Source of the DNA: Phaeosaccion multiseriatum
Lineage: Eukaryota > Protista > Ochrophyta, other classes
Assembly: GCA_965112735.1 (NCBI GenBank)
Contig: OZ218964.1
Coordinates: forward strand, 1,612,001 to 1,676,000
Direction of reading: 5' to 3'
DNA length: 64,000 nt
The translations under genes and the position numbers were made by a program. The notes beneath the pieces are model-generated. The model had not been told where the DNA came from and did no database searches. It was given only the letters and a program-made list of their open reading frames with translations. Below are positions 1 to 64,000 of this stretch, one piece after another (within the stretch, counting starts at the first letter, position 1; each line of letters starts with the position of its first letter).

Positions 1-190
1 ATCAACTCTCCAGTCTCTTAAGCTGTCTCTGGAGCAAGAGCAGGCCGGTAGGGAGAAGGCTAGGGGGGACCGATTCTTCTTCGTCACTCCCTCTGTTCTC
101 TTCGCCAAATCGAAGCTCACCCTATCTCGTCCCGTCCCTCCCGCCTGTCGATCCACTGTCAAGGGCCCTCATGCGGCTCTCTTCGGGTCA

Positions 191-903
191 CTATTCCTTC
201 TTGCCGGACTGGCTTGCCTGCTTACCACGTGGAGAGGGAAAGCACGTAAAGCAGGGAGGATGCATGTAAGGTGGTAGATAGGAGTCAGGGAAGGAGGTAG
301 AGATACGTACGCCTTAGAGTCAAACGTATCGCAGTTCGCACAGCCTGGGAAGACACATTAGTTTCTGCTCCTCCCCCCGAGCCTTCTCACCTTCTTTCCG
401 TCGTCGGGGCCATCCTCATCCTTCTTCTCCCTCTTGAGTTCGACGCCGCTCCAGACTCCAGTTCCTGTACCAGGCACGGACAAAGATTGCATGGAGAGGG
501 ACATTAGTGGAGACAGCACCACGAGCTTGGAGGAGGGACGACGAGTGGGACGGTGCAGGAAAGGTTGCGCGGATGGAAGAAGGGGAGCAACCAAGAGGAA
601 AGCACCCAAGAGGGAAGCACCAGAGGGAAGCACCCAGAGGGAAGCACCCACAAACCCACCTTTGAACTGGTCGGTGGCTCCGATCTGATAGGCTATCAAG
701 TCCGCCGTAGACTTTATGGTTCAGTAGATCACCATTGTGGGTGCCACAACCGCAACTTTGGTCCTTTGTTGCCTGCTAGAGTCCGCAGGAGACCGCTTGG
801 CCGTGAAGGACGAGACCGACGAGGGCCCGGGCGCAATGAAAGCGTTGCTGCCAGCAACGAGTGCGAGACACAGAACGGCGGCTCTAAAGATTGAAGAAAG
901 CAT
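191..903 (-). CDS. Small plastid-targeted protein of unknown function containing an in-frame TGA (recoded, mutated or sequencing error); exons 903-660, 464-391, 217-191
   Basis: ATG 903 gives MLSSIFRAAVLCLALVAGSNA|FIAP (signal peptide + ASAFAP-like motif) and a Ser/Arg-rich transit peptide. Then MVIY-TGA(723-721)-TIKSTADLIAYQIGATDQFKG|TGVWSGVELKREKK..|ASQSGKKE*. GT-AG introns keep the frame. Confidence 0.6.
594..649. repeat. ~4 copies of a 14-15 bp minisatellite (AGAGGGAAGCACCC) inside intron 1 of the plastid-protein gene
   Basis: Direct tandem repeats visible in the sequence. Confidence 0.8.
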
Positions 904-1055
904 CCTCGCACTCACGATGATCTCACGATCTGTCTTGACGTTTTGGGGGGGCATGTATGCACAAAGTGTGCGTGTTGGTGCTCCGATTCTCACTTCGCAT
1001 TTGCAGCCAACTCGGCAACATGGATTGATGCTCGCGCCTCGGGCCCAGCCCCGGC

Positions 1056-1824
1056 ATGTCTGCTCTTACGAAGAGCGAGAACGAGGCGGCAGTGGCTTAC
1101 TACTCGCTCCTCTCCTTGTCCTCCACGAGCTGCTGGCGAAACGAGGCGACGACTACTCCAGATTCCTCCTCTGAGGAAGAGCTCTGCTGCTGTTGCTGTG
1201 GACACTGCCTCCAAGTCCTCCCCTCGGCTGTCCGGGGCGCGGGCCTCGGGCTCGTGACAGCTCGGGCGAGGAGACGAGGGGAGGTGGTGTGCATGTACCA
1301 GGGTCGACACAAGACCACCGTTCAGGCCATGAGGACCAAGGACAAGAGCTACTTGATGCGGCTCGGTACACAGTGCTACATAGATGCTCAACAGACGTAC
1401 CACGTCCTCGCTCGATACATCAACGACTGCAGGTGATGATCGAGTGTTGATTTTGGACTACCGTCGTTTTGCTTTTGAGATGGGGGGGGATGATTTTACC
1501 CTACCCAAAGGAAAGTTCTCTGCGCTGCTCCCTCCCTCTGTCTCTACACGACTTCCCTTTCTGCGCTACTTAGTTTTGGCTCCCTCTTTCCCCTCTCAAC
1601 CCCCCTCCCCCCCACGCCCGCATTACATGGAAAGGAACGCCAAAGGCTACAACGTGACCTTTGATAAGACTCCTGCGCGGCGGCTAGCCTTCGTGAGGGC
1701 AACCCGGGACCTGCGGGCAGGGGAGGAGCTGTTTGTGGACTACGGCAGGCTGTACTGGGCGATGCTGCCCTCTGAGATCATAGAGGACGCGGCCCTGCCG
1801 GCCTTCGGTCCGGGCTTCACTTAG
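1056..1824 (+). CDS. Small SET-domain protein (lysine methyltransferase-like); exons 1056-1432, 1635-1824
   Basis: GAGLGLV (SAM-binding motif I), ARYINDCR|N (RFINH-like), ATRDLRAGEELFVDYG..YW (ELxxDY motif). The intron joins in frame. Confidence 0.85.
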
Positions 1825-2131
1825 CGCAGTGACACCATTGTGTTCGTGCTTCTGCATGGGGTGGTAACCCCTTACAGAGAGGTCTGCAGTGGAAAGGATC
1901 TGATTTAAAAAAACTGAACTAGAGAGTGATAAAGCCATAGGAGCACTCTTACTCCTTACAACCTCAGCTGAGCATCATCCTAAAAGCGATTTGCGCCCCG
2001 GAGGGAGAGGTGGGAGTGAAGGGTGTGGAGGGAGAAGATCGGGTGTAAGACCAACACTTCTGCCCCTGTCACTCCGCCCCATGCGGTTTCCAATACAATG
2101 TCCCTCCCCGCTGATGATACATGCTACTTAC

Positions 2132-3291
2132 TCACTTCCCACCGATGTACACCATTGGGCACTCAATTTCAAAAGACGGGTCCTCGTCCTCCACCGTTTT
2201 GTCTGCGGCTACAGGAGGGATTAAGAACTTGGCAGCAGCCCATTTTGGCCCCCCAAGTGGACCACCTTTCGCACCGTTGCTGCATGACACGCCGTCCGTT
2301 GGGATGCCGATCCAGTTGGAGTCCTGGAGTCCGTACGCGCACCACAGGGCAGGAGAGGGAGGGAGGGATGTGGACTTAGCAAGTCGGAGCGACACAGGAA
2401 AAGAGAAAAACCCGCACCCGGAGGAGGGACATACGCCGGAGAAGGTTGGCCACCGGGCCCTCCTACTACAATTACACACACACACACACACATACACAAG
2501 TACTCACCATCTTCCCGTTGTCCTTCTTGTCATGCTGTGTATATGCAGACACACACATTCCGGGAGGGGCGATAGATTAGGAAAGTAGAGGCGCGTGGGG
2601 AGGAAGGGAAGGAAGGGAGAAGCTCCACCCCCCCCCGGATACATGTGGCTCTATACGTACCACGACAAAAACACCATATTCCTTCCCTGCGGTCAAGCCT
2701 TCCACCCTGTGAAGAGTGGAAGGGGGGCGAGGGTGGGGTCCATTGTAAGGTGAAAATAAAAAGCACAACCTGAAAGGAATGCATCAACTGCCATGAAGCT
2801 CTGCCAATAGAAGAGCAGGGGAAGGAGTGGAGGAGAGTCTGGAGAGAGGATGCACGGGCACACAGAACAGCGGCCTCATGGGGGGGAGTTTTGAAAGCAC
2901 AGCGGGCTGGTGGAGACAAAATGCAGCCCTACGCCGCCCCCACTTACTCGACGATCATGCTCAGTCCATCTTCTTTCGCATCCGGGGGAAACTCTCTCCT
3001 TTCAGACCTGCAACACAGCACAAGACACGACACGGTGAGCGCACAAGAAACACAACCTAATGTCGCCATACCCGCCCGCCTTCGCTACGCACCTCAAGGC
3101 TTCGTCGAACTTCGATGTTTTCCAAGTCTCTTCATTCTCGTACACATTTACACGCAGACTGAGGATGATACGTAGATAAACGGGAGGAATTGAACTTTGA
3201 AGAAGCGGGAGGCTGCTAGATATCATTTGAAAAAAAACACTTACCTTCCGCCATAGCGAGGTCTTAGACCCGTGACGTTGACCTTCAGCAT
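2132..3291 (-). CDS. DUF2141-family protein; exons 3291(or upstream)-3245, 3158-3093, 3007-2948, 2706-2661, 2534-2508, 2323-2132
   Basis: Spliced product MLKVNVTGLR..GSLRVNVYENEETW..VEGLTAGKEYGVFVVHDKKDNGKMDSNWIGIPTDGVSCSNGAKGGPLGGPKWAAAKF fits the DUF2141 pattern G.Y.v.v.HD.N.NG.lD.n..GiP.Eg...SN.a....GpP.f..a.F. All five introns are GT-AG with consistent phases. Confidence 0.75.
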
Positions 3292-3660
3292 CACCAAATC
3301 GTTATCCTCCCCCCCCCCCTCCCTCTCTTTGATGCTCGCCTTGTGCCTGCTGCCCCACCACCTCCAAGTCAGGGGGGTGGGGGAGGGGGCAGGGCCAAAG
3401 GGCTTCGAGTAAGCCTTCTGATCCTCGACAGCTCCTGCGATCTGCTGCGGTAATAGCAGTGGCAGGAGAAGAGGGATCGCGAATCGGTGTAGAGATAGAA
3501 TGGTGAGCGTGAGAGAGCAAAGTGTTGGCGAGCAAGATACGAGCAAGGGGATCGGGGAATTTTAGTTACAATTCCCCCCCCCCTTCTCACACGGATTCAC
3601 GATCACGACTGGAAGGAATCCTGGAAGGTGCGAGTGTATACAAGGAAAGGGAGGAAAAGA

Positions 3661-3739
3661 ATGGTGGCCCGCCAGCTACTATCGAAGGATCTGGAGCAGT
3701 TAATGAGGGATGGAGATAGCGACAACGACGTATGCATGG

Positions 3740-3774
<35 letters not shown>

Positions 3775-6373
3775 TCGGCCCCAGCCGCCTCAGCGATACC
3801 CTTGGGGTCGGACGGCGGCAAACTCAGGAGGAACCGAAGTATGGAGATGATGGACCAGGGGGGGGCTGGAAAGTGGGGAAGAGGATCAGATGAGGAGAAG
3901 GAGCCAGACCCGTGGGCCAGTCGAGCTCCCACGCCTTCGTACCTGCGGAGAAGAATCTCTCTCCTCCATCTCAAAGGGGGAAACTTGTTCCACTGGGTTT
4001 GCTGCGTGAGCGGCGGAGAAGGTACGGATAGAGCGGGGCTATGGCGGTGGGGCGGGTGGGGCAGACTCTTAAAAATGCCGAGGGGTGGGAACCCTTACCC
4101 CCCCGCTCCACCTCCCCTCCAACCGACCCCACACCGACACCCTCTTTGCGATGTCGACAGGGTCTTCCTACGCGGGGCTGACGTACGATTTGGAGATGCA
4201 GTTCTCGCGGCACCACCCTTTCGAGCCCCCCGTGCTGTCCTTCCCGTTCACCGCGAAGAACAAGAGCAATCCCTTGCCTCCCGTCGTCGATGCGAATGGC
4301 CAGCTGAGGCTGCAGCAGCTCAGTCACGACAAGTGGATGCCCACCGCGGTGAGAACGCGGATAAGGGTGCCGATGAGAAGATGGGGGGGGAGGGGGGTGG
4401 GGGGTGGGGGGTGCTGACCGCAGGTTCTGCAGTCCCTCCATACTCATTGTGGACGTCGCTCCCGAACGCTCTTGCTTGTCCCGTCAAGGCCCCACTCACC
4501 TCCTCTTCCCATGCGCTTGTCCGCTTGTCCCTTTTCACATGTGTTTGCATGCAATCATTCTCTCTCCCTCTCCCATCTCTCTCGGTCGGTCCTCTATCTG
4601 TCTTAGTCTGTGCTCAATGTGCTAGGATGGCTCTGTGAGCTCTTTGACTCCGACCCCGTCAGCTTCTCTACAGGGTCTACGTGTCCCTTTGACCGACTCG
4701 TCGAGGAGGTCAATTTTCAGGTGTGTTACGTCATTCTCTTTTCCCCATGGACCATTAGAAGCCTTTCTATCTCACGAATCCCCCCCCTGTGTCTTCCTTC
4801 TCCTCCACCACCTCCTCTACTCCTCCTCCTCCTCCTCTTCCCCCCCCTCCTCTTCCTCCTTCTCTTCCTCCTCCTCCTCCTCCTCCTCCTCCTCCTCCTC
4901 CTCCTCCTCCTCCTCTTCCTCCTCCTCCTTTCTTTAACGTCATACGACTCCACATAACCCAGATCCAGGGCTTCCTGGGCCCGCTCGATCTGTCCACCCT
5001 CAGCGTCACATGCCGCAAGATGCTATCGCTTTGCATGACGGAGCAGACGTGGGCGAACCTGTACTACTCTTGTGGGGGCTACCCTTTGGGGCTCGTGGAC
5101 CTCACTCAGGCAGGCGGAGGAGGGCCTGGGCCTCTTCGGGTCATGTCCAGCTCCCAAAAGTGGGAGTGGCTGGTGAGTGAGTGAGTGTTTGTGAGAGAGT
5201 GAGTGTGTGTGTGTGCGTGAGTGCGTGCTTTTGATGTGTGTGGCCGGGAAGGGGAAGGGGGAGAAGAAGGGATGAGATGCACAGGGGTGAGTGTGGCGAG
5301 TGGCGACTTTTTCAAGGAGACGCTTAAATGTGAGGCTTACAAGTGTCTCCAATGTCCCCCCTTCGCCCTTCCCTGGCGGAACGCCCGCAGGAAGCAAGAG
5401 AGGCCTTCATTCGTATCACTGAGGCCAAACGAGGGGCTTGCCAGCACAGCTCCACCATGGTGTCATCCCGGACGTCCTTCATGAACGCAGAGGTCAGTCA
5501 TGTTGTTGACCAGTGGCAAGGCCAAGGTCTGCTACCGGGAGGAGGAGGAGGAGGAGGAGGAGGAGGAGGAGGAGGAGGAGGAGGAGGAGGAGGAATAGGT
5601 CACACACACTGTAACATCCGCTCCTTCATCGAAGCTTTGCGCTCTTCCCGCGGGTACCCCAAAAACCCTCTTGCATTTTCTGCGCCATTTCCTGACCTCT
5701 CATCTCTAGAGATTCTCCAAACTCTTATCTCCCGTTGCCTGTTGCCTGTTGTGACTCTCTCTCCCCCTTGTAGATTCGAGAGTCCATCCGTCTGTCCATC
5801 AAGCTGGCTCATCAGATCCGAACGGTGCAGAGGAGGTACCAAGACAGTGAGAATGGCCTTCCTTTCCCCATGATGCAGCACGTTAGGTAGGTACATCCTC
5901 CGTGGACCCAATCCATCCTGCGTGTCGCCCCTGTGTTCTCCGCCCAGTGCCTCTGCACATGTGTTCTTCTGCTGTCTATTTGTGCTGACGGATCACCCAA
6001 CTCTTCTTGCCCCCCCCTCCCTTCCCTTCAGACGCCTGGAGGAGAACCTCGACAAGGCAGTCAAGAAGGTAGCAGCGCTGCAGCGTGTGATGAATTGGAG
6101 GGTGGTGTGGAAGCACGCTCTCAGCCCCCTCGATCCTGAGACAGGAGGAGGAGGAGGAGGAGGAGGAGGAGGAGGAGGAGGGGGGGGGGGAGTAGGAAGA
6201 GGAGGAGCAAGAGGCAGACGAGATGGTGGAGAGGGAAAGGGCGGCAGTAGGGGAGCAAGTGGGTTCCAAGAAGAGCGGGCAGAGAGGCGAGCCAGGGCCT
6301 TGTACCGAAACATTGCACTGACGGAGGAGCAGCTCCTGCAGCAGTCGGCCCAACAGCAAGCAGCTGGCGCAGT

Positions 6374-6423
<50 letters not shown>

Positions 6424-9400
6424 GAGGAGGAGGAGGAGAAGGGGGGCAGCAAGTAGCAGCAGCCGTAGCAGCAGCTGGAGGTCCGGTGGCACCGGCAGGA
6501 CCGGGAGGCGGACAACCTGCCGCTCTTGAGACCTCACTTCAGCCTGCTCCTATCCGGCCTCAGCCGCCCCTTCCAATAGATCACCCCCACCACCACTGCA
6601 CTGGCCAGTCCGAGCTGACAGACCTCGACGCGCACGTGGCGAGGAGTGCTCAGGAGCCTCAAGGCTCACGCGGAGGGGTGAGGCAGCTCGCGCTCAGAAA
6701 CCTTCAGCCGGCAGAGTGCAGCCCCACAGGAATCGGATGGCCAACACTCGTAAGTGTTTGTGTGTGTGTGCGTGTGTGCGAGTGTGCGTGTGTGAAGATG
6801 ACATGAGAGTACTTGGGCTGTAGTTGTACGATCGTAATGTGGCGCACCTCACGGTCCTTCGTCACATGTACTTGTTCTTCTTGTTGTTGTCTCACTTATG
6901 TCCCGCGCCCCGTCCCGCCTGCCTTCGCCAATCCCCACACCCCACACTCCATCATCCGCACGCACACACGCACGCACGCACACACACAAAGGTGGACTTC
7001 GCATTTGTGAAGCACCTGAAGTGTGCGCAGATAAGCAGCTCTTTCCGGGTGTTCCGACACTATCAACATGTGGATGTGCAAGACTCCGACGGCGAATGGC
7101 TGGGAGGAGTGGCCCTGAGAGCCCCCGATCCGGTGAATATGAAAGTGAGCGTACGGCGTTCCGGCGGCGGCGATACGACTGCTGCAGCCGCTGCTGCTCA
7201 AGCGGCCACTCTCGCTGCCAACCAATCCAACGCTGCAGGTGAAGTGATATTAGGAGGTGACGTGACGTGGACGACGCGTGTGTTGCTCGCAAGGCGACGA
7301 TCTGCATTTGTGTATTCGTCTTCCTTTCTTCTGTTCTGCGCGCTTATTTATGGGACTGTGAAGGGGGATCAGACCTTTCGAGCGGGTTGACTCACTTCAT
7401 GAGCGTCAACATCACTTCACTCTGCAGGAGCGGAGCACGGACAAGGCGCCGTCGCTGCTGCAGGAGGGACACCACCGGCAGCAGCCTCAGCTGGAGGGGG
7501 GGGAGGAGGGGCGGGTGGTGGTGGCGAAGGCGGGGGTGGTGAAGGAGGGGCAGGAGCAGCAGCAGCAGCAGCAGGAGGAGGAGGAGGAGCAGGAGCAGGA
7601 GCAGGGGGAGGAGGAGGAGGAGGAGGAGGAGGAGGAGGTGTTTCTGCCGCCGCACCATCTCGGCGAGCAAGAGGAAGACGGTCTTCTGACATTGCGGGGG
7701 CACTTGCGGCGGCAAAAGAAGATAGCCAAGTGCTCGCAAACGTGCTTCTCGATGCTCCTGTACGGAACCAAGGCCAAGGGGGTGCTGCTGGAGGGGGGGG
7801 GCTGGAGGCACAGGGGGGCTTGGCGGGTCTGATGGCCATGTGGCATGGACTGCCTCAGCACCTTGCTAATGCCCCGCCGCCGGCTCAGCTCCCGCCGGCT
7901 CAGCTCCCGCCGGCTCACCACCACCACCACCACTATCACCACCACCACCACCACCACCACCACCACCACTACCAGCAGGTCTACCAGCAGCTCCACCACG
8001 CACAGCCGCCCCCTCCGCTCCCCCACCCGCAGGCGCACCAGCAGCACCACCACCCGCACCAGTTATTGATACAGCAGCACGGTCATGGCCATCCTCATGA
8101 TGCGGAAGGAGATATACTGCCGCCTCCTCCTCTTCCTCTCTATGCAGGGCTTTTCGGGGTAGATGAGGCGGATGCAGGACTGTTTGAGGATGCGGGGCTG
8201 TGGGGCGTCGACGAGATGGGGTGGGGACAAGCGGACGGAGAAGCAGCAGCATCAGGAGAAGGAGGAGGAGGAGGAGGAGGAGGAGGAGGAGGAGGAGGAG
8301 GAGGAGGAGGAGGAGGAGGAGGAGGAGCAGGAGGAGCCGGAATGATAATCCCCATCGGACCAGGAGGGGGAGAGGCAGCAGCAGCAGCAGCAGGAGGAGG
8401 AGGAGGAGGAGGAGGAGGAGGAGGAGGAGGAGGAGTTGGTGGTGGTGGTGGTGGTGGTGGTGGTGGTGGTGGTGGTGGTGGTGGTGGTGGTGGTGGTGGT
8501 GCGGGTCAAGGAAATGGCCCCACCGGGGCAGGGGGACCGGGAGGATCAGAAGCAGGCGACAATGCCAGCCAGCTTGGCTGCCAAGACAGTCGAAGTATTC
8601 TAATCCACTACGATGGCTTCAAGACATGCTATGACGAGTGGGTGAGGCGGGATTCCAGCAGGCTGGCGCCGTTTCGCACCCGAGTGGGGAGGCCGCTGTC
8701 TGTCACGACGCAAGCTGTGCGGGAACTGGCTGTGGGGCGGAGTGGCAAGGTGAGGGAGGGGAGGGGGAGGGGAACAGGTAGCCGAGAATACGGCCCCCCA
8801 CCGCCACCTCTTGCTGACCGCCTGTATGTATGTATTTTACAGGACTCATTTCCTATACATCCCCCTTGCTTGATTCCTTCTTGCTCCTCTAATTGATTGA
8901 AACCCTACGCAGGCGCTGACGAAGACGGAGATTGAGGGCATGGAGGTGTCCCTTCGCTGCCATTGGGTGTCTCATCTCTGTGGAGCAGGACTTGTGCGTT
9001 ACATGTGGCGCGATGACTTGACGCTGCATCAGCTCCTTGCGGATTTCTGCTCCCTCATGGGACTGGATATGAGTCGAGCGGTGGTGGTGTATGCGTCGTA
9101 CAGGATTGCGCAGAACATCATGCTGTGTGGGGCCGCTGCGTGGGAGTTGCAGCTCCGGAGTACACGCAAGCGGCAAACGCCGCAGAGGTGGTGGCAGCCG
9201 CGCGAGAGACCGCAGCAGAAGGCCGGCCGGGGGCGCCGCAGCGGTGAGGAGGGGCACTTTCAGTGGCGTGAAGGTATGGTGTTGGATGTCGTCATCGCGC
9301 CCTCAGACCAGGACTTCGCCCCCGGAGCCTGTGCGAGGGGCGAAAGGCTGGCGGAGGAGGCGAGGAGGCGGCAGGAGCGGAAGCAGGAGCAGAAGCAACC

Positions 9401-9467
9401 GCCGTGGGCATTTGCGGCTGCCAGAGAGGCTCTACCGCAGCAGCCACCGCCGCCGCCGGGCATTTGA
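3661..9467 (+). CDS. Multidomain ubiquitin-system protein: inactive E2 variant (UEV) + F-box + coiled coil + Tudor/chromo-barrel-like + C-terminal ubiquitin-like domain; ~10 exons (3661-4021, 4161-4348, 4607-4720, 4963-5172, 5391-5492, 5774-5835, 6032-6749, 6992-7238, 7428-8748, 8913-9467)
   Basis: UBC fold: NLFHWVCCVSG..GSSYAGLTYDLEMQFSRHHPFEPPVLSF..VDANGQLRLQQL..WMPTASVLNVL. F-box: FDRLVEEVNFQIQGFLGPLDLSTLSVTCRKM..W. Barrel: VDVQDSDGEW..ILIHYDGFKTCYDEWV..SSRLAP. Ubl-like: LTLHQLLADFCSLMGL..REGMVLDVVI. Confidence 0.7.
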
Positions 9468-10168
9468 GCATACCTACACTATAGGAGCCTGATTTTCGCG
9501 CAACAAGCGTACAAGTGGGCGAAGGCCAAAAAATAATCAAAGGGTGTGCGCAGGGAGGATGAGGATTCCATCGCCAAGAAACCAGAGTGTGTGACAAAGC
9601 TGCAGACCTGCAGACCACAAGGCATCATTATATAAGTGGTACTTAAGAGAAAAAAGGGGAAAAAATAAGAGGGTTTTGTTGCACTCCCCTTACCCACCCA
9701 TACCTGGGACGCGTAACCAAAACTGCTCAACTCGGCGATAGAGGCACTTTAGGGGGGGGGGGGGGGAGTGGGAGGGCCCTCTGGGCTGTGGAGACACTCA
9801 TACGTAAGACCCTCATGGCCCTTACGTAGGGAACACACGCTGCACGGCCATAGAACTGAACTTGATAGAGGTTGCAGGAGGCAACGATGCCGACATTCAA
9901 CTTGTTTCGACGAGGGCAACACGATGCGCATGCTCAAACTCGCTAAAACAGTAGTTTGGGGGGTCGTGGGGAGGGGGAAAACGTGGCAACGGGGCAATTT
10001 CGGCAATGTCGGCATATCGGCCAAAGCCATCGGCTGCCACCTCCCACGAAAGGGCGGTGTCGCCCATTTTTTTTCCCCTCACACGCACAGTGGTGTGCCA
10101 CATCCTATGTGAGCAGCTGCCAGCGGGAGTGGAGCGTGTGAGGGACCGTTGGGGAGAGGGAGAAAGAG

Positions 10169-10173
<5 letters not shown>

Positions 10174-10230
<57 letters not shown>
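10174..10230. repeat. (GA)n microsatellite just upstream of the PAS-ankyrin gene
   Basis: Perfect GA dinucleotide tract. Confidence 0.9.
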
Positions 10231-10235
<5 letters not shown>

Positions 10236-10290
10236 AAGAGACAGTCTTTTTCCCCCCGAAGTGACTCAACCTGCCTCACACGGTGATGTG

Positions 10291-11627
10291 ATGGAATTGG
10301 CGGAGTGTACGCGTGGGGAAGGCACCCGAGAGCAAACCTCGATCATGTCAGCGGAGCTACTGCAGCTGGGGGAGATGTTGAGCAAGCAAGTGCTGCTGTG
10401 TTGCGACCACCGCACGGGGCTCATCCTGCACGCGAACCAGGCGTGCCTGACCATCTTGGGCCGCGACCCGAGTTCCATGATCGGAAAGCCTGCGTGCAAC
10501 TTCGTGTCCTTGGAGGATGAGGAGAAGGTCATGTCCTGCATGCTGGCGGAAGCTCCGCACCAGCAGTCTACGACGACAATTACGCTTAGACGACCGCACG
10601 GAGAAGAGGTGAGGGGTAGGGGCAACGTGGCTTTTGTGGTGGGCGGTGTTGGGTCATAGCAATTCCCACGAGAGATCTACATGTATACCCCGTCTTCCAC
10701 CTTCTCACCTTCCTTCTTTCGCCCCTCTTTTATTGACTACTCTACGCTGCAGCCTGGCAAGGAGGTCACGCTCGAGTCCTGCTGGAGAATGCACCACGAC
10801 GCGGACGGTCGGTCTTTGTACTACATTGTCGTTGAGTCGGTGTGTGTAGATGAGGAGCTGGAAGAACTGCAGCGGCATCAGCAGTGGCTGGAGCACAACG
10901 AGGAGAAGAAGACGACGAAGAAGAGAAAGAAGACAGCTGTTGCAAAGGAACGCCAACAGCGGAGAAAGAGGAAAGAGCTGCTGTCGCTGGCGCCGTTCAG
11001 GGGGGTATCTCCACCTGCTGATGCGGAGACGCGCATGACCCTTGATCTTATTCCCGAAGTGGTGTTTGCCTTTGATGTGATCGACGGCAAGATTTTGTGG
11101 GTGAATGCGGCGTGCTACAAGCTCCTGGGCTTTCGGGAGCACGAGATGAAAGGCTTGCTTATTTACGACTTTATCGACCTGGGCGATGTGGACGACGTGG
11201 TCTCTGTGGTGAAGAGGCTCCGACCCGGCAAGGTCAAGCACGTCTTCTTCCGACTGAAGAGAAGGACTGGCGAGCAGAACCTCGTCGGCTGCAGTCTGTC
11301 TCGGCAAGCGCAAGGCAGCGCTAGTGGCGACGAGGGTGGCAGTTCTTCTTCTTCTTCTTCTTCTGCTGCTGCTAGTGGTGGTGGTGCTGATGTGGGTAGA
11401 AGCAGTTGCCGGATTTGCGTGTGCGTCGCTAGGGATGTCAAGGCGCTGGCGGGACGCCTTGTGAGCGGGGGCTTCAATTCAAGTTTGACTGGCCATTTGC
11501 ATGAGGTGGTGGATAAACTTGAGAGGGAAGGTGGGTACAGAAGTGATGATCCCCAAGAAAGGGAAGGGGAAGGAGGAGCAGCAGCACCAGCTGAAGTAGA
11601 AGCAGCAGCAGCGGCAGCAGCAGAAGA

Positions 11628-11658
<31 letters not shown>

Positions 11659-12617
11659 GAAGCAGTAGCACCACCACCACCAGTAGCAGCAGCAGCAGCA
11701 GCAGCAGGAGGAGGAGGAGGAGGAGCGCCAGGGGAGACAGAGAATTGCGAGAATGGGGGCCGAGGTCCTCGGTTAAGAGAACCGCAGGGGAAAGACGAAG
11801 ACGAGGCAAACACCCAGGATCAGACAGAGGCGCAACCCCATGTGATGGAGAGACTGATGAAGCGGGAGCACAGCAGGCAGCAACGGCGGGAATGGGAGGA
11901 GGAGGAGGAGGAGGAGGAGGAGGAGGAGGAGGAGGAGGAGGAGGAGGAGGAGAAGAAGAAGAAGAAGGAGGAGGAGGAGGAGGAGGAGGAGAAGTGGGAG
12001 GGGGGATATGAGCAACGGCAAGAACTACATTTGCTGCAGCAGGAGAAGGAGGAGGAAAGTGCTCTCTGGAACCTGGCCGAGGCCACGTGCGACTTCATCT
12101 ACAAACTACGGCTTGGAAAGGAAAATGCACCTTTGTGTGGTGGAGGAGGAGAAGGTGCGCCGCTGCCAGAGGAGAAGGGGGCTGATTACGCGGTGGTGGA
12201 GTACGCGAGCGAGGCTACCTTGTCCATGCTGGGCATGCCTCTGCACAAGGTGAAGGGGGCTGCGGACTATCAATCCAAGGATGCGACGCTGCAGAATAGT
12301 GTGGCGGCGATGCGCATGATGGCCATCAAGACGATTCGCGACACGAATAGTAGAGACGCTGGTGGGTTGAGGCACTTATACGCGCGGGAGGATGCCTACG
12401 GGAAGAAGATTATTGTGGAAGCGTCCTATTACGGGATTTACAGCCAACAGCGGGTCGAGAAGGAGGAGGGGGAGGAGGAGAAGGAGAAAGAGGAGGAGAA
12501 GGAGGAGGAGAAGGAGGGTGGGGAGGAGGAGCACAAGAGGGAGGGAAAACAGCATGCCGTACCTGCAAAGCAGGAGCAGGAGCAGCAGCAGCAGCAACAA
12601 CAGCAGCACCATCACCT

Positions 12618-12653
<36 letters not shown>

Positions 12654-14028
12654 TCAGCAACAAGACAGGCCTTCTGTTCTGCGCGGTCTTTTCGTCATGG
12701 AGAGAATTCATGACTCGGACGGATCGTTGGAGAGCATCGCAGGCTCTGTTGCTCGCGAAAGCACGCACGGCCGTCGCAAGTTCGTGCCCCACCCCCTGCC
12801 CGCCGCGTCAGGAAAGGCTACTGTGCATGGGCCGACTCCTCTTTACTCACCTTTGAAATTCGAATTCCCTCATCATCATCCAGCTGGCTCCTCGGAACTA
12901 CGATCGCCCCCCGCGAGCGGAACAGGCTCACCAGCCACCTCACCATCGGCTGCCATCGCGGGGGATGCTTCAGCAGGACAAGCAGCAGGGGAGCCTACGA
13001 GTACACCACCGACGGGTTCAGCAGCAGAACAGCCAGGGTCGACTGTAGGAGCAGCAGGAGCAGCAGCAGCAACCGTTTCCACCACGGCTGCAGCAGAGGG
13101 GGTGGGCAACACCAAGGACGGTCTTTCGTCTGCTGCCTCTGCTTCTTCGGCTCCAGCGAGCAGGAGCAGTGCCAGTAAGGCGAAGAAGAGCAAGTCAGAG
13201 CGGAGGAAACGCGTCCTGCGCTCGCTGGGTAGCAGAGTTGCCTCCGCAGGAGTAGCCGGCGTGGCAGCGGGAGGAGGGGCCGTGGTGTACCCCACTCCAG
13301 GTCAGCCCATTGCGCAACTGCTCAGCGGCTTTGATGCTTTCGACGAGCTCGGCCTCATCCGACAGCGCGAGAAGTGGGAAAAGTTTGAAATGCTGTCGCC
13401 GGCACGACGGCAGCACCTTGCCTTGACCTTGGGCTTGCAATCCATCGACTGCAACGCCCCGACCGACACGGCATTACCAGAGCTTCGCTACCCGCTTGTG
13501 GTGGCCGCAGCGCAAAACAACTCTTTCCGGCTGAGTCTGATGCTGGCGCTCGGGGCGGATGCAAATCTCGTCCCACCGGACGTGGGGTTTGGCGCGTTGC
13601 ACATGGCCGTCATGTGCAACTCCATCCACTGCGTGCACTTGCTCGTGGCCAACGGGGCTATACTGGACCTTGTCGCCGCGGTGGACGGGGAGCTGGCGAC
13701 CCCCCTCGCCATTGCCTGCAAGGAGGAGTACGTGGAGCTGGCAGATGCCTTACTCAAGCTAGGGGCCGATGTGAACTTTGCCGACCATGACCGGAACCGT
13801 CCGCTGCATCACGCAGTACAGCTCGGCAATGTGGCCATGGTCAAAGTGCTGCTCAAGAACGGCGCGGACATGCTGCTGGCCAACAAGGACGGCTTCACAC
13901 CCGCGGCGTTGGCGAGCAGCAATGGCTCGCTGTCGGAGTACTCGGCGTGGGTGCACGAAGAGGCCAGGCGGAGGGCAGCACTGGCCGAGCAAGAGTTGCT
14001 GCGAGAGAGCCAGGAGTCGGTAAAGTAG
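10291..14028 (+). CDS. Three PAS domains + C-terminal ankyrin repeats (putative sensor); exons 10291-10608, 10753-14028
   Basis: PAS1 GLILHANQACLTILGRDPSSMIGK; PAS2 DGKILWVNAACYKLLGFREHEMKG..RLKRRTG..CVARDV; PAS3 VEYASEATLSMLG. Ankyrins GALHMAV, TPLAIAC, RPLHHAVQLGNVAMVKVLLKNGAD, GFTP. Confidence 0.8.
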
Positions 14029-14406
14029 GATGGGAAGAAGGAGCAGGAGAAGAGTAAGCTGACCCCAACCGTGGAGCCTGTGCAAAGTGTGCCATTGTGT
14101 ACAAGTTATTAGCACAGGAACAGAAGGGGAAAAAATTTGAATTGAAAAATAGTCAACTTTGATACTGTGCATAGTCGTGCATGTGCATGTGTTTTGCGTG
14201 TGTGATATGCGTGCGTGTATGTGTGTGAGCCACAGCGGCTGCGGGACCAGCAGGGAGGGGCACGCCACTTTGTTTTTTTACACCACGATTTTTTCCCCCC
14301 CACAGTTCATTAGCTATTTCGATCTCGACATTACGTAAGCGTGGGCGCGTGCGTGAAAAGTGGTGGAGAGGAGGAGGGAGCTCAGATTTGGCGAGAATCG
14401 GACAGC

Positions 14407-15226
14407 ATGGCAGAGATGGAGATGGCCGTCGGCCTTAACAAGGGCATGAAGAAGGAGCAGGTTGTCTCCAACAAGACCAAGCCCGCGAGGCGAAAGGGGG
14501 TGAGTATGGAGCAAACTGAGGGGGGGGGGAGGGCTACAGGGGAAGGAGGACTGAGCACAGCTGCGGACTGTAATGCCACGAGCAGCAGCAGCAATGTCTC
14601 TCATGGTGGCTGCATGGAGCGTGCGCCTCTTCTGGCTATACGAGTTGCTTCTTCTGAGCTCTGGAAGGAGCGATATTAGGGACGAGGGGGGGGGGAGTGC
14701 AGCAGCAGCAACAGCAGCAGCGGGACAAGAGAGTGATAAGAGAGCACCGAGGTGGCCGCTTCTGCTATGGAGAGAATGTGTTTGATCGAGGGAAATGTGC
14801 AGCAGCCCCCTGCTGCTGCTATACTGCTGGTGCTGTCCCTCTCGATGGGAGAGGGTTCACGGCAGCGCTACAGAGGCATCGGTTTTGGTCTTCGCCTCTT
14901 CTCTTAGAGATTGATGCCCCCTCGCGTCGTATGCTGTCAAGAAGGAGGGCGTTTTGGAAGACACTCACACCCTGCCCCCTAGTCGCACCGCCCCTCTCTG
15001 GCCACCTCTCTCTCGCCCCCGGCTAACCTCTGTTTTTTGCGTCCACTCTCGTCCCTGCTGCTCCTGACCTCCCTGCCCAGGCCCTTGGCAAGCGTGTGGC
15101 GCTTGTGAAGGAGGTTGTGAGGGAGGTGGCCGGACTTATGCCCTACGAGAAGAGGATTCTCGACATGATCAAGACGGGAGGAGCATCAGCAGAGAAGCGA
15201 ATCTACAAGTTCGCCAAGAAGCGAGT

Positions 15227-15265
<39 letters not shown>

Positions 15266-16150
15266 GTGTATATGTGCGTCAGGGCTTTCGGGTTTGAGGC
15301 TGACTACTAACTGGCTTGGGTGTGACGAGAGGGGTGTCCCTGCTCGACGGACTCTTCAAGGCAAACCTGGTGCTGCAGCAAGGGGGGGCAGGGCAGCATG
15401 AGGAGGAGCAAAAAATGTTTGCAGCACATCGATGTGTGCGAAATAGTTGTGAGGAGTGTGTGTACCACCCCCAACCTGACAGAGGGAAGGCCGTATGCCC
15501 TACGGCTTCTTCGCGGCGGTACAGTGCAGCGGGTGGGGGTGTTCTCTCGTACGACACTGGAGCTTGGCTTATGTTAGTGTAGTGCAGTGGCCAGTGCAAC
15601 TCTGACTGAGGGCTTATTACACACACCGAGAACACACATGCGAGCAGGGGGTGGGGAAGGAGGGATGAGCACGACTAGAGCAGAAAGTGAGGGCATTTGA
15701 GTGGAGGTGAAGAGGGCGGCAGGTGCGAAGGGCGTGGGCGGTTCGGTTCGGCATCAACGGCCTTTGCACTCGAGCGTCACCTCTCACCCAGGGGGGGGGG
15801 GGGGGTGAGAGAGCCTGGTGTAGCGACGCTGAACAATCGGCCACAGGCGAAAGGGGCCCCTGCTTTTCTTGAGTAAATGGCGGCCCAGGGCACGGCAGTG
15901 GATGGCATGGAAGACTTGGCTGTGGGACTTGTATCCTGGCTTGAGCAGCTCGTCCCTCTCTCTCCTCTGTAGCCCCCCCCCCCCCCCTTTTCCCTTCCTT
16001 CCGTGGCCTCTCGCTTACCCTTCCCTTCCCTTCCCTTCCCCACCCGCCTGTACCCGCCCTCAGTTGGGTACCCACAAGCGCGCTCTGCAGAAGCGTGAGG
16101 ACATCAAGGATGTGTACGCCAAGATCCGTGCCCGACAGGCCATGGCATAG
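14407..16150 (+). CDS. RPL36: 60S ribosomal protein L36 (eL36); exons 14407-14499, 15081-15224, 16064-16150
   Basis: [15 protein letters not shown]|[31 protein letters not shown]|LGTHKRA..KRE: classic eL36 motifs with canonical splice sites. Confidence 0.97.
15539..15641 (+). ncRNA. Candidate intronic H/ACA-like hairpin (possible snoRNA) in RPL36 intron 2
   Basis: GTGTTCTC (15539-46) pairs with GAGAACAC (15628-35), followed by ACA. Internal stems GTTAG/CTGAC and AGTGCA/TGCAACT. No clear H box. Confidence 0.25.
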
Positions 16151-16324
16151 GCTCGCACAGTAGCAGAGGAGCTGTGTACCGATAAGGGGCCCTGTCGCTT
16201 GCGCTTTTCCTCGGACACATTTACGTTCGCCGCTAACATGTAACTCAACACGATTATGCCATCAACTACCACCAGGCCACAAGTGCCGCACAGCTAGCAA
16301 GGCCAATCCTTCAAACCTTCGTCG

Positions 16325-16365
<41 letters not shown>

Positions 16366-16611
16366 ACAATTTCTTCATCTAATTTTCTTGGAAGTAGCTT
16401 GCGTGCGTTTGTTTAGCACTTTCATCGCGGGTCTTCCGGGCCCTCTCCTCCTGCGTCCCTGAGGACCCCTCCTGCATCCCTGTTGGGTAGGCGTACACAT
16501 GCAGAGTCTGATGCCTGAGCCGCGGCTGAGTGTGTGTGTGTTTGGAGGGGGGGGGGCAGGAGGGATGACACACAACTGCGACCCCAACCAATCAATTGAT
16601 CATGACCATCA

Positions 16612-18386
16612 TCAGTCAAGGGCGTCGAAGTCTGCCCCAGCCCCCGGGGTCGCCGCTACTGCAGCAGACGGAGGGGCGGGCGGAAGTACGTCTTTCACAA
16701 CACCCTCACTACTTGCCGCGACGAGGGACGCAGCAGCACCACCACCTTCACCGCCCTTCGTCGCTGCCAACTGTGGGGGTGGAGGCGGCATCATCACTTC
16801 CTCTTCCCCTCCTCCTCCTGCTGCTGCTTCCGCTTCTGGTGCTGCTACTGCTGCTACCGCTTCTACCGCGGCCACTGCGGCTGCTGCGGCTGCTGCTACT
16901 GCTTCTTCCTTATTGGCCGTCTCTTGGTCCGCAGCATCATCCTTCTGCTGCTGTTGATGGGCCACAATGTTGCGGAGGTAGGCAGCGTCTCTCTTGTCCT
17001 CGAGCATACGGCGCTCCTTCTCCACAGCCAGAGACAAACTCTCCATGTCCATATCATCTTCCTCGTCTTGTTCTTCCTCTTCCTCTTCTTCTTGCCCTTC
17101 CTCCTGCCCCTCCTCCTCGCAACTGTCCTCCTCGTCGCTGCCGTCCATATCCAGACGAACTTCGACGTCCTCTTCTGCCCAGATGTCACCAACTCCTGCT
17201 CCTGCTTCAGCTGGAGGGTGCTCCTGCTCCTGAAGCGAGGGTGGTGGTGGGGGAAGATTGGTGGCTTCTGCTGCTGCTTCTCCTGCAGAAGAGGGGCTGC
17301 TGCCGCCGAGTATCTGCGATACTCTGGCCTCCCTTGCTGACCGGACAAGCTCGCTGTCCTGACTTGGGACGATCGCTTCCCCGGAGAATTCATTCACGGC
17401 ACCAGGTGCAGATGATGCACTCACCACCGCAGCAGCAGCAGCAGCAGCTGCAGCACTTCCAGGAGCAAAGAGGGAAGCGGCCTCGGCTATACTACCACCC
17501 GCAGCTGGAGCCGTGGTCGCCCCTTCTAGCTCGTTCTTCTTGTTCTCCGCCTCCTTCTCCGCCTCCTCCTCTGCCTCCCTCCTCCTTCTCGCCTCCAGAC
17601 CTTCTCTCATCATCTGTTCAAAGGCCTGGTACTGCCTCTCCTCCGCCGCCTTCTTCTCTTCCCTGAGACGGTTGATGGCCTCCCGCTCAGCTTCCTGTGC
17701 TGCCGTGATACCACCTTGGAGAGTTGAGTCGAGGATAGACAGGTTGACAGATCCAAGCAAGTGCGAGTGAGGTGGAGAAGGAAGGTAGGAGAGAGGGGGG
17801 GTGGAGGTGGTGCACGAAAGACGCATGCCTCACAATCTCACCGCACGCACACGCACACACTCTCCCCCTCCTCTCCTCCAGGCCTCTGTATACCACAAAC
17901 AAACTCCCCCTCTCGCCCTCGCCGCCCTAAACGCCCGCCCGCACATACCTTTAGCGAATCCCTCTGCCCAGGCCATGCAGCGGGCCCTTTCGTCGTCAAA
18001 CACGGGCCTATCGTCAAGGTATTTGAGCTGAGGGCAGCGGCTGATGAGCGTCTTGCGGTAGTGTCGGATGTTCTTCACCACGGGGTTGCCCTGTACGTGT
18101 GTATTGTGTTTGAAGCAATATTCGAGTGGGTGGTTGGTTGGTTCATCACGTTGGATGGTTGGAGGACGCGGGAAGGATGCGTAGAAGCCTACAAAGAGAA
18201 GTCTCTGGCTCTGGGCTCAAAGTTGGTTCCGTAGACTGACAAGACTGACCTGGAGGTAGAGCACCCTGAGCTCTCCCATGTTGGCGACCACGTCCACAAT
18301 GTCCACGTCCTCGATGCGGTTGTGCTGCACATCCAGTGTCTGGAGGGAGGGCATCTGGTGATTGTGATGGCCACACGTTCAAACAA

Positions 18387-18423
<37 letters not shown>

Positions 18424-19243
18424 GGGGGGGTTGATGAGTCCCAGGTCTCCGAGGCGAACACAAGTGGCTCGTTCCCCCCTCGATCCCACCAGCACCGAAG
18501 CCCTATGAGCCAACCAACTAAGCAACCAACCAAAACCACATTCATCAGCGCGGTGGACAAGAGAAGACTAGGGAGGGGGAGAGGGGAAGGGGGGGGGGGG
18601 CTACCTCTCACCTGCAGGACGTGCTTGAGATCATCTGCGGTCTTGAGCATGTTGTGTCCCAGCAGTAGAGTGGTGAGGTGGGGGATGTGGTCAAGGCCCT
18701 CAATCGTCTTGACGTAGTTTTTGGAGAGGTTGAGAGTGTCCAGCTTCGTCTGGCACGACAAACCTGTGCTTCCGGAATACAGGACAGGATAGGACGCCCA
18801 CACAAGCAAAGAAAGAAGAAGTAGGTTTCATTGTCGGAGACGGGCGTTGGATGCGAGGAGGGAAGGGGGGGAGGGGAGGAAGGCATGCTGAGGGAGGGGG
18901 AGAGGGTGGAGGAGGGCGGGCGGGCGGGCGATAAGATAGAGAAGGGGCGCGTGAGATGAAAGCCCCGACCACCCCCGAGTCATCTCACCGCACCTTCAAT
19001 CTTTTCAATGAGATTCTCGTGTAGGTAGAGGGTTCGCAACTCCTTTTGGCTCTCGAGGCCCTCAATCTTGATGAGGCCATTGCCCTCCAGCCACAGCACC
19101 TTGAGACCGGTGTAGGCGTCTAGGTTTTGGATCTGTCGGAAGCCCTTGTAGTGCAGGTATAGCTTGTCATTCAGATACGGCGTGTTGTACAGGCCAGTGT
19201 CTTTGCAGAGCTTCTTCAGCAGCTGTGGGGTCAGCTCCGCCAT
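16612..19243 (-). CDS. DNAAF1: Dynein axonemal assembly factor 1 (LRRC50/ODA7 orthologue), LRR protein with long acidic C-terminus; 5 exons
   Basis: [35 protein letters not shown].., SDS22-type LRRs, and the LRRcap [46 protein letters not shown] typical of DNAAF1. Confidence 0.9.
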
Positions 19244-19689
19244 TTCTCCCTGTGCTTGGTCTTGCGGCTGTTTTCTCTACCAGCTTTGCGTATTGGGAAG
19301 GATTAGTGACGGAACAAGGCCCAGAGCTTGCCTCTACCGAACTTTAAACGTTGAGGTGGGGAAAGGGACACGAGTGAACAAGCAAGAGCAAAATTCGAGG
19401 GCTTGTCAGATGTGCTATCATGGGAGAAAGCTCGTCCTCTGGCGTCTATTTTCTCTCTCCTTTCCCTGGTTCCCTCCTCATTTTCCTCACTCCACCTTCC
19501 ATCCTACTCTTTCCTCTCCTTTTTATCCTCTCCTACCTGTTCAGCTGTATTGCAGGGCGCTGGTATAATACAGGTGTATTGGGCCTGCGCCCAAATCGTC
19601 GCAACGGATTGAGGCAAGAGCTGAAACTGAAACTGAACATGAACCTGAAACTGAAACTGAACGGGATCGCTTTTTTTTTTTTTTTTTTA

Positions 19690-20390
19690 CCCGAGCCCCT
19701 GCTTCTTACTTTCGGTCGCAGGCCGCCTCTCCCTCAGGCTTCTGCTTTATCGGGGGCCAGAGAAACCTCGCCTGGGGCCGATTCCCTACGCGGCCAAAAG
19801 CCCCGCAAAGCGCCGTGTTGTCAGAGAAGGCTCAGAGTATCGAAGAGTACCCATGTGCCCATGATAGGCCTTGTGGCGAGTCTCAGGGTCCTCCCCATGG
19901 CGAGGCCCTATGGAGCGTTATCAAAAACTGAAACGCACCAACCATGCAGAGTGTCTTACGGTCGCTCGTGAACAGCGTTCTCTCGGCAGTGGCGGGGACC
20001 AAACTCAGAAACGATACCCATTGAGGCAGGCACACCGGCACCCCATCAGCCATCAGGTAGGAAGTAGGTCCTCTCCGCGCGGCCTCGGGGCTAAATTGAG
20101 GCTCAAACTCAGAGAGCGCCGCTCGCTGGCAGGTCATCTCTTCATCTCCAAACCCCGCCTCGCTCGCTCGTTGCCGGACTCTTGGCCAGCTGTGTGGCCC
20201 TCCCATCTTCCTCGACCATTTGGCCCTTGGGTCTGTACATCTGCAACCTCCTCTGTGTATGGCAGCAGGCCCTCTGAATGGCCGCAAGGTCCTCTTGGAA
20301 CACTCCTTTCTTCTCCTCTCTTCACTCCGGAAAGGATCGAACTTCTTTCCGAGGCCCGGCGCTGAGGACTGCAGAGGGCTTACTTCCCTT
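19690..20390 (+). ncRNA. Unassigned, highly self-complementary intergenic block (candidate structured ncRNA or mobile-element relic)
   Basis: Several stems with G-U pairs on the + strand, including 20060-20074/20373-20387 and 20081-20088/20349-20356. No convincing protein. Confidence 0.3.
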
Positions 20391-20552
20391 CCCTCCCTCC
20401 CTCCCGCCGGTAGGCAGTAGCGGTGTCGGTGTGTCTCTACTGCTGCGAAGCTTGCCAGTGTGATCCGACAAAAGAGTGGGGAGAATTGCAGACTATACGA
20501 GAGTGCTCCCTCGCCTTGTTCATAACGGTACGGCACGGCACGGCCTCCCCGC

Positions 20553-23500
20553 TCAAACGGCGCTCTCGCCCGTACTCCCTCTCTGTAGCTCCTCCACCAT
20601 CTCGATGACCTGTGTGAGAGAGAGGGCAAGCATTAAAGCAACAAGACAGACATAGCAGCTAGTCCTCGAGCTCCCCAGCTCACAATGTTTATCTCTTCTC
20701 CTATGGTACCTTTCCAAGTGCGGCCTCGAAACAACCCAACCAAGTCGACCACCTAACCACTTCGATACTACACCCATTCGTGCGAGTAAGGAATAGCTTT
20801 GCCAAAGCTTGGAACACACCTGGGCAATGTGCGGTCGCTTCTTCGCATCCTGTTGCAACATCGCTGTCACCAGGCTCACAAAACCAGGCGAGAACCTGAC
20901 GGCAGAGAGGAGGAAACGCGGGGGTTTGGGAGCGTGGATGACAGGGGAGTCGGTAGGGCGACAAAAGCACAAAGACAGACGCAAGGGAGAGGGAGAAACA
21001 GAGCGTAAACACCTCTCTGTCAGAAGAGAGACATTTCTTTAATTCAACACTTTGTCGTGCATCGCATCGCAACGCATTCTCAAGTTGTCAGGCAAGTCAG
21101 GGAGTCCGCATCTCCACGGCGGCTCTTCCGACCCCTCCCGCACTCTCGCGGGCACACCCGACACGCACGCACGCACTCACCTATGGGAAGGTGGCCAGAC
21201 GAGCGGCGCGATGACCCGCAAGAAGCTACACTCCACTACACGGGTTGCGTAGCCTTGGTCGCCTCCCCCTCCTCCCCCCCCGATGCAATTGCCATTTGTA
21301 GGGACGAAGTCACACTCGAAAGGCGAGTAGCCAAAGGCCAGAGCGAAGAGAAGGCAGCCGAGTGACCATACGTCGGTGCGGGCGTCAAGAACGGCATCAC
21401 TGGACACGTCGAACAGCTCTGGAGCGCGGTAGGGGAGCGTACAGAACTGACTGGCTTCATCCTGGTATGACGGATACGGTAGCGTGGGGTGGGGTAGGGG
21501 GGGTCGTGGTGCGAGAGTACAGTGGGGGCGAAAATATACAAAGGAGGAGGGGGGATAAGGGAGGATATGGAGGGGATGAAATAGAGATTGGAGTTGTTTT
21601 GAGAAAGAGGGCGTTTGGTGTGCTCTAGAGGGCGCAGGAGCGTGAGGACTGGTCTGAAGGGCCGCGCACACACCCACCCCCCCCCCCCCACACACATATG
21701 TATATATATACACACCCACCCACACACATACATACGCACCTGCACAGCGAGAGCGTGAGTTCTATTCTTGATCACGATGTCAGCAGGGGCCACGCTACCC
21801 AAGTCCATCAAGACGGGTGTGGGGAGAGAGGATGAGGAGCCCAGCGTGAGCATCACGTTCTCTGTGGACAAGGCAACAGGGCAGCCGGTGGGCATGCAGC
21901 GAGGAGGAGGAGGAGGAGGAGGAGGAGGAGGAGGAGGAGGAGAACACGTGAGTAAGAATCTCAATATAGCAGTGACTTCGGCAACAGAACAGAATCACCA
22001 GCAATAGACGCGTGCAACGGGAGGACTGGGTTATTTTTCGGCTGGTTGGTTGTATGGGGCCATCGCTGCCAAGCGTGTAGACTTACCCGGCTTCACATCT
22101 CGATGCGCCTGTGACGGTGTGAATGCATGGCACACACACGAGCAAGCCGCCACCGGATGGGGAGGGAGACATTAAGAGGGGGCGGTGGAGGGCGAGGATG
22201 AGGGAACACGATGTCTATCTCGATCTCGTCGCACCAAAGCCTATATTAGATCTTCCATCCCACTGCGCGACATGACTGTTCAGTACAAGAGACCCCGCAC
22301 CACCGCTCTCGCCATAAACGCACAAAACGAAGGCATATGCATTTATTGACTCCGCCACTCGTTCCCTCCCTTCCTTCACACTTCGATCCTTCAGTCATGC
22401 CTCTTTCTCTCACCCAAGCCGGCGTGTGGCCGTGTAGCTGCGCCAGGCCCTCTGCCGTGCCCCTGAAGAGCTGCAGGATCTCGGGCTCAGAGAAGGGTGA
22501 GCCGTTCCCGAGCACGCGCAAGTTGATGACGTCACGCAGGGACCCTCCACCCTGGGGGATGAAATGGATTAGTTATTGCGCAGGTAGTTGTTAAGGGGGG
22601 GGGTGAGAGGAGAGCGAGGCGGGACGGGGGGTGGAGGCAACACGCGGAGAGGCAAGCACTGGTAATGCAGTGGGTAGGGGGGTTTGACACGATGAGGACA
22701 AGGTCGGTCCAGCGCTTGTTTGTGTTTCTTTCCTCATCATCACATTTACTCTGTGGGTGGCCCTCACCATGAAAGGAAACAGCATAAAAGCCGCTTCTCC
22801 CTGCGTCCCGCAATGGGCGAAAGTCCAGTTGACCAGAGGCATGACGTTGGGGTGATGAAACTGCCTCACGCCACAGCATTAGAGACAGAGGAAAAACATG
22901 GCACGGGGGAAAGGGGTAAGGGAAACAGGCGAGTACACTGATTTAGGGGGGGAAACAGTTGGTACTCAGTTTAACAAAGCCGCCAACACCGCCAACGATG
23001 AATTCACTCCTTCATCCCCCTCCTTTCTCCTCGCTCCGCCCGCCACTACCCTTCTACGCTTAGTCCACTGCTGTTCACCCGCTCCCTAGTCGACCGATCG
23101 CTATCCAATCCCGACCCCCTCTCTCTTTCCTCCCCTCCCCTCCCCGCCTCTTCTCCTTCTTACCTCTCGGTGGGCATCCATCTCCGCCGTGGCTTGATCT
23201 CGCTGCTCCATGGTCTGGCACAACATCTTCTTCAGCGCGAAGGTCTGTCCTCGTCTTCGTCCATCGTGGGCTTTGAACACAAAGGCGGAGCCTCCCTCCG
23301 CGATCGGCCGGGTTTCATCATAGTTCACCCTGTATGCAGATACAGAAAAAAGTACATGAGGACCACAACCACATGCACAGCGTCAGCATGGGTCAGGGTC
23401 AGCGGCCAATGCAGGTCGCCACCCTTGGCTATGGGAGTGCATGAGGATCCTTCTCAAAGGAAAGGGCTGAGGGCGGGCAGAGTGTCACAACTACACCCAT

Positions 23501-23843
23501 CACTAGTGGCACAGCAGCAGTGACTTCAACGATTCAAGTAAGCCGAGTGGAGTAGAGGGGCCTCTCACCTAACTCCATTCTGGAGAGAGAGGGACGACTC
23601 GGAGTGAAACAAGCGCACCACTGCCGCCACTAAGGCAAGAATAGTCGCGTGTAGCCAGCGGTAGATAGACCTAGGTACAATACAATCAACGGATGTGTGT
23701 GAGCGTGGCAGATGGGCTCGATAACAGAGAGAGGGAGTCATGGAAGAACCGCCCAGGAACGAGCTTGCCGCAACGAGAGAAAACCATACTTACCAGACGA
23801 GTGATGAAGGGGATTGCTGCTCCCTCCGTCGCGGAGGAGCCAT
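20553..23843 (-). CDS. STK16/NAK-family Ser/Thr kinase, ~10 exons
   Basis: IAEGGSAFVF, FALKKM, HPNVMPL, micro-exon AHRDVKP|ENVML, LMDLGSV, EASQFCTLPYRAPELFDV, TDVWSLGCLL, GYSPFE. The DLGS and CTLPYRAPELF signatures are typical of STK16. Confidence 0.88.
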
Positions 23844-23969
23844 CCCACAGCCACTGCTCGCTCTGTGACCTCCCTCTTGTCTTGCTTTCTATTGCTCGTG
23901 CCTCTTGATGCGAACGAGCGTGCCTAAAAGTAAAAGCGACCTTCTGTATTGAAATTCAGAATTTTCTTG

Positions 23970-25850
23970 CTATTTGTCTTTCCCCCTCCCGCTTCCTGCC
24001 ACATCCCCCCTCCCTCTTTTTCCCCTCTTGGTACTGCTACCGGTGCTACTACTACTCTTTTGCAGCTTCTTGGTGGGCTTCTTCTTCCTTTTGCTCCGCA
24101 CCTTCCTCGCTGTCGTCCCCTCCTCCTCTTCGACCACTTTCTGCACCTTTTTTGTCGCCGCTGCCGCGGCAGGCTGCTGTGACGCCTCCACCTCCACCCC
24201 AGCGCGCTCCAATTGTCTCAAGAAAGCAGAGCCGTCAAACACCATCTCCAAGTCTTCCATCTTTCCGTCCGTCGCGCTGAAGGACGTCCGCAGCATGCCC
24301 CCGTTCGCCAACTCCGTGGACAGCCCCAGAGCACGCGCATTGGTGGTTGTCATGACAAACGAGCACATCAGTCCATTCTCCCCACAAAAGACGTAATCGT
24401 TAGCACCGATTGCGTACTCCATTTCCACACTTGGCTCCCCTTCTTCACCCCAACCCCCACTCTCATCTTCCTCCTCCTTGCCGACTTCTCCCCTCTTGGG
24501 CTTCCTCTCCTTCTTCGACTTTGCTGCGTCCTGCTGCGCACCCGCCTCACTCTCATCCTTGGACTCGGCCCCTTCTGGCTGCTGCTGCTGCTCTTGCTCT
24601 TGCTCCTCCTTCTCCTCCTTCTCCTCCTCCTCCTCCTCGTCATCCTCCTCCTCTTCCTCCTCCTCCTCCTCCTCCTCCTCCTTCTGTCCCCCATACGCCT
24701 CTTCTGCGGCTCTTCTTCGTTTCGCCTCCCGGCCCGCCCTTGCAATGGCCTGACGCAGCCCGGTGAGAGACTCCACATCTTGCAGCATACCCGGAGCACC
24801 AAGCTCTTCTCTCTTGTTGTCGGTCACCCCCGAAGGGTCGAAAGACCGGTACGGGGTAGTGGGTAGAGTCAATCGAAAGTCATCAGCCAACACCTGTTCC
24901 CACACATGGTGGTCCGCCTCCCCTCTTGCCCGATGCCGCAGCACCACCAGCAACCTCTCCTTACACAGCTCTTGCTGAGTCTTCACCCGCGCCTTCTCGT
25001 CCTCAATGCCCTGGTTGATCTTGGCCTGAGAGGTAGGGGGGGGCAGGGGCAGCGTGTCAAAGCACAATACTCGGCCTGTGGGATGGGATAACGTGTACAT
25101 TCTAACAGCGAACCACCGCACAACGCACAGAGCAAGGTAGATACAGAAATAGGAGTGGAAAACTATACATCAACAAATAAAAAAATAAAAAAACAGACAC
25201 GAGAGAAAGGCAGGCACGCACTCACGCACACATGCACACACACACCCACTCACCTCCTTCTGGGAGAGCGCATGGACCTGCGCCATGAGCTGCTCCACAT
25301 GCTGCTTCTTCCTCGCCCGAGTGTTGCGGGCGTGGATTCGGTTGCGGTCCCTCTCATGCTGCTGCCTCTCCTCCTCCGTCATGCTCGCCTTTAATCGCTC
25401 CTCCTCCTCAGCAGCAGCAGCGGCAGCGGCAGCAGCAGCAGAGTCGCCCTGGTGTAAGTCTCTCCAGCCGCTTAGAACCCCCCCCTTCGAGGCTCCCTTG
25501 AGCCCGCCTGCTACTGCTGCTCCGGCTGCTGACGATGACGAGTCGTCGGAGGCTGCGGTAGAGAACTCTCGATCTGTTCTGCCCGACCCCCCTTCCCCTC
25601 CTGCTACTGCTACTGCTGAGGCTGCGGATTGCTCTGATGCCGCTACAACCGCCGCTGCAGCCTTCGCTGCTGCTGCGGCTGTCGCTTCTGCGTCTGCTGT
25701 TCCCGCCTCTTGAGGGGTTAGGTCAGCGGAAGGAGCGACGGAGAGAGAAGGCGCGAGGGAGGGGAAGTCTTCTCCACTGGTGGAGCCAGGAAGCTTTCGT
25801 TTCTGCCCGTGCGACTGCTGCTGTAGCGGTGACTGCAGTTGCTGCTCCTC

Positions 25851-25889
<39 letters not shown>

Positions 25890-26115
25890 TTGCTGTTGTG
25901 GCTGTTGTGGAGGTGGTTGTGGTTGTGGTTGTTGTTCTTGCTGTTGTTGTTGAGGTGGTTGTTGTGGTTGTTGCTGCTGCTGTTGTTGGTGTTGTAGTTG
26001 TTGTTGTTGTTGCTGTTGTAGTAGTTGGTGCTGTTGTTGTTGTGGTTGTTGTGGTTTTTGGTGCTGTTGTTGTTGTTGTTGCTGTTGCTGTTGCTGTTGT
26101 TGTTGGTGCTGCTGC

Positions 26116-26188
<73 letters not shown>

Positions 26189-26790
26189 GCTGTTGTTGTA
26201 GCTGCTGCTGTAGCTGCTGCTGTTGGTTCCCCACTGCTGCCATCGTGGGCGCCAATCCGAACGGAGCTATTGGCGTCCCGCTTCCCAACGCAGGCACAGC
26301 CCCGACCGCGCCACCCAGGGCCTGCATTTGCTGCTGCTGCTGGTGTAGCTGCTGCTGTTGTTGCTGCTGCTGGAAGAGCTGCTGCTGCTGCTGCTGGAAG
26401 AGCTGCTGCTGTTGCTGTTGAAGAGCGGCCCCCCCTCCCCCCGCCGCCCCTCCTCCCAGCATCCCACTCGCACCTAGCGCTGCCAGGCGTTGCTGCAACT
26501 GCCTCTGCTGCAGGAGCTGGCGCTGCTGCAAGAGGTGCTGCTGTTGCAGCTGCTGGAACTCCAGCTGTTGCAGCCCTTTGGGATTAGTAAGTCTGTGCTG
26601 CTGTCCCTGCTGCTGCAAAAGCGGATTGCCAAGCATACCAAGGCCCCCTCCCATCCCCACCAGACCCATCCCACCGCCAAGCCCGGCATAGTTCATCATA
26701 GCCGGGTTAGGAAGCGTATAGCCCGACGAGGCCGCGAGCGCGAGCTGCTGCTGCTGTCGCTGCCATTGCGCGATCTGTTGCTGCTGCTGC

Positions 26791-26848
<58 letters not shown>

Positions 26849-26862
26849 GCTGTTGTTGTTGC

Positions 26863-26899
<37 letters not shown>

Positions 26900-27029
26900 G
26901 CTGCTGCTGCTGCTGCTGTTGCGGCATCCTAAGGGACCCAGTCGGTCCGCCCACCCCCCCCTCTTGACTCCCTGCCTCGCCGCTTTGCTCTTCCCCGGCA
27001 CCGAAATTTGTGGGCAAAAAGTCCATCAT
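23970..27029 (-). CDS. PolyQ-rich bZIP transcription factor with additional C-terminal domain; exons 27029-25254, 25025-23970
   Basis: Basic region ERDRNRIHARNTRARKKQHVEQL plus zipper; N-terminal polyQ tracts; C-terminal WEQVLADDFRLTLPTTPYRSF. Confidence 0.8.
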
Positions 27030-27465
27030 CGACTTTAGTGTGTTGTTTTCGCTCCCCTCCCCCAGCTGCTGCTCTTTTTCATGCTGATGGAGGTCTGCTT
27101 TGCGCAGTTGATTAATTAAAAACGCCGCTCTCTCTGGGTCCCCGCAAGGGGGGGGGAGGGGGGGGGCAACTGCGGGATAGATAAGAAAGGGGAAGCAGCC
27201 TTCGCGAATTTGAAGTTTCAGTTAAGAGAATACAAATCGCTTTACTTTTCACAAAGCCAAAACGAGCAGACACTCACCAGCGCAGCACACACTCAACATA
27301 ACGGTGAGCTGCTGGTGAGTGGACGGGACGGTATGATGGTATGCATCCTCCTCCCTTTCTAGTGATCTGTAGACTTCAGATCAGCAGTGTCGATTGCGCT
27401 AGGTGGCCACGGTGAACTCCTTCCCCCCGTTTCCCCTCGCGACCCCCCCCAACGCTCTAGCCTAC

Positions 27466-28125
27466 ATGGAGAGAGACGATGATGACGAGCAGGATAGCTC
27501 TGAGAATGAGGATGGAGACGGAGACGAAGATTACTGCTTTGAGGATGACAGAGATGATGATGAGATAGATATGAGAGCTCACAACGCCGCGCCCAAGCGA
27601 CCGCCCCCCGCAAAAAGGAGGAACAGGGGCTATCCCGAGACGGAGGACAAGCTACACGGGAGCAAGAAACGTCGCGTTGGGTCTGCAGCGAGCCTGGCAG
27701 TGGAGGCCAACCACGCGGCGTCGGACGTGAAAAAGGAGGACCGAGAGATTTCACACACCAAAGGGCTTCCTCCTCAGATTCCGGACTGCAACAAGTCAGA
27801 GCTTGTATTGGTCAAGGGTTTGCTGGGAGGTGTGATGATGAAGGCCTTGGATGCGCTGAGTTCTCCGCGCGATTGCGCTTCTACGGCCCCTTCTTCGTTC
27901 GCAGGACGAACCAAGGCAGCATGTTGCTCCTCGTTGATTGGACCAACCGAGACAAAGCCCGATGCTTGCCCTGATGCCGCTGGGGAAGGAGAGGATTCGG
28001 GGAAAAGAAAGGAACCACCATCATCATCAGCGGCCGCGTCGTACCGTGACGCGATCGCCAAATGCTTGCTCAGCGGCGCAGACCCGCTGCTGAAGGACTA
28101 TGTTAGAATAGGAAAACGAAAATAA
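27466..28125 (+). CDS. Hypothetical single-exon protein, acidic N-terminus and NLS-like motifs
   Basis: Open frame from ATG 27466 (MERDDDDEQD..) with PKRPPPAKRR and KKRR. No recognisable domain. Confidence 0.45.
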   Translation: MERDDDDEQDSSENEDGDGDEDYCFEDDRDDDEIDMRAHNAAPKRPPPAKRRNRGYPETEDKLHGSKKRRVGSAASLAVEANHAASDVKKEDREISHTKGLPPQIPDCNKSELVLVKGLLGGVMMKALDALSSPRDCASTAPSSFAGRTKAACCSSLIGPTETKPDACPDAAGEGEDSGKRKEPPSSSAAASYRDAIAKCLLSGADPLLKDYVRIGKRK

Positions 28126-28427
28126 TCCAAAACTGCGTCTCTATTGCAACCATGCCATCGAAGCTCTGCTGAAGAAGGAAGCAACGTATCTCTTCTTCTT
28201 TCGCACGAAGGTGTCGATGAATGCTCCTTCAACATCTTTGGCTTGGAATGGGTGCCAAAGGCATTGACATCGTAGCTGCGCCGCGCACTCTCCCGCGGTG
28301 CCTCCCTGCTTTCACCCTTCCCTTCCCATGAAACACACAGTACCCTGGTCATAGTAGCATGTATTCTCCGTACTTGCCACCGCCTACATGTATGTATACA
28401 CGATGCCACACGCCTCTAAACAGTAGC

Positions 28428-30430
28428 TCAAGCACATGTCTCCTCATCGTCACCTCCGATCTCTTCCGCCTCTCCGGCCTCTCCAGCCTCCTCGTTCTCC
28501 CCTGTGGGCTGCCCTCCGGCGCCATCAGAGTCACCCATCATCTCAATCACCCCCCCCTCAGCCTCTTTGGTGGCATGCGCAGCGTCTGCTTCTTCGTCCG
28601 CATCACCCTGCTCCGCTTCTTTCTCCGCCTTCTCCTCTGCCTCCTCTCCATCTCCCTCTCCCTCCTCCCCCTCCTCCTCCTCCTCCTCCTCGTCCTCCTC
28701 GTCCTCCTCCTCCTCCTCCTCCTCCTCCTCCTCCTCCTCCTCTTTCTCCTCCTCCCCCTCCTCCTTCCTCTCCTCCTCCTCCTCCTCCCCACCCTCTTCA
28801 CCTCCATCTCTCTCCTGTTCTCCACCGTCTCGCATCTTTTTCCCTGTGCCTGTCTCCTCGGCAGCCTCTTCCCTAGGCCGTTTTAGCGCACCCCCCTCCT
28901 CCCTTTCCTCCACCTCCTCCTCCCTTTCCTCCTCCTTCTCCTCCTCCTCCCCCTCCTCCTCCCCCTCCTCCTTTCTCAGCGATTCGTCTATCTCCAGCCC
29001 AGGACTAGGAGCACTTGTTGGTGCTTCTGCTGCTGTCGCGTGTCCCTGGAGATCCATAGGATGAACTACGAGAGAATCTGCCTCACCATCCTCATCCTCC
29101 TGCTCTCCTCTTCTCTCCTTTTTCTCCTCCCTCTCTGCTTCCACAACTCCCTCATCCTGCTCCGCCGCTGGCTGCTCTTCCTCGGCCTCCTCTTCCTCTC
29201 TGTCCCCTGTGGGCTGCTCTCCGACGCCTTCAGAGTCACCCATCATCTCCATCACATCGTCAGCCTCTTTGGGGGCATCCACCACGACTGCGTCTTCGTC
29301 TGCACCTCTCTCCTCCTCTTTTGACTCCCCCTGCTGGCCGCTGTTGTCCCTTCCCTCCACCTCTCCGCTCGCATCTTCATCACCTCCCTCGACACCTTCC
29401 GGGACTCCTTCCAGCCGGTGCCTCTGTTCATCATTGGCTCCATCCTCTTCATTCATATCCAGCCCATCCTCGCCAGGCTCAGCTTGTGTGCAAGCCATAG
29501 CATCATCATCATCATCATCGCCGCTCGCCATTTCCTCTTCCTCCTCTTCTTCTTGTGGCCGTTCACTCATTGACTCCTGAACCTCCTTCAGCCCATCTTC
29601 TCGCTCCACCTTCATAGAACTCCGTTGGGAGTCAAACAGGCTTCTCGCTTCGTCACCCCCCCCCCCCCCCCCCTCCGCCCCCTCCTCCGAGCGAAAACCC
29701 CCCTACTTCCATCGCCTCAAACCCAAGCACGCTCTGGCTACTGTTGAGAGTCTCTGATGGCATAGCCCACCGGCCGGTAGGGGGCGCTGTCTGGGCCTTC
29801 ACCTTGTTAATCTCACTCGTGAAGATCTGCAGTGCGTGCAGAGGGGGGAGACGGGGTGGAGCATGGGGCGGGGAGAGTGAGTGAGGCACCGCAAAACTTA
29901 ACTCCAAAGCTGATGGACATTCACTGCCATGCAACGAATCATTCTCTCAATATCCACCTTCTCCCCCCCCCTCCCTCCCCTTCCTTTCACGTACCTCAGA
30001 TAGTGCGTTGACAGCGGCATCGGCACTCTGCAGTCGCATGTTCACCAAGGTCGCTCTCTCGTTGATGCCCGACGCAATGGCCTCCACTCGCTCCCTCTTC
30101 CTAACCTCCTCGTCCCGCTGCCCCTCCATTTCTCGGAGCCGGGCCTTGATGTCCAGAGCCTCCTTCTCAAGCGTATTGACGGACTTGCTGGCATTCGCCT
30201 TGTGGTCCTCCCACTGCTTGGCCTCCTCACGCAGGCTCGCTTCTCTGTGCTGCACCTTCTCGAGGGCTTGCATCGTCTCACTGGCCCGCTCTTCGATTGC
30301 GCGAATGTCCTCCACCAGACCAGCATTCTGCTCTGCTGCTCCCTGCGCAGCGGCCTCGAGCCTGGAAATCTCATTCTTCCGCTGGGCCAACTCTGCGCAA
30401 AGTGTTGGCGTTACATGAAGATTGGGGGAG

Positions 30431-30483
<53 letters not shown>

Positions 30484-31653
30484 GAGGGGGGGGGGGCGGT
30501 GGAGGAAAGCAATACAGCTGTAAAAAAAGGGCTCTAGTAGGACAGCACAGGTCACACCTTCATGGCCAGGCCTTGGACGGTTGCAATGGGCTACAGAGCC
30601 AGGCATTAGAGAGATTGCAAGACGTTAGAGCCAACGCATTGGAAAGGCCGCAATTGGTTCTGCAAGTGCCCTGCTTCGTCGCCAGTCGCCACACCTCCAA
30701 TCCCCTCCTTCCTCCTCCTCCTTCTCCTCCTCCTCCTCCTCCTCCTCCTCCTCCTCCTCCTCCTCCTCCTCGTCCTCCTCCTCCTCCTCCTCCTCCTCCT
30801 CCTCCTCCTCGTCCTCCTCTCCTCCCTACACACAATCCATTGGATCAATCCATCGTACCTATGTCCAAGTCCTCCTTGGCTCTCTGCAATTCTTCGAGGG
30901 CCTCCAAGTCCTGCAAAGCGTCATTCAAAGACTTGTCCTTGGCCTCGAGCGTGCCACGCAGCTCTGCCTCGCTTCTCACCAACCCCGTCGCCTTCTCCTC
31001 CGCCACACGACGTTTGCTCCTCTCTGTGTCCTCCAAGTTTCTGGCCTCTTGCAGTTGGGATGTGAGACTGGCCACAACCTCTTGCTCACGTCGCAGAGTG
31101 GAGACGTTGGTTGCCAGCTCCATGTTGATAGCCACTTGCCTGGCCATAGCATCCGCCAGCTTTTGCTCCAGCCGTAGCTTGTCCTCGCGAAGCCCCTGTT
31201 TTTGAGAGAAGGGTGGTTTCAGTTGTTCAGATACATCGTGTACGACTGAACTGGTGAGAGAAATCGCTTCAGCACGACAGCGGAGGATATGCACCGAGTA
31301 CCAATATACCTCTCAAGCCCTGACAAGCCACACTACGGGGTGTCTCCCTCCCACTCGCCTTTCATCTGCATAAGAACCGAAGAAAGAGCAAAGGATGGAC
31401 GCCTTCCCACCCGCTGCCCACTAGGAACCAACTAACTGACCTCGCAATTGCTCTGCATCTCGGCAACGGAAGCCTTCAGTGCCTTGGCCTCCTCCCCAGC
31501 TCGATCCGCCGCCCCGAGAGCCTTCTTGCGGGACTCCAGCTCCTGAGAGTATTGCATGCAAATGATGTGTAAGTAGTAGTAGCGGTAGTAGTAGTAGTAG
31601 TAGTAGTAGGAGTGTAGGAGTGGTAATAGAAGGAGGAGGAGGAGGAGGAGGAG

Positions 31654-31710
<57 letters not shown>

Positions 31711-31854
31711 CAGAAGTAGCAGTAGTGTAGGAGTGGTAGTGGTAGTAGAAGTAGTAGTAGTAGTGGTAGCGGTAGTAGTAGTGGTAGTAGTAGTGGCGGT
31801 AGTAGCAGTAGTAGTAGCGGTGATGGTAGTAGTAGTAGTAGTAGTAGTAGTAGC

Positions 31855-31935
<81 letters not shown>

Positions 31936-34020
31936 GGTGGTAGTAGTAGTGGAAGATGAAGACGAAGGAGAGAGAGAAAGAGGGAGGAGAAAGAAAGACC
32001 GATTTCGTTCCGCGAGAGGTACAGACGGACGTGGTTCTATGGGCGCTCATCTCACCTCTTCCAGCTCCACATTCTTCGTCTTCAGCTCCGTGACGATGGC
32101 TCCCCAATCGCTCTCCTGTTTGCTCTGCGCTTCCTTCGCCTCCTTCTCGAGTCGTGCGATTTTGTCCTTGAGGGCACGATTCTCGCCCGCCAGATGTCCT
32201 TCCTGTGTGTACAGTGGACGGCAGAGGTGTAGGGAGGGACGGGAAGTGTGCACGAGAAGGCGGGGGCCGTTTACGACGGACGCCTCACGTCTCTCACTCT
32301 CTCACTGTTGAGTCCACATATTCACACGCCTGTCTCCCTAAGGTCCACACACATGCCTCACTTCCGTCCTTCCATTTCATCCCCAAACCCCAAACCCCAA
32401 ACCAACCCGAACCCAAACAAACCTCTATGCGCCTTTCCCCCCTCCCCCCTCCCCTCTCCTCCCTCCAACAACTTCTAACCTTGGCAACTGCCTTTTCAAA
32501 CTTGAGCCGGAAGTCCTCGTTCCTTCGCTCCATCTGCGCAATCTGCTTGAGCGTCTGCTCCAACTCGAGCCTCTTGCCCCTGAGCGCCACGTTGGCCTGC
32601 GCCAAGTCTTCCTGCAGCTCCTTGACCAATGCGCCGCCCTCTTCCCTAGCGCCCCCTCCGCCGGCCGTGCCCTTGCGTGCACGCTTTTGCTCTTGTTGGC
32701 TACCACCACCACCACTTCGATTGCCAGCAGAAACCCCCTCTCCCCCCTCCTTCTCTTCCTCCCCGGCTGGTGTGGCTCCTCCGCGCCCTTCGGCCTTTCG
32801 TTTGAGTCGGGGAGACGAGGACCCGCCAAGTGATTCTCCCGATGCTTCCGTCTTCCCTGGCGCGGGAACAGCTGCTCGCCTCTCTTTCTTCGTCTTTCCT
32901 CCTCCTCCTTCTGCTGGTGCTCCTGCTGCTGTCGCCGCCTGGGCCTTACTCGGAGCACCAGGGACACCGCCTCCGGAGGAAGGTGCCCTGGGTGTAAGTG
33001 CCTTTCTCGCACTTGACGACCCTTCTGTGCCTTGTGAAGTTGAAGCCTCCTCCTCCTCCTCCTTGTCCTGTCCTGAGCTCTGTAAAGTCGCCTGCTGTCT
33101 CTCCCGAAGAGTATCACCTGACGCGATAGTACCAGTTGGCGATTGCTCGACTGCTGGAGCACCAGCAACGGCGGGGGCGTTGAGGAGAGCTTCTCCTCCA
33201 GAATCACAAGGGACGGCAGAGGAAGAGGGAGCAGCAATGGTGGCGCCCGGGCCCCGGGCCCCTTCCGAGTTTTCTTCATTGCCAGCGCCAGTGAGCGAGA
33301 GCGTGTAGGAGAGAGGATCTCCGATTGACTTGTTGAGGTCCAACTGCTCCCCCCGTCACCATGGCACACGGTACAGAGAGAAAAGGAGCGATGGATGCCG
33401 GAGATAAGAGAGAGACGGAAGAATACAAACGACTGGAATGATGGGAGGGGAAAGAGGAAGCCAGCAGGGTAAAAGCAGGACAAAAGCGAGGAACAAGAGA
33501 AGTACTCCCTAACCTTTGGCTTGAAAAGCGCCAGCTCTCCGCCGTGGAGCAAGAAGGCTGACTTGCCTTTGCCAACGTGCTTGCCGTCCACATAAGTACC
33601 ATTGCTGAGAGGGGAGGAGGAGGGGGGGCTAATCGATCAGGGATTGCACCCGCAAGGGAAGAGAGACCGGATCAAGTGAGTGGAGGGAATGAGGCCCGCC
33701 TCCCACCCGCTCCCAACCCCCTCCTCGAGCGTGTTAAGTTACCTGGACTTGTCTGTGACTTGCATTTTGAGCTCTCCTCCCTCCGTGCACAGATTGAGTA
33801 TGCAGTGGACGCCGCTGATGTACGGCAGGGCGATGGCACAGCTGCCTGCTTTGTGCTTGACAGCTCTGCCGATGTACACCGTCTTTCCCCTTAGCAAGAT
33901 GGTCTTTGGGATGGATGATGAATCTGCGCGCTGTTCCTTCTTGCCCGTGTAGGGAACAAGCACCAGCTTCCCCCACTCGACATCCGCAGCAGCTTCCTTC
34001 TGCTGCTGGGACGCGCTCAT
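28428..34020 (-). CDS. FHA-domain, long coiled-coil protein with acidic tail (apparent frameshift at the C18 run 29656-29673)
   Basis: WGKL..VYIGR..YISGVHC..VTDKS|SNGTYVDG are the FHA GR, SxxH and NGT motifs. Several downstream exons are heptad-rich. Confidence 0.75.
31573..31950. repeat. Degenerate (TAG/CTA)n microsatellite filling an intron of the FHA gene
   Basis: Long agt/tag trinucleotide tract. The poly-Y/V/T ORFs here are artefacts. Confidence 0.9.
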
Positions 34021-34504
34021 CCTTCAAGACCACCTCCTCCCTCAAGGCACGAGGAACTCACTGGAAGGCAAGGCGGAGGTGAAGCAGAATAAGAGGGGGT
34101 GCAAGGGTAGGGAGGAGAGAGCAAAGCGAGAGGCGAAAGAGGGGGGGTAAGAGGGAAGACCAAGAGTAGGAGGAGCTGTCGGAAGCAGGTTGTGGGGGGG
34201 GAAAGGGGGGAAACAGATTTGAATTTTATCCCCTCCGAGTGAGAATGTGAGGGGTGCGGCAAACGACAAAGCCGAATCGCAGTCCCAGATAGCATCAGTA
34301 GCACTAAGGATTCCTTCCATCTCGCAAGTACCTTCTCTGACAAGAAGGGGAAGCACAAAAGCGATTGACATCCCCCCCCTCCAAAAAGTAAAATCTACCA
34401 AATTGAAACTCAATTACTTTAGGAAGGCAGCGGAGGATGTTTAGATTGGAGGGAGAGAGGGAAAAAAAAAAAAAAAAAAAAACGGTGTTAAAACCGTTGA
34501 AAAA

Positions 34505-34577
34505 AGTTCGCGGAGAGAATCGAACTCCCGATTTCCTCCGTGTAAAGGAGACGGCTTAACCGCTGGCCTACGCAAAC
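34505..34577 (-). tRNA. tRNA-Val, anticodon TAC
   Basis: Minus strand GTTTGCG TA GGCC AGCGGTTA AGCC G TCTCC TTTACAC GGAGG AAATC GGGAG TTCGATT CTCTC CGCGAAC forms a full cloverleaf, followed by a T6 Pol III terminator. Confidence 0.93.
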
Positions 34578-35134
34578 GTATATTCCCTTTTATCCACTTT
34601 AGACATCATGTCAACTTACGCTAGGGTGGGCAAGTCTCGTTTTTTTCCCTCTCTTGCTGGCCAAGGAGGCTTATATGCCAAGGTGTTCATCGGAGCACGA
34701 GCACTGAGAACTGAAGCTGAAGGCCACCCTCTCTGCTCCCCCTCCTCGGCCAGGAGGGAGAGTAATCGGCCCCAGACACGCGGGTTTGGAAAATTGTCCA
34801 GCCTAGACGTAGGCGAGGGGGGGCAATTTCCCCCTGGGCTGGCTGGCTCGGAGCCTGCCCAACTGTCTCATGGAGTATTGAAGTCAAACGACGGTCCTAC
34901 AGATGCTTGTGTATGTACCTTCTTTGTCCCGTCACTCTTCTGCCTCTCCCTACCTCCCTCGCTTCGCGCCCTCCCTTCCTCCACCCTGCTGCCCACCACT
35001 TCTGCTCTGAGGCGGGCTACAGGCTGTCAACATACTGTAGCATGAGCTTTTCTATTCATGAATGATTAAAACGTTTCCCTGGAGGAAACTGCTGCTCAAG
35101 CATCCACTCTTACTCCGGCCGGCCGTCCATCCCG

Positions 35135-36605
35135 TCAAGAAGCAGCCCCCGCGGGCCCCTCGGAAGGGGCGGGGCCAGGGCCAGGGCCAGGGCCAGGGGG
35201 TGGCACAAATGGCGGCGGCACAGCACCACCCGCTGCTGGTGGACGGCCAAACTGCGGAGGAGGAGCACCACCACCACCACCAGCACCACCTGGCGCACCC
35301 ATCACGGCAGGGTTCGGGGGGGGCAGCCCGAACCCACCAGGGGGAGGAGCCTGCTGCTGCTGTTGCTGCAGAGGAGTGCCAGCGGGGGGTCCTCCCAGCC
35401 CTCCCACGCTGGGTGGGGGCCTTCCCAGACCAGCTGGAGGCCCACTCTGACCGCCCGGTGGTGGTGCCCCAGGTGGAGCTCCGAAGGCAGGAGGCTGCTG
35501 CTGTGGTGGCTGCTGTGGTGGCGGCTGCTGCTGCTGCTGGCCAAGTTGCGGGGGTGCTTGGGGAGGCGGCTGCATGCCCATGTTCCCCCACCCGCCCGCT
35601 CCTGGCGGCTGCTGGGGTGCCCCTCCTCCCCCACCCATTGGCGGCCCTCCCGGTGGCCCGAATCTGCCTTGGGCAAAGCTCCCCGCTCCTCCTCCTCCTC
35701 CTCCTCCTGGACCCATGGGCCCCCCCATTGGTGGGGGCCGTCCGAGCCCCATGCCCATAGGCGGACCCCTTGGCCCTCCCATGCCCATTGGTGGCCCCCC
35801 TGCAAAATAAGGGGCAAGGTGGAGTGGTGCGTGACCACGGGAAGGTGGGGACACAAGGATGGTGTCAAGGAGGAGAGGCATGCATATTCCTGTTTCTAAC
35901 TCTAGTACTATTATTCCTCGCGGTGACAAGCGAATGCAACAAAAAAGAGAGGGTGAAGAAATTCTGCGTCCGGAAAGGCTTCGAGAAGGGTTGGTTCCGA
36001 GCTCTCGGTCTTCTCCCCCAACAACCCCAGCAATCCCACGCACGCACCTGCTCCCATGTTGCCAAAGGTGTTGTTGGGCAGCACGCTCAATGAACCCGTC
36101 CCATGGGGCTTGGCGGGGGCACTGGGCCCACGGGGTCCCCCACCAGGCCCGCCGTTCGCAAGCTGCTGCGGCTGCTGGATCAGTTGCATTTGTGCCCGGA
36201 TGTGCGGATGCTTGACGAGTAGTTCTCGATAGTACTCCTTCACATTGTCCTTGTGCTTCCACCCCCGATTGTGCTGCTTACGCCCAGGGGCACTGTCATG
36301 CGTCAGGTAGGCTTGGCAAATGTCTGTTTGCGTTTCGAAAGGAACAGAGACACGCAGCAGAAGTGAGAGAGTGAGGCTCTGGCTTTGGGGGATTATACGG
36401 ATATCGGGCGATAAAGGCCTTGAGACTCAGCGCAGGAGGGATCCGCCGAGGGACGGCTCAAGCCGAACGAGAGCATGGACAGCTTATCATGACAGTAAGT
36501 GGTGGAAGTGCTGCCCCGGGCGCTACAGCGAGAGCAAGGTGGGGAAGAAGAAGGAGATTATTTCCTCCTCTGCAAACCGTGGTTCTTACCGCAAAAATAC
36601 CTCAT
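35135..36605 (-). CDS. SNRPC: U1 snRNP protein C; exons 36605-36590, 36323-36048, 35799-35135
   Basis: Spliced MRYFC|[32 protein letters not shown] (U1-type C2H2 zinc finger), then a Pro/Gly/Met-rich tail. Confidence 0.93.
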
Positions 36606-36923
36606 TATCAAATGGGCAGCGTCACGGCAGGTGCGGCCAAGTGACTGTCCAATCAGGGAGCTGCTGCTCCTCCTGCCTGCAGGGGACTGCTGGTTTGTCG
36701 GCTGTTTTTGGCTCCCACCGCCCTCTCGCGGAGGAGTGGGTATTTTGCTGATACCCAACATGGTCAAGCGCGCAGATGGCAGCCGAAAGGAGGGCGGCGC
36801 TTCTTAAGAGGATCTTAAGAGCGCTTCTCAAGAATAATAAGGCGCTTTGAGGAGACCGGAGGTCTCTCGGCGGCCAGCTATTTCGTCTGCAGTTCTACTT
36901 CTCTAGCTGAAGAGAGAGAGAGG

Positions 36924-36927
<4 letters not shown>

Positions 36928-36982
<55 letters not shown>
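36928..36982. repeat. (GA)n microsatellite immediately 5' of the ankyrin-kinase-PARP ATG
   Basis: Perfect GA tract ending ~10 bp before ATG 36992. Confidence 0.9.
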
Positions 36983-36985
<3 letters not shown>

Positions 36986-36991
36986 AACGTA

Positions 36992-39900
36992 ATGAGGAGC
37001 AGTATTGGGGAGCGATTGGGGAAGCTGCGCAACATTCTAAATGGGGGAGGAGGCGCTCCAGAGGCTACGGAGAAGCTTTGCCAGCTGGCGGCGAGCGGAG
37101 ATGCGCAAGGCATAACCAACCTGCTGGACTCGTTGGGGGAGGAAGAAGCACGCAACGTGATTGTGGCTGCGCAAAGGCCCAAGGACCAGTTCTCTGCCCT
37201 TTGCATCGCGGCCGAGGCAGACAACGCCGACTGTGTGGCTGTGCTCTTGGCTGCTGGCGCTGCTTGCGGCGGGCACCTCGACATTGGGCCGTCTCCCCTC
37301 CTTGTGGCCGTCGAGAAGGGCAGCGTGCACTGTGCGCGACTTCTACTCGATGGAGGTACGTCTTTACTTCGCCCACCTTTGCAAACCAAACTGTTCAGCC
37401 CCTTCCCTCTCAACTCAAAACACTCCCGTCCCCCCCGTCCCTCCCCCATTAGCAGGCGCGAGCCTCAACATCCGCGGCCCTCAGTCAGCGGGCAGCCCCA
37501 CGCTGTTGCATTTGGCCGCATCCAGCGGGAGCGCTGCGGTGGTGCAGCTCCTCTTGGAGGCTCACTTGGAGCACCCTGGGGCTGCAGGACATGCTGACCC
37601 TCGAGCCGTCAACACCGTCACACTGGACACGCCCTTGCACTGTGCCAGCGCCAGAGGAAGCTTAGGTGAGTGAGGAGGAGGCCCGAGGAGGCCCAAGGAG
37701 GCCCACTTGGTTCGCCCCGTCTTGGTCTCGACCTCGCTCATCACATATCCTCCGCCCCCCCCCCCCCGCGTCTTTTCTCTTCTCCAGCCATCGTGGACGC
37801 TCTTATACAAGTCACAGAGGAGGAAGCGGGCAAGCAACTGAAGGACACCGTTGCTCCCGCCTCAGCACCGCACCCGTTGCCTTCGGTCAGGAGCAGCAGC
37901 AGGAGCAGCAGCAGGAGCAGCAGCAGTGGCAACGAAGAGCCAACGAGCTGCTTCCTCAACCTCCGAAACGCCCAGGGCAGCACAGCACTGGCTCTGGCAT
38001 GCTCGAGCGGGCATCACGAGGTGGTTCTTCGACTCTTGGAGGCAGGCGCACATGTGGAGCTCTCAGATAGGCAGCAAAGGACGCCGCTGCTGGTGGGGGC
38101 CTTACACTCCCACGCCCACATCGTTGCCTCGCTTCTTGAGATGGGGGCAGAGTGTGGGGTAGTGGATGTATGGCAGAACAACGCATTGCATCTTGGGGCG
38201 TGTAACCCCGTAGTTGTCGAGCGGTTGCTGCAAGCTGCGGCCGGTCAAGCCAACAAGAAGCGGCAAGTGCCTGGCGGCAGTAGCCGTGAAAAGAGGAGGA
38301 GCAGCGCAGGTCGTGACTCCTTCCTTCATGGACTTGTCAACGGGTGTAATAGATGGGGGAGCTCACCGCTGCATCTTGCTGCGGCGGAGGGCTCGTTGGA
38401 GTCGGTTCGGCTCCTGCTGCGGCGCGGAGCCTCTCCTACGCTTGTCAACAACGCGTGCCTCTCCCCCGGGCGGAGTCCTGTGCTGTTCCATGTGAGCGAG
38501 CAGGCGCAGTCTCAGATCTTCGCGGCGGTACAGGAAGCTGTGCACGGCAGAGCACAACGTTTTGACAAGGGGAGCGGTGCTGTTGCCCGTCGGGGAACCT
38601 CTCCTGGGCCCATGGAGCAATTCGAGCGGGCAAAGCAGTGGGGGGGGCATCTTGCGAGCACAATCCGACGAGCGCTGCAGCCTCTGGAGGAGTGCGTCTC
38701 GCTTCTGCAGGTACTCGAAGGAGGGGAGCAAGGAGAGGGGAGGCGCGCAGAGCTGGGTGACGGCACAGCAGAAGAAGGAGAACGGGGAGGAGACCAAGGA
38801 GGAGGAGGAGGAGGAGGAGGAGGAGGAGGAGGAGGAGGAGGAGGAGGAGGAGGAGACAAGAGGCTCTCGTCGGGCGCGGCCAAGACAGCGTCGCTGGTGA
38901 GGCGTTTGCGCGACATGAATGCTGAAATCCTGCGCAAGGTTTGCGAGGGGAAGAAGGACTTGGACGGCCACGACAATCTCCTGCTCCCTGACTCCCCTCG
39001 ACGCACTGAGACGTCTGTACTGGTGGAGGAAGAGCAAGGCCAGAGACTTTCGCCTATTGTCTCAGACGACATGGCGGCATCTGTCGTCGTTGCGCCGTTC
39101 TCGGCGGCAGTGGCGAAGGACGTCCAAGAGCGGGTAGGGCGAAGAGGGCAGCTGGCGACGACCGTAGCAGCAGTGCTGAAGGAGAACATGCGAGCACGGC
39201 AGGACATGGTTCAGCGCATTGGGGCTCTGCGAGAGAGAATGGTGCGCTTCTTTGGGGCCACCGGTTGGAGGAAGTGTGTGAGTTTGCCACCTGAGGAGGC
39301 TGAGGAGGAGGACCACCACATGCAGCACTTGGCGGGAGGGGAAGGAGGGGGTTACGGCACGGGTGGGAGAAGTAGAGGTGGTGGAGATGCACCAGACTCG
39401 AGTGGGGGAGGAGACGGAGGGGGGTCAGAAGCTTACGAAAAGAGGAGGAGGAGGAGGAAGACGGGAGGAAGGAGCGAGTTTAGCCTGGAGGGAACCGATG
39501 TAAAGGGAGGAGCGGTTGCCGGGGGGGGTGGGTTCGTGCGAGCGCGGCGGCTGAGCTTCAGAGGACTTGGTTCCGGTGTCAGTGTCACAAATGGTACTGG
39601 TACTAGCGCGGCGGAGGCGGGAGCTGCTGGAGGGGGAGGAGGAGGAGGAGGAGGAGGAGGAGGAGGAGGAGGAGGAGGAGGAGTGGAAAATGATGACAGC
39701 GGGGAAGGTAAAGGAGACGACGCTAATGGCGATGAGAGGGGCGACGTTGCTTCGTGGACCGCCGCGGAGGGGAATACGCATGAGAGAGTGGACGCACAAC
39801 TGCACAAGTGTGTCACTGACTTACTTGCGGCCTTGGAGGTGGCGGACAGAAACAGGGTGCTACAGCCGCTGGCGGAGCTGAGAGAGAGCGTGAAGGGTAC

Positions 39901-42900
39901 TCTCATTGACCTCATGGACATTGAAACGTCCTTTCCCAGCGACGAGACGGACGACGAGACGGACGACGACGAGGAGGAAGGGGGGGGGGAGGGTGGGGAA
40001 GACGGTTACAAGGAGGGCGACGAGGGCCGAGGGGGTGGCAATGGCGTCGAGAGAGCGAGGAAGAGTGGCCATGGGGGTGGTGGTGGTGGTGGTGATAATG
40101 ATGATGATGATCAGGAAGGGGAGAGCAGCACCAACGGCAAGAGCCGCGGGCCCGTCTACCCTCTGGGCGAGCACAACAACTCCTTGCGCGAGCTGGACAG
40201 ACAAATCTCCTCTGTGCTGAGGCGCCTCGCTGTCGGGCCCAAGTCTCTCATGCACGTGTACTCAGAGTCGCTTCCCCAGCAGGCGCTGCAACAGCTCAGC
40301 GATGTGGCCAAGGCCGAGGGAAAGGCGGCGGGGGCGCTGCAGGTGGCTTGCTCGCTGGGCGAAAGGCTGCTGTACGAGCTCGACACGTGGAGGAGCAAGT
40401 GCTCCAGCGAAGGTGAGGTCTGCGATATGGGGTGCTTCTCGACAGGGGCTTTCTCTCTCTCTCTCTCGTATGCTCTCCCTCTCGCATCCTCTCCCTCTCC
40501 AGCGTGCTCTCCCGCCCTCTCTCTCCCTCTCTCTCTCTAGCGTGCTCCCTCTCCCTCTCTCTCTCCCTCTCTCTCTCCCTCTCCCTCTGTAGCGTGCTCG
40601 CCCGCCCCCCCTCTTCCTCTCTCCCTCCCCCTCTTCCTCCCTCTCTCCCTCCCTCTCCCTCTCTCTCTCGCTCACGCTCTTCTGGGTGTCTCACAGTGCC
40701 CAAATGCGGTGATTGGTGCAAGGCGCAAAGATGGACGTTACAAACGAGTGGCTAGGGGCTCGGGGGTTGCCGCTTTTCGTTTCTTCCCCGGCGCCCCTCC
40801 TCCCCTTCTCTTTCTCTCTCACAGAAACGCACACACACCCTGCCCCCCACCGCTTCTTACACACACACCCATGCACACATCTACCTATACACATGACCAC
40901 AGGCCGTGCAATGGAGCAGCAGCTGAGCTGGGTAAGCAAGCTCCTCCCCGGTGCGCAGCACAGCGCCCCCGCTGAAGATGCAAGGCGCCGCAGAGCCTTA
41001 CTCGCCCACCTAAGAGCACGGCGGTTGGATGAGGCGGACACTCTGGAGGAGCTCACGAGCAAGCTGAGGAGGAGGAGGAGGCAAGGGGCAGGGAAGGAGG
41101 AGGTGGCGGAGCTTGATGCTGGTGTGGCGAGGAGCAGGGGCAGGTTGACTGGTAAGTGGGTGTGTTGGTGTGTGTGGGTGTGGGTGTGGGTGTGGGTGTG
41201 GGTGGGTGTATGTGTGGGTGGGTGGGTGGGTGCGGGTGTGGATCGGGAAAGTGGGGTTGGGTGCGGGGGTGGGCGTGTGTCCGGGCCTCTCGATGTATGG
41301 ATGTATCCAATGGTTATATGCAATGGGTATGCGATGGAATGTCCGGCGGACCCTTTCCCACCCTTTGTCTTGCTTTGCATATCCTTTGCTCCTTCCCCAC
41401 CCCCTGCCCCTCCCCCTCCCCTTCCCTCTCCTTCTGAACGTTGTGCGCCATGTCGGGTGTGAGGGTTGTTAGAGGCGCGACATGAAGTAGAGAACACGCA
41501 GAGCCCCCTGACCCATGCAATGGACGCAATGGAGGCTCTCAACACATGGCCCGAAGTGCTTCTCGTTGGGCCTTCCTCACTTGAGGCGCATCTGTTGCCA
41601 GTGCTGCGCAAAGCTCCATCAGGAGGAGGAGGAGGAGGAGGTCTGGCGTTGAGGGACTGGGACGAGTACGTGCTTGTCGACGGAGGGGCGACGGGGGAGG
41701 GCGTGTTGAGCGCAGTAGCAGGACGAGGAGGAGGAGGAGCGGGGGGGGGGGAGGGAGGAGGGAGGGACAATGGGGGGTGGGGAGGGTTGGGTTCAGGGTG
41801 CTTACTGGCGCGGCGTGGTGGAGAAATGGTCCTCCTTCGCTGCTGCTCTTCCGTGCCGCAGAGGACCTCTACCTCCCACAAGGTGGGGGGTGGGGGAGCT
41901 GTCGTACAAGGAGAAGCAGGAGGAGGGGGAGGAGGGGGAAGCTTCACTGAGCAGAGGCAATGGGTGCAGCGCGAACTGATGCCAAGCCTCAAACTCCAAC
42001 GCTTCGAGTCCGTGTTGCAAGTCACTGCAGTCGTCACCTCTTCTTCTCCCCTGCCCCTCTCCTCCAACGGAGTAGCAGCCCCGATGGGTCAGGGTCAGGG
42101 TCAGGGTCAGGGTCAGGGTCAGGCTCAAGACCAGAGTCAGGGTCAGGTTCAGAGTCAGGGTCAGGGCCAGGGTCAGGGTCAGGGTCAGAGTCAAGGTCAG
42201 CTATGGATGGAGATGCGGCTCGGCGGTGCATGTGGGAGCGCGTGCACGGGGGAGGTTTGGCTGGAAGACTCGAGCTCGAGCTCCTCCTCCTGTTCCTCCT
42301 CCTGTTCCGCCTCCTCCTCCTCCTCCTCCTGCTCCCTCTCCCTCAGCGGCCCTCCTACCCCCCTCGAGGCGTGGCTGGTGTTCGTGCAGCTGCTGCAGGC
42401 ATTGGTGCACTTGCACGAGAGTGGCGTCAGTCACGGAGCCGTCTGCTTGCAGGTGGGGACATTCGGCTTGGTTGGAGGCGGCGGGGTCTGGTCGGGCTGT
42501 CTCTTGGTTTATTATTTGGAGGAGGAGTGGGCGAGGTGGAGGGGTCTTTTTCTCTCTCCCTCTCTCCATTGCCTAGCTTGGCTTTGCTTTGCATTGCTCA
42601 CCCTGTTCCTCGCCCTCCAACTCACCTCCCTCGGCTGATGGAAACGAAGCCAGCAAACGCCCCCGTGGACGGACTCTTTTCGTCTCTAACCGACTGATGG
42701 ACTGATCGACTGATCGACCAAGCGCCCCCCGCCCTTCCCGCCCTCTCCATCCATACATGCCCCATTAATTTTGTATTATATTCTTTCTCCCTTTTCTTTG
42801 CCCGCTCACCCTCCCGGCCCGCCCCTCCGGCAGAACTGTGTGGTCGTGAGGGCCGTGGCCACAGGTCAAGCCGACGGGGTGCACAAGGCGAGGAGGAAGA

Positions 42901-44086
42901 GCGACCATGCCTTACGTGCCTACCTCAGTGGTCTGGGCCCGTGCCGCCTGCTGGGGGCCGCTCCGTTAGAGTATGTTGCTCCTGAGCTCCTTCAGGGAGG
43001 AGGAGGAGGAAGAGGAGGAGGAGGAGGAGGAGGAGGAGGAGCGGGGTCTCCTGCCGCCGACATGTACGCGATGGGCATTCTCCTCACCACGGCCATGATG
43101 AAGCTCACGGCGGCCCAATTGAAGCAGGAGCAACAACACGAACAACAGTTGGTGATGCAACAACAGCAGCAGCAGGGGGCAGCAGCAGCAAGGACAACGG
43201 CGGTGGCGGCGCAGACCCCCCACCAGCGCGCTCTGTCTCGCCTTGCCGGAGAGCTGTGCCATAAGGACCCTCTGCAGCGCCCCTCCGCCGCAAAGGCCCT
43301 CTCGTCCGAGTTCTTTCGAGTGCCTCCTCGGAGCCCCCCCCCCCGCCGCCGCCGCTTCTCTGCCTCTGCCTCTGTCTCTACCTCTACCCCTTCTCCTGCC
43401 TCTGCCCTGCTTGGCGAAGATGGTGGTGCTTCTGCTGCTGCTTCTGCTGTAAGCAGTGCGGAGGATCTCTTCCCGCATCCTCCTCCTCCTCCTCAGCAGC
43501 AGCAGCAGGAGGAGGGGGGTGAGGAAGAGGAGGAGTTGTTTCCTGTAGCGTGGAAAACAGAGGAAGGGCTTGGAACGACGCTGATTCGAAATGTCAGTCT
43601 CATGTTGGGGAAAGACACCACCGACATGCCCGCGCAGCTCCTCTCTCTGGCGGCTGGGACGGGAGGAGGCGGAGGGGGTGACAATGGGCACGACAGTAGT
43701 AGCCAAGGAAGCAGCAGCAGCGGCAGGGGCAGCGACAGCTTGAAGCTGACCCGAATGCTACAGCCGCCATCGGATTGGTGGAGGGGGGCGCTGCTGATTC
43801 CCCTCTCTCCTGACGCCCCAGAGTTTGGCTTTGTGACGTCCCAGCTCCTCGGCAACAGCAGCAGTCATATGGGCTGCAGCAGCAGCAGTCCTATGGGCAG
43901 CAGCAGCAGCAGCACTAGCATGGCGGATTTCCGCATCGTGTCCATCTTTCGAGTGCAAGACAAGGGCAGGTGGCTTCAGTTCTTGCGCACTAAACAGGGC
44001 ATCAGGGAGTCGAATGCGGGACGGGGGGCGAACGAGAGGCTGCTGTGGGTGGGCCCCAACTCGACAAGCAGCCTCATGGGTACCAC

Positions 44087-44128
<42 letters not shown>

Positions 44129-44526
44129 CAGGAGCAGCAGTGCCTACGGTGGGCTGCTGGGAGGAGATAGTATGCGCTACCCGGCCCCGTGCGTTGACGG
44201 TCGAGGCTTCGACGGTGTGGCGTGCTTGGAGGATGCCAAGGTGGTGTGTGAACACCTTGATTGGGGCGGTGATGATGCAGATGGCAGCAGAGGAGGAGGA
44301 GGAGTGAGCAGAATCGCTGTATTGGCATACGTGGCACTCGGCCGATGCGAAGGGAAGGAAGAGGTGGGACAGGAGGAAAGCTTTGGGGGTGACAGAGCAG
44401 CGCCGAGCGAATGCGCCCTTCGTGTGCCAGAGGACCCGTTCGGAGGACAGGACCTTACAGCCATGACAGGAGGGGGGGGCGGGAGTAAGGCCAACAGCAG
44501 CACCACAACCACCACCACCACTATCG

Positions 44527-44557
<31 letters not shown>

Positions 44558-44786
44558 AGGTGGTTTGGTGAAGCGGCAACTCTTCCACAGTCAGTTTCTA
44601 CCTTTCTGGCCCACAAGTATCGCAGCAGCAATTGGTGACACAGCAGCGGCAGCGGCGGCAGCAGCAGCAGCAGCAGCACGAGGAGGAGGAAGAGCCGCGC
44701 GGCTGCAGGGGTACTACCGAGTGAACCCTCGGCAGGTCTGTCCCTACATCGTGGTCGAGTATCAGAGAGATGTGGTAGAGGTGTAG
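36992..44786 (+). CDS. Ankyrin repeats + helical/coiled-coil region + pseudokinase + degenerate PARP-like (ART-fold) domain; ~6 exons (36992-37355, 37456-37665, 37788-40412, 40903-41151, ~41470-42452, 42834-44786)
   Basis: About 8 ANK repeats (SALCIAA, SPLLVAV, TLLHLAA, TPLHCAS, TALALAC, TPLLVGA, NALHLGA, SPLHLAA). Kinase C-lobe QLLQALVHLHESGVSHGAVCLQN..YLSGLG..YVAPELL..ADMYAMG..DPLQRPSA. PARP-like FRIVSIFRVQD..W..F..NERLLWVG..VLAYVALG..QVCPYIVVEY. Confidence 0.75.
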
Positions 44787-45128
44787 GTGGGGGCAGGCGA
44801 GGGGGGGAGTCAACAAATATACACACACACTCCACGCCTTGGGTCTCTTGGAACAAGCGGTTTGTGTCATACAACACTGCCAAGAAAAAGGATGGATGAA
44901 TTTTTCCTTTCGTAATCTTACGTAATCGTACAACTCTTTCTTGAAGTGTTGCACGAAACGAATCGCTGTTCCAAGAGGCCCAGCAGGGCGTGGAATGTGT
45001 CTGTCCACGATTTCCTCACCACCCCCCCCCCCCCCTTCCAGCTCCCAACTAATATGCCTGGCGGGGCCATAGGCCGCTGGCCAATCCGAGGAAGAGTGAG
45101 TACGCCGGATGAGAGGCCCTTGTGATGT

Positions 45129-45160
<32 letters not shown>

Positions 45161-45168
45161 CTGTTGCT

Positions 45169-45199
<31 letters not shown>

Positions 45200-45225
45200 A
45201 CACACGCGCCAACCACACGCCGCCT

Positions 45226-45390
45226 CTCTGTCTGTCTGTCTGTCTGTCATGTCTGTCCGTCTGTCTGTCTGTCTGTCTATCTGTCTGTCTGTCTATCTGT
45301 CTGTCTGTCTGTCTATCTGTCTGTCTGTCTGTCTGTCTGTCTTTCTGTCTGTCATGTCTGTCCGTCTGTCTGTCCGTCTGTCTCTCTGCC
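45226..45390. repeat. (TCTG)n tetranucleotide microsatellite between the convergent gene ends
   Basis: Direct inspection. Confidence 0.9.
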
Positions 45391-45404
45391 TGCCCATAAA
45401 AACA

Positions 45405-45776
45405 TTAAGAACATACAGCATAGCAGTCCTTCTCCCACTCTTCCACCGCTGCCGTCTGCGGGTGGAAGCTGCCCGTCAGAAGGGCGCCCTCCCCCTGCCC
45501 CCCCGGGTTGTCAAGGCGCCACATGTTCTCCTTGCCCACATGCTTCATGTGCATGAGCTCCAATCCGACGTCGTCGTCGAACTCTGTGTGGTCCTCCTCC
45601 CCCGTGTTGATGGCCGTGTCCAGCACGACCTTGTCAGAAAGGGATGGGAAGGGGTGAGATGGAGTGTGGGGAATGGGTTGGGTTGGGTTACAATGAAGTG
45701 ATAGAGGAATGGGAGGGTTGGGATGTATGTGGGTGTAAGGGGTCCTAGGTATGGGGGAGGGACAGGAGGGAAGGCG

Positions 45777-45825
<49 letters not shown>

Positions 45826-46194
45826 CCACAACAACAACAAGAAGCTGTCTCGGTTCGGTCTTTGACATGTACCTGTATATCGGTACCCATGGCAAACGGC
45901 ACCACCTCCCATCTGGGTGGACGGCGGCAATCGATTCTGTGGTTTGGTGGGTGCGGTGTGATATGATGTGGTGTGGCGTGGAGTGATGTACAAGACGCAA
46001 CAGGGAGGCAAAGTGAGGCAAACCTGAGCAGAGGGGTGGGGCAGCACAGCACTGCACAGCAACCACCACCGCGAGAAGCAACAAGCAAGAGCCAAATTAA
46101 AAAGTACACCGTTACCGGCCCTCACTCTCTCCCTCTTGTCTCTCTTTCATCTCTCTTTTAATTATGTATAATATCTATATATATATATATATAT

Positions 46195-46225
<31 letters not shown>

Positions 46226-49200
46226 CTCTCTCTTCCTCTCTCTCCCCCCCTCCGTGCGTGCCTCTCATCTCCTCCCCCCTGCCCCGCCTAAGGGCACCAA
46301 CCTGTAGTACCAGTTGTTCACCCTGAACTCATTCGCACGGATGTGCGCCTGTGTGCGCTCGCGGCTCTGCGTGTCAAATGCCAAATGTCAAGTATCAAAT
46401 GTCAAGTATCAACTAGATCAAGGAAGGCAAGCAACAAACCGGACATCAGGCTTAAACTCTCACTCCACTCCTCTCCTCTCTTCAACTCACCCAAGTGGGT
46501 CCATACGGGATGAAGAATGAAGCATAGTCGCTGTCCTTTGCTGTCTGCCGGTGCACGTGCTCCTGCTCGGTCGTGTGGGACAGTAGCCCACTGTACACGA
46601 GTATGTCTGAAAAGAGGCCCCTGTTCTCTCCCCATGACAGGGTCAAGTGGTACTTTCGGAAGTTGGCATCCCAGGCCACCAGCCTTGCCAACCCGTCGTA
46701 CTGCGGAGGCACGGCACAGCACAGCACAGCACAGCAGAAGGGAGTAGAGTAGAGTATAGGGGGTGAGAGGTGGAGGATAAAGGGACGGCCAGCAGCATGA
46801 TGAGGGGGGGAGGGGGGGGGAGGAGGGGACTGTACACTGTGCGCAGAGCAGCACAGCCCTGGTCGATAGGGCAGGGGAGAGGAGAGGAGGGGAGGGGAGG
46901 GAAGGGGAGGGGAGGGGCGGGGAGGGAATAGGAGCAGGAGAGGAGCGGACTAGGAGAGTGAAGCGGAGGACTCAGGAGGGCTGGGGAGGGACTGGGAGGG
47001 CCACTCCTACCTCCTCCCTCCCCCTTCCTCCTGAGTCCTCCTTCCTTCCTCCCTCCCCCTTCCTCCCTCCTCCTCCCTCCTTCCTCCTCTCACCTCCCTC
47101 CCCCTTCCTCCCTCCCCCCTCCTCGCTCCCGCTTCCTCCCTCCTCCATCCTCTCTCCCCCCTTCTCCCTCCTACCGTACCTGGAAATGCCCTGTGGAGGA
47201 CTTGAGCGAGAGCAGGGTCGGGTTGATGCGAGCCCTGTCCAGGCCGGGAACCATCACTGATGAGAGCCAAGGGAGGAAGAGATCAGAGAGCAAACCACAC
47301 ACACAGCAAAGGTTTGTTGGGCACGGGAGATATGCAGCGGAACGCATCGGAGAAGGGGTGAGATGAAACAAGCATATGAAAAGAGAACAGAAGATCAAAC
47401 ACGCATGAGAAGAAAACAGATCAAACAAGCAAGAGACGGAGTGAGGAGGGGGAACGAGAGGTGTACAAAAGCAGAGGGAAAGGACATAAGGACGGGTTTA
47501 AGTGGCAGCAATAGCAGCAGCAGCAACAACAGCAGCAACAGCAGCAGCAGCAGTTGGTGATACTGCACCAGGTGGGGTAGAAGGTGAGATGTACGCCACG
47601 CATGCACACACACGTACACACACACACGCACACACACGCACACACGCATGGACGCACCGCTGTATCCTCTCCTTGTGTACTTGAAGAGCCTGGACACGTA
47701 GGTGGGGGACCGGTACGACAGATCCACCATGTTGTATTGCCGACAGATGGCTCGGCAGGCCCTGTGTGTACAGCAAAGCACAGCGGGGGAACGCACGGCA
47801 ACAAGGCCGGCCAAGGTAAGGCAGTGAAAAGCAGGGCGAGGAGGGTGGGGTGGAGAGACTGGAAGCAACACGGAGGAGTCAGAGAACATAGAGGCTCGTT
47901 GTGTAAGGTGTAAGGTACGACATATGGTGGAGGGGAGTGAGTGGGAGAGAGAGAGAGTGGGACGGGCAGAGAGAGGGAGAGGGGACACAGATGTTCAGCA
48001 AGAGAGAGACCAGAGAGACATAGAGAAGGAGAGAGTGAACGGGACAGAAAGTCGCAGGATAAGAGAGAGAGAGAGAGAGATTTCCTCCTCCTCCTGCTGC
48101 GGCTGATGCTGCTTCTCTTCCTCCACCTCCTCCTCTCCTCCTCCTCCTCCTGCTGCTGCTGCTCTTTCTCCTCTTCCTCCTCGTCCTTCTCCTCCTCTGC
48201 CTCTTCCTCCCCGTCCTCCTCCTCCTCCTCCTCCTTCTGCTGCTGCTGCTGCTGCTAACCTGTTGGTTGCCCACACCGTGACTCCATCAAAGGCCACAGA
48301 GCACGAGTCCACATCGAAGCCGTGAATCACCTCCGCCAAGGTCTTGTACAGACGCTGAGTATAGGCATATGGAGAGAGGGAGAGACGGAGGGTGAGAGAG
48401 AGGGAGGGGGGGAGGGGGGCAGGGAGGGTGAGAAGCACACGTTGCACACATGCCGCACTGCCCCACTGCGCGAGCACTTGAGGCAGCAAATCAGATGACC
48501 GACCGATCGCTCTGTGTGAGGAGGGGATGCGAGTCGAGTCGAGAAGCGACAAGAAGACAAGAAGCAGCAGCCACGGGAGAGGTGGGAGAGGTGGGGAGGC
48601 GGGGAGACGGGAGGGACAGGCCGGGGGGAGAAGATCGGACAGCCGTACAATAGCAGCAGCCACAACGTACTAAGAGTATGTCCGCGCGTGCGTACGTATA
48701 CATACATACGCACTTACGTACTTACCAGAACAATCTGCAGCTTCCTCTTGGGGTACTCGGAGCAGAGAGTGATGGTGTTGAGCATCTTCACTGCGAAGAC
48801 TCGTGGGTTGGCCTTGCGGACCGCTTTGTAGATCTCGGCCACTGGAGGCAGAGTGGGTGGAGGGTAGGGAGGGAGGGTGGGAAGGTGAGTGGGAGAGAGG
48901 GAGAGAGCGAGGGAGGGAGGGAGGGAGGGAGGGGGGGGAGCGGCGGGCAGAGTTGGTGGAGGCGGCGAAGGATTCAAAGGAGGAGGAAGAGGACGAAGAG
49001 GAGGGTGCTGCTGCTGCTGCGGGGTGCGGAGGGGAGAGGACAGAGGATACGTGCATGCGAAGACTACTCAATGCCACTGCCACCAGTGCTTCGGCACCTC
49101 GGGCGCTTCGGCTTACCTTTCGCATTGGCTTGCTCAGGTGTGAGCCCTGCAGGCCATCGGGCGAGGGAGGGGGGGGGGGGAGGAAGACAAGTATTTGGAG

Positions 49201-50272
49201 TATTTGGAGGAGGACAGGGTCAGGTCAGGTCAGCAGCGCCTCCTCTCTGCGTTTCCCTCTCTTTCCATCTGTCGCACGTTCCACTCTTCCAACCCCCCGA
49301 GGACACAAAACAAGGCACAGTGAAGCTCGGTATGAAGAGCCATGAAGTGCCATTATGTACGCTAAGCTAAGCACACCCCCCCTTCCCATCTCGTTTCTTG
49401 CACCACTTGCTCGCCTCCTCATCCTGGTTCTCACCCTGGCCCTCACCCTTGCAGCTTTTCCCCTCACTCTCACCTTGACCCTCTCACCCTCACCCTCACC
49501 TTTACCTGCACCCTCACCCTCACCCTCACCACCACCCTGACCCTGACCCTTGCCCCTTACCACACTCATCTTACCGTAGATAAAGATGTCCACGTCCTTT
49601 TGGAAGGCCGCAATAAGGGGTTAGGGCATAGCCATGGCAGTAACCATGGCACAGCCAAGCCAATGGGGTACAGCCACCAAGTCAAGCATTGACATTGTTC
49701 GTTGGAGGGCGGGCCAAAAGCATTGGAAAGGAATGTCGCCATGCGTTAAAGTACAGACGAGTGTTGGAAGGGGAAGAGTCGCAAATAGGGCTATGGAGGC
49801 AGAGCCCCCCCGGTCTTCCGTCAATCATCAATCCCTCCCCTCTCCCTGTGGGCCCCAAGTAACAGGCCTACAAAGGATATATACTCAAAGTCTTTGTTCG
49901 ATATCTAACTGTATGACACACTTACATTGCCCCGGTAGGCGTGGTTATGGTAGTATGCCCGGAGGTTGCCCAGCGGAGGAGGAGTGAGGCAGGCAAGCAC
50001 CGCCCCGCCCGCCACAACGACATTGTTCCAATCTACATGGACAAGTTGGTCCTCCGTGAAAGTCCTGAACTGTGAGATGAAATCCTCTCGACCCACCGCA
50101 GCAGGGCCCTTGGTGTGCCTCTCGCGATGGCAGTCGAAGAGCAGGGGGTGCTCTTCCTCGGAGGCATCGAGGCCGCTGTATTGGAACAAGTGGGCGTTTT
50201 CGAGCACATCGACGCATCCGAGTGTGGGGTCGAACAGGGCCCTCGGAATGCTGTGGAATGGGAGGAAGGTAA

Positions 50273-50325
<53 letters not shown>

Positions 50326-50641
50326 GGAGGAGGAGGAGGAGGAATAGGAGGAGAAGGGAGGTGGAGGGGACGAGTCAGGTCAGGTGTGAGAGGTGAGGGG
50401 TGAAGCGGTGCAACAGCTCTCTTGCCACCCAAGTACTCACGCACACACTTACACACTCACGCACACACTCACACACTCACGCACACATGCACTCACCCCT
50501 GGGCCGCAGACGCGTCTTCTCCTTCCTTACGTATGGCCTTGAGCGCTTCGAGGAAGCCCTCCGTGCTCTGATAGGCGAACATGGCGCGGTACTGCCGAGC
50601 CTTCCTGGCCCAGTTGTCGTTGATCTCCTGCGTGTGTGTGC

Positions 50642-50680
<39 letters not shown>

Positions 50681-53600
50681 TGTGTGTGTGCGTGTGAGAG
50701 AGAGAGAGTATGTATGTGTGTGTATGTGTATGAACGTGTGTGAGTGCATTTGTGTGTCTCTCTCTCTGTGTGTGTGCATGTGTGTGTATGTATGTGTGTT
50801 GTGCCTGTGTGCCAGCCAGATCCCCTCCCTCCCTTCCTCCTCTAACCTTCCACTGAAAGAAGTCCCCCTGATCGAAGAGCTTGCTCTGCTGGAAGGTCTG
50901 CACCCCCTCGAATCCAAGGTGGTCGAAGATGAAGCTCACGTACTCGCTCAGCAGATTGGCGAGCACGGGCACTGCTCAGAGACAATCATGCACGCACCAG
51001 GCCGAGCAGAATTAAGACAAAAGCAAGACAGGAAGTGAGGAGAGGGAAGGGAGGATAGGGTAAGATGGGAGGGAGAGAGGAAGGTAAGACAGGGTAGGAA
51101 AGACAGGGCAAGACAAGCAGACCGGGGTCCGGGAGTGAACTTGGGACCGGGAAGAAGCTGCGGGGGGGCAGCAAACAAATAAACAAACAGCAGGACTTGT
51201 GTGCTACTCTCAAGGGCTTCCCTCATACTCCGTGGCTTCACTCACGATTCTTCTCCGGGTTTCTGTTGATGAGGGCCGCGGAAGCTGACGCCGCCAGATC
51301 GCTAAGGGGACGCACAGACACACACAGAGAGACACAGACACACACAGACACACACACACCCCACACACACGACCCCAGAGCAAAGCAACGGGTAAGGAGG
51401 TCGAGGATCAGAAACGCATCATGGAGAATGGTAAAAGAGGCAAGGGAAGAAGGGCACAGCAAAGGGGAGGAAGGCGCAAGTTGTTGTTGTAAGTCGTCCG
51501 TGTCGACACCACCCAAGGTGCAAGGCGCCCAAGGTGGCCACGCAAAGCCCATCCCAGGCAATCATACGAGCATGCGAATGACCCCCCACCCCCTCTCTCA
51601 CTCTCTCTCCCTCTCTCTCTCTACTACCCCCCCATCTGTCCCTGCCCCTCTTCTCTCTCTCTCTCTCTCCCTCTCACGCTCCTCACACGTCCTTACCGCA
51701 GTGACGGGATGTCTGCCCCACTACTGAGGTAGAGGTAGGGCCCACAAGGGCTAGGGGGTGAGGGGAAACATGTCGGAGGGGCGCTGGAGAGAGAGGCACA
51801 GCCAGAAGAGCCCTCCTGAGCAGAGAATCATCATTCAAGAGCAAGGGCCAGGGTGGAAGGAGGGACAGAGGGAGAGAAAGGGGGGGGGGGGGGAGAGGGA
51901 GAGATAGAGAGGGAGGGGGAGAGAGAAAGGGACAGGGAGAGATGGAGATAGAGACAGAGACAGAGAGAGAAACGCTTAAAACTTGTACTCTTCACTCTTC
52001 GCCGTCTACCAGGTCAGTTCACTTCATTAGACCTTCACCAATGTAGACAACTACCGATCCAAAATGTCGATCCGCAACATCGACTACCCCTCCCCCGCTC
52101 CCCCCCTCACCTTTGCCGCAGTATTCTGGGAGCGAATGGCTTCATCTCTCTCCCTTCTGCGCTTCTTGGTATTACTCTCTCGTGCAGCCTTTCTGGCTTC
52201 TGCTGCCTTCTTGCCTTCTGCTGTCGTCGTCCCGACTGCGAAGCCCGGGCTCTCCTTATCGGCGCCACTCCCGACACTCTTGAAGAGCCCTCCGGTCTTT
52301 CGAATCATTTGCTCACACTCCAGCAGGCGCTGCAAGCAGGGAGGAGGGGGAAGGAGGAGCAAGAGAGGAAGAGGAGAAGGAGGAACGGTCAGACAAAGAG
52401 ACAACAACAACAGCACACGCGCGTGAGGTGAGGTGAGGTGAAGTGAGGTGAAATGAGAGGTGAGGTGAGATGAAATGAGAGGTGAAGTGCGGTGAAATGA
52501 GGTGAAATGAGAGGTGAGGTGAGGTGAAATGAGAGGTGAGGTGAGATGAGGTGAGATGAGGTGAAGTGAGGTGAGATGAGAGGTGAGGTGAGATGAGGTG
52601 AAGTGAGGTGAAGTGAGGTGAGATGAGAGGTGAGGTGAGGTGAGGTGAGATGAGAGGTGAGGTGAGGTGAAATGAGAGGTGAGGTGAGGTGAAATGAGAG
52701 GTGAGGGGAGGTGAGAGGCGAGGTGAGGTGAGGTGAAGTGAGGTGTGGTCATGAGGTGTGGTCAGGTTGTCAGGTTCACTCACCTCCTTGGCCTCCTTGG
52801 CGAGCACGTTCTTGCTCTGATCTCCGAGGGTGCGCACGATGTAACGGAAGTCGCGGATGGCCTGTGATGTCATGTGATGTCATGTGATGAGAGGTGATGA
52901 GGAGTGAGGTGTGTGTGAGGTAAGACATGGGTTTGAGAAATGGTCCAGTCAGTCAGAGACAAGACAAGAGCAGCGAGGCAAAAGGCAGTGGCAGAGACAG
53001 AGACAGCAAGACATCAGAGGGGGAGAGGCGGAGAGGCCGCGGCGGAGTGAGGAAGGGAGTAAAGGAGAGGAGAACAGGGCTGAAGCTGAAACTCACCGCA
53101 TTGTAGTTCTTCCTCTCCTTGCTGGCGAGGCCTCTCGTGGAGTAGCCCTGGGCGGAGCACACCAGCACAAGCCGTAGTAGCAGGGGCAGCAGGAATAGCG
53201 TATGTTGTGATTGATGGAGATGGACAGGCAAGCGCCGGCATAGAGGGGATGAAACTGTCACTGACTTACTACAAGCCTTTGTAATGGATAGGCAAGTATC
53301 AGAAATGAAGCCACAGTGGTAGGCAACGACCGGCCCCCCTCGATGTCAGTATTCATCAGTATGGGAGTTTCCCACGATAGATACGAGCACGACGGGCCTC
53401 ACTCAAAGCGCACGCATTCACGCACACACACTACACACACACGTACACAGAGACAGAGACACACACACACCAGAGAGAGAAGAACCACAGAGAGAGACAT
53501 AGATACACATACACAATAGGGAGAGACAGATACCATGAGAGCTGACGTATATACATACATACGTACGCGTATGCACCTACGTACCTTGAGGTAGGTGGGG

Positions 53601-55664
53601 TCCATTTCGATGCAGTGGTTGGCGTCGAAGCTCGCACTACCCATGTTGCCCCACTTGAGGTGGGCTAGAGCCCTGTTCCCGTACAGCCTTGAACAAAGGA
53701 TCCTGGCCTCCTTCTCCACCTCCTCCTCTTTTCCGTAGGGGCCCAGCGCCTCCTCCTCCTCCCCCTGCGGCCCTTCCCCCCCCTCCTCGTCGCCCTTCTC
53801 TTCCTCCTCGCCCTCGAGCTGAAACCGCGTAATGGGGGCGGGGAGCACTCTGTGCGACACGTACTGAAGAGCCTCAGAGTAGTGATCCACGGCCTCCGAG
53901 AGTCTGAGAGAGAGTGAGAGAGAGGGCGGGGGGGGGGGGGGGGCGGGGAGCGTGTGTGAGAGAGGGAGAAGAGAGAGGGGGGGGGAGAGGGGAGCACACA
54001 CAACATAAGGGGGGAGGATAAGCACGAGGAAATGAGGAACTTCACCAAAAGAAGGGGCCGAGTAGGTGGCAAGCAGGCAGGCTCATGGGCAGACAGGAAG
54101 GGAGGCATGTGGACAGGCAAGCAGGTAGAGCGAGAGCTGAGGCAAGGGCTACATGAGGACAACAGTAGCACGTAGGACACAAAGGAGGCCCAGCGGCAAG
54201 AGAGGCTCACGCACACACGCACACACACACACACGCGCGCACACGCGCACACACACCTCTGGTTCTGGAAGGCGACATTGCCCTGGTCCTTGAGCTTTGT
54301 CGCCACCGCCACTGCCTCCCCGAGGGTCTTGTCCGAGCCGAGACGCGCCTGCTGCCCAGCAGGACTGTGAGCCTCGAGCTGCCTGCGCTGCACCTCAATC
54401 ACGCGCATGGCCTTCTGTAACTGCTCCTCCAAGCTTGGGCCCGCCGTTTCAGACCCCGCAGCTTTCGCCTCCCCGCCACCACTCCCTTCAGCTCCTGCTG
54501 CTGCTGCTGCTGGTGGTGGCCGTGCTGTTGCGCCCGACCCTCGGTTCCTCCGAGCCTTCCCTGCTTTCCCCCCTCTCCCCTTGGCGCTCGTACTGCTTGA
54601 CACGCTCCTATTATTTACTCCCCCTGTTCCTCCTTTGAGTGATCGCTTACGGGCCAGCGGCGGTCTCTCCTTATCTTGATCCTCTCCGCCGCCGCTGCTG
54701 CTGCTGCTGCTATCGTCGCTGCTGCTGCCGAGCTTGAGCAGCGCCGCTCTCAGCTTATTTGTGACGCCTTTCGATGGCGCCTTCCTGGTCGTTGTTGATG
54801 CTGCTGCTGCTGGTGCTGCTGCTGCGGCTGCCGCTGCCGCTGCCGCTGCCGCTGCCGCTGTAGGGCACGAATCGTCGCGAGCGGAAGAAGAGGGAATCAG
54901 GTAAGCGGGGGGGATCCAGCCCGTATGAGGAGGGAGAGAGGAGTTGCAACTGGAAGGCGAGGGAAAGGAAAGAGCGAAGGGGGAGGGGTGGACGTGGAAG
55001 TTGTGACAGATGGAGCAAGTTCACAAGGATATACCTTCCTTCTCCTTCAGCTGCTTCTCCACCGCCAGCTTCGCCTTTTTCGCCTGCTTGCGTCTCTGCT
55101 CCGCTTCTTCCTTCTCCTTCCTCTCCTTTGCGCGCGCTCGCTCTCGCTCTCTCTCCTCCCTCTCAGGGTCTGCTGCTCCAGAGTTCATGAAGCTACACGG
55201 CAAAGAGCAAAAGACGCATGATATCTCGTAAGTAGCCTTACGCAGAGAAATGAACGACTGGCTAAAGGACGGCCTCAAGGGCTACACAGACGTACTTGGC
55301 GAGAAACTGCATGGGGTTTGTTGCGTCCATGGGCCCTCCTGGCCCTGGGAATGGGAATGGAACCTGCGGCCCTCCCCCCCCTCCTCCTCCTGCCATTCCT
55401 TGGAACATCTGCATGAAACTCGCCATCATTTGCGGGTCCATCTGGCCTGGCATTTCTACTCCTCCTCCTCCCCCCCCCCCCCCCCCCTCCTCCTCCTCCT
55501 CCTCCTCCATCATCCGATTCCTCCGAGTTTGAGCAAAGACCCGGTGGCCCGTCGCTGCTATCGTCGTCGTCGTTGTCGATAAGTCCAGGAGGCCCTCCGT
55601 CCGAGTCACTGCTACCTCCTGTATCGCTCCCTATGTTATCCCATTTCGAGTAGTTTAACGCCAT
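45405..55664 (-). CDS. YSKWD-motif N-terminus + 3 TPR + BC-box-like motif + Pol-beta-superfamily nucleotidyltransferase domain; ~22 exons (apparent frameshift at C18 55470-55487)
   Basis: MALNYSKWDNI. TPRs KLKDQGNVAF..AVDHYSEAL, LYGNRALAHLKWG..DPTYLK|GYSTRGLA..|AIRDF. Linker exons 51815-51697 and 51301-51246 give IPSLRDLAA..LPVL in frame. NTase DWNNVVVAGGAVLACL..N|DVDIFIYG|LTPEQA..QIVL|RLY..EVIHGFDVDSC..FDG..RSPTYVSRLFKY..RG..TGSFHP. Confidence 0.7.
52423..52745. repeat. Degenerate pentanucleotide (GAGGT/GAAGT/GAGAT/GAAAT)n array filling an intron
   Basis: Direct inspection. The HLTSP ORFs here are artefacts. Confidence 0.9.
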
Positions 55665-56192
55665 CGTCTGGAAGGGACTGCTGCCCTTCCTTCTTTCTCT
55701 CAAGATCCACTGTGCAAAAAAAAAAAAAAAAAAAATGAGGGAGGGGAGGGGGGTGTTTATGAGTTTCAATTCAATTGAAAACTTCAAGCCTCCCTTGTCG
55801 AAAAGAAAGGATAGAGGCGCCGGCCAAAACAGGAAGCAGGGTCGCCTCGAAGCATGTCAGGGGCCGAATAAATACAATATCCCCCTTATGCTGGCAATCC
55901 GCTTTCTTCTTTCCCACCTCATCCAAACAAAAATGACATGCCCAGCCTTGAAGCCCTCCTGAATCATATCCTCGAAAACCTTTCCAACAGCGACGCTTGG
56001 GCGGGAGGCGCCACGTCTCATCTCTTTCCTCGTGAGCCCCAGCCTCCTGATGATGCGACGCATTGTTGCTCGCGAGACTTCGAAGCCGCACTAGTCGGAG
56101 ACCATAGAAAATGATCGAGAGCCGCCCCTGTTTATTATCAGAGGGTCGTTCGGCCAAGACCGACCTACCTCCTCCTCACTCAACCATTGTTT

Positions 56193-58141
56193 CTACATGT
56201 CCTCCCATGAAAGGGACGTGGCCACTTTGGCTGCCACTTTCCTCCTGCCAGCCCCACCCTCCTTCCCCTTGGCGGCGCTGCCCTTGGTCTTGGTGGTGCT
56301 TCCCTTGGTCGCCGCCCCCGATGACACCTTGGCCTTCTTTGCCGCAGCACCCGCCTGCCGCGGCGCCTTTGCCTTTGCCTTCCCCTTCCCCTTTCCCTGT
56401 CCGACCACCTCCTCGCTCGCCCCCACCTCGAGCTTTCCCTTCTTATCCTTCGCCGCGGCCTTCTTAGGCACTGCTGCTGGCTTCTTCTTGCCGCTGGCTT
56501 TCTGGGCTGCTCTTCGCGCGTTGTGAGCTTTCTCGTCTGCCTTGGCCTTGGGTCTGTACACTACTTTCTCCACAGGCTTTCCTTTCTTCTTCTTCCCCGC
56601 CACCTTCTTCACTACCACTGTCCTTTCTTCTTCCTCCTCCTCCTCCTCCTCCTCCTCCTCCTCCCCCCTCCTCCTCCTCCTCCTCCTCCAAACCCACCTC
56701 ATTCGCACTCTCCTCCTCCTGCTCCTCGCCACCCTCCTCTTCTTCCTCCTCCTCCCCTTCGTCATCCTCATCCTCATCGCTCATATCCACATCCCCGTCC
56801 CCATCCTCCATCTCCCCTGCCTTCCTCTTCTTGGTCGCCTTGGCCGCTGCCTTCTTGTCCTGAATGCTCTTGAGCTTCTCTGCAAGCCCCGGCACCTCTA
56901 CCATCACCTCCGGCTCGGCCTTGATGCTCGCAATGGTCTCTCCCTCCGCCAGGGGAGGCGCCACAAAGAAGGGAAGCTTGCCTCTTTGCCAGTCGTTGAT
57001 CACATTCACCGCAATACATCCCAAGTCGGGTTCCCCGCCCTGCATCAGCCTACCCTGCTTCTTGGCCACCTGCGTCAGAAAGTCCTCCGCGTCCTTCCAG
57101 TCCCCCACCCCGTACACCCGCTTCATGTACTCCTTCTTGACCCTCTCCAGGATGGGAGGCACAAACTCTGTGGGGTCGGGCAGCCTCTCTGCGCGCACCA
57201 CCCCCTTGAGCACTGTCTCTGCCTCGTCGTCGCCAACATCGTACACCACACCGGGGCAGTCAATAATGTATATTCTCCGCATCAGCGTAATGTATTGCCA
57301 CACCTTCGTCTCCCCAGGGATGGGAGCCACTTTGCACACCTTCTTCTTCTTGAGTGTGTTGATGATGGAGCTCTTGCCCACGTTGGGGTAACCGACGATA
57401 CCCACCGATATCTGCTTCCTGTCCGTGTGCAGCTTTGCGAATTGCCGCAACAGGTTGATGAGCGCTCCCTTGCCGAAGCTGTTGGTGATACTCGCGTGGA
57501 AGGCAAGCGTGGGGTTGTCTTTGCTGAGGATCTTTACCCACTTCTTCGTCACCCAGTTGGGCACCAAGTCACACTGAACAGGTTGGGAGGAAGCAGGAGG
57601 GAGGGGGGGGGGGAGGCGGGGCAAGTGTTAGAGCAGAAGAAGGGAGGAGGAGGAGTGGAGGGGACATTGACATTGGAGAGGTCAGTCCCTCAGGGTTGTG
57701 ACAGGACTCTGATTGATGGGGACGCACCGGACGGACTACCATCCCCCATCCTACACATGAACGCACATGCTCACGCGCAAGTCCACGCCCCTCTTTCCTT
57801 CCCCTCCCTCCCTCCCTCCCTCCCTCCCTCCCTCCCTCCCTCCCCCCCTCTCTCTTAGTCCGGACCTTATTGATGACGAACACCAAGTGTTTGTGCGGTG
57901 CGTTCTTCTTGAGATGCTTCTCCATGTGCATGCAGCGCGTCCCTGGCACGTTGCGCGCGTCAAGCACCTGAATCACCACGTCCGAGCAGTCCAGCACCTT
58001 GTACAGCTCCGCCCAGATGCGCTTGCTCTGCCCCTTCTCAAACAGGTCCTTGCGCGTGAAGGTCTCGTACTCCAGGTCCTCCTCGTCCTCCAGCGCGCGT
58101 GCGCCTGTGTCTCTGCGGCCCACTTTCTCGTATGCCTCTTG

Positions 58142-58192
<51 letters not shown>

Positions 58193-59106
58193 GGAGAAGG
58201 CGGAGGGGGGGGAGGAGGAGGATGAGGAGGAGGAGGGAGGCAAGGAAGGAGGGAAGTCCAGGAGGAGCGTCAAGACCACGCCCACAATCGACATCTCAGC
58301 AGAGATGAAATCTGGCAGCGCATGTCAAGCAAAGATTCTGGGAGCGACAGAGCTGACGCACCTTCTGCGCCGCTGCCAGCATGGAGCTCAGGTCTCCGTT
58401 CCCCTCCCCCAGCTTGGGCCTCTTGCGCTGCCTGCCCGCGGCGAACACGTCCGCGTAGGACTCCGTGCTGAGCAGGTTCATCTTGGCCTCCTTGGTGGAG
58501 TCCGTCAGGAGCCCCATGGGAAGGGTCTTACGCTTCATCACCACCGTGAAGGGGTCGGCGGACCTGGGTGCGGGAAGGAGGGAGAGGGGGATGTGGAGAC
58601 GTTAGTTTTGTGTTCAGGACTTGTTTGGTTTCTCCCACAGGGAAGAGAGAAAATTTAGAGGAGCCGGACACTACATCTCTCTCTTTGACCTTGAGCACTC
58701 TCGGCGTGCTTGCCACCAACCTTCCTCATCCCTCTCTCCTTCCAATCTCCCCTCCTCACCTGGTGGACATTTGCTCCCGGAAGGTGTCAATGTCTCCCTG
58801 CGCCACAACCCTCGTGTTTCCGAACCAGCGTCGATTGGGCTGCACGCGGCCAGTGTCGGCCGTAATCTGCTTGTCCCCCACCCGATTTCCCATCATGTAG
58901 GCCCCTCCAATGACCTTACCGGCCTTGTTTCGGATGGCCTTCCCCCCCTTGTACATAGCCACTCTCTTTATGGTATTCTTGTCACGTAAGTTGCCTCCTC
59001 GCTGCCGCACGCCCTCCGTGGAGCGCATGGGATTGGCGCTGCTGCCGCTCTTCGACCGCATGTTGAGCGGCCGGTGCTTGATCTGGGACCCCACGGCTGC
59101 CGACAT
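56193..59106 (-). CDS. NOG2: Nucleolar GTP-binding protein 2 (circularly permuted GTPase), 4 exons; apparent frameshift near 56660-56670
   Basis: NGP1NT motif [15 protein letters not shown]; [20 protein letters not shown]; G4 NK|CD; G1 GYPNVGKSS; G2 [11 protein letters not shown]; G3 DCPG; [10 protein letters not shown]. Confidence 0.95.
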
Positions 59107-59306
59107 GGTGAGCACGGAGGGCAGAGCAGAGAATGGGAGGTTCTCGTTGTGTGTGTGTGTCCTTCTAAAAACTATGTCTTCCCCAGCCGTATAAGAGCCG
59201 AGAATCGACCCAGGGGGGCATTCATTGACATAATCCACATTGACTTCCATTTTTTTTCCCCTCCCCCCTCTCTCCTTACTCAATCATCTCTCAAACGCCG
59301 ATCGCC

Positions 59307-62300
59307 ATGGCCTGGCGGCGCTTATCGCGCTCGCCTGCCGCCACCGCGTTGGTGTGTGCAGCCTCATCGATGGCGGGACTTCGTCTGGTGCAGCAGCAGG
59401 AAGTACAGCAACAGAGCCGCCGAATCGCAACCATTCGTGGTGGCCTGAACAGAAGCTCCACCAAGGACAGACGGAGGAGCAGGAGTAAGGACGATCACTT
59501 TAGCGTGTCGAATAGGTGGAAATGGAGGTTATGGCTTCCTCAAGTGCACGCCCAAGAAGATATGGGCACCAGCAGTGGCGACGGGAGCGCCGGCCAAGAA
59601 GAGAAAGAGAAGGAAAAAGCTGGCCTCTCAGGCGTGCTAACTCGCTTGACAAGGATAGCTACGAGCGGATACAAACAGGACTTTGAGAGCTTCGCAGCAA
59701 GTTTTGCAAGTACGTCGACGTTATCGCGAAGTGTGGAAGAGAATTTCTTGAGAACGAGCAGTACAGCCACCTTTTTGTTTTCGAGAATTCTTGACGATGT
59801 CCCATACCCTGCCTCGTCTCCTCCTGGGCTTCCCCTCCCGTCCATTAGAGCGTGTGGTGGACCCGGCCATGCTGAGCGCATTGGAGAGCATTCAGGTGCT
59901 CATGACTTCCCTCGCAGAGGATTTACAGCTGCCTAAAGGCGGGGAGCAAAGGGCGGAGGAAAGAGGACGGTACGTTTGATGGCTTCGACCCGCCTTGCTG
60001 CTACGTGGGAGGGGGACGTTCTTTTCTTTTGTGTCGGCTCCTGGCTCTCTGTAGGTACGTTTGCTCCATGGCGTACACCTCACCCCTCACACTCCCTTCA
60101 ATTCGCACACGGTGTCAGGTACTTGGCCAATCTGCTGCTCCTCATGAACATGCAGCAGCTCCAAGTGGTCGAGCGGGAGGCGCAGGAGCTGCAGGACTTT
60201 GATGGTGACGGAGAGCGGCTGTCTGCGGACAGGATGAAGCGCCTCTCCGACGCTGACAGAGAGGCTGTGCTGGAAGGGGCCTACTACGCCAGGTGAGGAG
60301 AGGTATACATGGTACACGCCGCTGCGAGTACACTCCTCGGTGTTGAGGGTTTGCTGGGGGGCGGAGCATCTTCCCTCCGATTGCGCTTTCCCTCCTCGTT
60401 CCTTGTGGCTGATGCTCTCCTCAACGACAATGTCCCCTCGTGTGTGTGTGTGTGTTGTGTGTGCGCTCGTCCGACCACACGCGCTTGTCACACCAACGCG
60501 TTTGCTGGGCGCCGCTTGTGGCCCCTCCCGTCCGCTTCTCAGATTCGCGGAGGCCGCTTACGGGATGCTGGGCAATCTCGGAGAGCTTCGCAAGCGAATG
60601 AAGGCTAAGGTACGCGCCCACGAAAGAGACCACAGCTAGCAGGCAGTCTGTCCTCATCTACCAAGGCTCACAGAGGAAGCTGTCTTTTTGATCGTAGCAC
60701 GTACTAGACTCTCCAGTGTCGTTCACAAGCAGCTCTAAATTTGCTGCTGCTGTTGCTTTTGTGGCTTGCTCCTTTCTCCCGGAGAAGGGCTTCAATCCGG
60801 CCACGTGGGTTACGTCCACGGGCGAGCTCGAGAGGATGTTCATCAGAGACTACTTGGCTGTGCCGGAGCAGCAGCAGCAGCATAAGAAGAAGACTAAAGA
60901 GGGAGCAGCAGGAGCACAGCAAGGTGGCGAGGGCAGCGACGAAGAGAAAGGACAAGATGATGGCCCGCGCGCCCACCCCAACCCTTGCGTGACCTTGGAC
61001 GATATCTTCCATCTCCAGACCTCAAGCTCCATGGAAAACCGCGCCTTCTTCGGGGCAGTGGACCACTCGAGCAAGTCCGTGGTGATCTCTATCCGGGGCA
61101 CCTTCTCCTTCGCCGATGCCGTGGTGGACGCTTTGCTGGACACGGTGGAGTGGCCTGGAGGAGGGGGCTGGGGGGGCGGCTGGGGCGGGGGGCGACCGGC
61201 GGTGGCGCACCGAGGGATGATGGAGAGCGCGCAGAAGGTTTGGGCGGACGCCAGAGAAAGTGTGGGCAAGGCGCTCAGCGAGAACAAAGGCTACGATCTC
61301 GTGGTCACCGGTACGTAGGCCGTGGTGGAGGATGCGAGAACGAGGAATGAGCGCATGTACGTATGGGATGAGAGAGCGCATGGCAGCGACGGGGTGAGGG
61401 GGCCGCAGGGGACACGGCGTGACTGCTTTTCCTGCGTGAGGCATGTGTGCTTTGTTGTTGGAAACGACGACCTTGACCAACCCTCTCCTTCCATGTCCTC
61501 CTCTCCTTGGCTCCCCATTACCCTCTCCCTCTCTCTCTGCACCTCTTCTCTCTTTCCCTCTCTCTTTCTCTTTCTCCGAATGCCCTCAACCCTGAACGCC
61601 TCCCATGACTCCATGACTCGGGTCTTGCTGCCTCCGTGTGCAACAGGACACAGTTTGGGCGGCGGCGCCGCCATTCTTCTGCGCTTGTTGCTTGACGATA
61701 GGGTGGAGAGGGAAAAGGGCGGCATCCCGCCGGGAACTCGCATCAGGTCTGTGTCTCGGCGAAGGAGAGGAAGTTGGCTCTTAGAAGGAGAAACTTGGCT
61801 CGTAGAAGGAGAAAGTCGGCTCTTAGCCCGGCACCCGTCTCAGCCCCTTGCCTCTCTCTGCTCTCTACTATCTCCCCTTGCCTCCCCATTCTTCTTTTGC
61901 TTGTGCCTCCTCAGGTGCTTCGCCTTCGCCCCACCGCCATGCTTCGGACCCGCCGACACCAAGATTGGTAGTCCCGTGGAGGGCAGCATACTGTCCTTTG
62001 TGAATAGAAACGACGTTGTGCCCAGCCTCTCTCTGCGCAATCTCCTTGGCCTCAATTGGACCCTGCACGGCATCGACACGATTCCCATGGAGTTGCCCCA
62101 GGTAAAGTAACGTACATGTACGGATGGAGAGTACGTTATGGCTGCACACAGCGTCAGGCTGCAGGACAGGAGCGCTGTAGGAAGATGCCATACATTCCAG
62201 CTTGAGGAGAGAGAGGAGTTGGGGGGGGGGGGAGGGAGCGAGGGAGGGAGAGAGAAACAGGGAGAGGGGCAGAGGGAGGGAGCGGGGAGAGAGAGGGAGC

Positions 62301-63459
62301 GGGGAGGCTGGTTCAGTCTTCGGTAACTGATCGGTTGTTTTGCTATTCTTTCCCCTTCGTGTTTGTACCTGTCTCTTTTCGTGGTGCTCTCACACAGAGA
62401 ATCAAGTTCTTGTGGGAGAACTGGCTCTTCGCCAAGGAGGAAGGAGGGGCAGAAGGAGAGAGTGAGGGCCAAAGGCAGCAGGCCTGGCTCGCAGATTTAA
62501 CGGAGGCTTACGAAGACGGACAAGATGCCCTCAACCACTTGAAACGGGCCATGACCAGGGGCAGCAGTGAAGATGGGGAAGGACAGGACAATGTCAAGAG
62601 CAGCAGCAGTAGCAGCAGCAGCAGTAGCAGCAGCAGCAGCAGTGGTGGTGGCAAAGTTGATGGCGGAGGAGGCGATGATGCCAGCGGTGCCGGTGTGGCC
62701 GGCGTGGTGCAGACGGTGACGAGTGCTGCTGAAGCCATCAAGACCACCACCCAAGAGGCCGCTGCCAAAACGTACCAGTCCCTCGTGCAAGACGTGACCG
62801 CCATCAACGAGGGCCTTCGCAAGGTGCAGGCAGCGGCTCAGTCGGGCGCAGATGCGGCAGGGGGCAGGGGCAAGGGCAAGGGCAAGGATAAGTTTAAGGG
62901 CAAGGCAGACGACGACGACAAGAACAAGAACAAGCCACCAACGTACGAGGACATCCTGTCGATTGCCTACGAGCTGCGCTACGGAGACTTGGAGCCTCCG
63001 TCTACTGCTGAGATGGCAAAACTGGTGGCGGAAGCGGAGGCGGCGGCTTGCAAGCGAGAGTGCAAGGCCATGGACGTTGCCGCCCTACGCGTGCCCGGCC
63101 GCGCCTACGTGCTCCGCCACCGAGGGGTCTTGCCGGAGGAGCAGCCGCAGGAGGAGGGGAAGGGAGAGGGGGAAGGGCCCACTCCCGCAGAGCGTGCCCT
63201 GAGCGAGATTTTGTCCGGCAATAAGCGGGCGAGAGAAGAGGAGGGGGAGGGGGAGGAGGAGGAGGAGGAGGAGAAGGAGGAGGGGGAGGAGGAGGAGGAG
63301 GAGCGCAAGGAGGAGCGGCAGCGCAGGGTGCTGTTCGTGGACGCGGTGCGGGAGTACAGCTCGACCTTCCAGGCCATCAAGCTGTGCAGCGACGTTGTGG
63401 ACGATCACTCCGTGGGGAACTACGTTGACGTGCTCGAGGCCCTCAGAAGGGACATGTGA
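59307..63459 (+). CDS. Class-3 lipase / DAG-lipase-like alpha-beta hydrolase with N-terminal organellar-targeting-like sequence; multi-exon
   Basis: SVVISIRGTFSFADAVVD, AHRGM, VVTG|HSLGGG (nucleophile Ser), FAFAPPP, FVNRNDVVP (Asp), DDHS (His). Confidence 0.85.
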
Positions 63460-64000
63460 AGGTATTAACGTTAGGATAATCGGGTTGGTCGGATTGTTAT
63501 TAACTTTTTTTTATGAAAGAAAGAGTAAAGTGTACATAGAACGGATCAAGCACATGATAATTGTGTATCACCAACTGTCTACCATCCCGTCGTATTATCA
63601 CGGAGCGACGGTGTGCATGCAGTTAGACCCGACCCGACCATTGATAGGGGGGGTTGTAGCATGACTGTCTTGTCTTGAGTCTTGGAGCGTTGGCTGCTGC
63701 TCCAGGGTCAACATTTGTTTAGTGAGGGAGTCTAGTCCAGCGCAGGGCGTGATGGCGCTCTTTTTCGTCACTCGTCACTCACCAACACACCCACTCACGC
63801 ACTAATGCCCTCACCCACTCACTCACTCACTCACTCACTCACTCTATCCCTCACGCACGTACGCACGCACGCACGCACTCACGCTGATGTGTGTGTGTGG
63901 GTGGGTGGGTTGGGTGCATCCGTGTGTGACGCGCTTCTGCTTAGGAGTCGGTCCACCCGGTCCAGCCACACCCCCACCCCCCTCGGCTTATCTTCCCTTG

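Follow-up and report, generated by a model that had tools for sequence, protein, structure and literature searches.

What does a gene encode that seems to place a kinase-like and a PARP-like domain, each altered at its catalytic positions, behind ankyrin repeats, and what could such a protein do? The question is raised by a locus of the alga Phaeosaccion multiseriatum lying within a 64,000-nucleotide stretch of contig OZ218964.1, hereafter the window. A preliminary description had proposed an ANK-pseudokinase-pseudoPARP architecture and called it unfamiliar. Our analysis favors, with a probability of roughly 0.55, a single six-exon gene for a non-catalytic scaffold or adaptor that descends from a PARP enzyme.

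Predicted gene structure

The gene was modeled as six exons on the + strand between 36992 and 44786, giving 2,127 codons that are in frame throughout, a coding total of 6,384 nt (2,128 x 3) and five introns, all five of them GT-AG and phase-compatible. Its features are summarized in Table 1. An (AG)36 tract lies directly 5' of exon 1, and the convergent neighbor is a TPR-nucleotidyltransferase gene, an association that consists of adjacency only.

Table 1. Features of the predicted gene, in window coordinates; a slash marks an exon-intron boundary
Feature	Position	Strand	Content and evidence
Exon 1	36992..37355	+	start ATG and ankyrin repeats 1-3; Pfam Ank_2 1.4e-7; donor GAG/gtacgt
Exon 2	37453..37665	+	ankyrin repeats 4-5; acceptor ttag/CA, donor TTAG/gtgagt; phase 1 on both sides
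Exon 3	37788..40412	+	ankyrin repeats to ~38470 (Pfam Ank families 1e-16), then a helical/low-complexity linker of ~650 codons
Intron 3, donor and acceptor	40413 and 40902	+	AAG/gtgagg and cacag/G; canonical, phase-matched
Exon 4	40903..41151	+	83 codons; GT-AG; phase 1 in and out
Possible alternative start	40911	+	in-frame ATG in exon 4
Exon 5	41473..42452	+	putative kinase N-lobe, then helix alphaE and start of catalytic loop
HGA for HRD	42432..42440	+	hhalign H-G-A on H-R-D; Ala (42438-42440) at catalytic Asp position
Intron 5	42453..42833	+	CAG/gtgggg ... ccggcag/AAC; phase 0; stops in all three frames
Exon 6, first part	42834..43328	+	catalytic-loop Asn and kinase C-lobe; Pfam Pkinase, hhalign, hmmsearch with A4
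Catalytic-loop Asn	42834..42836	+	kept; first codon past intron 5
ADG (DFG candidate)	42870..42878	+	possible DFG-type Asp codon at 42873-42875
GLG (DFG candidate)	42930..42938	+
APE	42978..42986	+	hhalign E 3e-4
DMYAMG	43059..43076	+	inside Pfam Pkinase match; hhalign E 7e-10, together with HKDPLQRPS
HKDPLQRPS	43260..43286	+	inside Pfam Pkinase match
Inter-domain linker	43329..43778	+	Pro/Ser/Gln/Gly-rich; open frame shared with both domains; no Pfam match
PARP-like N-terminal half	43779..44060	+	well supported: first strand GALLIPLSPDAPEF, FRIVSIFRV strand and helix, ANERLLWVG
NAD-binding His position	44049..44051	+	Val
PARP-like C-terminal half	44061..44783	+	weakly supported: GFDGVACLED, strand RIAVLAYVALGR, QGYYRV, last strand CPYIVVEY
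Tyr position	44220..44222	+	Ala (hhalign)
Glu position	44709..44711	+	Gly
Stop codon TAG	44784..44786	+

About nine ankyrin repeats occupy the N-terminus (36992-38470; PDB ankyrin matches 4e-40), and generic ankyrins are a far better match to them than the tankyrase ARCs. The repeats of the preliminary description are real (Pfam 1e-16), but they lie upstream of the interval in which it had set the protein, 41640-44786. The exon 3 linker carries (AGG)20 and (GGA)18 by tandem-repeat analysis, and Pfam searches matched no domain besides ankyrin in exon 3 and none in exon 4.

Two features read correctly only across splices. The fifth ankyrin repeat spans the exon 2/exon 3 splice, where TPLHCASARGSL/A/IVDALI forms a single repeat, and intron 5 splits the kinase catalytic loop between Gln and Asn, so that the HxxxxxxN spacing returns only once it is spliced. 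The kinase C-lobe and the PARP-like domain share one exon, exon 6, whose 651 codons form one open frame (P about 7.5e-10 for its composition; none of 20,000 shuffles was open). The ankyrin part is joined to the kinase part by predicted splicing only.

The kinase-like domain

The Pfam Pkinase profile (PF00069) matches 42834-43430 with 37.6 bits (cut-off 31.7; E 2e-9) over profile positions 161-263, which cover the C-lobe only. The APE, DxY/W and DP..RP motifs are kept, as the preliminary description had said, and all the strings quoted there were found where it had read them, in + strand frames. Further upstream, residues 239-267 (PTPLEAW...SHGA) align by hhalign to the alphaE-HRD segment of an alignment built from nine kinases of this genome (A4; E 8.6e-4). 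Since the catalytic loop reads HGAVCLQ/N across intron 5, the catalytic Asp is replaced by Ala, and the proposed loss of this residue from HRDLKxxN is borne out.

Other losses that had been claimed fared differently. The putative N-lobe (41640-42084) matched no kinase profile, and neither a glycine loop nor a beta3 Lys was recognizable in it; VLLR as the counterpart of VAIK is an assignment made by eye in this stretch. Likewise, no profile aligns the stretch from Asn to APE, where GLG had been taken for DFG and ADG is an equally good candidate. Because the Asp of ADG falls 13 residues past the Asn, the canonical spacing, a metal-binding Asp may survive. The domain is interrupted by (GGGTCA)19 and (CTC)18 inserts in exon 5 and by a (GGA)15 poly-Gly insert in the C-lobe.

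The PARP-like domain

On sequence comparison, the C-terminal region appears to be a divergent PARP-type ADP-ribosyltransferase-fold (ART) domain, of which the C-terminal half is barely recognizable. The Pfam PARP profile (PF00644) scores 15.9 bits, 19.0 bits (E 0.0011) on a 138-residue piece and 17.5 bits genome-wide, all under the gathering cut-off of 26.7. Compared by hhalign with 12 environmental PARP domains, all 12 verified by Pfam, the region reaches 95.0% probability, an E-value of 3.6e-8 and a score of 60.6; 240 shuffles averaged 14.8, with a maximum of 25. The comparison set had been fished by a motif partly matching the window, and a control run with that motif, ANERLL, removed gave an E-value of 6.4e-6. 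PARP clusters account for 23 of 30 ESM atlas matches to the whole domain and 26 of 30 to its C-terminal half alone. Among PDB sequences, only tankyrase-2 matches the PARP-like stretch other than through low complexity (E 0.19), and phmmer sets GALLIPLSPDAPEF on GTILIDLSPDDKEF and ANERLLWVG on ANERMLFHG. The C-terminal half alone, which is broken up by poly-Ser, poly-Thr and poly-Ala inserts, has no match in the PDB or Pfam; the maximum-accuracy hhalign alignment extends to residue 244.

An AF2 model of the single sequence failed (pLDDT 35.6). Given the PARP alignment, AF2 modeled residues 1-90 at pLDDT 67-83 and most of the C-terminal half below 50, with a mean of 48.9 for the model as a whole, and Foldseek returned PARP catalytic domains for all top matches to this model (about 91 columns, E 4.5e-3), a result tied to the alignment given as input. 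Only over the first ~90 residues, and only with that input, is the model confident.

The His and Tyr of the H-Y-E triad are altered and, less surely, so is the Glu. The His of LFHG has become the Val of ERLLWVG, on which phmmer against tankyrase-2, hhalign and hmmsearch agree. The Tyr of GIYF, aligned with GVACL, is Ala by hhalign and Leu by MAFFT and is retained by neither. For GYYRV, read as EYV, the Gly at the Glu position is indicated by a collinear extension of the hhalign alignment, although the last strand on which it lies is a weak match (E 0.012-0.036). The domain thus has neither an H-Y-E nor an H-Y-x NAD+ site, and its V/A/G triad is further from canonical than those of the inactive PARP9 and PARP13.

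Relatives, rival readings and meaning

Several known proteins share parts of this layout. Tankyrases (PARP5a/b, PARP clade 4, ANK-SAM-PARP) likewise carry ankyrins at the N-terminus and end in a PARP-type domain that lacks the regulatory domain. However, the protein described here has a kinase-like domain in the middle, about nine ankyrin repeats rather than 15-18 (PMC2964712), no H-Y-E triad and no SAM domain, none being matched by Pfam in any exon, whereas an environmental tankyrase used as control gave SAM at 1e-14. Pairwise identity does not place the PARP-like domain nearest to the tankyrase clade: it is 20-22% identical to three environmental tankyrase domains and no closer to them than to other PARPs lacking the regulatory domain. 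True tankyrases are reported from animals only (PMC2964712). The highest identity, 26-28%, is to environmental PARP-Armadillo proteins (L037, L076, L087, L105, L131), which have in common with it an LVPL/LIPL first strand, an RVQ...LW helix and a YP.Y...E last strand. In these proteins, by contrast, the PARP domain stands at the N-terminus, is recognized by Pfam above threshold (1e-11 to 1e-16), retains the His and Tyr and is followed by Arm/HEAT repeats, with no ankyrins or kinase before it.

ZAP and PARP9 have substituted-triad PARP domains that are kept for non-catalytic roles. The pseudo-PARPs PARP13/ZAP, PARP9 and TASOR can be likened by description to the present protein as substituted-triad PARP folds inside multidomain proteins; their partners are zinc fingers and WWE, macro domains, or SPOC and DomI, whereas here the partners are others, all three triad positions are altered and inserts heavily disrupt the C-terminal half. 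For TASOR, a PARP fold with a substituted triad and a non-catalytic role is reported (PMC7532188). ILK and plant ILK1 resemble it in layout, with N-terminal ankyrins followed by a kinase fold without canonical catalytic residues, but ILK has about 450 residues and no C-terminal effector domain; two papers describe ILK-type ankyrin-pseudokinases as scaffolds (PMC6203859, PMC7949147). Our comparisons placed the kinase-like domain described here in no particular kinase group. The RNase L/IRE1 layout, in which ankyrins are not always present, shares the module order of ankyrins, kinase-like domain and C-terminal enzyme-derived domain. The effector here, however, is a dead ART fold; Pfam found no KEN or RNase domain, and in exon 6 nothing but Pkinase and PARP.

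Since both domains have lost key catalytic residues, the product is probably a binding scaffold rather than an enzyme. In the mechanism that we propose, the ankyrin repeats would recruit partners, the kinase-like and PARP-like domains would transfer neither phosphate nor ADP-ribose, and both would instead offer surfaces for binding or regulation, much as ILK, ZAP/PARP13 and TASOR do. The "decoy or scaffold" role suggested in the preliminary description is one that we infer. The ancestor would have been a catalytically active member of the PARP family lacking the regulatory domain, and the genome shows no other PARP or PARG signal.

The main rival to the scaffold reading is relaxed constraint: the gene, or its two enzyme-derived domains, may be a decaying relic, its dead domains functionless fossils and the locus either a fast-evolving gene confined to this lineage or a recent pseudogene. 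Catalytic residues are gone from both domains, half of each is unrecognizable to profiles, near-perfect in-frame microsatellites (purity 76-100%) within both domain cores fit relaxed constraint, and none of the collections searched, which included 1.84 billion representative proteins and metagenomes, yielded an orthologue or paralogue. We consider this possible but on balance doubtful, because the long frame of exon 6 is hardly expected by chance, every repeat expansion is a multiple of three, GC1 is higher than GC2 in most segments (though not in the PARP-like ones), the splice sites are all canonical and in phase, and the hydrophobic core motifs persist in the N-terminal half of the PARP-like domain and in the kinase C-lobe. 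Two separate genes are unlikely. An ankyrin gene could end at the in-frame stop at 40538-40540, which the exon 3 frame meets if intron 3 is unspliced, and a dead-kinase/dead-PARP gene could begin at the ATG in exon 4, in which case the ankyrin repeats would fall outside the fusion; but the splice sites of intron 3 are canonical and phase-matched, and a 3' UTR, a promoter and a 5' UTR would have to fit in ~370 bp that are mostly a (TC)n tract.

Some kinases without canonical residues are still active. That one or both domains here catalyze through non-canonical residues is nevertheless very improbable: the catalytic-loop Asn and possibly a DFG-type Asp are kept, and one paper reports atypical activity for the plant ankyrin-pseudokinase ILK1 (PMC9403797), but the catalytic base is Ala, neither glycine loop nor beta3 Lys is recognizable, and the PARP triad positions are all small or aliphatic. 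We give hardly any credence to a chance resemblance to PARPs in a region without an ART fold. It would account for the Pfam scores under the cut-off, the PDB E-value of just 0.19, the failed single-sequence model and a comparison set fished by a partly matching motif; against it, the hhalign score far exceeds that of any shuffle, the match survives removal of the motif, and, among thousands of families, the same one comes up in Pfam, in the PDB search and in the ESM atlas. Just as far-fetched is a ligand-gated, RNase L-like sensor, in which the ankyrins and a nucleotide-binding pseudokinase would detect a small molecule (which the product of the convergent TPR-nucleotidyltransferase gene might synthesize) and switch a binding-only ART module; the last PARP-family domain of a PARP-less algal lineage would then signal independently of NAD and ADP-ribose.

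Scaffold roles are known for pseudokinases and for pseudo-PARPs, but we found no report of both lying, as they appear to here, behind ankyrins in one polypeptide; nor did the literature yield any description of an ANK-kinase-PARP architecture, in agreement with the preliminary description. The importance of the combination is uncertain because no relatives were found. If it is expressed and conserved, the scaffold or adaptor favored here would lend itself to asking what dead kinase and ART folds can achieve in combination. Absence of PARPs has been reported for photosynthetic stramenopiles, and by Citarelli et al. 2010 (PMC2964712) for diatoms, brown algae and Aureococcus; searches of the present genome found no second PARP and no WGR, as well as no PARP_reg and no PARG, the last two in searches run without a positive control. 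If our reading is true, an alga without any other detectable PARP or PARG signal retains a remnant of the PARP family.

Gene structure and ankyrin repeats

The window belongs to a eukaryotic assembly (22 contigs, 67 Mb; G+C content about 58%). The exon model of the gene was read from the plus-strand ORF list and the raw sequence and is given in the table together with microsatellites called with Tandem Repeats Finder. All five introns have GT-AG borders and compatible phases and the introns contain stops; the six exons are free of internal stops and sum to 6,384 nt, or 2,127 codons and a stop. The predicted junctions of introns 2 and 5 are self-supporting, since an ankyrin repeat and the kinase loop read across them: after splicing the repeat is continuous as TPLHCASARGSL/A/IVDALI, and the loop HGAVCLQ/N gains its canonical spacing only once intron 5 is removed (slashes mark the joins). 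Exon 6 is a single 651-codon open frame that spans the kinase C-lobe and the entire PARP-like domain, a length with a chance probability of about 7.5e-10; none of 20,000 shuffles remained open. GC1 exceeds GC2 in most exon segments, the exceptions being the three PARP-like segments. All searches and folds were run exon by exon; intron 5 splits the kinase domain, which was therefore analysed in pieces.

Exons of the gene and microsatellites within its kinase-like and PARP-like domains
Feature	Position	Strand	Location	Source
Exon 1	36992-37355	+		ORF list and raw sequence
Exon 2	37453-37665	+		ORF list and raw sequence
Exon 3	37788-40412	+		ORF list and raw sequence
Exon 4	40903-41151	+		ORF list and raw sequence
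Exon 5	41473-42452	+		ORF list and raw sequence
Exon 6	42834-44786	+		ORF list and raw sequence
(GGGTCA)19	42086-42200		kinase N-terminal half	Tandem Repeats Finder
(CTC)18	42281-42335		kinase N-terminal half	Tandem Repeats Finder
(GGA)15	42996-43041		between APE and subdomain IX	Tandem Repeats Finder
24-nt repeat	43852-43912		PARP-like domain	Tandem Repeats Finder
(CAG)17	44090-44140		PARP-like domain	Tandem Repeats Finder
(GCA)9	44527-44553		PARP-like domain	Tandem Repeats Finder
(CAG)13	44641-44678		PARP-like domain	Tandem Repeats Finder

The ankyrin part is recognised by Pfam Ank families (exon 3, 1e-16; exon 1, 1e-7), and about nine repeats in two blocks can be counted by eye. In the PDB, generic ankyrins and designed repeat proteins match it best (4e-40), and tankyrase-1 ranks far lower (3e-17). 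The repeats are followed by roughly 650 codons in which no further Pfam domain was found, a stretch that holds (AGG)20 and (GGA)18 tracts.

Simple repeats also flank and interrupt the gene: (AG)36 lies directly 5' of the start codon (36911-36983), (TC)n-type tracts occupy much of intron 3 (40452-40673), and (TCTG)41 lies in the short spacer ahead of the convergent neighbour gene (45227-45392). Long minus-strand ORFs at 40691-42067 (458 codons) and 43758-44588 (276 codons) were set aside. They are Pro/Ala/Gly-rich and lie opposite coding exons, and seem to be incidental to GC-rich, repetitive or low-complexity coding sequence rather than genes.

A kinase-like domain without its catalytic aspartate

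The Pfam Pkinase profile matches exon 6 above its cut-off (37.6 bits; cut-off 31.7), residues 45-161 of the exon covering profile positions 161-263. Nine complete kinase domains were taken from the same genome and aligned, and on this alignment hhalign placed three mutually collinear segments: the end of exon 5 on helix alphaE and the HRD motif (E 8.6e-4), PLEYVAPELL on the APE segment (3e-4) and the DPLQRPS segment on subdomain XI (7e-10). Because HGA falls on HRD within this collinear series, the catalytic Asp is replaced by Ala; the preliminary description's reading of HGAVCLQN as a counterpart of HRDLKxxN is thereby upheld. Still in place are the Asn of the catalytic loop, APE, and the Asp and Arg of subdomains IX and XI, respectively.

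The N-lobe, comprising the glycine loop and VLLR for VAIK, was matched by no profile tried; both assignments had been made by eye and are plausible. Neither hhalign nor hmmalign aligned the DFG stretch, and two registers remain candidates: GLG at 42930-42938 has a suitable hydrophobic context but leaves the activation segment short, and ADG at 42870-42878 places its Asp exactly 13 residues past the Asn, followed by G-V-H-K, like G-L-A-K. The label "pseudokinase" therefore rests on the lost HRD Asp. PDB phmmer matches of the full C-lobe were dominated by Gly-linker constructs, and a clean sub-piece gave only a weak match to a Polo-like kinase; since that match is both weak and the sole one, no kinase group was assigned.

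Elsewhere in the genome, on another contig (G000:C7:266351-291732; loci L154 and L164-L167), a kinase N-lobe match recurs identically in at least five tandem copies at about 5.25 kb spacing (Pkinase positions 15-147, every copy at E 1.7e-39). One TGA lies within each match, which suggests that a kinase gene or pseudogene was recently multiplied in tandem.

The PARP-like domain and its relatives

Pfam PARP stays below threshold here: the ORF scores 15.9 bits, and a 138-residue piece of it 19.0 bits (E 0.0011, profile positions 16-59). Tankyrase-2 is the only PDB phmmer match to the PARP-like stretch free of low complexity (E 0.19), and its alignment, which places Val beneath the His of LFHG, is persuasive; the mid and C-terminal pieces gave chance matches only. 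In the ESM atlas a tankyrase-1 cluster ranked first (0.92), and PARP clusters made up 23 of 30 among the matches listed, or 26 of 30 when the C-terminal 207 residues were submitted alone. A comparison set was obtained by scanning metagenome contigs for DNA coding NER[LF][LF]FHG[ST]; 12 open frames, each spanning the entire catalytic domain and each a Pfam PARP (best E 1e-30), were aligned. No metagenome contig retrieved had the look of human DNA. Against this alignment, 356 residues of the window scored 60.6 by hhalign (probability 95.0%, E 3.6e-8), compared with a mean of 14.8 and a maximum of 25.0 for 240 composition-preserving shuffles and 13.8 for the reversed sequence. As the fishing motif overlaps the ANERLL of the gene, hhalign was repeated on the part upstream of it, giving 84.9% and E 6.4e-6. 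A single-sequence AF2 model was unusable (pLDDT 35.6). Supplied with a 20-sequence PARP alignment, AF2 modelled residues 1-90 at pLDDT 67-83 and the remainder poorly (mean 48.9), and PARP catalytic domains (tankyrase-2, PARP14, PARP15, PARP12) filled the top Foldseek matches listed, covering about 91 columns with E values from 4.5e-3, in a model that depends on the supplied alignment. Of the two halves, the N-terminal one is securely PARP-type and the C-terminal one probably persists, though degenerate and broken by poly-Ser, poly-Thr and poly-Ala tracts.

The preliminary description had claimed a dead H-Y-E triad, and the loss of its first two members stands. In the hhalign comparison the NAD-site His is Val, in ANERLLWVG, and GIYFAE reads GVACLED, changing Tyr to Ala; RQLLLCRVTIGK is aligned to RIAVLAYVALGR. 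MAFFT sets the GxGxYF block elsewhere, giving Leu at the Tyr position, so that neither alignment gives a Tyr there; hhalign was preferred because it also aligns the GFDxR-like GGDSMR. The claim is weaker for the Glu: on its own, the C-terminal piece places VNPRQVCPYIVVEYQ on YRGEQAYPEYLITYQ, collinear but weak (E 0.012-0.036), and extending this register would put Gly, in QGYYRV, at the catalytic position.

The closest sequences to the domain are environmental PARP-Armadillo proteins, at 26-28% identity, compared with 20-22% to environmental tankyrases. Given these identities and the absence of regulatory, WGR and SAM domains from the gene, "tankyrase-like" describes a shared layout (ankyrin repeats and a C-terminal PARP) and not membership. 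In the PARP-Armadillo family (metagenome loci L037:5013-6812:-, L087:2115-5564:+, L105:2678-4861:- and L131:899-3229:-; also L045, L076, L091, L095 and L115) a PARP catalytic domain at the N-terminus precedes long arrays of Armadillo/HEAT repeats, and the Glu position is His (VIHVVYE). The tankyrase-type metagenome genes (L050:116-3883:+, L046:2526-6050:- and L019:1481-3937:-) are uninterrupted single frames of 819-1,256 codons; for L050 Pfam confirmed ANK-SAM-PARP. By eye, their catalytic domains bear a close likeness to those of animal tankyrases, and the genes probably come from invertebrate hosts in the sampled communities.

The gene itself looks like an orphan: no search turned up an orthologue or paralogue, which here means none beyond its own genome and very close relatives, and its own genome gave low-complexity matches only. 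Word-index searches with the PARP N-terminal half, all of exon 6 and the helical region of exon 3 found nothing, nor did searches for the PARP part in metagenome loci, phage tblastn, PHROGs and NCBIfam. The sole phmmer match of 328 PARP-like residues among 1.84 billion representatives, a bacterial HYR-repeat surface protein, was rejected as repeat-driven chance. Genome-wide, PF00644 matches this locus alone (E 0.08), and PARP_reg, WGR and PARG have no exon-wise match, the PARP_reg and PARG searches being without a positive control; these profile searches suggest an alga that lacks canonical poly(ADP-ribose) metabolism. Diatoms, one brown alga and Aureococcus were reported to have no PARPs, true tankyrases were seen in animals only, and PARPs were concluded to have gained ankyrin repeats independently at least twice (Citarelli et al. 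2010, PMC2964712). Further ANK-PARP combinations are known, none with a kinase (Perina et al. 2014, PMC4245714). The ANK-kinase-PARP architecture, which the preliminary description had found unfamiliar, is absent from the literature searched, which includes both papers and 2026 preprints.

Alternative readings and possible role

The gene combines ankyrin, kinase and PARP domains, the ankyrin part being joined by predicted splicing. The weakest joint of the model is intron 3: left unspliced, the frame terminates at 40540, and exon 4 offers an in-frame ATG at 40911. For these two reasons an ankyrin gene separate from a kinase-PARP gene has to be weighed; we consider it unlikely, and exon 6 carries kinase C-lobe and PARP-like domain in one frame under either reading. 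The main rival to a functional scaffold is relaxed constraint or decay, which we regard as possible but rather doubtful. The microsatellites inside the two domains suggest, by their purity, recent expansion. They are in frame and keep it, although trinucleotide repeats do so anyway.

We infer that the protein is a non-catalytic scaffold, for which ILK, ZAP/PARP13 and TASOR would be analogues: the ankyrin repeats may serve as a partner-binding module, and the dead kinase-like and PARP-like domains as binding or regulatory surfaces. An RNase L/OAS-like pairing with the convergent nucleotidyltransferase gene, proposed earlier, has adjacency and module order as its sole support. The gene brings together two known kinds of pseudoenzyme in a real and previously undescribed domain combination.

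Follow-up and report, generated by a model that had tools for sequence, protein, structure and literature searches.

The minus strand between positions 55664 and 45405 of the window (the whole 64,000-nucleotide stretch of Phaeosaccion multiseriatum DNA analyzed here) is best read as one protein-coding gene of ~22 exons and ~1,185 codons, with predicted splice junctions (Table 1). Judged from sequence, the product of this 22-exon algal gene is a predicted fusion of a PP5-like, chaperone-docking TPR domain with a nucleotidyltransferase (NTase) related to the phage protein Gad2. The architecture is conserved yet previously undescribed, while the enzyme family was already known; brown algae, chytrid fungi, and amoebae also carry this fusion, unnoticed so far. 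What our analysis shows is how the gene is divided into exons, that homology runs collinearly along the locus, which families its domains belong to, and that stramenopiles, Amoebozoa, and chytrid-like fungi conserve the architecture in full. The best explanation of the whole, to which we assign a probability of about 0.6, is a single gene encoding an acidic PPxL-Ser-Asp/Glu N-terminus, the TPR, a basic Ser/Pro-rich linker, a five-helix module, and a Gad2-family NTase, in which TPR docking would be combined with nucleotide addition.

Gene model and the join of its two halves

An initial annotation had proposed that a TPR and an NTase are fused at 55664-45405, and this observation is confirmed. 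The splice sites it named (donor 52111, 51815-51697, 51301-51246, acceptor 50971) were all correct on re-check, and its NTase motifs were all located (AGGAV at 50012-49998, DVD at 49596-49588, FDVD at 48318-48307, FDG at 48291-48283, and RLFKYTRRGY). All of the predicted introns are GT-AG (21/21), and the phases of all exons agree.

Table 1. Exons and the frame-shifting homopolymer of the predicted fusion gene
Feature	Positions	Strand	Content
Exon 1	55296..55664	-	ATG 55664, MALNYSKWDNI start; two acidic PPGL-D/S-rich repeats, then Met/Gly-rich stretch; donor CAA/GTACGT after 55296
18-G homopolymer in exon 1	55470..55487	-	One-base reading-frame shift; one base surplus or two short
Exon 2	55035..55192	-	FMNSGAADPE, then K/E-rich coiled-coil-like stretch; AG/GT flanks, phase fits exons 1 and 3
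Exon 3	54257..54857	-	Low-complexity Ala/Ser/Gly, helical stretch, beginning of TPR1 (KLKDQGNVAFQNQ)
Exon 4	53585..53903	-	Remainder of TPR1, acidic insert, TPR2 (NRALAHLKWGN..DPTYLK)
Exon 5	53097..53147	-	First half of TPR3 (GYSTRGLASKERKNYNA); aligned to relatives' KGYYRR
Exon 6	52784..52861	-	Second half of TPR3 (AIRDFRYIVRTLGDQ..)
Exon 7	52111..52329	-	Post-TPR helix (RLLECEQMIRKTGGLFK) and K/R-rich linker; donor AAG/GTGAGG
Exon 8	51697..51815	-	119 nt, AG/GT flanks; Ser/Pro-rich linker, ends ..GADIPSL plus two bases
Exon 9	51246..51301	-	56 nt, reads DLAASASAALINRNPEKN; helix 1 of conserved five-helix module
Exon 10	50847..50971	-	PVLANLLSEYVSFIFDHLGFEGVQTF..; remainder of helical module; acceptor 50971 opens into PVLANLLSEYV..
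Exon 11	50497..50627	-	N-terminal helix of NTase protein (..ARQYRAMFAYQ..); conserved YRxLFA motif
Exon 12	49926..50250	-	NTase core start, hGG motif (VVAGGAVLACL)
Exon 13	49575..49596	-	DVDIFIY, two predicted catalytic Asp of DxD motif
Exon 14	49117..49146	-	30 nt, short (LTPEQANAK)
Exon 15	48726..48841	-	Core strands (..ITLCSEYPKRKLQIVL); profile E 6e-11
Exon 16	48260..48354	-	RLYKTLAEVIHGFDVDSCSVAFDG..; invariant G-F-D-x-D and D-G; profile E 6e-18
Exon 17	47658..47761	-	..NMVDLSYRSPTYVSRLFKYTRRGY; profile E 2e-16
Exon 18	47180..47256	-	VMVPGLDRARINP..
Exon 19	46491..46700	-	Middle domain with SDYASFFIPYGPTW; profile E 2e-4
Exon 20	46302..46366	-	NNWYYR aligned with NDWFYR
Exon 21	45873..45936	-	Alignment to Ectocarpus
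Exon 22	45405..45629	-	C-terminal motif MWRLDNPGGQ..LTGSFHP..EEWEKDCY, stop TAA 45407-45405; profile E 1e-10

The join of the TPR and NTase halves is judged real because of homology. Specifically, a profile of the fused relatives aligns with the locus in collinear order, beginning in the TPR exons, continuing across the linker exons, and ending in the final NTase exon, and the peptide over the 51697/51301 junction (..GADIPSLR/DLAASASAALI..) fits a motif that every fused relative conserves, [VI]-P-x-L-x3-A-A-x2-V-A. In proteins from brown algae, a metagenome, amoebozoan transcripts, and chytrids, the parts follow one order within a single polypeptide: acidic repeats first, then three TPRs, then a small helical module, and last the nucleotidyltransferase. 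Exon 12 finds its best match in P0235 (831 aa), an uninterrupted, intron-free 831-codon ORF on a metagenome contig, which is matched at residues 562-667 and thus has ~560 residues preceding. Both TPR and NTase also occur in Ectocarpus P0382, in the amoebozoan Trinity transcripts P0238, P0244, and P0252, and in the chytrid-like P0305 and P0319; one Ectocarpus protein is matched by both halves of the window locus.

The donor at 52111 (AAG/GTGAGG, phase 0) has the best score (9.7) in the 1.1-kb interval, and an in-frame TAG follows 27 nt past it, at 52084. Exon 10 (fused-family profile E 0.0012) requires an upstream exon, because its acceptor is directly preceded by a TGA and it has no ATG. Exon 9 has a coding-like codon score (+0.73) in this frame specifically and aligns to P0235 residues 456-477 and to positions 161-184 of the fused-family hmm. 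Exon 8 is the weakest exon: its acceptor and donor score 5.2 and 7.8, stops lie closely upstream, there is no in-frame ATG, and its codon score (-0.48) is intron-like; we infer its 5' boundary from splice signals alone, and its 3' end fits the conserved [VI]PxL. The in-phase joining is not beyond chance, with 4-8 open splice paths in the right phase versus 1-7 in the wrong phases, counted between plausible sites. The predicted linker exons 51815-51697 and 51301-51246 take no significance from splice phase alone and are supported by the relatives.

Two other accounts of the locus have to be weighed, both of them very improbable. Two adjacent genes might lie here, with a TPR gene stopping at TAG 52084, or at a TAA in exon 8 through read-through of donor 51697, and an NTase gene having its own promoter and running from ATG 51552 via a (TG)n tract into exon 9. 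Acceptor 50971 can be reached by open ATG-to-donor paths, terminal-exon options exist past 52111, the right-phase path counts are no better than the wrong-phase ones, and a head-to-tail spacing of ~0.5 kb is seen just upstream in the window, so that 1.1 kb would leave room for a promoter as well as a 3' end. Against this, the alternative first exon is partly microsatellite with a non-coding codon score (-0.29 to -0.37), one ORF or one transcript holds both halves in the relatives, the junction peptide matches a conserved motif, and a strong donor is placed just ahead of the stop. Even slimmer is the chance that this is a recently disabled gene copy, in which the break in exon 1 would be real and the protein either absent or made from an internal ATG pair at ~55513, without its conserved acidic N-terminus. 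The frame does move by one base between 55488 and 55469, and the second frame offers an in-frame ATG-ATG, but the break falls on an 18-G homopolymer, a classic assembly-error site, and the remaining 21 exons all read through in phase, with no stop and with the invariant residues retained. The frame upstream of the run is homologous to the relatives' N-termini, its acidic repeats aligning with P0235 (E 1.5e-4) and with the repeats of P0382, P0252, and P0244, and the downstream frame is required for the phase of exon 2.

The nucleotidyltransferase and its family

By sequence, the enzyme half of this single gene belongs to the Gad2 family (PF26128) and is a predicted Pol-beta-type nucleotidyltransferase of ~500 residues. 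Exon 12 has 54-56% identity to P0235, P0236, and P0237 (fused-family profile E 1e-37), and exon 16 has 88% identity to Ectocarpus across 32 residues. The hGG, DxD, and FDVD motifs and the catalytic carboxylates are intact, and the window exons retain the residues that are invariant in the family. Precomputed domain calls place PF26128 on all of the 120 relatives of the paralogue among the matches listed. The fold evidence is taken from the model of a relative, P0001 (pLDDT 85), not from the window protein; its first structural matches are class II A-/CCA-adding enzymes (Z 9.3, with an rmsd of 3.8 across 184 residues), followed by bacterial poly(A) polymerase and then TENT5.

These matches bear out the earlier suggestion of a CCA/poly(A)-polymerase-like Pol-beta head, and the statement that such NTases occur in fungi and giant viruses also proved right, as the family, named in Pfam as PF26128 (Gad2), is common in both. 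The suggested viral ancestry found no support in the tree. Giant-virus MAGs contain members of the family at 40% identity, and in the unrooted tree the giant-virus copies fall within the clade of stand-alone proteins, apart from the fused clade. Elsewhere in the family, the NTase is joined to polynucleotide kinase/phosphatase, to an RPA-type OB fold, and to PARP and PBZ domains, partners that suggest a link to nucleic-acid ends or ADP-ribose.

TPR, helical module, and proposed function

The TPR had been described as co-chaperone-type (Hsp70/Hsp90), and the matches of the window exon and of a relative agree. Exon 4 matches Pfam TPR_1 (E 9.4e-5), the fused-family profile (E 6e-9), and, in the PDB, SPAG1 (3e-6), SGT1, SGTA, PP5, and STI1, while the closest solved match of a fused relative is PP5 (E 9e-29), over the whole TPR and the following helix. 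Exon 7, which carries that helix, aligns with ECEQKVRAKGFGK in the Ectocarpus protein and with positions 107-173 of the fused-family hmm. A three-repeat TPR of this kind is predicted to clamp the C-terminal EEVD peptide of Hsp70/Hsp90; at the fifth clamp residue, the window TPR has Thr, compared with the PP5 residue there (KGYSTRG versus KGYYRR). A separate PP5-type region lies on another contig of the genome.

The TPR would dock the enzyme on Hsp90 or Hsp70 and may also gate the NTase, as in the phosphatase PP5; the catalytic domain would then perform template-free nucleotide addition. Two points would make a nucleic-acid 3' end the most likely target: the CCA-adding/poly(A)-polymerase-like fold and the family fusions named above.

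The five-helix module is conserved and modeled as a compact bundle (pLDDT above 90), with the PSLxxLAA stretch as helix 1. This stretch had been taken for an Elongin-BC box; its conservation in the relatives stood, while the BC-box identity did not gain support. Were the helix (IPSLRDLAASASAALI) a true BC-box, the module would recruit Elongin B/C and a cullin, making the protein a ubiquitin-ligase substrate receptor or itself cullin-regulated. Most relatives fit the loose pattern (L at position 2, A/S at 6, V/A at 10), an [IL]PxE[YF]L helix follows ~20 residues on, and BTB or F-box domains occur in giant-virus relatives. A wide fold search also brings up Elongin A (Z 4.0) and the APPBP2 N-terminus (Z 5.3), but these are at noise level, given a best unrelated match of 6.3. 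Foldseek returned no match for the module, which had no significant structural or Pfam match; neither the genome nor seven relatives gave a Pfam match to Elongin_A, F-box, or SOCS; and the helix sits inside the bundle. Further, the window copy has Ser at BC-box position 10, where the consensus is hydrophobic, and Leu for Pro in the second helix, and we regard a BC-box as quite unlikely. Less easily set aside, though still unlikely, is a conflict or immunity-type protein instead of a chaperone client-modifier, in which the NTase, as in phage Gad2 and the giant-virus copies, would make or modify a nucleotide signal or a defense-pathway target, with the TPR a mere protein-binding handle. An anti-defense protein gave the family its name, mushrooms have expanded copy numbers, and ankyrin, BTB, F-box, VWFA, PARP, and PBZ fusions occur in giant viruses and protists. 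However, the TPR has three repeats and is a clamp domain like that of PP5, not a long sensor array, and the fused gene is apparently single-copy, conserved over supergroups, and not fast-evolving.

Comparison with known systems

In structure, the family model comes closest to class II CCA-/A-adding enzymes and bacterial poly(A) polymerase (Z 9.3-7.5), with which the family shares an hGG helix-turn and a DxD motif in the same order. However, sequence identity is 12-17%, the post-head regions differ, CCA-enzyme motifs B and D were not recognized in the NTase family, and Pfam PolyA_pol did not match it. The TENT5/FAM46 non-canonical poly(A) polymerases, eukaryotic NTases under protein-partner regulation, are second-tier structural matches (Z 6-7), but their C-terminal domains are unlike and no sequence similarity was detected.

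Giant-virus ankyrin/BTB/F-box proteins (e.g., Fadolivirus A0A7D3QUG1) have the same NTase family (Foldseek E 9e-38, TM 0.76), whereas their partners are ankyrin, BTB, or others, mostly C-terminal, and the PP5-like TPR is lacking. Gad2 (Gabija anti-defense 2, of SPbeta-like phages), the family's one studied member, blocks a bacterial defense system. The precomputed domain calls put all close relatives in its Pfam family, PF26128, and Gad2 and the window enzyme are both predicted nucleotidyltransferases, but Gad2 is a phage protein of ~400 aa that stands alone, while the eukaryotic proteins have added N- and C-terminal regions and, here, also a TPR. The relationship to Gad2 is remote, because a tblastn search with one eukaryotic member gave no match in 50,697 phage records.

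PP5/Ppt1 shares an N-terminal three-repeat TPR, followed in both by a conserved helix (ECExx..F..AI), and the same layout, in which the TPR is placed ahead of the catalytic domain. That domain is a PPP phosphatase in PP5 and a predicted nucleotidyltransferase in the window gene, in which, additionally, an acidic insert separates TPR1 from TPR2 and the fifth clamp position is Thr.

Evidence for a single TPR-NTase gene

The gene under study (window 55664-45405, minus strand) had been proposed in the initial annotation to be a hidden fusion of a TPR half (exons 1-7) and an NTase half (exons 10-22), joined by two linking exons, and the comparison with database relatives bears this out. Exon 10, which begins at 50971, has a TGA directly before its acceptor and contains no ATG, and therefore upstream sequence must be spliced onto it. 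Within the 1.1-kb interval, no donor-like site scores higher than the one at 52111, which lies 27 nt ahead of a stop codon. Splice-path counts and the codon-usage score alone do not separate one gene from two: open in-phase paths through plausible splice sites are equally frequent for the wrong phases and the right phase, and codon usage is intron-like in exon 8 (51815-51697) and coding-like in exon 9 (51301-51246). A separate NTase gene starting at the ATG at 51552 is an unlikely alternative that would accord with the path counts and the intron-like exon 8 but conflicts with the relatives, which carry TPR and NTase in one protein.

A full HMMER search with exon 12 gave as its best match P0235, an 831-aa metagenome protein aligned at residues 562-667, and further matches also had long N-terminal extensions; in these long relatives, TPR repeats lie ahead of the NTase. 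P0235 and two others, P0239 and P0241, are each encoded by one uninterrupted ORF on their own contigs, and the same Ectocarpus protein is matched by both halves of the window locus. Further, a profile of ten fused relatives is collinear on the locus, its matches beginning in the TPR exons, continuing across exons 9 and 10, and ending in the last exon. The junction of 51697 with 51301 sits within a motif conserved in all ten, [VI]-P-x-L-x3-A-A-x2-V-A, which the spliced IPSLRDLAAS of the proposed linking exons fits slightly better than does VRPLSDLAAS, the reading obtained by continuing through the acceptor. Thus, given the fused relatives and the junction motif, we accept the predicted single-gene exon chain (52111 to 51815-51697 to 51301-51246 to 50971); within this gene model, certainty is lowest for the 5' boundary of exon 8. 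Near-identical database proteins, sought as indirect transcript evidence, included none from Phaeosaccion multiseriatum for either the window gene or its paralogue on contig 6.

Exon 1 contains a run of 18 G (55487-55470) at which the reading frame changes by one base. Since the sequence on both sides of the run looks coding (homologous to the relatives' N-termini before it, required for splice phase after it), a homopolymer assembly error is the simplest reading, and the break is probably an assembly indel; coding exons with other long homopolymers in this assembly may conceal similar breaks. Every full-length fused protein (P0244, P0252, P0382, P0235, and the window protein) has two to ~10 N-terminal copies of an acidic motif, in which a D/E-rich segment is followed by PPxL, a Ser run, and a D/E run. 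Judged by its sequence, this motif resembles a phospho-regulated short linear motif.

The window introns are GT-AG and rich in microsatellites. Intron 6 holds a degenerate CACCTCA/CTCACCT-type repeat that, as an ORF, has a 7-residue SPHLTSH periodicity and yields two long spurious ORFs, and a further microsatellite directly follows the stop codon, within the short gap between convergent genes. The same-strand neighbour upstream is a GTPase exon whose low-complexity tails are acidic and basic, and its last coding part ends ~0.5 kb short of the 55664 start codon.

Domains of the predicted protein

Exons 1-7 (55664-52111) are mutually in phase. Exon 4 has a Pfam TPR_1 match, and the solved structures it matches are SPAG1 (3e-6), followed by SGT1, SGTA, PP5, and STI1, all of which are Hsp70/Hsp90 peptide binders. 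By the matches of exon 4 and the alignment with relatives, the domain has three TPR motifs and a capping helix and is most similar to known EEVD-binding TPRs. The TPR region of P0241, a fused relative, has PP5 as its best match (E 9e-29, ~50% identity), including the helix after the third repeat that in PP5 leads into the phosphatase, and P0235 matches the Pfam PPP5 region weakly. These matches uphold the initial assignment of the TPR to the co-chaperone type. With the five positions of the predicted clamp (K, N, N, K, R) placed as is established for PP5 and Hop, the window has four of them: a K and an N within KLKDQGN, an N within GNRA, and a K within LKGY. At the fifth, the window has Thr, with Arg one position on (KGYSTRG), and the relatives read KGYYRR or KAYFRR. 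A TTC4/Cns1 or TTC1 identity was considered for the TPR part and set aside, as no TTC4-type C-terminal domain lies between 52111 and 50971 and the relatives indicate PP5. A canonical PP5-type TPR-linker region is encoded elsewhere in the genome, on contig 9, and the TPR-NTase gene therefore coexists with an ordinary PP5.

Between the two halves, a conserved helix opens a ~70-residue module that the fused proteins share with one Anaeramoeba protein without TPR and that stand-alone family members lack. Folded alone from a nine-row alignment, the module forms five helices (pLDDT ~90). Foldseek returned no match for this model (best E 1.6), and a wide structural search placed an MgtE domain highest (Z 6.3), with the CRL2 receptor APPBP2 (N-terminus) at Z 5.3 and Elongin A (residues 571-639) at Z 4.0, all inside the tool's stated noise range. 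An Elongin-BC box had been suggested here. Relative to the consensus (A/P/S/T)-L-x3-(C/S/A)-x3-(A/I/L/V), most relatives fit the loose pattern, whereas the window's S-L-R-D-L-A-A-S-A-S deviates at position 10 and the fold scores are at noise level; the BC-box is a lead, not a finding. The Elongin_A, F-box, and SOCS Pfam profiles matched neither seven relatives nor the genome, and, with no significant fold match either, those identities are not supported for the module.

The 13 exons that run from 50971 to the stop codon (TAA) at 45405, separated by GT-AG introns of 124-498 nt, give a joint open frame of 529 codons by stop-codon count, and exon-by-exon comparison with a ~500-residue eukaryotic protein family yields collinear matches over the full length. 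With exon 12 as query, the contig-6 paralogue was found, and a word search from it returned 149 relatives; PF26128 (Gad2), as a precomputed domain call, is on 120 of the 120 matches listed among them. The same precomputed call is on the fused relatives P0235, P0239, P0241, and P0060, which the window exons match collinearly, and through these PF26128-carrying relatives the NTase half is a predicted member of the Gad2 family. A language-model search with exon 12 alone led to clusters of Gad2, NTP_transf_6, and PolyA_pol. Neither Pfam nor PDB sequence scans matched an NTase when run with the window ORFs or the paralogue, Pfam being blank because the set scanned does not contain PF26128. The PolyA_pol head-domain HMM matched none of the window exons, the paralogue (both at permissive E-values), or the relatives. 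The ORF at 50493-50972 crosses an intron, where its translation is His/Thr low complexity.

The Pol-beta NTase signature sought (hGG and DxD, with the family-invariant GFDxD..DG and RSPxY..RLxKY) is present in the window at aligned positions, as AGGAV, DVD, GFDVD, FDG, RSPTY, and RLFKY. Two near-invariant family sites are substituted in the window (R to Y, E to V). Because the window exons keep the invariant or near-invariant G of hGG, DxD, Q..R.Y, GFDxD, DG, and RSPxY..RLxKY, the enzyme looks catalytically competent. The fold was examined on a relative, P0001, using an AlphaFold model built from a 62-sequence alignment (pLDDT 85). In the PDB, this model is closest to class II A-/CCA-adding enzymes (Foldseek E 1e-4; Z 9.3, rmsd 3.8 over 184 residues), followed by bacterial poly(A) polymerase and TENT5. 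Motifs in the window and the fold of this model together sustain the earlier view of a Pol-beta type NTase with a CCA/poly(A)-polymerase-like head.

Family context and fusion partners

The genome searched (67 Mb, 22 contigs) holds three Gad2-family members, the window gene and two on contig 6. The window gene's closest relatives are from brown algae and Phaeothamnion. In an unrooted tree of 45 chosen rows (quick search, SH-aLRT only; window gene left out), a split with support 97 sets the fused proteins apart from 33 stand-alone ones, and the stramenopile members of the fused set are a clade (support 100). The contig-6 paralogue is placed with a protein from a green alga, and these sequences do not reject a single origin of the fusion. 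In the same tree, three of the four giant-virus copies fall inside the stand-alone group, apart from the fused proteins, and the unrooted tree does not support the viral ancestry first suggested. A tblastn search of 50,697 phage records with a eukaryotic member found no phage relatives.

The copies in giant-virus MAGs are 40% identical and are followed by ankyrin repeats, and, among predicted giant-virus structures, those with this NTase domain bear ankyrin, BTB, F-box, or VWFA annotations. Elsewhere among protists, the family is joined to PARP, to PBZ and ankyrin, to a PNK 3'-phosphatase and kinase-type P-loop, and to SAM and an RPA OB fold; the architectures of P0314 and P0317 suggest nucleic-acid end processing. 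The convergent neighbour of the window gene has a protein-kinase C-lobe and a sub-threshold PARP match, and its adjacency to an NTase from a PARP-fusing family may be chance.

Features of the window gene, its surroundings, and its relatives (P, database proteins; L, DNA loci; G000, the P. multiseriatum genome; C, contig; bare positions refer to the window)
Feature	Identifier or position	Strand	Remarks
Acidic N-terminal motif	55530-55615	-	reads GGPPGLIDNDDDDSSDGPPGLCSNSEESDD
Intron 6 repeat	52420-52780
(CAGA)n/(GACA)n microsatellite	45250-45400
Upstream neighbour	56464-57624	-	MMR_HSR1 E 3e-17
Convergent neighbour	41640-44786	+	protein-kinase C-lobe E 2.4e-8; sub-threshold PARP match E 0.009
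PP5-type TPR-linker region	G000:C9:301802-302059		PF08321, 83.9 bits
Paralogue L002	G000:C6:3461848-3464300 (~3.462 Mb)		ATG-led upstream exon, looks stand-alone; closest to a Cymbomonas protein
Paralogue L014	G000:C6:3294900-3295910		more divergent: DIDLF, GFDVDCC
Fused relative	P0236/P0382, CAM9345517.1		Ectocarpus
Fused relative	P0235		JGI metagenome
Fused relatives	Trinity transcripts		Clastostelium, Protostelium, Phalansterium (Amoebozoa)
Fused relatives			Hyaloraphidium, Gonapodya (chytrid-like fungi)
Giant-virus MAG copies	L017:3001-7494, L015, L018		NTase N-terminal in frames >1,500 codons, on into ankyrin repeats, past locus end
Fusions to PARP catalytic domain	P0277, P0260, P0299
Fusion to ankyrin and PBZ	P0246
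Other architectures	P0314, P0317		PNK 3'-phosphatase, then NTase, then kinase-type AAA_33; RPA-OB and SAM, then NTase

Proposed mechanism and known systems

From the domain order and domain integrity established here, we infer a mechanism in which the TPR would tether the enzyme to Hsp90/Hsp70 tails and, by analogy with PP5, may gate it. The catalytic domain would transfer nucleotides without a template, and the most likely acceptor would be a polynucleotide 3' end in view of the fold and of the nucleic-acid-end partners to which other family members are fused. The broader reading that we put forward, to which we give roughly one chance in five, is of an old eukaryotic class that joins an Hsp90-operated PP5-type TPR switch to a Gad2-type NTase, such that chaperone occupancy would control template-independent addition of nucleotides, with RNA ends, DNA ends, or some other acceptor as the target. 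Brown algae and their relatives, amoebae, and chytrids would share this class, whose kin would include a phage anti-defence enzyme.

Although Gad2-type enzymes occur widely in fungi, protists, giant viruses, and phages, our literature search found neither a reported substrate for any member nor a paper on the eukaryotic family or the TPR fusion. A PP5-like, chaperone-docking version conserved over three eukaryotic supergroups offers a concrete handle on these enzymes, as the fusion predicts both a binding partner, the Hsp90/Hsp70 tails, and a regulatory logic approachable with peptides, with which PP5 regulation was itself probed. The partners polynucleotide kinase/phosphatase, OB fold, PARP, and PBZ further direct the search for chemistry to nucleic-acid ends or ADP-ribose signalling. 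For annotation, ORF-level tracks break the TPR-NTase gene into pieces that look unrelated. Among known systems, the NTase half resembles class II CCA-adding enzymes and poly(A) polymerases by structure only, as judged on the P0001 model, and in the literature searched the one described member of its family is phage Gad2, itself a predicted nucleotidyltransferase, which blocks Gabija.
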